Positions 1-28,844 are shown, numbered from the stretch's first letter. The stretch is DNA of 28,844 bases from Bacteriovoracia bacterium (GCA_046570105.1 JBKHVI010000038.1:1-28844); one strand, 5' to 3'. Notes: a model not told the origin generated them from the letters alone. Made by a program: numbers and translations.

Positions 1-18
1 CGTGTTAGCAGAGCTCTT

Positions 19-855
19 TTAGAAATCTACAGTACTATCGGTCGCAAGTTCAACTTGCACACTCCAGCAGCTTTTCGCTGGGTGAGTGGTCATTAAACCA
101 GTCGTCGCTTTGTAGTGAGTGTCTGTTTGTACGTTAAATACTGACAGCACATGACCTACAATATTTCCACCGAAATTTCTGCCTTGTAATTGACCTAAGC
201 TCCAATCGAGTACCGGAGAATAAGCATTCACAGATTGGTTAGTGATTTGTTTCACCGAATAAGCGCCACCAATAGAGTAGCTTCCGCCGTTGTTGTAAAC
301 ATCATGAACCGCCACACTATAAGTCACTTTGCTATAAGCACATGGCTGATTATTACAGTTATCTTGTGAAGCTGGACGAGTACGCTTGTGACAGACGTCG
401 CGATTGGTGGTGTCAGTAATTAATGGTTGAGGATTCACTTTCACTTTCACTTTATAGCGCGCATCCGAATCAAAGAAAGCGATGTTGCTTGGGCTGACTG
501 CGATGAAATCACCATCGTGTTCTGTGGCCGAATAATCAGATGGAATGTTACCCAAGAGCCATGTCTGGCCGCCCGCCTTAGTCGCAGTAAATGAAAGTAC
601 TGCTGCTGATGGACCACCGGTTGTTGTGCCTGCTGTAGAGCCCGCGGTTGAACCTGCGGTAGAGCCGGCAGTTGAACCTGCAGTCGAACCCGCGGTTGAT
701 CCGGAAGTTGAACCCGAGGTTGAGCCACCGGTGTTGTAATCAATATTATTATTTGTCGTGCTGCTGCTCGAGGATTTCTTCGAGGTCTTCTCTTGGCAGG
801 CGACTGCACTTAATAAAAGAGCAAGAAGGAGCCAGCGCGTGTGATGAAACTTCAT
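19..855 (-). CDS. Lipoprotein with Gly/Ser/Thr-rich repeat linker and Cys-containing C-terminal beta domain
   Basis: ATG at 855 (MKFHHTRWLLLALLLSAVAC) after AAGGTG RBS-like motif; lipobox AVAC; GSTA/GSTS repeats. Confidence 0.85.
   Translation of the reverse strand: MKFHHTRWLLLALLLSAVACQEKTSKKSSSSSTTNNNIDYNTGGSTSGSTSGSTAGSTAGSTAGSTAGSTAGSTAGTTTGGPSAAVLSFTATKAGGQTWLLGNIPSDYSATEHDGDFIAVSPSNIAFFDSDARYKVKVKVNPQPLITDTTNRDVCHKRTRPASQDNCNNQPCAYSKVTYSVAVHDVYNNGGSYSIGGAYSVKQITNQSVNAYSPVLDWSLGQLQGRNFGGNIVGHVLSVFNVQTDTHYKATTGLMTTHPAKSCWSVQVELATDSTVDF
631..726 (-). repeat. 8 x 12-bp in-frame tandem repeat encoding GST(A/S)
   Basis: Protein reads (GSTS)2(GSTA)6 then GTTT; units differ at synonymous positions. 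Confidence 0.9.
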
Positions 856-904
856 AAGTACACCTTTCAAAGTTCTTGGGGCCATAAGGTCTATCTTAGG
901 GGTC

Positions 905-931
905 TTATCGGAGAATAGTGGGGAAACTTGA
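905..931 (-). promoter_or_regulatory. FliA/sigma28-type promoter for the lipoprotein gene
   Basis: Minus strand TCAA-N15-TCCGATAA, about 50 nt upstream of the ATG; consensus TAAA-N15-GCCGATAA. Confidence 0.65.
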
Positions 932-995
932 CCTAAGGCTTGGAGTAAGCGGCTAAGTCATTGAAAAGCCTACTTTTTGGTGAAGAATTCCACCC

Positions 996-1025
996 TTTAC
1001 CTCCTCTCGCTCCCGTTGCTATCAT
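996..1025 (+). promoter_or_regulatory. sigma70-type promoter with extended -10, probably giving a leaderless transcript
   Basis: TTTACC-N18-TATCAT with TG at 1017-1018; in-frame GTG 7 nt downstream, no SD. Confidence 0.45.
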
Positions 1026-1032
1026 CTATCTT

Positions 1033-1521
1033 GTGTTAAAGAAGGATCTTTTCAATCTCATTCAACCCCTGCTGCCACGCTGCCACTCCCTGGCCATGTG
1101 TATGCTGCCCGACGATCTACAGGCCCAACAGCTTGTGATCGATTCCTTTACTCAATGCCTACTGAAAGAAAAACAAACGTGGCTTGAGCGCGAGTGGGAT
1201 GAAGACGACAAAAAAATGCAGATGGCCCTGCGTAAGCAGTTTTTGAAATCTCTTATGCGAGCGATCGTTGATCTGGGAACTCGTCGGGCCAATCAAGTAA
1301 CCGCGCCTTATGAAGGCCAAGAGTTCCGCCAGTTCTATAGTATGGATGCGCGTACTCGTGCGGTCGCCTGGTTGCGTTTTCAGCAAGGCCTGAGCTTGGA
1401 AGACATTGAACGCGCTCTCAGTATGAAGCGCCATGAAGTGATTGAGAAAGTTCACAACGCGCGCTTTTTGATGATGGGTCAACCACCACACTGGATGCCC
1501 AAGCAGGAGGCGTCGCTATGA
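1033..1521 (+). CDS. ECF-type sigma factor-like protein (region 4 HTH, divergent region 2)
   Basis: C-terminus RAVAWLRFQQGLSLEDIERALSMKRHEVIEKVHNARFLM fits sigma70 region 4.2; LAMCMLPDDLQAQQLVIDSF resembles ECF region 2; start GTG 1033 is inferred. Confidence 0.7.
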   Translation: MLKKDLFNLIQPLLPRCHSLAMCMLPDDLQAQQLVIDSFTQCLLKEKQTWLEREWDEDDKKMQMALRKQFLKSLMRAIVDLGTRRANQVTAPYEGQEFRQFYSMDARTRAVAWLRFQQGLSLEDIERALSMKRHEVIEKVHNARFLMMGQPPHWMPKQEASL

Positions 1522-1817
1522 TTGATCACGATCATTTCGCAAAAAAAATTCCCGCTTATTTTGATGGTACACTTCGTGATGGTGAGAAAACTGAGTTTGA
1601 GGCCTATGTCGGTGGCAATCCAGAATTTGCTCAGCTCTTTCGTCAGAAAGAAGTCGAACATCAAACGCTCAAAAAACGCATTCCTGATTTCATGCCCGAA
1701 GAAGATGCTTTGCAAACCATGTCGTCTGAAATTCGTGAAGCCATCACTCATCTTTTTAAAGACGAAGACGCCACACTTGGAAGCAAAGTGTTGGGTTGGT
1801 TTAAAGAGAAGCTCTAA
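1518..1817 (+). CDS. Small soluble anti-sigma-domain protein (zf-HC2-like, Zn ligands absent)
   Basis: ATGA overlap with the sigma gene; IPAYFDGTLRDGEKTEFEAYVGGNPEF matches the LxxYxDGELxxxExxxxExHLxxCxxC pattern but lacks H/C/C. Confidence 0.65.
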   Translation: MIDHDHFAKKIPAYFDGTLRDGEKTEFEAYVGGNPEFAQLFRQKEVEHQTLKKRIPDFMPEEDALQTMSSEIREAITHLFKDEDATLGSKVLGWFKEKL

Positions 1818-2695
1818 GTATTATTCACTGTGAAAGTATAGAAGACCACGAACTCGCCTTCCTTGTTGCGCAGAAGCTTAGGAGGGTTAGGGAGTCGATC
1901 CATTGATTTCAAAATGTCTTCGAACATGTTTTGGAGTTTATCGGCCTGAGTCCAGCGCACCATCTTGATCTGCTTGATGTTGCCATCAGAATCAAACGTC
2001 ACTCGACCGGTCATGGTGTGACGGCCTTCAGGCATGAGAGTGGGAAGAGAGTAGCGTTTTTCGTACTCACGCACCTGCAACACGATAGTGCTGAAGTATT
2101 TTTCCATCAGGCGTTTTTGAAAGCCATAGAACATCAATTCAAATTCATTTAGTTCATCGGCAGCGACACCTTCGGGCACTTCCACCTGCATATTCATCAG
2201 AGATTTTGTGAGAGTGGGAGAGCCACCCAGTGCAGCAGCACCGCCACCTTGGTGCGAGCGTTCAGCGACTTTTTGCACCGGTTCTGCACGCAGACTTAAT
2301 TGTTCGAGTGCTTGCGCGCGAGGACTGGGACGATAGGGATTCGGCGTTGGAATGGTTTTCGCTACTTTCTTTATTTGCTCTTTCTGAGGTTTTTTTTCTG
2401 GCGCAGGTTTGGCCGGCTTGTTCATGTTGGCAGCCGCTTCAAACGGATCTTGCTTGGCTTCTTCGCGATGATTCTTTGTGACTAAAACTTTGTCTTTGAT
2501 TTTGGAATTCTTATCACCGAGTGTACGAATTTCTTTAATTTGAAAGGTGCGCTGCTTTTCTTCCAGATTGAATTTTGGCAGAGGTGGAAGCCAGCCGAGT
2601 TGGAAAAAAAGCACAGACAAATGCATCACCAGCATGAGGAGCGCTAGTGCGGCCAGAGGTACGTTGATGGTGACTGTTACACGTTGATCGTGCAG
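1814..2695 (-). CDS. TonB/TolA C-terminal-domain membrane-anchored protein
   Basis: N-terminal hydrophobic anchor VPLAALALLMLVMHLSVLFF, Pro/Lys-rich linker, C-terminal VTFDSDGNIKQIKM...RLPNPP; start is CTG 2695 or ATG 2635. Confidence 0.7.
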   Translation of the reverse strand: MHDQRVTVTINVPLAALALLMLVMHLSVLFFQLGWLPPLPKFNLEEKQRTFQIKEIRTLGDKNSKIKDKVLVTKNHREEAKQDPFEAAANMNKPAKPAPEKKPQKEQIKKVAKTIPTPNPYRPSPRAQALEQLSLRAEPVQKVAERSHQGGGAAALGGSPTLTKSLMNMQVEVPEGVAADELNEFELMFYGFQKRLMEKYFSTIVLQVREYEKRYSLPTLMPEGRHTMTGRVTFDSDGNIKQIKMVRWTQADKLQNMFEDILKSMDRLPNPPKLLRNKEGEFVVFYTFTVNNT

Positions 2696-2899
2696 GAATC
2701 CCCCTTGTCAGAGGGACACTACCAATAATTTGCCAAATTGGACAATCGGCAGAGTCAGAATCTAGGCTTAAGTGCCTAATATGACAGGTAGGCGAGTAAG
2801 AAAGACAGGCTTTGCCGATCTTGACTCTCAAGAAACTTGATTGAGAGAATAGAGGGGCCCCTGGATGGGGGTGTAAACGATGATAAGGATGTTATCTCT

Positions 2900-4240
2900 A
2901 TGAAAAAATTAAACCATTTGGGCCTCGAAAAAATCCTTCTTTTCTGCGGGTTTACCTTCGCATTAACGCTGGTTGGATTTTGGCAATTTCAGCATCACGC
3001 TAGTGAAGCAGAAAAGTTAGCGCGAGTTCAAAGTGGCGTAGGGACTTGTTTCGCACGAGTCACTCAATCTTTCACAGCTGCCATGATCAAAGAGTTCACA
3101 TCGCCTTATTTGAAGCGCGATTTTATGGCGATGTCGGATGATTGTTTACGTGAAGGCACAAAAACGGCCGGTATTAAGTTGGAAGCTTTCTCAAAGGCCA
3201 ACAAAGTTTTCAATGAGCTCGTTTCGGAAGTTTATTGGTTTCATGAAAAAGTGGTGAAGGTTTTGGCGATCACAGCAGGTAATGCCAACGCTCAAGTTCC
3301 AATGCAAGCGATCACCGAGAAATACACCAAAGTCGAAGGATTGAAGCTTGATCTGCAAGATCAGCTCGATCTCATTAGCTCACAGTTTCGTGAAGCTCGT
3401 TTGCGTGATGAGATTTTAGTCGGCTCGGCGTTTTTCTTTTTTATCATCTCACTGAGCATTTTAGGTCTTCGCGAAGTTTCAAGCCTTCGTCAAAAACGCT
3501 GGATTGAAAATCAGGCCCTCTCATTACTAAATACCGGTCACTCACAAACGGGTGGCATGGTTGATCAGTTAGTACAAAAAGCTCTCAATGGTCAGGGTAT
3601 GTTTGTGACGGCGCAAGTTTTCACTGACTATCACTCGGGAGTGCTCGAGCGCATGGCGATTCGCACTTCGGCGCCTCTTTTCGAAGAGAGAGTTGAAGCG
3701 GCGACTCCCATCGTAGAAGAAGTGACTGAAGTCGCCACACCTCCGATTCAAGCAGAAGCTGAAGCAGAAATCGATGCCCGTAAACTGCTTACTGCTCAAG
3801 CGGTTCGTTTGAAGGCTTCGATGGAAGTGCAAGAAGCAACGATTGTCGCCGATGCGGAAGTTGTCGCTCAGCTCATGCAGGCCTTCGGTCAACGTTTTGC
3901 TTCAGGCAAAGTGAATCTGACTGGCAAGCGCGAAGGTGAGCGTTATGTCGTTTGCGTAGAAGCCAGTGATGTCTGTTTACGTGCTTCAGAGCTTGAATAT
4001 ATTCACGGCAAAACTCATCAAATGGATGGCGTAGACGTGAACGTTATTATCGCCATGGATATTATCCGTGAGGCCAATGTGGATGCAGTCATTCGCAATC
4101 GCATGAATGCCGAGGGAGTGATCATTGGTGCCGAAGCTGTCTTGAGCTTTGCCACTAACTCAAATCGCACTCTGGTCAATGTGGTTCGCGGCAAGAAGAA
4201 AGATCTTGCTCGCACACTAGGGCCGTCGCAGTTTAATTAA
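2900..4240 (+). CDS. Two-TM sensor-like membrane protein with degenerate HATPase-like C-terminal domain (probable pseudo-histidine kinase)
   Basis: ATG 2900 after AAGGA; TM1 ILLFCGFTFALTLVGFW, helical periplasmic region, TM2 ILVGSAFFFFIISLSILG; C-terminal pattern follows HATPase_c but N/G boxes are substituted. Confidence 0.6.
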   Translation: MKKLNHLGLEKILLFCGFTFALTLVGFWQFQHHASEAEKLARVQSGVGTCFARVTQSFTAAMIKEFTSPYLKRDFMAMSDDCLREGTKTAGIKLEAFSKANKVFNELVSEVYWFHEKVVKVLAITAGNANAQVPMQAITEKYTKVEGLKLDLQDQLDLISSQFREARLRDEILVGSAFFFFIISLSILGLREVSSLRQKRWIENQALSLLNTGHSQTGGMVDQLVQKALNGQGMFVTAQVFTDYHSGVLERMAIRTSAPLFEERVEAATPIVEEVTEVATPPIQAEAEAEIDARKLLTAQAVRLKASMEVQEATIVADAEVVAQLMQAFGQRFASGKVNLTGKREGERYVVCVEASDVCLRASELEYIHGKTHQMDGVDVNVIIAMDIIREANVDAVIRNRMNAEGVIIGAEAVLSFATNSNRTLVNVVRGKKKDLARTLGPSQFN

Positions 4241-4243
4241 TTT

Positions 4244-4414
4244 TTTCATTTTCCAACTAGCAAGTCTCATCCTGGGGAAGGTACTGATTTAGAAATCAGT
4301 CTTTTTCCAGGATGAACGACTTATATTCATTAGAAAGCTTATAGCGTCCTCTATCAATCTTAGAATAGAAGTAGGGTTATTTTCGGACTTTACTTGCTAG
4401 TTGGAAAAATGAAA
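4244..4414 (+). ncRNA. Structured element copy 1 (unrecognised family; closing stem plus two hairpins)
   Basis: 17-bp perfect inverted repeat 4249-4265/4392-4408; core 4264-4393 shares five motif blocks with 14839-14973 (reverse strand) with compensatory changes; G.U pairs favour + strand. Confidence 0.75.
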
Positions 4415-4419
4415 TGAAA

Positions 4420-4860
4420 TTAAGGAAACTGCAAATGAAAGGTCACGGGCCCGTCGTTGACGAGTTCGACTTTCATCTCGGCACCGAAGCGGCCTTCTTG
4501 GACGGGAAGGTCGAGGGCGCGTAGGAGTTTGTTGAATTCGGCCCACATGAGACGTGCTTCTCCAGGATGAAGAGAGCGCTCGAAGCTAGGTCTGTGGCCG
4601 CCAGTGCCTTCCCAACTCAAAGTGAACTGACTTACGGAGAGAATTTCGCCTTGGATTTGCGAGATATTCAGATTCATTTTTCCTTCAGCATCACTGAAGC
4701 AGCGTAATTTTGAGATGCGCTCGACAGCGCGGGGGAGAATGTCGCGATGATCACCTTGCTCGAAACATACAAAGAGTAAGAGGCCTTTACCGATTTGTCC
4801 GGTGACTTCTTCATCAACTACCACACGGGCCGAGTCCACCCGCTGGAGAACCACCTTCAC
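4420..4860 (-). CDS. dtd: D-aminoacyl-tRNA deacylase
   Basis: MKVVLQRV start, SQFTL and NDGPVT (Gly-cisPro) motifs; GTG start overlaps the upstream TGA. Confidence 0.97.
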   Translation of the reverse strand: MKVVLQRVDSARVVVDEEVTGQIGKGLLLFVCFEQGDHRDILPRAVERISKLRCFSDAEGKMNLNISQIQGEILSVSQFTLSWEGTGGHRPSFERSLHPGEARLMWAEFNKLLRALDLPVQEGRFGAEMKVELVNDGPVTFHLQFP

Positions 4861-7703
4861 TTGATCTCTCCCATCAGTTGAGTGCGGAAACTCTCTTCTA
4901 GGAATGAGCGTGTGTTGGTGAGAAGCGTGGCAAATACTTGTTGCTGAGCACGTGCTTCTTGCACGAGTGAGCGCACATCACTGAGGCTTGGCAGACGAAG
5001 TGCTTTGAGGACGAGACCGACGGGACGGCCTTTAGTCATATTCAAGATAAACTGAGCTAGGAGCAAGAGCTCTTCGTCAGAGTGTAGTCGGACAACAGGA
5101 CGAGATTCATTAAAGATTTCAATAAACCAAGTTTTGAGATCGCCTTCGACTTGGCCACGTAACTCGATACGAGTGACTGGTTTCTCTAAATCACCTTCTT
5201 CGATTCCTGGAACGAAATCGACATAGATATCAGGATGACCTGGCTTAACGAGTGGGTAGGCTTTTAGCGTCGCCAGACCTGCTTGTAGTGCAGGGTTCTC
5301 GAAATTAATTTTTTGGGCCAAGCGAGTATCGGCCAGCTCTGTTGTGAGCGTCTGCAACGTTTGCTCAAATCCGGCAATTGAGCTTAGTACGTCACAAGCA
5401 TAGCGCGGGAAAATTCCGTTAGAAGACTGACGGAAATGCGTCCAACGCTGATTAAGTTCTTCAGGATGAGTGGCCGTGAGTTTGTTGCTGTCCCAGCGGA
5501 ACATTTCAAGAGTGGTCTGGAGATTCTCGGGCAAGAAATCACCACGGGCAAACCATTTTGGAACAAGCATCTTAGCGAGTTGGCCTTTAACTTTCGTAAC
5601 CGCACCGTTAAAAGTGAGGTTAATAATTTGGCGGCCCACCTGTGACTCAAAATATTTACGAAGAACGTTGGGATCCATACCTTGGTGGCGTGGAGCGATG
5701 ATGAAGTATTGGCACAGCGATGAGCCATTTTCAAAATAGACGGCGCGGAAAGTGCTCACGGGGTGAAGACTTAAGCGTGTTTCTTCGTTTGAGCGGAAAT
5801 TCACCATGAGGAAGGTGGCGCCTTCGCGGCGAAGACCTAGCCCCATGTGAGTGGGAGAGTTCCACTCTTCAGGATCCATTGGACGAATTTCAAAGACAGT
5901 ATCCAAAGGCACGCTAGATGAAAGCAGCGCTTTGAAAAAACGTGGGTGAGTGACGCGCGACTGGTCTTCGTTTGTTGAATGAATCAAATGACCATTCATG
6001 ATGGCGTCTTGGAAGAATTCTAAGCGGAAGCCTTGGCCCCAGTCTTGTTGCCAAAGAGTCGGAGTTTCTTCCAAGTGAGAAAGATAGAAGCCGCGCAAGA
6101 GCTCGGTTATGTCTGAGAAATCTTGGAAGCTTTGCATATCTGCGGTAAAGCGGAACCAAGAGACAGATTCACGGGCCTCTGTGGGAGGAGTCAGGCGTTT
6201 TCTGAAAATATAGAGCCAATTGCCCATTTCGCCTTTGCCCTTCACACCTTCCATGTCGAAGACGGCCTTCAATTCGAGATTTTGCAATACACCTTCCAGG
6301 CGTTCGCGCTGGCTGGGAGCAAAAAGGCTCTTTGATGCCAGCACAAACATCCAACCACCATTTTTTAGTGTTGAAGTTTGTTCATCAAGTTGCGCCATCA
6401 TCCAGTGATAAGGATTGTTTTTTGGCAAATGCGTGAGGTTAACGATTGAGCGATCGTAAGTCGATGTTGAGAATGGAGTCTCTAGCGTTCCTAGCCGAGC
6501 AGGGTTAGCGCCTTTGCGGTTTTGGTAATGGCAGCCCATGACTTTGCTAATGAAGGCGACGGGTTCTTGTTGTTGATAAGGAGAGATCTCTGCCAAGAAT
6601 GTGATGAATTGCAGTTCATTGAGCATCTTGAGGAAGAGGCCTGAATCAAATTCTTTGCCTTTGAAATCAGGGCAGAGGACTTGGTCCCACTTGAGTTCTT
6701 TGTTGTTGTGTTGCGCGAGCCAGTGAGAGAGCGCCAGTGACTCCATGTAGTCACCACTGTATTTACAGCTGATGATTTCCAGGTCGTCAGGAGTGAGGAA
6801 CTTCTGAGTGGCGTTTGTCTCTTTACTTTCAACCCAGAGAGGGAAGTTGATCATCAGTGAATTAAGGAAGAGGCCAAAATTCAAATGGGAGAGGGCGTGT
6901 GAATAAATGCGATTAGCGTTTTCTTCTTGAACACGCGGTGAAGTGAGTTTGACGAGTTCCGCGATCGAAATATCACCAGCGTTACTCATCCATTCAGACA
7001 TCTGAGTTGAGAACTCTTCACCTGGGCGATACCAGCTAAAAATATTTGATTCCATCACGCGTGCTTTCAATTCAAAGCGCGTGCCTGAACGGAAAACTTG
7101 CGAGAGCCAGTGATTAGGGTTGTGAGCTGAGCGGCAGCCGGCCTCGAGATGAGCTTCGCGAGCCAGCACTTTAATAAAACGCAGCTTGAAGAGTGTGATA
7201 ACTGCCACACGAGAAGCGAAAATTTCCAAGAAGCGCGTGAGTGTTGCTGGACGCTCAGAGGCTTCAGCGCGCACACACTGCCAAAAACGAGAAAGATCAT
7301 CGAATTCCGTGCAATGCAGATTCTGATTATTCGCATAGGCGAGAAATTCGTTATAGATACCGAGTTTCAATGAGCGGTTAAACTCCTGCGTACTCATCAA
7401 GCGAATGACATCGTTCTTTAAGGTATCAACTAAGCGAATATAGCGACTGGATGTTTTTGAAGGCAGCGATTCACCACGCCAACCTTGTGTGAGAAAGCGA
7501 GCTGGCTGGAAACCTTGGCTCACTTCTTGGCTCACGGGCATTTTTATCGCGCGATGACTGTTGAACGTCGGAAATTTATTTTTGGTTTGTGCGGGCAGCG
7601 GACACACCTCGACACCGTTGGTTCGAGTGGGTGTACCCCAGTCCTGAACTACATCAATGTCCTTTGAAAGCCATTGGCCGACAAAGAAAGGTTTATTACT
7701 CAA
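4857..7703 (-). CDS. 948-aa protein with degenerate N6-adenine DNA methyltransferase-like (type IIG/HsdM-like) central fold
   Basis: VLCPDFKGKEFDSGLFL at motif I position; YDRSIVN...NNPY; LKNGGWMFVLASKSLF...RERL...LKAVFDM...LYIFRK follows the motif VI-VIII pattern; no canonical DPACGSG or NPPY. Confidence 0.55.
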   Translation of the reverse strand: MSNKPFFVGQWLSKDIDVVQDWGTPTRTNGVEVCPLPAQTKNKFPTFNSHRAIKMPVSQEVSQGFQPARFLTQGWRGESLPSKTSSRYIRLVDTLKNDVIRLMSTQEFNRSLKLGIYNEFLAYANNQNLHCTEFDDLSRFWQCVRAEASERPATLTRFLEIFASRVAVITLFKLRFIKVLAREAHLEAGCRSAHNPNHWLSQVFRSGTRFELKARVMESNIFSWYRPGEEFSTQMSEWMSNAGDISIAELVKLTSPRVQEENANRIYSHALSHLNFGLFLNSLMINFPLWVESKETNATQKFLTPDDLEIISCKYSGDYMESLALSHWLAQHNNKELKWDQVLCPDFKGKEFDSGLFLKMLNELQFITFLAEISPYQQQEPVAFISKVMGCHYQNRKGANPARLGTLETPFSTSTYDRSIVNLTHLPKNNPYHWMMAQLDEQTSTLKNGGWMFVLASKSLFAPSQRERLEGVLQNLELKAVFDMEGVKGKGEMGNWLYIFRKRLTPPTEARESVSWFRFTADMQSFQDFSDITELLRGFYLSHLEETPTLWQQDWGQGFRLEFFQDAIMNGHLIHSTNEDQSRVTHPRFFKALLSSSVPLDTVFEIRPMDPEEWNSPTHMGLGLRREGATFLMVNFRSNEETRLSLHPVSTFRAVYFENGSSLCQYFIIAPRHQGMDPNVLRKYFESQVGRQIINLTFNGAVTKVKGQLAKMLVPKWFARGDFLPENLQTTLEMFRWDSNKLTATHPEELNQRWTHFRQSSNGIFPRYACDVLSSIAGFEQTLQTLTTELADTRLAQKINFENPALQAGLATLKAYPLVKPGHPDIYVDFVPGIEEGDLEKPVTRIELRGQVEGDLKTWFIEIFNESRPVVRLHSDEELLLLAQFILNMTKGRPVGLVLKALRLPSLSDVRSLVQEARAQQQVFATLLTNTRSFLEESFRTQLMGEIK

Positions 7704-7843
7704 AGGTGGAACCTCTGCTTATACAAAAAGTCTTAACTCAAAAAAAATCATTGAATTTCAATATTTTAGGTGAGGTGTATTAGAACTGGAGCGATTTTCT
7801 TTGTCATGAAAAAAAATCTCTCATTTCCTGATTTTAGGCCGGC

Positions 7844-7871
7844 TAAAGGTTTGAAGTTGCGAGACCGATAA
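7844..7871 (+). promoter_or_regulatory. FliA/sigma28-like promoter
   Basis: TAAA-N16-ACCGATAA, about 65 nt upstream of ATG 7937; spacer is one nt longer than consensus. Confidence 0.5.
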
Positions 7872-7936
7872 GCCAGATCAGATGTAAGGGTCTTCCCTTA
7901 AACAAGATATTTTTGCGTCAAACGCAGGAGTTTGGG

Positions 7937-8395
7937 ATGGAAAAAGGTTTTAACGATCAAGAGCTAGCAGACATCATGAGCGAGATCGAAAATCTCGAGA
8001 AAGAGTTTGCTGATGAACCCGAGGTGGCAAAAGCCGCTCCTGAGGCATCACATCAAGAAGAAGCCGAAGAGATCGATCACACAGATCCAGAAGTTTTGCG
8101 TGAGTTGGCGCATAAGCCCATCGAAGAATCTGTTCCTACCAAAGTTCATCATCACGAAGAAAAGGTCGTTCATATGAGCAAGCCAGCTGCAGAAAAAAAA
8201 CATTCTGATGCACCAGCGCCGGTTAAATTAAATTTTCAAGTGGCCGGTCAAATGAACCTGCTTCTAGGTTTTGAAGTGAATGGTCAAAGCTTGTCGCTCT
8301 CTGTTTCTGAAGAGGCTTTTGTTATTGAGATGGAGTCCGGCGCGACTTTCTCACTCCCACTCGCATCTTCGAAAGCAGCTAAGAAAGCGGCCTAA
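7937..8395 (+). CDS. Hypothetical acidic protein (N-terminal helix, disordered linker, small C-terminal beta domain)
   Basis: AGGAG RBS at 7926, ATG 7937; stop overlaps the rsmD start (TAATG). Confidence 0.8.
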   Translation: MEKGFNDQELADIMSEIENLEKEFADEPEVAKAAPEASHQEEAEEIDHTDPEVLRELAHKPIEESVPTKVHHHEEKVVHMSKPAAEKKHSDAPAPVKLNFQVAGQMNLLLGFEVNGQSLSLSVSEEAFVIEMESGATFSLPLASSKAAKKAA

Positions 8396-8982
8396 TGGCC
8401 ATTCGTCTCTTGGGAGGACGTGCCCGTGGGTTCGTCCTCCAAACACCCCCCGAAAATATCACTCGCCCCACCGCCATTCTCCTTAAGAGACGCCTTTTTG
8501 ATTGGCGCCAAGATTGGAGTGGAGAATGCTTTATTGATTTGTGTGCTGGCAGTGGCAGCATGGGACTTGAAGCCCTTTCAAGAGGTGCGGCACACGTATG
8601 GTTGAACGAAATAAACAAAACGGCCTTTCGCGTTTTAGAGAAGAATGTAGAGCTTTGGAAAAAACAGCAAGGCCTAGAAGAGCAAGAACTCACGCTGACT
8701 CAATTAGATTTTAGAAAAGTGCTTGAGAAGCTTCATACCTCTGGTCAATTTGCTGGCAAAGATGTGGTGATTTATTTTGATCCGCCCTATGAACAAAAAG
8801 AGCTCTATGCGGCTTTTAGGCAGGCCTCACAGGGACTTCCCATGGAAGTGTGGGTCGAAAGTGACGATCTCAAAGGCGTTAAGCTCGCTGAAGAAAGAGA
8901 GCACTTGAGTAGTGTCGTCAAGGAGGTCACGCAAGGTTCACATTGGGTGCTGGTAGGACGGCCTCTTGTTGCGCTAAAATAG
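8395..8982 (+). CDS. rsmD: 16S rRNA m2G966 methyltransferase RsmD family
   Basis: IRLLGG..RG, TRPT, DLCAGSGSMGLEALSRGA, FDPPY; adjacent to coaD. Confidence 0.93.
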   Translation: MAIRLLGGRARGFVLQTPPENITRPTAILLKRRLFDWRQDWSGECFIDLCAGSGSMGLEALSRGAAHVWLNEINKTAFRVLEKNVELWKKQQGLEEQELTLTQLDFRKVLEKLHTSGQFAGKDVVIYFDPPYEQKELYAAFRQASQGLPMEVWVESDDLKGVKLAEEREHLSSVVKEVTQGSHWVLVGRPLVALK

Positions 8983-9011
8983 CAGTAGAACCTCTACAAG
9001 GATGTTACCCC

Positions 9012-9497
9012 TTGCAAAAAAAGTGCGCTCTTTACGCTGGCACCTTTGATCCATTCACTAATGGGCATTTGGACATTGTTCAAAGGGCCATCGGTTTATT
9101 TGATGAGGTCACAGTTCTCGTTGCGGTTTCACCCAATAAAAAACCAACACTCTCTCAGTCTCGTCGCGTGGAGTTGTTGAAAGAACTTTTTCAACACGAG
9201 AAAAAAGTTAAGATCGATAGTTGGGATGGTTTGGTCGTTGAGTATGCGCGCCAACACAATATCGGCCATATCGTGCGCGGTCTTCGTCCGACGGGAGATT
9301 TCGAAGTTGAGTTTCAAATGGCTTCGATGAATCGCAAAATTAATTCTCAACTTGATACTGTTTTTTTAATGACTAGTGAGAAGCTATTCTACATTTCTTC
9401 ATCGCTCGTTAAAGAAGTCTGGCAGCATGGCGGTGATATCTCTATGTTTGTTCCACCACTGATTTTGGATGAAATGCAGAAGCTAAAAGGGAAGTAA
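9012..9497 (+). CDS. coaD: Phosphopantetheine adenylyltransferase
   Basis: YAGTFDPFTNGHLDI, RGLR, ISSSLVKEV; TTG 9012 after AAGGA. Confidence 0.97.
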   Translation: MQKKCALYAGTFDPFTNGHLDIVQRAIGLFDEVTVLVAVSPNKKPTLSQSRRVELLKELFQHEKKVKIDSWDGLVVEYARQHNIGHIVRGLRPTGDFEVEFQMASMNRKINSQLDTVFLMTSEKLFYISSSLVKEVWQHGGDISMFVPPLILDEMQKLKGK

Positions 9498-9501
9498 GTT
9501 C

Positions 9502-10713
9502 ATGTTGCTAAGTTCACGCGTTAAAGGTGTTGCCGATAGTATTACCCAACAACTCAATGAGAAAGCTCAGGCGATGGCCGAAGAGGGGCATATCATTTAC
9601 AACCTTTCGGCAGGGCAACTTCCGATCAAACCGCCGCAAGAATTTATTGAAAAAATTCAGCAGCAGCTTAACTTCTTAAAGAGTTATCAGTATTCACCTG
9701 TCGCTGGTATCAGTGAGTTACGAAAAAAAATTCTCAATCTTCATAAAGAAGAGCGCAAAGTTTCGACTGAAGGCCTCGACGTCATTTTGTCGAACGGATC
9801 GAAGCAATCGATCTATATTGCGCTCGGTGCTCTGCTTGATCCAGGAGACGAAGTGATTTTGCTTGCGCCTTATTGGGTGAGCTACCCAGAGATGGTGAAA
9901 TTCTGGGGCGGCATTCCCGTCACAGTGAAGAGTAATGTCTTTGATGCTTTTAGTCCTGCGCTAGAAGATATCGCTAAGGTCATCACTCCTCGCACGCGCG
10001 CGATTATTGTTAACAGTCCTAATAATCCGGCGGGAGTTCATTATCCAGAAAAATGGGTGAAGGCCTTTGCAGCTTTAATGAAAGAGCATCCAGATATGTG
10101 GATTCTCTCCGATGAAGTTTATGCGGATTTAAGTTATTTTGATCCGGCACCAACATACTCTTATCAACATGACCCTGAGCTGGTGGCCCGCACGATGGTG
10201 TTTGGTGCTATTTCAAAAACACTGGCGGCCACTGGTCTTCGCATGGGGTGGACGATTGCACCTAAGAATGCTGTGCAAGCGATGGGGCGAATTCAAGGTC
10301 AGGCGACCTCGGGGCCATCGGCATTGATACAGCGTGCGCTGGTTGATTTTGATTTTTCTAAAGTCACAAATTTTTTAGCACCTGTGAAAGTGCATCTTCG
10401 TCGCTCTGCTAATCTAGTGCGTGAAAAGTTGCGAGACGCTGAATTACAAAATCTTTGGTACCAATCCCATTCGGCTTTTTACTTCATGCTCGACTTCAGT
10501 CGTACGCCGGTGTTCGCGCGTTTTGCTGGTGAGCACCCTGAACAAGACTATTCCAAGGAAATTTGTCAGGAATTGCTGGAGAAATATGGCATTGCTTTAG
10601 TGCCAGGTGCCGATTTCGGATTACCTAATTCCGGTAGGATGAGTCTCACGATGGAAGAAGTTCCCTTCCAAGAAGCGCTCAATCGTCTGGTCACATTTCT
10701 CAAGAGTACCTGA
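9502..10713 (+). CDS. PLP-dependent class I/II aminotransferase (aspartate aminotransferase-like)
   Basis: PYWVSY, NSPNNPAG, SDEVY, SKTLAATGLRMGW (PLP lysine). Confidence 0.95.
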   Translation: MLLSSRVKGVADSITQQLNEKAQAMAEEGHIIYNLSAGQLPIKPPQEFIEKIQQQLNFLKSYQYSPVAGISELRKKILNLHKEERKVSTEGLDVILSNGSKQSIYIALGALLDPGDEVILLAPYWVSYPEMVKFWGGIPVTVKSNVFDAFSPALEDIAKVITPRTRAIIVNSPNNPAGVHYPEKWVKAFAALMKEHPDMWILSDEVYADLSYFDPAPTYSYQHDPELVARTMVFGAISKTLAATGLRMGWTIAPKNAVQAMGRIQGQATSGPSALIQRALVDFDFSKVTNFLAPVKVHLRRSANLVREKLRDAELQNLWYQSHSAFYFMLDFSRTPVFARFAGEHPEQDYSKEICQELLEKYGIALVPGADFGLPNSGRMSLTMEEVPFQEALNRLVTFLKST

Positions 10714-10781
10714 AGGGAAGATTTCTCCTGGGTAGGTCTAGCTAACCCCATGGCATTACAATAAATGCTGGGGTATTGCCC

Positions 10782-11759
10782 ATGGTAAAAGTCCGCACAA
10801 TCTCAACACTTTTTATTCTTTGGCTAACGCTGATGTTGGCCGGATGTTCATCGTCCAAAGAACAACAAGTCACTGATGCCATCGATGAAGCGCTTTATTA
10901 TCTTTCAAAGCCAAGTCCAGATTGTCAGAAAGCCATTGATGCACTTGAGGATGTGGGTAATCAAAAAAACAATCCACGTTATATTCAAGCACTCGCTTCG
11001 GCCTATGCCTGTCGAGGAAATTTCAGTGAGCTCAATTTGTTCGATGACATTGATGCCATCAGTGGTGATTTCTCCGATATCCTGACTTCACTGGCCACTC
11101 TTGAGATGGCCCAGCAAACAGAGGCGGAGTCTGATGAGTTTCTCGACGTGCAACGAGCGATTGAGGTGATTCTCTATAGCGGTGGAAAGTCAGCTCCCTC
11201 TGCGCTTGAAACCAAAGAAATTTTTGGTACTCGCCATGGCACCAATCTCAATATGCAGGCGCTCTACATGGTGTTGGTGCAGCTGGGTCGTTTTTCAAAC
11301 TGGTATGGCAGCACTGATTCAACTGGTAAAAAAGGTCTCTCAACAGGAGTCCAAGTCCCGGCCTGTTTTTTTGATTATGAACCGGCCGCCTTGGCAGTTG
11401 CGACCGCTCATGGTGGTGGTAACGCGTGTTCGGCAGGCAATCTTGGTAATACCGATTTAGATTATACCGGCGTCACCACAACTGTGGCCCAACGTCGTCT
11501 CTGCCAAGGGGCGATGCTGATGAATAATTTATTTGATCTCTTGGAGCACATCACATTTCCCGACAGTGATTCGATTGGAGAGTTAGGCTCACTTTATTCA
11601 ACAGTTGAACCCTATATCACCGCACTTTATGCGCTTGATCCTGATATGGAAGAGTTCGTTGAAAATCTCGATCAAACCACCTGTGAAGAATTGGTCGCTG
11701 CTGATGATGATGTGATTCAACTTTATTTTGCCTCTCTCTTCGAGGGAGGTCTGCCCTGA
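10782..11759 (+). CDS. Lipoprotein, helical/TPR-like N-terminal half, multiple Cys
   Basis: Signal MVKVRTISTLFILWLTLMLAGC with lipobox LAGC; directly upstream of a beta-barrel gene. Confidence 0.85.
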   Translation: MVKVRTISTLFILWLTLMLAGCSSSKEQQVTDAIDEALYYLSKPSPDCQKAIDALEDVGNQKNNPRYIQALASAYACRGNFSELNLFDDIDAISGDFSDILTSLATLEMAQQTEAESDEFLDVQRAIEVILYSGGKSAPSALETKEIFGTRHGTNLNMQALYMVLVQLGRFSNWYGSTDSTGKKGLSTGVQVPACFFDYEPAALAVATAHGGGNACSAGNLGNTDLDYTGVTTTVAQRRLCQGAMLMNNLFDLLEHITFPDSDSIGELGSLYSTVEPYITALYALDPDMEEFVENLDQTTCEELVAADDDVIQLYFASLFEGGLP

Positions 11760-12872
11760 TCAGATGGATCCTCTTGGCGCTATTCTCATTTAATGTCTGG
11801 AGTTATGAAGCTCCCATGGGCCTGCGTTCTCCCAAAGGCCTATTGATGGGTGATGCCTGGACAGCGGTTAACACTGACGAGTACACATTGTTTTATAATC
11901 CCGCTTCAATGGGACGCCATCAGCGTGATTTTACCTTTTATCCATTTAATCCACAGATCACGGGCACTAATCCCTTGGGAGATATGGATCGCTTTGAAGA
12001 TTTTCCCGACGATCCCAATGGGGCAGCGGATGTCTTGATGAATTATCCGGTGCATATTGGTGCTAACATCGCGCCAGGTTTTAAGTTATTTAACTTTGGA
12101 ATTAACTTCATCGCTTCTGAGCAAGCCGACATGCTCCTTCGAAATAAAATCCATCCCACACTCGATGTAGATTATCGCTCTGATCGTGGATTTATTATGG
12201 GCGTCGGAGTTCCACTGGGACCCCGGCGTTTAGGGAGCAAAAGTATTTCCGGCCAACAGACCACTATAGGTGTGGGTGCTAAATATATTAAGCGTCGAGG
12301 CATTCATGACGCTTATGCACTAACAGGGACTGATTTACTCGACATTATTGAGAATAGCGGTGAGACCAGCGACATCATCGAGAGCTTAGGTATCGTCGAA
12401 GGTGATGGTTGGGGTTTTGATGCTGGCTTTGAACATGTTGTGCGGCAAGGGCCCAATCAATGGGTTTTTGGTTTAGCAGCATTGGATATTACTGACACAG
12501 AATTTGATGTGCCTGAAAACGAAGAAATGCGCACAGTGGCACCTAATAAAGCGCAAGTGAACTTAGGCATGGCCTGGCTTTATCGCACGAGCCTCATGCG
12601 GGGAAGTTTCGCTCTTGATGTCAGAGGACTGACAGAAGAAATGGAAATGATGGAGCGCCTTCGCTTGTGGAGTTGAGCTAGGAATTCCTGGCATTAGCTT
12701 ACTCGGTGGCATTAATTCAGGTTATTTCTCCTATGGCGCCGCCATAGATGTCGGAATTTTGAAACTCACCGCGGGATTTTATGGCGCCGAAGTTGGTGGC
12801 GCTTATCGTCGCACCCAGAGTAAGCGATTCGTCATTTATCTAAGCTTATTCGACTTTTCATTTGATGCATGA
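11756..12872 (+). pseudogene. Outer-membrane beta-barrel (FadL/PorV/TraF-like superfamily) interrupted by a +1 frameshift near 12668
   Basis: MGDAWTAVNTDEYTLFYNPA N-terminal motif; skipping one base continues as GVELGIPGISLLGGINSGYFSYGAAIDVG...SKRFVIYLSLFDFSFDA* to 12872. Confidence 0.8.
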
Positions 12873-12932
12873 GCGTTCTATGATTTGAAGCATGGAGGCC
12901 AATGGACGGCCCACCTATGCCCAGGAGCGCTT

Positions 12933-14252
12933 TTGAACAAGACTTTCATTCTGGACACCAACGTCCTCTTGCTAGATCCCACTGCTATTAATAAGTTCGG
13001 CCCGCAAAATAAAGTCTTCATCCCACTCACAGTGGTTGAAGAACTCGATAAATTTAAAAAAGATCAAAACGAAATCGGCCGCAACGCTCGTTACTTCGCC
13101 CGTCTGATTGATGGACTGCGCTCGAAGGGTTCATTGATGCAAGGTGTGCCACTCGAAAACGGTGGCATGCTGGTTATTAGCGTTGTGAAAGATCGCCGAG
13201 TCGCTCAAGGCGAAGGCCTCAATCCACTCGTTAACGACAACTTGATTCTTGCCAGTGCCGTCGCTCTTAAAGAAGCCGGCGAAAACGTCACGCTGATTAC
13301 TAAAGACATTAACCTTCGCCTCAAAAGTGATGCTGTTGGTGTTAAAGCGGAAGATTACGAAACCACCGATATTTCGATTGATGAGCTCTACTCGGGTCAG
13401 CGAAGTGTCGAGATGGATCTTGAGCGCATCGAACTGTTTGAAAAAGAGCGCTTCCTGAAAATTGAAGCAGGTGAGATTCCTAGTATCTATCCGAACGAAT
13501 ATTTAATTCTTACAGATCGCAATAACCCATTTAAAAAAGCGCTTGGACGCTACCATCTTCGCAAAGGTGGAATTGTTCCTCTCATTCGCCCGAAAGAAGG
13601 GGTGTGGGGAATTCATCCAAAGAACATCGAGCAGCAATTTGCGCTTGATGCGCTTTTGAATAACGAAATCAACTTGGTGTCACTGGTTGGTAAAGCGGGT
13701 ACCGGTAAAACTCTTCTCGCGATTGCCGCGGGTCTTGAGTGTGCCATTACCAAACAAAATTATTCTCGCGTACTGGTTTCTCGTCCGATCGTTCCGATGG
13801 GACGTGACTTGGGTTTCTTGCCAGGAGATATCAACGAGAAGCTTGGCCCTTGGATGCAGCCGATTTTTGATAACATTGATTTTCTCTTCGGCAATCAGCG
13901 CGCTCGTAACGAGATGACAACTTGGGATGAACTCATTAACCAAGGTCTCTTGCACGTTGAGCCTTTGACTTACATTCGTGGTCGCTCACTTCCAGGCCAG
14001 TTCATGATCGTCGATGAAAGCCAAAACTTAACTCCTCATGAGATCAAGACCATCATCACACGTGCGGGTGAAGGAACTAAGATTGTTCTCACGGGTGACT
14101 CCGAGCAGATCGATAACCCTTATCTTGATTCTTTGAATAACGGTTTGGTTTATTGTATCGATCGTCTCAAAGGCGAAGACATTGTTGCCCATGCGAAACT
14201 CCAAGTGGGTGAGCGATCACCACTCTCAGAGATTGCTTCTAAGCTTCTATGA
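12933..14252 (+). CDS. PIN domain-PhoH family ATPase (PhoH2/YlaK-like)
   Basis: PIN: LDTNVLL, VVEELD, NDNLIL, TKDINLR; PhoH: GKAGTGKT, LGFLPGD, RGRS, IVDESQN; TTG 12933 after AGGAG. Confidence 0.95.
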   Translation: MNKTFILDTNVLLLDPTAINKFGPQNKVFIPLTVVEELDKFKKDQNEIGRNARYFARLIDGLRSKGSLMQGVPLENGGMLVISVVKDRRVAQGEGLNPLVNDNLILASAVALKEAGENVTLITKDINLRLKSDAVGVKAEDYETTDISIDELYSGQRSVEMDLERIELFEKERFLKIEAGEIPSIYPNEYLILTDRNNPFKKALGRYHLRKGGIVPLIRPKEGVWGIHPKNIEQQFALDALLNNEINLVSLVGKAGTGKTLLAIAAGLECAITKQNYSRVLVSRPIVPMGRDLGFLPGDINEKLGPWMQPIFDNIDFLFGNQRARNEMTTWDELINQGLLHVEPLTYIRGRSLPGQFMIVDESQNLTPHEIKTIITRAGEGTKIVLTGDSEQIDNPYLDSLNNGLVYCIDRLKGEDIVAHAKLQVGERSPLSEIASKLL

Positions 14253-14824
14253 GTAGTAGGGAGCGTGGTTATCAACGGGCCCATTTAAGGGCCCCGTATC
14301 AAGAGCCCGTCTTATTCGGTGATGAAGATTTCATTCACAAGGCCCGCTCTCTGAATATTTCAGAGGGCGGCATCTTGCTCGATGAGGTTCCTGAGTTTCC
14401 CGCCGCTGATGAAGTGCCTTTGCTGCTTCATCTTCCCAGCTATCCTTATTTTAAAAATTTCAATTTGATTAAGATGCAAACCTTCACACGCGATCTTTTT
14501 CCCACCAAAGTCATTCGTGCCAAGGGAAGAATGGTTCGTCGTATCGGTGAGACGACTTCAGTCGATGATGTGTTTCGCCCACGCTTTGGTATTCAGTTCA
14601 GTCAGCTAGGTGATCACGAGCAAAAATATATTAGTGAATACGTTTCCGTCTTTGCCAGCAATCTCATTTATCTACAAATGCTGATTGATTCGTGGAATAC
14701 CGACGAAGACATCCGTCTCAAAACCCGCGCCCTGGCGGATATTTTAGGTTATCAAAAAATCGAAAAAATCTCTGAACTGCGCCGTCAAATCGGGCACGAT
14801 TATCAATCTCTGCAGTGGGACTGA
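14249..14824 (+). CDS. PilZ domain protein
   Basis: RxxxR (RAHLR) and NxSxxG (NISEGG) c-di-GMP motifs, FGIQF strand; ATGA overlap with the PhoH gene. Confidence 0.85.
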   Translation: MSSRERGYQRAHLRAPYQEPVLFGDEDFIHKARSLNISEGGILLDEVPEFPAADEVPLLLHLPSYPYFKNFNLIKMQTFTRDLFPTKVIRAKGRMVRRIGETTSVDDVFRPRFGIQFSQLGDHEQKYISEYVSVFASNLIYLQMLIDSWNTDEDIRLKTRALADILGYQKIEKISELRRQIGHDYQSLQWD

Positions 14825-15004
14825 GACTCAATTCACCTGTAAAGCCCGAAGCATAGAAACATTTCATATCACTTTTCTGCTTGAGGGCGCCTCTAGCTTT
14901 CTAATTTTTCAATTTTGATTCATTCTGGCATTGATTATCGAGTCTAAAATAGATCCGTGCGCCAGAATGAGACAGGTGAATTGAGTGTCTTATCCAGTGG
15001 GACT
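14813..15004. repeat. 10-bp direct repeat CAGTGGGACT flanking element copy 2
   Basis: Exact copies at 14813-14822 and 14995-15004. Confidence 0.85.
14826..14986 (-). ncRNA. Structured element copy 2 (same family as 4244-4414)
   Basis: 15-bp perfect inverted repeat 14826-14840/14972-14986; 10-bp stem TCATTCTGGC/GCCAGAATGA; same five motif blocks as copy 1 on the opposite strand. Confidence 0.75.
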
Positions 15005-15533
15005 AGAGTTTTTCCGAGAAAGTATCACACTCTTTTTTGTGAGCAGGATTATTAAATGAGCGAGCTTTTAAGACTGTGACTTTGCAATTGCGCTCGGGGA
15101 AAGAAAGTTTTTCGATAGCGGCATCGCTCTCACGCTTAACTCCATCAACTCCGAAGTGACATTCAATACGTGCTTCTCCCAACAGGATGCGCGAGTCTTT
15201 ATCGATCAACTGAGCATTATAGACATCTTCATAGTAGGCCCAGTAGCCCACAAAGCGGGGAGTTTTAAGTTGTGTTGATTCCACTAGAGTCATGTCGGGA
15301 GATAGTTTTTCAATATCTGTGGGAAGACTCTTTTTTAGAGAGGCGAGTCCCTGAGTATTTCCCCAGTAACAGAGGGCGTGACGTGACAGTGTTTTTTTCA
15401 AGTCTTCAAGATGATTTGCTTGTACGGCCCTGTGAGCACGGATCATCATCTCTGCCGGATTATTTTTGAAACCGAAATTTGCTCGCTGACAAGCAAACGC
15501 GAGTACAGCGAGAGATAAAAAAACCCACTTCAT
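15003..15533 (-). CDS. Lipoprotein, hypothetical
   Basis: MKWVFLSLAVLAFAC signal with lipobox; four further Cys. Confidence 0.8.
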   Translation of the reverse strand: MKWVFLSLAVLAFACQRANFGFKNNPAEMMIRAHRAVQANHLEDLKKTLSRHALCYWGNTQGLASLKKSLPTDIEKLSPDMTLVESTQLKTPRFVGYWAYYEDVYNAQLIDKDSRILLGEARIECHFGVDGVKRESDAAIEKLSFPERNCKVTVLKARSFNNPAHKKECDTFSEKL

Positions 15534-15601
15534 ACTTAATGCCTTTTTTGAAAGGCGATTATGCATGAAGTGGGTTTCACATTGTTTAAACAGAGTAAAA
15601 T

Positions 15602-15886
15602 CTACATGTCTTGTCCGACGTCACTCCCTAATTTTTGGATCGCTTGGCCAAATCGTTCACCAGCTCTGCGAGAAAGCTCTCCAAAATACAGTTGGACTCG
15701 ATATTTATAGTCCGAACCAAAATTTTGGCCTGAGAATTCCTCTAGGAGATGATGAGCTTCGCTTTCCAGCTGCGCATCCTCTAATGAGCCCAAGTAGCTT
15801 TTATACTCTTCTTGGGTTTTTTCTCTCGCTCGTTTTTCTATGTGGGCCGACAGTTCTACCACCTGGCCCATTACCAAATTGTTCAT
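15602..15886 (-). CDS. Small hypothetical helical protein (94 aa)
   Basis: AGGGGA RBS before ATG 15886; sigma54 motif upstream. Confidence 0.75.
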   Translation of the reverse strand: MNNLVMGQVVELSAHIEKRAREKTQEEYKSYLGSLEDAQLESEAHHLLEEFSGQNFGSDYKYRVQLYFGELSRRAGERFGQAIQKLGSDVGQDM

Positions 15887-15956
15887 TTCCCCTCTCTTTC
15901 CTTTGCGAGTCGAAAGCATCTTGCCCCTTCTCGTTAGTTCCCCTGCTTCTCTTATG

Positions 15957-15972
15957 AGCAAGCCTGATGCCA
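15957..15972 (-). promoter_or_regulatory. sigma54 (RpoN) -24/-12 promoter
   Basis: Minus strand TGGCATCAGGCTTGCT, exact GG-N10-GC spacing. Confidence 0.75.
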
Positions 15973-16160
15973 GGCATTGAGTTAATTGAAGCGTTTTGGC
16001 GTTATAGAAGAAGGCCTAGTGCTTACTCAAGTTTGTGCTGCGGGAGAAGTTGTAAGTTGTAAAAACTACTGTGAAACGGAGCGCAAATCGAGAAAGAATC
16101 CACCCATTCTTACGGCTTCTTACAAAGTCGCAGGGGGTCAAAGTGGCCCAAAGAGAAAAT

Positions 16161-16184
16161 AAAAGGGCCCCAAATTGGGGCCCT
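16161..16184 (-). terminator. Intrinsic terminator after the peroxiredoxin gene
   Basis: GGGCCCCAA/TTGGGGCCC stem followed by a T-tract on the minus strand. Confidence 0.85.
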
Positions 16185-16211
16185 CATGATCCTGAACTAA
16201 AAAGTCGGGAA

Positions 16212-16796
16212 TTAGGCGTTCTTTTTGAACCAAGACTTTGAACCAGCAGTATCTGGCTTCATAGTGTCTGCGCCTTTCTTCCAGTTAGCTGGGCATACTT
16301 CGCCCGACTTAGCTGTGAATTGGTACGCTTCAACCAAACGGAGTGTCTCGTCAACGCTACGGCCTACAGAGAGGTTGTTGATCGTTGAGTGCTGAATGAC
16401 GTCTTTGTCGTCAATGATGAACAAGCCGCGTAGAGCGACTTCTTCGCCAACGAGAACTTCATAGTCACGAGCGACTTTCTTATTAAGGTCAGCGAGGATT
16501 GGGAATTTAACTTCGCCCAAGCCGCCGTCTTTGCGGTCTTGTTTTGTCCATGCCAAGTGAGAGAAGTAGCTGTCGACAGAACAGGCGATCAATTCACAGC
16601 CGATTGATTTGAATTTATCAGCAGCATCAGAGTAAGCGATGATCTCTGTAGGGCAGACGAAAGTGAAGTCCAACGGATAGAAGAATAGAACTTTCCACTT
16701 ACCTTTGTAGTCGTCGAGAGAAACAGTTTTGTTTTCTCCGTTAACCAAAGCTGGAGCTTTGAAGTAGGGAGCTGGGTTGCCAACTAAACGGGCCAT
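16212..16796 (-). CDS. ahpC: Typical 2-Cys peroxiredoxin (AhpC/Prx1)
   Basis: FYPLDFTFVCPTE and GEVCPANW; AAGGAG RBS. Confidence 0.96.
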   Translation of the reverse strand: MARLVGNPAPYFKAPALVNGENKTVSLDDYKGKWKVLFFYPLDFTFVCPTEIIAYSDAADKFKSIGCELIACSVDSYFSHLAWTKQDRKDGGLGEVKFPILADLNKKVARDYEVLVGEEVALRGLFIIDDKDVIQHSTINNLSVGRSVDETLRLVEAYQFTAKSGEVCPANWKKGADTMKPDTAGSKSWFKKNA

Positions 16797-16953
16797 GTTG
16801 ATCTCCTTGCGGTGAGTTGTAATAAGTTACTAAAACGAGGTAGAGCTTAAGGCCCTTGTTAGGCATTATTCAAGACAATCCGTGTCCACCCGGCAACAGT
16901 TGTCTAACTCGCAAAGATCATTTCCCTGGAAAGCTTTTCCGGTTAAATTTATC

Positions 16954-16981
16954 TCAAGATTTAATGAGTTATCGCCGAAAA
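16954..16981 (+). promoter_or_regulatory. FliA/sigma28-like promoter upstream of clpP
   Basis: TCAA-N16-GCCGAAAA, about 45 nt upstream of ATG 17027. Confidence 0.4.
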
Positions 16982-17026
16982 GTCCGAACAACATGGTCAA
17001 TTAATCTCTGAATTAAAGGAAGCCGA

Positions 17027-17647
17027 ATGGACACCAAAATGGGCTACATTCCGAACCCCATCGTAATTGAACAAACCGCCCGTGGTGAGCGCCAATACGA
17101 TATTTACTCTCGACTCTTACTCGATCGCATTGTGTTCTTGGGAACTGATGTGAATGATACAGTCGCCAATCTTTTGGTGGCGCAGTTTTTATTCCTCGAG
17201 CAGAGTGATTCAGAAGCTCCGATTCACTTCTACATCAACTCACCAGGCGGCTCTGTTTATGCGGGCCTAGGTATCTACGATATTATGCAACACGTGGCAT
17301 GCCCGGTTTACACTTACTGTGTGGGCATGGCGGCTTCGATGGGATCAATCCTATTGCAAGCAGGTGAGCCAGGACATCGCTATTCAATGCCTCACTCACG
17401 AATCATGATTCACCAACCATTGGGTGGAGCTCGTGGACAGGCCTCTGATATCGAAATTCAGGCGAAAGAAGTCTTGGATTTGAAGCGTCAGTTGTATGAG
17501 ATCTACGTGAAGCACACAGGCAAGAAATACGACATCGTTGAGAAGGCCTGTGACCGTGATAATTATTTGAGTCCGCAACAGGCGAAAGAATTTGGTTTGA
17601 TCGATAACATCATCGATCCCAAGGGCAAAACTCGTAAAGATAAATAA
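17027..17647 (+). CDS. clpP: ATP-dependent Clp protease proteolytic subunit
   Basis: [21 protein letters not shown] (Ser), MIHQP (His), RDNY (Asp). Confidence 0.99.
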
Positions 17648-17674
17648 GCAACATTTGTGTGAAGAAGGACAGAC

Positions 17675-18994
17675 ATGACCACCAAAGATAAAGCAGGAAG
17701 TAACTACGGGGCCCTTAACTGTAACTTCTGTGGCAAGTCCCAGAAGGAAGTCAAAAAGCTCATCGCAGGACCAGGCGTCTACATTTGTGATGAATGTATC
17801 GAACTCTGTAATGACATCATCTATGAGGACTCAATTAAGACTGTCGCTAAAACGGCAGTGGATAATGTGCCAAAGCCTCATGAGATCAAAATTCATTTGG
17901 ATAACTATGTAATCGGGCAAGATCGCGCCAAGAAAATTATCTCGGTTGCGGTTCACAACCATTACAAACGTATCTCTCACCGCCCATCAGGTCGCGGTGA
18001 TGGGGATGATATCGAACTCGTAAAGTCGAATATCCTTTTGGCGGGTCCAACTGGTTCAGGAAAAACACTTATCGCTCAATCATTGGCGAAGTATTTGAAC
18101 GTACCGTTTGCGATCGCTGATGCCACGACACTGACAGAAGCTGGTTATGTGGGTGAAGACGTTGAGAATATTATTCTCGCTCTTCTGCAGAACTGTGACT
18201 TCGATGTTGAGCGCGCTCAACGCGGTATCGTCTACGTCGACGAAATCGATAAGATTGCTCGTAAGTCTGAAAACCCATCGATCACACGCGATGTGAGTGG
18301 TGAAGGTGTTCAACAGGCCCTCTTGAAATTGATGGAAGGCTCGATCTCAAACGTTCCACCGAAAGGCGGCCGTAAGCATCCTCAACAAGAATACATTCAA
18401 GTTGATACACGCAACATCTTGTTCATTGTGGCAGGAGCGTTCGTGGGTCTCGATAAAATTATCGAGCAACGTATGACTAAGAACAAAGCTGTCGGTTTGA
18501 CCAAGAAAGAAAACACTGAAAAGAAAACTTTCGTGGAGTCTTTGGGTGGTATCGAGCCAGGCGATCTGGTGCGCTTCGGTCTTATTCCAGAATTCATTGG
18601 CCGCTTGCCGGTCAATGCAATGTTGGAAGAGCTCGATGAAGACGCACTTATGTCGATTTTGACTGCTCCTAAGAACGCCATTGTGAAGCAGTATCAAAAG
18701 TTGTTTGAGTTTGATGGTATCGAACTGGAATTCACTGAAGACGCTCTTCGTGAAGTCGCTCGTACTGCGCTCAAACGCAAAACCGGTGCTCGTGGTCTTC
18801 GCTCTATTCTCGAGCAAGTGATGCTTGATGTGATGTACGATCTGCCAAGCAATGACAAAGTCGCCAAGTGTTTAGTGACACTAGAAGCGATCACAGGTGA
18901 GGGTAAACCTCAGCTCATTGAAGGTGAGCGCAAAAAGCGCGGAGAAGGTAAGGGGGCCGTCAAATCGGCCAAGAAAATCGAAAACGCTTCTTAA
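17675..18994 (+). CDS. clpX: ATP-dependent Clp protease ATP-binding subunit
   Basis: CNFC/CDEC Zn domain, [24 protein letters not shown]. Confidence 0.99.
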
Positions 18995-19031
18995 AAACAA
19001 AAACCCGCCCGCAAGGCGGGTTTTTTGTTTT
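18994..19031 (+). terminator. Intrinsic (bidirectional-type) terminator after clpX
   Basis: A-tract, CCCGCC/GGCGGG stem, T-tract. Confidence 0.9.
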
Positions 19032-19338
19032 AGAGCGATCTAATAAAAACTAACCGCGGATAACAGACTAAGTGAGGACTATTGGAGGCAGTTTGCACCC
19101 CTTGATCTTAGGGGCAGCGAAGATGCTTGAAATTATTACCCAGATTCATTTAGCTGATTAAAAGAGTGGGGCAACATTGATCCCTAAATATTCTCACAGC
19201 TTATCTGTATAAATAAAATTTCCCCGAGGCGGAAATTGCCTCCCTTTTTTTCCTATCAAAAACTCCCATCGGCGTGTGAGAATTATCTTAAGGTTCTCTC
19301 TAGCTCGAGAACCAGATGAATGTGGCGCAGGAGGTGCT

Positions 19339-21747
19339 ATGTCCGACAAGAAGTCTGAATCTGTTAACAGCTTTCCCTTACTACCACTTAGGGATGTCAT
19401 AATCTTCCCTCATATGGTGGTGCCTCTCTTTGTCGGCCGCGAGAAATCGATCGCCGCTCTAGAGAAAGCAGCTAAGGCGGGCAACGAGCTTTTCCTCGTC
19501 ACTCAAAAAGACGCTTCAGTCTTAAATCCAGAACGCGAAGATGTTTATGACATCGGAACCGTTGTAAGCATCATTCAAATGCTGCGTTTGCCGGACAACA
19601 CTGTGAAGGTGTTGATCGAAGGTAAATACCGCGCCAAGATTGATGGCTTTAAGTGTCTCGACGAAGGTTACTTCGTAGACGTCACCAAGTGCCCAGACGT
19701 GCTTGATTCGGAAGTTGAAACTGAAGCTTCAATGCGCTCAGTGAAAAACATCTTCGAGCAGTACGTAAAATTAAATAAGCGCATTCCACCTGAGTTGTTG
19801 ATGAGCATTAGCTCAATCAATGATCCTTCTCGCTTAGCGGACATCATCGTAGCTCACCTCACTATGAAGATTCCTGAGAAGCAAGAAATCTTGAATGCCA
19901 CTAACGTCGACACTCGTTTGCAACTTCTTCTTGAGAAGATGCAAGGTGAAATCGAAATCATCAATGTTGAAAAGCGCATCCGTTCTCGTGTGAAGACACA
20001 GATGGAGAAGTCGCAGAAAGAGTACTATTTGAATGAGCAGATGAATGCGATTCAAAAAGAACTTGGCAACAAAGACGACAAGTCTGATATCTCAGAGATG
20101 GAAGACAAACTTAAAGCGAAGCTCATGCCGGAAGAAGCGCGTGAGAAGACGGCGAAAGAAATCCGTAAGCTTAAGAGCATGTCGCCAATGTCTGCTGAAG
20201 CAGCGGTCGTACGTAACTACGTCGATTGGATGCTTTCACTTCCATGGGGCGAGTTCTCAGAAGACGACAACTCAGTTCCACGTGCTAAAGAGATTCTCGA
20301 TAACGATCATTTCGGTCTTAATGACGTGAAAGAGCGTATCGTTGAATATTTGGCAGTTCGTTCACTCACTAAAAATGATACGCGCGGTACCTTGTTGTGC
20401 CTTGCTGGTCCTCCAGGTGTGGGTAAGACGTCGATCGCGACATCTTTGGCGACATCTCTTGGCCGCAAATTCGTTCGCATCTCATTAGGTGGCGTACGTG
20501 ATGAAGCGGAAATCCGCGGTCACCGTCGTACATACGTTGGAGCTATGCCAGGTAAGATCATCCAGGCCTTGAAGAAGGCCGGGACTTCAAACCCAGTCAT
20601 TCTCTTGGATGAGATCGACAAAATGTCTTCGGACTTCCGTGGCGACCCAGCTGCAGCTATGTTGGAAGTCTTGGATCCAGCTCAGAACAAGAACTTCGGT
20701 GATCATTACATCGAGTCTGAATACGATCTTTCGAAAGTTATGTTTATCATGACAGCTAACGACATCGGTCAAATCCCTGGTCCATTGCGTGACCGTATGG
20801 AAATGATTCATATCGCGGGCTACACACCAGAAGAGAAAATGCAGATTGCGAAGAAGTACCTTCTTCCAAAGTCTGTCGAGTCTCATGGTTTGAAAGACTA
20901 TCCAGTATCTGTCTCTGACAAGATTTTGATGACAGTTGTTCGTGGCTATACTCGTGAAGCGGGTGTCCGTGAACTTGAGCGCCAAATGAATACCATCGCT
21001 CGTAAGATTGCGACAGAAGTCGTGACTGAAGATGTGAAGGAAGGCCGCAAGTTCCAGATCAACGAAAAGAATCTTGAAAAGTACTTGGGTCCCATCAAGT
21101 TCGATAAGAACACTCGCGAAGAACAACCTCAGGTTGGACTTGTGAATGGTCTCGCCTGGACTTCAGTTGGCGGCGATATGCTCAATATCGAAGTTGTGAC
21201 TGTTCCTGGTAACGGAAAAATCCAAGTGACAGGAAAGCTAGGCGAAGTGATGCAGGAATCAGCGAAAGCTGCTCTCTCGTATGTGCGCTCAATCTCTGGT
21301 CGCTTAGGTGTGGATCACGATTGGTACAACAAGAATGATATCCATATTCACGTACCAGATGGCGCTACTCCAAAAGATGGCCCATCAGCAGGTATCACTA
21401 TGGCGACGGCCTTGACTTCAGCGATCGCTAATATCCCGGTTCGCCAAGACGTAGCGATGACGGGTGAAATCAGCCTTCGTGGACGTGTGATGCCAATCGG
21501 TGGATTGAAAGAGAAGATTCTCGCTGCTAAACAGGCCGGTATCACTACGGTGATCTGTCCTGAGAAAAACCGCAAGGACATCACTAAGATCCCAGATGAG
21601 ATCAAGGATGGTATCGAGATTCGTTGCGTATCTGAAGCCGAAGAAGTGCTTCGTATCGCCTTGAACCTCTCTAAGCCAGAGGAGTTTATGAAAGTTCGTG
21701 CACTTAAGGTGCTTGACCAGGATAACCCTCTCGAAGTTGCCAACTAA
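19339..21747 (+). CDS. lon: Lon protease
   Basis: PLLPLRD N-domain, GPPGVGKT, LLDEIDK, PKDGPSAG (Ser), GGLKEK (Lys); GGAGG RBS before ATG 19339. Confidence 0.99.
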   Translation: MSDKKSESVNSFPLLPLRDVIIFPHMVVPLFVGREKSIAALEKAAKAGNELFLVTQKDASVLNPEREDVYDIGTVVSIIQMLRLPDNTVKVLIEGKYRAKIDGFKCLDEGYFVDVTKCPDVLDSEVETEASMRSVKNIFEQYVKLNKRIPPELLMSISSINDPSRLADIIVAHLTMKIPEKQEILNATNVDTRLQLLLEKMQGEIEIINVEKRIRSRVKTQMEKSQKEYYLNEQMNAIQKELGNKDDKSDISEMEDKLKAKLMPEEAREKTAKEIRKLKSMSPMSAEAAVVRNYVDWMLSLPWGEFSEDDNSVPRAKEILDNDHFGLNDVKERIVEYLAVRSLTKNDTRGTLLCLAGPPGVGKTSIATSLATSLGRKFVRISLGGVRDEAEIRGHRRTYVGAMPGKIIQALKKAGTSNPVILLDEIDKMSSDFRGDPAAAMLEVLDPAQNKNFGDHYIESEYDLSKVMFIMTANDIGQIPGPLRDRMEMIHIAGYTPEEKMQIAKKYLLPKSVESHGLKDYPVSVSDKILMTVVRGYTREAGVRELERQMNTIARKIATEVVTEDVKEGRKFQINEKNLEKYLGPIKFDKNTREEQPQVGLVNGLAWTSVGGDMLNIEVVTVPGNGKIQVTGKLGEVMQESAKAALSYVRSISGRLGVDHDWYNKNDIHIHVPDGATPKDGPSAGITMATALTSAIANIPVRQDVAMTGEISLRGRVMPIGGLKEKILAAKQAGITTVICPEKNRKDITKIPDEIKDGIEIRCVSEAEEVLRIALNLSKPEEFMKVRALKVLDQDNPLEVAN

Positions 21748-21762
21748 GAGAAAGCTTAAATA

Positions 21763-21800
21763 GCCAAAAAAAACCACTCTTCAGAGTGGTTTTTTTTGGC
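21763..21800. terminator. Bidirectional intrinsic terminator between lon and the convergent gene
   Basis: GCC-A-tract-CCACTC TTCA GAGTGG-T-tract-GGC. Confidence 0.92.
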
Positions 21801-21815
21801 GTTAAGACAGTCTGA

Positions 21816-22271
21816 TTAGAGCTGCGTACAATTGTAATCAGATAGGTATTTCAACTCACCGCCTCTGCCTAGGCTTTTTCTATATGATTTCAACTTGAGC
21901 TTCATTGTCGAATCAACTGTTGCACTCAGAGTTGCTTCATGATTAACGGTATACGACCTTCTGAAACTACCACTTGGATAGGCACGCTCTACAGCATTAG
22001 CAAAAATTTCTTTCGAAGATTGGCGGGCGATTGTGAGCTCCCAGGTTCCGTTGCCTGGGCGAGTAAGGTCAACTTCCATTTTAGCTTTATGAAGTTTTAG
22101 GCATGCGTTTTGTGAAATAAAAATAAGACGACCTTCTCTGGTTACGATACTTGTTTCGCTAGAAATGGACTGACAGTCATAAACTTTCACAGATGGATCG
22201 TTTGATGCCTCACAAGCAAAAACATTAGCTGAGAGAATGCTAGTCAGAATTAAAAGAGCTGCAAATTTCAT
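21816..22271 (-). CDS. Secreted hypothetical protein with 4 Cys
   Basis: Signal MKFAALLILTSILSANVFA; GGAG RBS upstream. Confidence 0.8.
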   Translation of the reverse strand: MKFAALLILTSILSANVFACEASNDPSVKVYDCQSISSETSIVTREGRLIFISQNACLKLHKAKMEVDLTRPGNGTWELTIARQSSKEIFANAVERAYPSGSFRRSYTVNHEATLSATVDSTMKLKLKSYRKSLGRGGELKYLSDYNCTQL

Positions 22272-22596
22272 TAGAATTTCTCCGATTCAAAGTTAAATCA
22301 ACTTAATCGATAGTTAACTCGAGAGTGTTGCCTTTTCTAACTTAAATTGACCCTTTAATCGGTGTTGTGTAACAAATATAAACTGCCTGGCTCGCGTGTT
22401 GTTAGATTCACAAAATCAGCTGATAAATAGTGAAATTAGAAAATGCTTTATTGGCGGCTTGCCACTTGAAACTTCTCATTTATGGCCGGAGTTTACAAAT
22501 AGAAGCCTTCTCGAATAAAAACGATAGGTTACCCGAGGCAGACACCATTATAGGGTAGGAAGTTCAATGACAGATTTTCACCAACACAAGTCATCT

Positions 22597-22627
22597 ATTT
22601 CTTGCTGACTAATAGTCATCAAGAAAT
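22597..22627. promoter_or_regulatory. 31-bp near-perfect palindrome (operator or hairpin)
   Basis: ATTTCTTGCTGACTA-A-TAGTCATCAAGAAAT; 15-bp arms, one mismatch. Confidence 0.55.
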
Positions 22628-22737
22628 GCAAGTGCCAGCAGCTAACACCCTATCATTTTTACAACTTGGGCCCTCCCAAAGATAAGTTCCAGTATTCTCG
22701 GACAGATTTGTTTATCTCAAAACAGGAGTCCAGACTT

Positions 22738-25700
22738 ATGAAAAAGCATCTACGTGCTTTCACCGGCATCATGTTATTCGCCATGGCGCCAACGACACTT
22801 CTTGCTCAAACAACTCCCGATGAAGTGGATCATGTTCGTTACCGCAGTATCCTCGATAATCTCCAAGTAAAACTTGAAGAAACTCGCACGAAACTTGCGA
22901 CTCTTGAAACTGAGCGCACTGGTGTTCGCCAAGAAATCGATCGCATGAATGCTGATCGTCGCGATCTTCCAAATCGTACGGCCCAATTAAATTCTTCTAT
23001 TCATGCCAAACTTGAACAAGATCGTCGCTTGGCCCAAGAAATTGCTTCTCTTAATCAAACACTACAACGTGTGGCCCAAGATATCGCTCAGGCAGAACGC
23101 GAGCTAGAGTCTTTGGGAGCTCAGTGGAATCAAGCTGACAGTGTTCGCCAGAACGTTGATGCTCAATTGCGTGCAGTAGAAGGTGATATTGCTCGTCTGC
23201 AAACTCAGCTTGATCGCGAAGTAAACGAAGAGCGCGAATCAATGGCACAGCTCGATGCTATTGAGCGCGATATCGAACGCTTGAATGGCCGTCGTCAAGC
23301 TATGGCACAAGACCACCGTGATCGCCAAGTTCGTCATCAGCAAGAACAACGTGAAATTCAACAAATCCGTCAGCGTGAAAATCAACTCGAGCGCCAACTT
23401 CAAACAGCTCAAGCTGGTCTTCAGCAAGCAGAACAGGCCAATAACCAAGCTCAACAAGCTCTTCGCACAATCGAAGCTGATCTTGCTCGTGCTAATCAGG
23501 CGGTAGCACCTTTCCAACGTAAAGTAGAAGACGCCAAGAAAGATGTTCAATCAACCAAAGCTCAATTGGATGCTCTAGAGAAAGTCACAGCAGACGCTCA
23601 AGCGAACATCACAGGAATGGAGCAGCGTAAAGCAACAGCTGGCCAGCAGCTTCAGACTTTGAATAACAATCGTAACTCACAAGCTTCAGAAGTTTCTTCA
23701 GCTCAACAAGTTCTTGATGCTCGTGAACTAGAAGCTTCACAAGCAACCACTGCTATGCAAGCAGATAAGACAGCGATGGAAGCAGCTCAACAAGCTGTTC
23801 GCGATGCGATCGCTCAAGGCCGCCGTGCCGAAGTTCCAGCGCTACAAGCGGCAGCTAAGGCCGCTCAAGATAAATTCAAAGCTTCTCAGGCCACAGCTGC
23901 CGGCGCTAGCCGTAACGCTGCTGCCGCTCGTACAACTTTGACTCAGAAACAAGATGCTCTTAAAGCGACTGAAACTCAGATCGCTAACTTGAATTCATTC
24001 TTGGCCCGCGTTGATGGCGATATCGCCGCTGAACGCGCTAAGATTGCTCAAAACGCTGGTGCGATTCAGTCTAAGCGTCAAGAGCTTCAAGGTAAACGTC
24101 AGGCCTTGCAAGCAGCTGAAGGTGAACTGGCCGCTGTCTCAGGCGAGCGCGATCGTTTGGCCCCGCTTGCTCAGCAGGCCCGTCAGGCGGCAGCTGTAAC
24201 TCAAGGTCGTCGTGATCAGATGGAAACTGAAGTGAAGCGTGTTCGCCAGGAGCATAATCAGGCGAATCGTCATCTTCGTGAAGTTCAAGAATCAATTGCT
24301 TCATTCCCACAAGATATCCGTAGAATTGAAGACGCAGCTGCTCAAGTGGCACGCGAAATTCAACAGCGTGATGGCGAAGCGGATCGCGAACGTCGCCTCT
24401 TGGCACGTATCCGCAATGACCGTGTCAATGTACAAAATCAATTGGCCACTTTGAGCAACAACGCTCAACGTATCGGTCAAGATTTGCAACAAGCAGAACG
24501 TAACGTTCAAGCTGCTGAGTCAATCTATCGCAGTCGTGAAGCTGAACGTAATCAGATGAATATTTTTGCTGATAACACACGCCGCTCGATTGAGAGCAAT
24601 ACTGCCTCTCAAACTGAGCTTCGTCGTTCGGTTGAAGCTGATCGCACAGAAATTGCTAATAACAATTCTCGTTTGGCACAAATTGATCGCGACTTCGCTG
24701 GTTACCAGAATAGATCGAACCAATTGAACCAAGAGATTCCAGTTGTTTCTCAGCAGATTTCATCGCTTGAAACGCAAGTTTCAGGGGCAGATTCGAATTA
24801 CCGTCAACGTTTGACTCTCTTCCAACGTTACCTCGGCGAAGCGCAAACTTTGGGTAATTCACGCGGTAATGCCGCTGGCCAGACTGATGGCTCAAAAGCT
24901 GGTCTAGCTAACATGAACACCATCGCTTCTCGTTTGGGTATCGCCAACGGTAGCGAAGAAGGTCGTTTTGAAGCTCTCTTAAGAGCGTTTGTTCGCTCTG
25001 AAATCGCTGGCTTCAACACAGGTCGCGCTCAAGGTTTAGCAAGTGCCGCTGATGCAACTCGCGGAACTCAAGAAGGGACTGCCACAGGAAGTCGCGAAGC
25101 TCGTGACCATGCTGAACAAGTCTTGAAGCCTCGCTACTACTCAAGTGAATTCCAACGACGCTTAAGTGATTCAGACGTTCGTGACGAAGTTGCCGTGAAG
25201 CTTGCTGCAGCGATGGGCTACTTCAGCTCAGAAGAGGAAGAAAAATCGAATGAAAAACAAGCCACTATTCCAGCTTTAACTGCTGCAGAATTGGCCCAGT
25301 CTCGCTCGATCAATACTTCACTTGATCAGCGCATTGAGAATGCCATTAAAGAAATTGCTCGTCTTCGCGAAGAGCAAGGTCGCATCAGCGTAGCAGCTAA
25401 CGTTTACTTGGCACCAAGTGACGTGAAAGCTCCAATCACTGCTTCGACCTGTGAAGGCGTTTATAAAAACGTTAAAGACTTGATCACGGCCTGCCAAGAT
25501 TCATTCAAGATGGCCTACGATGCTAAGTTCGTGGCCGTTCACCGCACAGAATTCATGGCAGGTTATACGGCTGCATTCAATAATGTTATCAGCCGTGAAC
25601 GTGAAGCGGTCATTCAACGTGACTTCGCTGCGAACTATGCTGAAGGCGAAGCTGTTGCTCGCGCAGTTGGTCTTGCTGTTGGTAAAGAAGAAGTTTACCA

Positions 25701-26517
25701 AGCTCGTTTTGCTGAATCACGCGCATCTTCATACCAGCGCACTCTTCCAGTAGAAGACGGCCGTGTACGTTCTGAAGCAGTGACCATGGTTGATCAATTG
25801 TTTGCTGCCAATGGGGTAGCAATGATGACTGAAGCTCCTAAGTTCGTTTCAAGTGATCGCTACGGCATCACTCCTGGAGCAACTTTGTCTTTAGCGATGG
25901 TCTTGAAGAACTCTGGTATGCAAGCGACAGCCGAAGGTGGCGTAAAAGTTCGCATTATCCAAACTTCTTCGACACTTCAGTCAACTCGTACGGTTGCTCC
26001 TTTGAAGGCGCTGCCAGCACGTAAGATTATTAAGACAAATGCTGATTTCGGATTCAAGGTTGCTGATACCGCGACTCCAGGTGAGCGCGTACGCTTAACT
26101 GCTGAAGTGATCTACCCAGGTCATGACTATGCTTCTTCTCGTACAGAAAAAATCGAGATCGAAGAAATGGTGGGAGTGAGTCCAGCAGCGACTATGAATG
26201 TGGATTACTCAGCTGAGCCACAAGTTGCTCGTTTAGGCTTCTCTTTGACCATCAATATGGGCGTGACATTGACTGCGAAGTACCGTGGCCTTGATAAGGG
26301 CTATAGCGTGAGCTTAGAAGAAGTGGGCTCAAACTATGTTAACTTCACCGATGGCTCTGACGATACCAAAGTATTGGGTCAAGGTCAGAGTGAGAAGGTC
26401 GTATTGGCCTACAAGATTTCTAAGTCGGCTCGCGGTAAAGAAGTGAAGATGAAGTTGGTTGTGCGTTACGGCAACATCGTGGTGGAAGAGCAAAACATCT
26501 CTCTTAAGCCTCGCTAG
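22738..26517 (+). CDS. Large secreted coiled-coil protein (1259 aa) with GxxxG repeat segment and C-terminal Ig-like beta domains
   Basis: AGGAG RBS; signal MKKHLRAFTGIMLFAMAPTTLLA; ~680 aa Q/R/A/E heptad region; GNSRGNAAGQTDGSKAG repeats; beta-rich C-terminus. Confidence 0.85.
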   Translation: MKKHLRAFTGIMLFAMAPTTLLAQTTPDEVDHVRYRSILDNLQVKLEETRTKLATLETERTGVRQEIDRMNADRRDLPNRTAQLNSSIHAKLEQDRRLAQEIASLNQTLQRVAQDIAQAERELESLGAQWNQADSVRQNVDAQLRAVEGDIARLQTQLDREVNEERESMAQLDAIERDIERLNGRRQAMAQDHRDRQVRHQQEQREIQQIRQRENQLERQLQTAQAGLQQAEQANNQAQQALRTIEADLARANQAVAPFQRKVEDAKKDVQSTKAQLDALEKVTADAQANITGMEQRKATAGQQLQTLNNNRNSQASEVSSAQQVLDARELEASQATTAMQADKTAMEAAQQAVRDAIAQGRRAEVPALQAAAKAAQDKFKASQATAAGASRNAAAARTTLTQKQDALKATETQIANLNSFLARVDGDIAAERAKIAQNAGAIQSKRQELQGKRQALQAAEGELAAVSGERDRLAPLAQQARQAAAVTQGRRDQMETEVKRVRQEHNQANRHLREVQESIASFPQDIRRIEDAAAQVAREIQQRDGEADRERRLLARIRNDRVNVQNQLATLSNNAQRIGQDLQQAERNVQAAESIYRSREAERNQMNIFADNTRRSIESNTASQTELRRSVEADRTEIANNNSRLAQIDRDFAGYQNRSNQLNQEIPVVSQQISSLETQVSGADSNYRQRLTLFQRYLGEAQTLGNSRGNAAGQTDGSKAGLANMNTIASRLGIANGSEEGRFEALLRAFVRSEIAGFNTGRAQGLASAADATRGTQEGTATGSREARDHAEQVLKPRYYSSEFQRRLSDSDVRDEVAVKLAAAMGYFSSEEEEKSNEKQATIPALTAAELAQSRSINTSLDQRIENAIKEIARLREEQGRISVAANVYLAPSDVKAPITASTCEGVYKNVKDLITACQDSFKMAYDAKFVAVHRTEFMAGYTAAFNNVISREREAVIQRDFAANYAEGEAVARAVGLAVGKEEVYQARFAESRASSYQRTLPVEDGRVRSEAVTMVDQLFAANGVAMMTEAPKFVSSDRYGITPGATLSLAMVLKNSGMQATAEGGVKVRIIQTSSTLQSTRTVAPLKALPARKIIKTNADFGFKVADTATPGERVRLTAEVIYPGHDYASSRTEKIEIEEMVGVSPAATMNVDYSAEPQVARLGFSLTINMGVTLTAKYRGLDKGYSVSLEEVGSNYVNFTDGSDDTKVLGQGQSEKVVLAYKISKSARGKEVKMKLVVRYGNIVVEEQNISLKPR

Positions 26518-26529
26518 AATAAGTTTTTT

Positions 26530-26558
26530 AAAGCAGGGCCTTCGGGCCCTGCTTTTTT
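26530..26558 (+). terminator. Intrinsic terminator
   Basis: GCAGGGCC-TTCG-GGCCCTGC followed by T6. Confidence 0.95.
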
Positions 26559-26560
26559 CG

Positions 26561-26589
26561 TTGACGAGAAATCACTCCCCCCTTACATT
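26561..26589 (+). promoter_or_regulatory. sigma70 promoter of the tRNA
   Basis: TTGACG-N17-TACATT. Confidence 0.75.
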
Positions 26590-26607
26590 TGATTCTTCTT
26601 TGACTGA

Positions 26608-26683
26608 GGGCGTTTAGCTCAGCTGGGAGAGCGCTACCCTTACAAGGTAGATGTCGGCGGTTCGATCCCGTCAACGCCCACCA
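26608..26683 (+). tRNA. tRNA-Val(TAC)
   Basis: 76-nt cloverleaf; acceptor GGGCGTT/AACGCCC; anticodon arm CTACC-CT TAC AA-GGTAG; GTTCGA T-loop; encoded CCA. Confidence 0.99.
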
Positions 26684-26696
26684 AATTTTTTTGAAC

Positions 26697-26720
26697 AAAG
26701 CCGCGTCATGCGGCTTTTTT
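26697..26720 (+). terminator. Intrinsic terminator after the tRNA
   Basis: AAAGCCGC/GCGGCTTT stem plus T-tract. Confidence 0.85.
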
Positions 26721-26938
26721 CATTTCTGGGCGGTTACACGCCAAATCTAAAGTAGTTTTATAACCTTTCTTTATTAGTTTAATTTCTTGCCCAAGAATTG
26801 TGGAGAGATGTGTTCAATTGATAAATTGTTAAGAGCTTCTTAAGAATCTATTGCGGATATTTGGCCAGGAGCTTGAAAGGTTAGTTGTTTTTTAAAACCA
26901 AAGGGTTACCCTGTTACAATAAGTATTAGGGCTAAAAA

Positions 26939-27625
26939 ATGCGACGTTTTGTAACCATTATTGAAGATGAAAAAGAGATTGGCGAAAGTCTTTCCATCTT
27001 TTTGCGTTCAAAAAAATACGAGGTCAAACATTACCTCTCGGCAGAAGACTACTTCTCTGACCGCGCTCATCCAGGCAAAGGTATTTATTTGGTTGATTGG
27101 AATCTGCCAGGAATAAAAGGGATAGATATCATTCGCACCATCAGAACACGCGACAAGATTTCTCCTATCTTCATGCTCTCTGCAAATAGCAAAAATCAAG
27201 AAGTCCTCGAAGGTCTTAAGGCCGGAGCGGATGATTATTTAACCAAGCCTTTTGACTTCGATGCTCTTGCTGTCAGAATTGAAAACGCATGGACAAAACT
27301 CAATGAGCTTGAAAGTGATTTAATTACTCACGGAGTGAAGTTGATTCCGGAAGCTCATTCTGTCATGAAAGATGGCACGACGATTAGTCTCACAGCGCGT
27401 GAGTACGTGATTTTTAAAACTCTCTATGAGTTAGGCGATACCGTTTCTCGTGATGTGCTGATTGAGCAGTTCGATATCAAAGAAAAGATGACTGTGCGAA
27501 ATGTTGATGTACACATCTTTTTCTTGAGAAAGAAATTGAAGAAAATCAATATGGCGGTTAATACGGTTTGGGGTGCTGGCTACAAGTTGATTACTGATGC
27601 AGGTGATTCCGATGTAACTGCCTGA
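26939..27625 (+). CDS. OmpR/PhoB-family response regulator (no adjacent kinase)
   Basis: IEDE, LVDWNLPG (phospho-Asp), GADDYLTKPF, winged helix RNVDVHI..LRKKL..TVWGAGYK. Confidence 0.95.
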   Translation: MRRFVTIIEDEKEIGESLSIFLRSKKYEVKHYLSAEDYFSDRAHPGKGIYLVDWNLPGIKGIDIIRTIRTRDKISPIFMLSANSKNQEVLEGLKAGADDYLTKPFDFDALAVRIENAWTKLNELESDLITHGVKLIPEAHSVMKDGTTISLTAREYVIFKTLYELGDTVSRDVLIEQFDIKEKMTVRNVDVHIFFLRKKLKKINMAVNTVWGAGYKLITDAGDSDVTA

Positions 27626-27768
27626 CTTGCGTGTTGGTGCGTGGTCGAGACTTGAGACTTTTTTTCCTTCGTACTGCTACTTTATTTCTCTTTAGCAAAT
27701 TTCAAAGCCAATATTTAAAATAACTTACCCTGCAATGATGTTGCCCCGGTATTTGCAGAGTTGCTCTC

Positions 27769-28644
27769 ATGGGCACAACATCAATAACAAATCATATCTG
27801 CAGCAAAACTTTAGCCATTCGATACGGCCGCTTCTATCGTCAAAGTGAGGCACGCTGGATCCAACGATTTAAGTGTCGTGAATGCGGGAGACACTTCTCT
27901 CATGCGACTGGAACTCTGGAATTCGGGCAGAAAAAACGACGGGTCAATTTGCCACTCTTCAAGTTGCTGAGCTCGGGAGTGTCGATGAGGCGCTGTGCTT
28001 TTTTGTTGCAGATTGATCGTCGCACTGTTGATCGAAAGTTAATCTATCTGGCAAAAAAAGCACGCCTTCGTCATTTAGAACTTTTAGCGCAGATGAGGGG
28101 CAAGGTTCAGTCTTTCGAGTTTGATGATCTGGTTACAAGTGAACATACCAAGATGAAGCCACTGACTGTTTCTTTAGCTGTTGATGCTGATCGACGATAT
28201 ATACTGGGTGCGAAAGTTGGACGTATCCCATCTTTTGGTCTCATTGCAGAGAAGTCCCGGAAGAAATACGGCAAGCGTGATAATGATCATCGCCGCACAC
28301 TTTCTGAGTTGTTTGAGGAAGTCGCTTCAACGGTCGCACCAGCTGCGCTCGTACAATCCGATGAGCATCAGAGGTATCCTGAATTTGTAAAAAAATATCT
28401 GCCGGGCCGAGAGCATCGACGACATCCTGGTGGGCGAGGTGCCATAGCCGGGCAAGGAGAGTTGAAGAAAAAAACGTACGATCCGATTTTTATTCTAAAT
28501 CATTCTTGTGCAATGTTGCGAGCTGGAGTGAATCGATTGATTCGGAAAACTTGGTGTACGACAAAGCAGCCAGAGCGACTCCAGATGCATCTCGATATCT
28601 TTTTAGATTACTATAATAGGATTTATCTTCCGGCTCACTCTTAA
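27769..28644 (+). mobile_element. IS1-like transposase encoded in a single ORF
   Basis: QRFKCRECGRHF Zn ribbon; GVSMRRCAFLLQIDRRTV HTH; acidic motifs FDD and SDE; LR..VNRLIRKT..TTK resembles the IS1 C-terminal motif; element ends not defined. Confidence 0.8.
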
Positions 28645-28698
28645 TCATCTCGGATAGTAAGATGAGAGATGTCCATTACCAACAGCCAAGTCGGCCAG

Positions 28699-28844
28699 TT
28701 AGAAGAGCATACGGAATTCGAGTTCAACTCGACCCATCTTTGGAACGTTCTGACCGGCAAAGGTTTGTTGAAGATTAAGATTAATCGTCGCGGGGAGTGC
28801 AAATTGCTTTTTCAGATAAGGTTGAATAGAGGAAACCGTCGTGG
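28699..28844 (-). CDS. 3' end of a gene running in from outside the window, probably an outer-membrane protein
   Basis: Open frame 28842-28699 reads TTVSSIQPYLKKQF...MGRVELEFRMLF*; amphipathic last strand with terminal Phe; not in the ORF track. Confidence 0.6.
   Translation of the reverse strand, partial: TTVSSIQPYLKKQFALPATINLNLQQTFAGQNVPKMGRVELEFRMLF

Follow-up and report, generated by a model that had tools for sequence, protein, structure and literature searches.

Here, we describe a short palindromic repeat of a predatory bacterium, which is a mobile DNA repeat of about 30 copies and about 170 bases and not a dedicated two-copy RNA gene. Its copies probably form a hitherto undescribed family of non-autonomous palindromic mobile elements, similar to REPINs and MITEs and read as DNA or on both strands. 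Two of them lie in the window, by which we mean the whole analysed stretch of 28,844 nt (Table 1), and the initial annotation had taken these two for the entire set; an nhmmer search across the 3.0-Mb host genome (G000, a MAG that is 88% complete) uncovered 32 full-length and four partial matches. Among the roles considered in that annotation, a REP- or MITE-like element is the one favoured by these 32 dispersed copies, the patchy occurrence within the genus, the empty sites and the target duplications.

A full repeat measures 160-175 bp and is composed of a core of about 130 nt and variable inverted arms; common to all copies are a closing stem (P0) and two hairpins (P1 and P2). Alignment of 4264-4393 (+) with 14973-14839 (-) reproduced five blocks of 12, 10, 11, 8 and 12 nt, 53 nt altogether, with four differences that represent two compensated pairs, namely TCATCCTGG/CCAGGATGA versus TCATTCTGG/CCAGAATGA and GTCC/GGAC versus GCCC/GGGC. 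The spacers of 31 and 33 nt agreed with the earlier description as well, and both closing stems, of 17 and 15 bp, are perfect, invariant G-C and T-A pairs included. The arms had been described as unrelated between the two copies; they are compensated variants of a single family consensus, tCAAATTCrCCC / GGGyGAATTTGa. In 29 of the 32 copies of the host genome, arms with at least nine contiguous pairs directly adjoin the core. The sequences of P1 and P2 are different, apart from a shared RTCC/GGAY foot, and the two hairpins stand in direct, not inverted, order.

Table 1. Coordinates of the two repeat copies in the window and of their structural parts and flanking duplications.
Feature	Position	Strand	Basis
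Copy 1 of the repeat, the whole sequence between two AATTAA direct repeats	4241-4417	+	CM R1, 130.8 bits
Left direct repeat AATTAA, contains the stop codon of ORF 2837-4240	4235-4240		sequence
Right direct repeat AATTAA with the stop of ORF 4420-4860 (4420-4422, complement strand)	4418-4423		
Copy 1, closing stem P0, 5' strand, partner 4392-4408	4249-4265	+	perfect 17-bp complement
Copy 1, closing stem P0, 3' strand	4392-4408	+	
Copy 1, hairpin P1, foot TCATCCTGG (4267-4275) with CCAGGATGA (4307-4315)	4267-4315	+	
Copy 1, unpaired linker with conserved TTAGAAAGCT (4330-4339)	4316-4345	+	conserved block, family alignment
Copy 1, hairpin P2, foot GTCC (4346-4349) with GGAC (4385-4388)	4346-4388	+	
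Copy 2 of the repeat, with 8 extra bases (14987-14994) separating arm and duplication	14826-14994	-	CM R1, 151.6 bits
Target duplication adjoining ORF 14249-14824, + strand CAGTGGGACT-GAG; last codons and stop of that gene	14813-14825		
Second copy of the target duplication (+ strand CAGTGGGACTAGAG), overlapping the ORF 15003-15566 stop	14995-15008		
Copy 2, P0, 5' strand, partner 14826-14840	14972-14986	-	
Copy 2, hairpin P1, TCATTCTGG (14970-14962) with CCAGAATGA (14928-14920)	14920-14970	-	
Copy 2, hairpin P2, GCCC (14888-14885) with GGGC (14847-14844)	14844-14888	-	

Analysis of 58 distinct copies revealed that 97.5% of 1548 cells were paired and 240 cells were doubly changed. Double changes were found in 21 of the 27 modelled pairs, the observed values were reached by none of 500 shuffles, and the match between the structures is thus far beyond chance. 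P0 displayed covariation in all 14 modelled pairs, while P1 had 99.6% of its cells paired and double changes in four of nine pairs. Modelling shows that every copy is predicted to be foldable, on either strand, into a P0 stem bearing P1 and P2 with conserved unpaired linkers between them; the three-way junction under structural selection suggested at first is supported by covariation and alignment of the whole family. A local GAGG-CGT-CCTC hairpin in place of the long-range P2 was rejected, showing no double changes and uncompensated mismatches, whereas the long-range pairing covaries. The three helices comprise 1495 Watson-Crick, 14 G.T and 8 A.C cells besides 31 other mismatches, so that the preference for the written strand once read from G.U pairs is absent family-wide, and the mean folding energies of the two strands are nearly the same (-54.4 vs -54.5 kcal/mol).

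A covariance model, built and run on the host genome and its relatives as had been proposed, revealed 34 matches in G000, 19 in G007, 11 in G006 and five in G003, and three copies were found in G041, bringing the carriers besides the host to four further Bacteriovoracaceae assemblies. The same search did not find the repeat in seven of the 11 congeneric genomes, with 68-150 first-look candidates scored in each genome lacking it. Scanned with an exact pattern, 185,579 species genomes yielded only 20 loci, all in four Bacteriovoracaceae/Bacteriovoracia MAGs; the range of the family is a few species of Bacteriovoracaceae. A look-up of 14700-15100 among RNA runs returned none that contains this sequence. 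No such repeat is described in the titles and opening abstract lines of the non-subscription literature on MITEs of Bdellovibrio and on repeats of Bacteriovorax, Peredibacter and Halobacteriovorax. The copies of the host genome occur singly, distributed among 25 contigs, and the nearest paralogues are at most 84% identical, with the conserved blocks almost invariant. In the family alignment, arms and tips of the short form are the most variable parts and its interior the most conserved one. A long form with conserved tips (CTGG.../CTGCC... with ...CCAG/GGCAG) and short terminal branches occurs in G007, G003, G006 and G041, and REP-like outer repeats were seen in this form only, that is, in nine of the 26 copies outside G000 (25 plus the third G041 copy) and in none of the 32 inside it. 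The family of the host genome looks old and no longer amplifying; in the sister species, the longer form with REP-like outer inverted repeats was amplified recently.

Both window copies fill gaps between convergent genes, as annotated before: copy 1 between ORFs 2837-4240 (+) and 4420-4860 (-), copy 2 between ORFs 14249-14824 (+) and 15003-15566 (-). Such gaps hold 21 of the 32 copies of the host genome, compared with 500 of 2777 gene junctions (18%) in the background (binomial p = 4e-9), and nine of these 21 copies have both stop codons no more than 15 nt away. Next to tandem genes, four copies are co-oriented with the genes and six opposed. The genes around the copies are unrelated housekeeping genes. 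Convergent pairs of this genome have a median gap of -4 nt, 289 of the 500 overlapping or abutting, and sister genomes show overlapping stop codons at their empty sites.

Direct repeats of 9-13 nt flank six of the 32 copies, each matched by at most one of 200 shuffles, and three of them lengthen to 14-15 nt if one mismatch is allowed; flanking repeats of at least 9 nt are missing in the other 26. Elsewhere, repeats of 13 nt (L063) and 10 nt (L067) were found. At the C44 site, TTTAAGATTCCCTAA is present twice in the host genome and once in G007, where the site is empty, giving a duplication of 15 bp. The site of copy 1 is empty in G005, G002 and G003, and a metagenome contig connects 4234 directly to 4418, six letters being assignable to either side. 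The site of copy 2 is empty in G005, G001 and G002; the sequence duplicated there, over 13-14 bp and perhaps 19, is present once in G005. Surviving duplications measure 6-15 nt, perhaps 19, and short-form ends have 0-11 variable bases from duplication to arm. A single transposase with a fixed stagger fits poorly, since the ends are variable and the duplication lengths uneven. The sites show that copies inserted at gene 3' ends, typically where convergent stop codons overlapped. Insertion duplicated a long target (13-15 bp in the best-preserved cases, possibly up to 19), and because of this duplication both genes retained their ends.

Several incomplete forms were identified. Some of the empty sites may be secondary losses, as the site of copy 2 in G007 holds a remnant with a single arm only. 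The C10:30579 site was rejected as a simple empty site in G007, where its region is replaced. Two sites of the host genome carry arms and a loop of 20-21 nt only, the complete element being present there in G007 or G006, and these core-less hairpins are read as internal deletions. The reverse, insertion of the core into existing arm hairpins, was discarded after a genome-wide scan that found only one strict core-less case with family-like arms. Further deletion forms are C33:17846-17939, consisting of P0 and P1 only, C6:70434 and C9:15582, and decay by deletion was seen at three or more orthologous sites.

Resident copies are under purifying selection, since the blocks of orthologues differ by about 1%, compared with 31% at third codon positions. 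The comparison comprised four close and two distant pairs, namely those in which both copies are still recognisable. In the four G000-G007 pairs, two of 179 block columns differed, 13 of 112 arm columns (mostly compensated) and 55 of 340 variable columns, while the flanking ORFs showed differences of 4.0%, 1.9% and 30.6% at codon positions 1, 2 and 3. One G000-G006 pair differed in one of 44 block columns and 50 of 84 variable ones. This shows that many copies were inherited vertically after insertion under strong purifying selection, their conserved blocks evolving as slowly as second codon positions and changes in their stems being compensated. The variable segments, once thought to be swappable, drift gradually between orthologues and reflect ordinary divergence of old copies.

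The placement and constraint of the copies would also suit strand-symmetric transcript-end modules, retained to stop or protect 3' ends or to insulate convergent genes. We regard this function, which is compatible with a mobile repeat, as possible at a rather low probability. The bias to convergent gaps, the nine copies close to both stops and the purifying selection on resident copies speak for it, as do the 289 overlapping or abutting pairs, which for that reason leave no space for a separate terminator, and the strict Watson-Crick pairing, which preserves the fold on both strands. For REP, SPRITE and Correia repeats, an action at the 3' ends of transcripts has been reported (Delihas 2011, PMC3184786). 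However, no U-tract follows the stem, and terminator-like consensus matches between 4000 and 15300 are at chance level (10 found vs 12.0 expected, one of them inside copy 2). Moreover, a pure hairpin role leaves the conservation of the unpaired blocks, similar to that of second codon positions, unexplained, and the convergent bias could equally reflect harm from insertions elsewhere in a compact genome.

Returning to the mobile repeat, we infer from the strict Watson-Crick pairing, the strand symmetry and the free orientation that the fold would be read as DNA or in transcripts of both strands. As DNA, it would be a single-stranded hairpin or a cruciform, with the conserved unpaired blocks as the putative binding site of a trans-acting protein. 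By analogy with REPIN-RAYT systems, this protein might perhaps be a Y1/HUH enzyme of the RayT or IS200 type. A Y1_Tnp-like gene family with 10 copies is present in all five element-bearing genomes and in one of seven element-free genus mates (G008), and one member has a mini-copy of P0 and P1 at its 3' end in G000 and G007. This co-occurrence is weak evidence, since the compared genomes are kin and the family is widespread without the element, e.g., in Peredibacter and other element-free Bacteriovoracaceae. An autonomous partner of the repeat was not found in the 88% complete host MAG. Its canonical RAYT (C8:19745-20080) is flanked by a different REP, no repeat-flanked single-copy RAYT arrangement was found, and the ends of the IS200-like Y1 units of about 620 bp nowhere resemble the element by eye. 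Known Y1/HUH transposition creates no target duplication, whereas such duplications are evident in this family.

Other candidate mobilisers were rejected. The rve (IS3/IS481-like) transposase is present in the element-free G001, was not found in G006 with its 11 copies, and has no matching inverted ends. RVT_1 (PF00078) was not found in G000, G003 (97% complete) and G006, with counts of six in G004 and one each in G007 and G002, of which G004 and G002 are element-free. Cas1 (PF01867) was detected in none of the 11 genus genomes, while control genomes matched. A DDE_Tnp_1 gene was likewise not found in the host genome at 88% completeness. Further candidates are an IS21-type helper on a palindromic contig of 2 kb and a tyrosine integrase.

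REPINs and REPs, which are associated with RAYT transposases of the Y1 (HUH) type, are among the closest described systems (Bertels and Rainey 2011, PMC3116915). Like our repeat, these are short, non-coding palindromic sequences, dispersed in extragenic space and predicted to fold as ssDNA or RNA, with compensatory hairpin changes, a possible alternative 'clover' fold with two hairpins, long vertical persistence and Y1 transposase-like genes in the same genomes. A REPIN, as described there, has a conserved inverted REP pair at its ends and a variable spacer, whereas our repeat is conserved inside and variable at its ends; unlike in a REPIN, P1 is not an inverted copy of P2, and a core of 130 nt contrasts with the short REPIN spacer. 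The term 'target site duplication' is absent from the REPIN/RAYT papers searched, while our duplications reach 13-15 bp.

In overall architecture, the repeat resembles bcr1 of the Bacillus cereus group, which is dispersed, about 155 bp long and portrayed with a cruciform-like closing stem, two stem-loops, compensatory changes and flanking direct repeats by Delihas 2011 (PMC3184786). bcr1 belongs to another phylum, has direct repeats of 5 bp and is reported to be transcribed and folded as RNA, in contrast to the longer duplications and strict Watson-Crick pairing seen here (PMC3184786).

Two sub-terminal hairpins that a Y1 dimer could read on ssDNA recall IS200/IS605 and its palindrome-associated derivatives (PATEs), and a multi-copy IS200-like gene family shares the genome here as well. 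IS200/IS605 insertion, however, proceeds without a duplication and does not require a closing stem. Casposons insert at gene 3' ends. Cas1-mediated casposon integration has a target duplication of about 14-15 bp according to Hickman et al. 2020 (PMC6977970). Unlike casposons, our element is 170 bp long, non-coding and devoid of casposon-like terminal repeats, and Cas1 was detected in none of the 11 genus genomes. Integron attC sites, folded sites that terminate each cassette of an array and whose core motifs R'/R'' are GTTRRRY/RYYYAAC, were set aside, the copies being single on 25 contigs and no such cores being visible in the alignment. It is conceivable, though rather unlikely taken as a whole, that we are dealing with a long-lived resident DNA element of a new type: a three-way-junction module whose conserved unpaired blocks would be read by a dedicated protein (perhaps one of the numerous RayT-like Y1 enzymes in these predators). 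The module would move as a folded hairpin with ends set by the stem base and not by terminal sequence, and would be kept by the host as a separator of otherwise overlapping convergent genes. Its integration would duplicate 13-19 bp and, with Cas1 and reverse transcriptase discounted, would differ from every transposition pathway described in prokaryotes.

Correia elements duplicate TA upon insertion. Our repeat is like a classical MITE in being small, non-coding and multi-copy with terminal inverted repeats. Compared with the elements described in Delihas 2011 (PMC3184786), it is also similar to Correia/nemis, Nezha, Chunjie and SPRITE in having inverted ends, flanking direct repeats and a fold predicted to be stable, to MITEs and SPRITE in having empty and filled sites in related genomes, and to SPRITE in its bias to the 3' ends of convergent genes. 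Classical MITEs are characterised by a fixed short duplication, 9 bp in Chunjie, and by terminal repeats corresponding to those of an autonomous IS. Here, no matching IS was found in the 88% complete MAG, short-form tips vary, and duplications are longer and differ in length from copy to copy. A classical MITE of purely selfish character, moved in trans by a DDE transposase reading its terminal inverted repeats and conserved through recent common descent alone, would account for the flanking repeats, the alternation of empty and filled sites and the long form with its conserved tips and short terminal branches, and IS3/IS481-like rve genes are present in the genome. We nevertheless consider it improbable: the short form is conserved in its interior and not at its ends, no DDE_Tnp_1 was detected in the 88% complete genome, the distribution of rve does not follow the element, blocks are nearly invariant among paralogues of at most 84% identity, and codon-like constraint in orthologues is not predicted by selfish decay.

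The repeat is unlikely to be a ribozyme, a riboswitch or a guide RNA. The Rfam check recommended for both copies matched no family; a tRNA (26608-26680) is the sole feature of the window to reach the gathering score, and for six copies, with E allowed up to 1, there were only three chance-level matches far below it. The scan of 4000-15300 revealed no consensus promoter in either window copy. A dedicated family of structured ncRNA, serving as ribozyme, ligand- or protein-binding RNA or guide scaffold with specificity segments, would fit the strongly covarying three-way junction and its invariant unpaired linkers, and a conserved G.T apposition beside P1 in 48 of the 58 copies is a wobble pair on the written strand only. 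Wobbles within the helices, however, are no commoner than other mismatches, the strands fold alike, orientation is unbiased, neighbouring genes are unrelated, variable segments diverge without being exchanged, and the family comprises 32 copies with target duplications and a patchy distribution, leaving these initially proposed roles with a very small probability. For RNA discovery this is a caution, as two-copy covariation with invariant linkers resembled a ribozyme or riboswitch and came from a strand-symmetric DNA repeat. LINE and SINE insertions typically produce duplications of about 13-15 bp, and a SINE-like retroelement, its folded RNA returned to DNA by target-primed reverse transcription, would explain their variable length, the ragged ends and the extra junction bases, but it is the least credible reading, given that RVT_1 was not found in G000, G003 and G006 and occurs independently of the element, and that a 3' tail, a strand signal and a wobble excess are all absent.

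Small structured repeats such as REP, REPIN, MITE and bcr1 are common, and how they move and persist is mostly unsettled. The present family informs both questions, providing filled, empty and remnant alleles at the same sites in sister species. Its variable tips, conserved interior and duplications of 13-15 bp, in genomes with no Cas1, reverse transcriptase or IS4/IS5-type DDE transposase (DDE_Tnp_1) to account for them, form a combination beyond any single known mechanism. The long duplications rebuild two overlapping gene ends, and the slowly evolving blocks and compensated arms mean that a 'selfish-looking' multi-copy repeat is under constraint at the level of the host or of a partner.

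The two window copies belong to a multi-copy family of structured DNA repeats, and this replaces the novel two-copy RNA proposed in the initial annotation. Several relatives of copy 1 were already found by BLAST against the genome assembly (G000; 3.0 Mb, 131 contigs, 88% complete), and three nhmmer rounds revealed 36 matches, 32 of them full-length. What had been reported for the two copies themselves was borne out: by reading and by alignment, the 53 nt in five blocks common to 4264-4393 (+) and 14973-14839 (-) contain four differences, which form two compensated pairs, each copy displays a perfect closing stem (of 17 bp for copy 1 and 15 bp for copy 2), and each occupies a gap between convergent ORFs. 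The reported pattern is genuine and far from random. The arms, previously taken as unrelated between copies, are in fact compensated variants of a single consensus, tCAAATTCrCCC / GGGyGAATTTGa, which holds across the family, while the near-invariant blocks of the family alignment (GTCTCATCCTGGCGCA, GCCAGGATGA, TAGAAAGCT, GGCGTCCTCAAG and GCTTCGGACTTTAC) are separated by stretches of near-random appearance. Rfam offered no known family, with no match to an element anywhere in the window at gathering score and no meaningful match to six copies at E values up to 1, and no common partner emerged from the genes flanking the window copies, namely a D-Tyr-tRNA deacylase, a PilZ-domain protein and two ORFs without Pfam match, which share no theme.

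In the fold that RNAalifold predicted from the family alignment, a closing stem, P0, encloses the hairpins P1 and P2. The covariance model built from this alignment, as had been proposed, found further homologues in the genus mates G007, G006 and G003, and 73 matches, 58 of them distinct, were aligned to it. Among the 58 distinct copies, standard pairs were displayed by 97.5% of 1548 cells, with changes on both sides in 21 of 27 pairs (240 cells); having been aligned to the model, these copies are biased towards its structure, and an independent MAFFT alignment agrees. None of 500 shuffles reached the observed pairing and covariation values, and pairing fell to 28-49% when the 3' partners were slid by 1-3 columns. 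An invariant T-A pair (57/57) extends P0 inward and an extra C-G pair is added to P1 in 51 of the 58 copies, while a local GAGG/CCTC hairpin competing with P2 was rejected, showing no covariation. The helix cells comprise 1495 Watson-Crick pairs, 14 G.T, 8 A.C and 31 other mismatches, and the two strands fold with energies of -54.4 and -54.5 kcal/mol under RNA parameters and -29.1 and -29.2 under DNA parameters. Due to this near-pure Watson-Crick pairing and equal folding, neither strand stands out across the family as the relevant one; the G.U pairs previously used to favour one strand derive from the variable interior of a single copy.

With gene context taken from a simple, crude ORF caller, 21 of the 32 full-length copies lie between convergent genes, ten in tandem context (four with the orientation of the genes, six against) and a single one in a divergent gap. 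Of the 2777 gene junctions in G000, 500 (18%) are convergent, giving a binomial p = 4e-9 for the excess, and for 9 of the 21 convergent copies both stop codons are at most 15 nt away. The genome is very compact, with a median convergent gap of -4 nt and 289 of the 500 convergent pairs overlapping or abutting according to the same crude caller. Tight convergent pairs often have in common a palindromic TTAA or CTAG, which is a stop codon on both strands.

Sites with and without the element point to insertion with target duplication. At site 1, the convergent genes of the genus mate G005 overlap at a single TTAA stop, and in G000 AATTAA stands on each side of the element. On a metagenome contig of a related strain, 4234 is joined to 4418, with six letters assignable to either flank, while on two others 4239-4419 is swapped for 182 different letters, a diverged copy. 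At site 2, G005 has a single CAGTGG..CTAGAG, in which the two stops overlap as CTAG, and in G000 the element is flanked by CAGTGGGACT-GAG and CAGTGGGACTAGAG; the G007 site is not pristine, as one arm and about 10 further bases remain, and this remnant suggests an original duplication of up to 19 nt. On contig C44, TTTAAGATTCCCTAA is found once in G007 and twice in G000, a 15-bp duplication. Flanking direct repeats of 9-13 nt were detected at 6 of the 32 copies, each reached by at most one of 200 shuffles, and three of the six reach 14-15 nt if one mismatch is allowed. The final codons of a flanking gene, with its stop, are included in all preserved repeats, which accounts for their survival where others decayed and also shows that both gene ends were restored by the duplication. 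Two loci in G000, on C9 and C13, carry family-type arms around a loop of 20-21 nt where G007 or G006 has a full element, and at C13 both flanks retain the 13-nt duplication; such hairpins being rare, we read these core-less forms as probable internal deletions.

Nothing was recently amplified in G000, given that its nearest paralogues are only 84% identical. Flanks mapping beside a G000 copy were found for 5 of 10 loci in G007, one or two of nine in G006 and one of three in G003, and orthologous pairs group together in the tree. In four G000-G007 orthologous pairs, 2 of 179 conserved block columns (1.1%), 13 of 112 arm columns (11.6%, the differences mostly compensated) and 55 of 340 variable columns (16.2%) differ, compared with 4.0%, 1.9% and 30.6% at codon positions 1, 2 and 3 of the flanking ORFs; one G000-G006 pair differs at 1 of 44 block columns, its variable columns being saturated (50/84). 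Constraint on the blocks thus equals that on second codon positions, and the "variable" parts, too, change more slowly than third positions. Resident copies are therefore under purifying selection, in a comparison of few pairs restricted to those with both copies recognisable; decay by deletion does occur.

Covariance-model matches were obtained in 4 of 11 genus genomes (34 in G000, 19 in G007, 11 in G006 and 5 in G003) and in none of 30 genomes of other genera, nor in four negative genomes rescanned with more candidates; as 68-150 first-look candidates were scored per genome, these negatives mean "not found" rather than absence. When 185,579 species, each represented by one genome, were scanned for the exact pattern, 20 loci were found, in four MAGs carrying the label Bacteriovoracaceae or Bacteriovoracia. 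One of them, G041, is from outside the set of relatives sampled and carries three copies (L148, L149 and L150), whose 19-20-bp arms are identical despite many differences in the hairpin interiors; in G000, conversely, it is the arms that vary from copy to copy.

An outer inverted repeat of 20-25 bp beyond the arms, with tips CTGG.../CTGCC... and ...CCAG/GGCAG, is carried by 9 of 26 copies in G007, G006, G003 and G041 and by none of 32 in G000. In the tree, terminal branches are shortest for these long-form copies, which are hence the recently amplified ones. The outer repeats of G007 resemble REP hairpins flanking a canonical RAYT gene on C8 of G000, and in one metagenome strain an outer-repeat-like sequence immediately follows the site 2 stop codon. 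The structured element may sit inside a REPIN-like element or may itself be the target of one. Elsewhere in G000, a few inverted REP-like doublets were noted.

Five enzyme families were checked as movers. A multi-copy Y1_Tnp-like family, with ten matches in G000 and relatives named RayT by JGI, tracks the element, occurring in 5/5 carriers and 1/7 non-carrier genus mates. It is a weak candidate, because the genomes are kin, because the family is widespread in Bacteriovoracaceae without the element (relatives are common in Peredibacter and metagenomes), and because known Y1 enzymes, to our knowledge, produce no target duplication. The genes encode about 210 aa in a repeated unit of ~620-660 bp (gene plus ~57 nt upstream) of 80-95% mutual identity in G000, with no obvious terminal hairpins. 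A mini-copy of P0 and P1 only overlaps the last codons of the Y1-like gene on C33, and the same arrangement is found in G007; the C72 paralogue, 93% identical to the C33 gene, has no mini-copy and a different C-terminus. Duplications of ~14-15 bp are known for casposases and LINE-type insertion; both routes were set aside, since Cas1 was found in 0/11 genus genomes and RVT_1, not found in the carriers G000, G003 and G006 and occurring in non-carriers, does not track the element. No DDE_Tnp_1 was found, nor does the distribution of an IS3/IS481-like rve transposase follow that of the element. The rve gene, of which G000 has several full or partial copies, adjoins a putative RelE/HigA-like toxin-antitoxin pair, judged from translations, and no inverted ends were found. 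The contig C117 is a near-perfect self-palindrome (98.7% over 2 kb), probably an IS21-family element folded back during assembly.

Coordinates of the repeat copies and associated features
Feature	Genome	Contig	Position	Remark
Copy 1	G000	window	4241-4417 (+)	
Copy 2	G000	window	14826-14994 (-)	
tRNA gene	G000	window	26608-26680 (+)	sole Rfam match at gathering score in window
Y1_Tnp-like gene	G000	C2	36490-37101	
Y1_Tnp-like gene	G000	C4	84151-84762	
Y1_Tnp-like gene	G000	C14	21271-21885	
Y1_Tnp-like gene	G000	C33	17232-17864	
Y1_Tnp-like gene	G000	C59	8169-8777	
Y1_Tnp-like gene	G000	C62	8277-8882	
Y1_Tnp-like gene	G000	C62	13130-13722	
Y1_Tnp-like gene	G000	C63	12843-13448	
Y1_Tnp-like gene	G000	C72	5643-6260	
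Mini-copy	G000	C33	17846-17939 (-)	
Mini-copy	G007	C362	1226-1343	
Core-less hairpin	G000	C9	43467-43491	
Core-less hairpin	G000	C13	~34110-34180	
REP-like hairpins	G000	C8	18430-20231	stem CCAACACAC / GTGTGTTGG
RAYT gene	G000	C8	19745-20080	
REP-like doublet	G000	C15	46673/46723	
REP-like doublet	G000	C61	6419/6455	
rve transposase	G000	C21	32719-33969	416 aa
rve, partial copy	G000	C30	31366-32031	
rve, partial copy	G000	C113		
rve, partial copy	G000	C21	13597-13767	
IstB-like IS21 helper ATPase	G000	C117		contig of 2027 bp

Taken together, the element is most likely a new variety of REPIN/MITE-like structured repeat family. It is unlikely to be a dedicated ribozyme, riboswitch or guide RNA. 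Among described systems, the nearest to it are REPINs, with compensatory hairpin changes and long persistence (PMC3116915), and bcr1, a cruciform-like repeat of Bacillus (PMC3184786); our literature search found no description of such a repeat in Bacteriovoracaceae. The element would be mobile now or have been so in the past, its insertions, which produce long duplications, being confined to the places that a very compact genome tolerates, and its copies would then be retained by selection because something still reads the conserved junction. The strictly Watson-Crick pairing, the symmetry between strands and the free orientation of the copies suggest recognition as DNA, or else that transcripts from both strands have to fold; this second option fits a possible role at the common 3' ends of convergent genes. 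Conservation of the unpaired blocks at the level of second codon positions argues for a specific protein partner rather than for a hairpin alone. The points of interest are the unexplained insertion mechanism and the codon-like constraint on a repeat.
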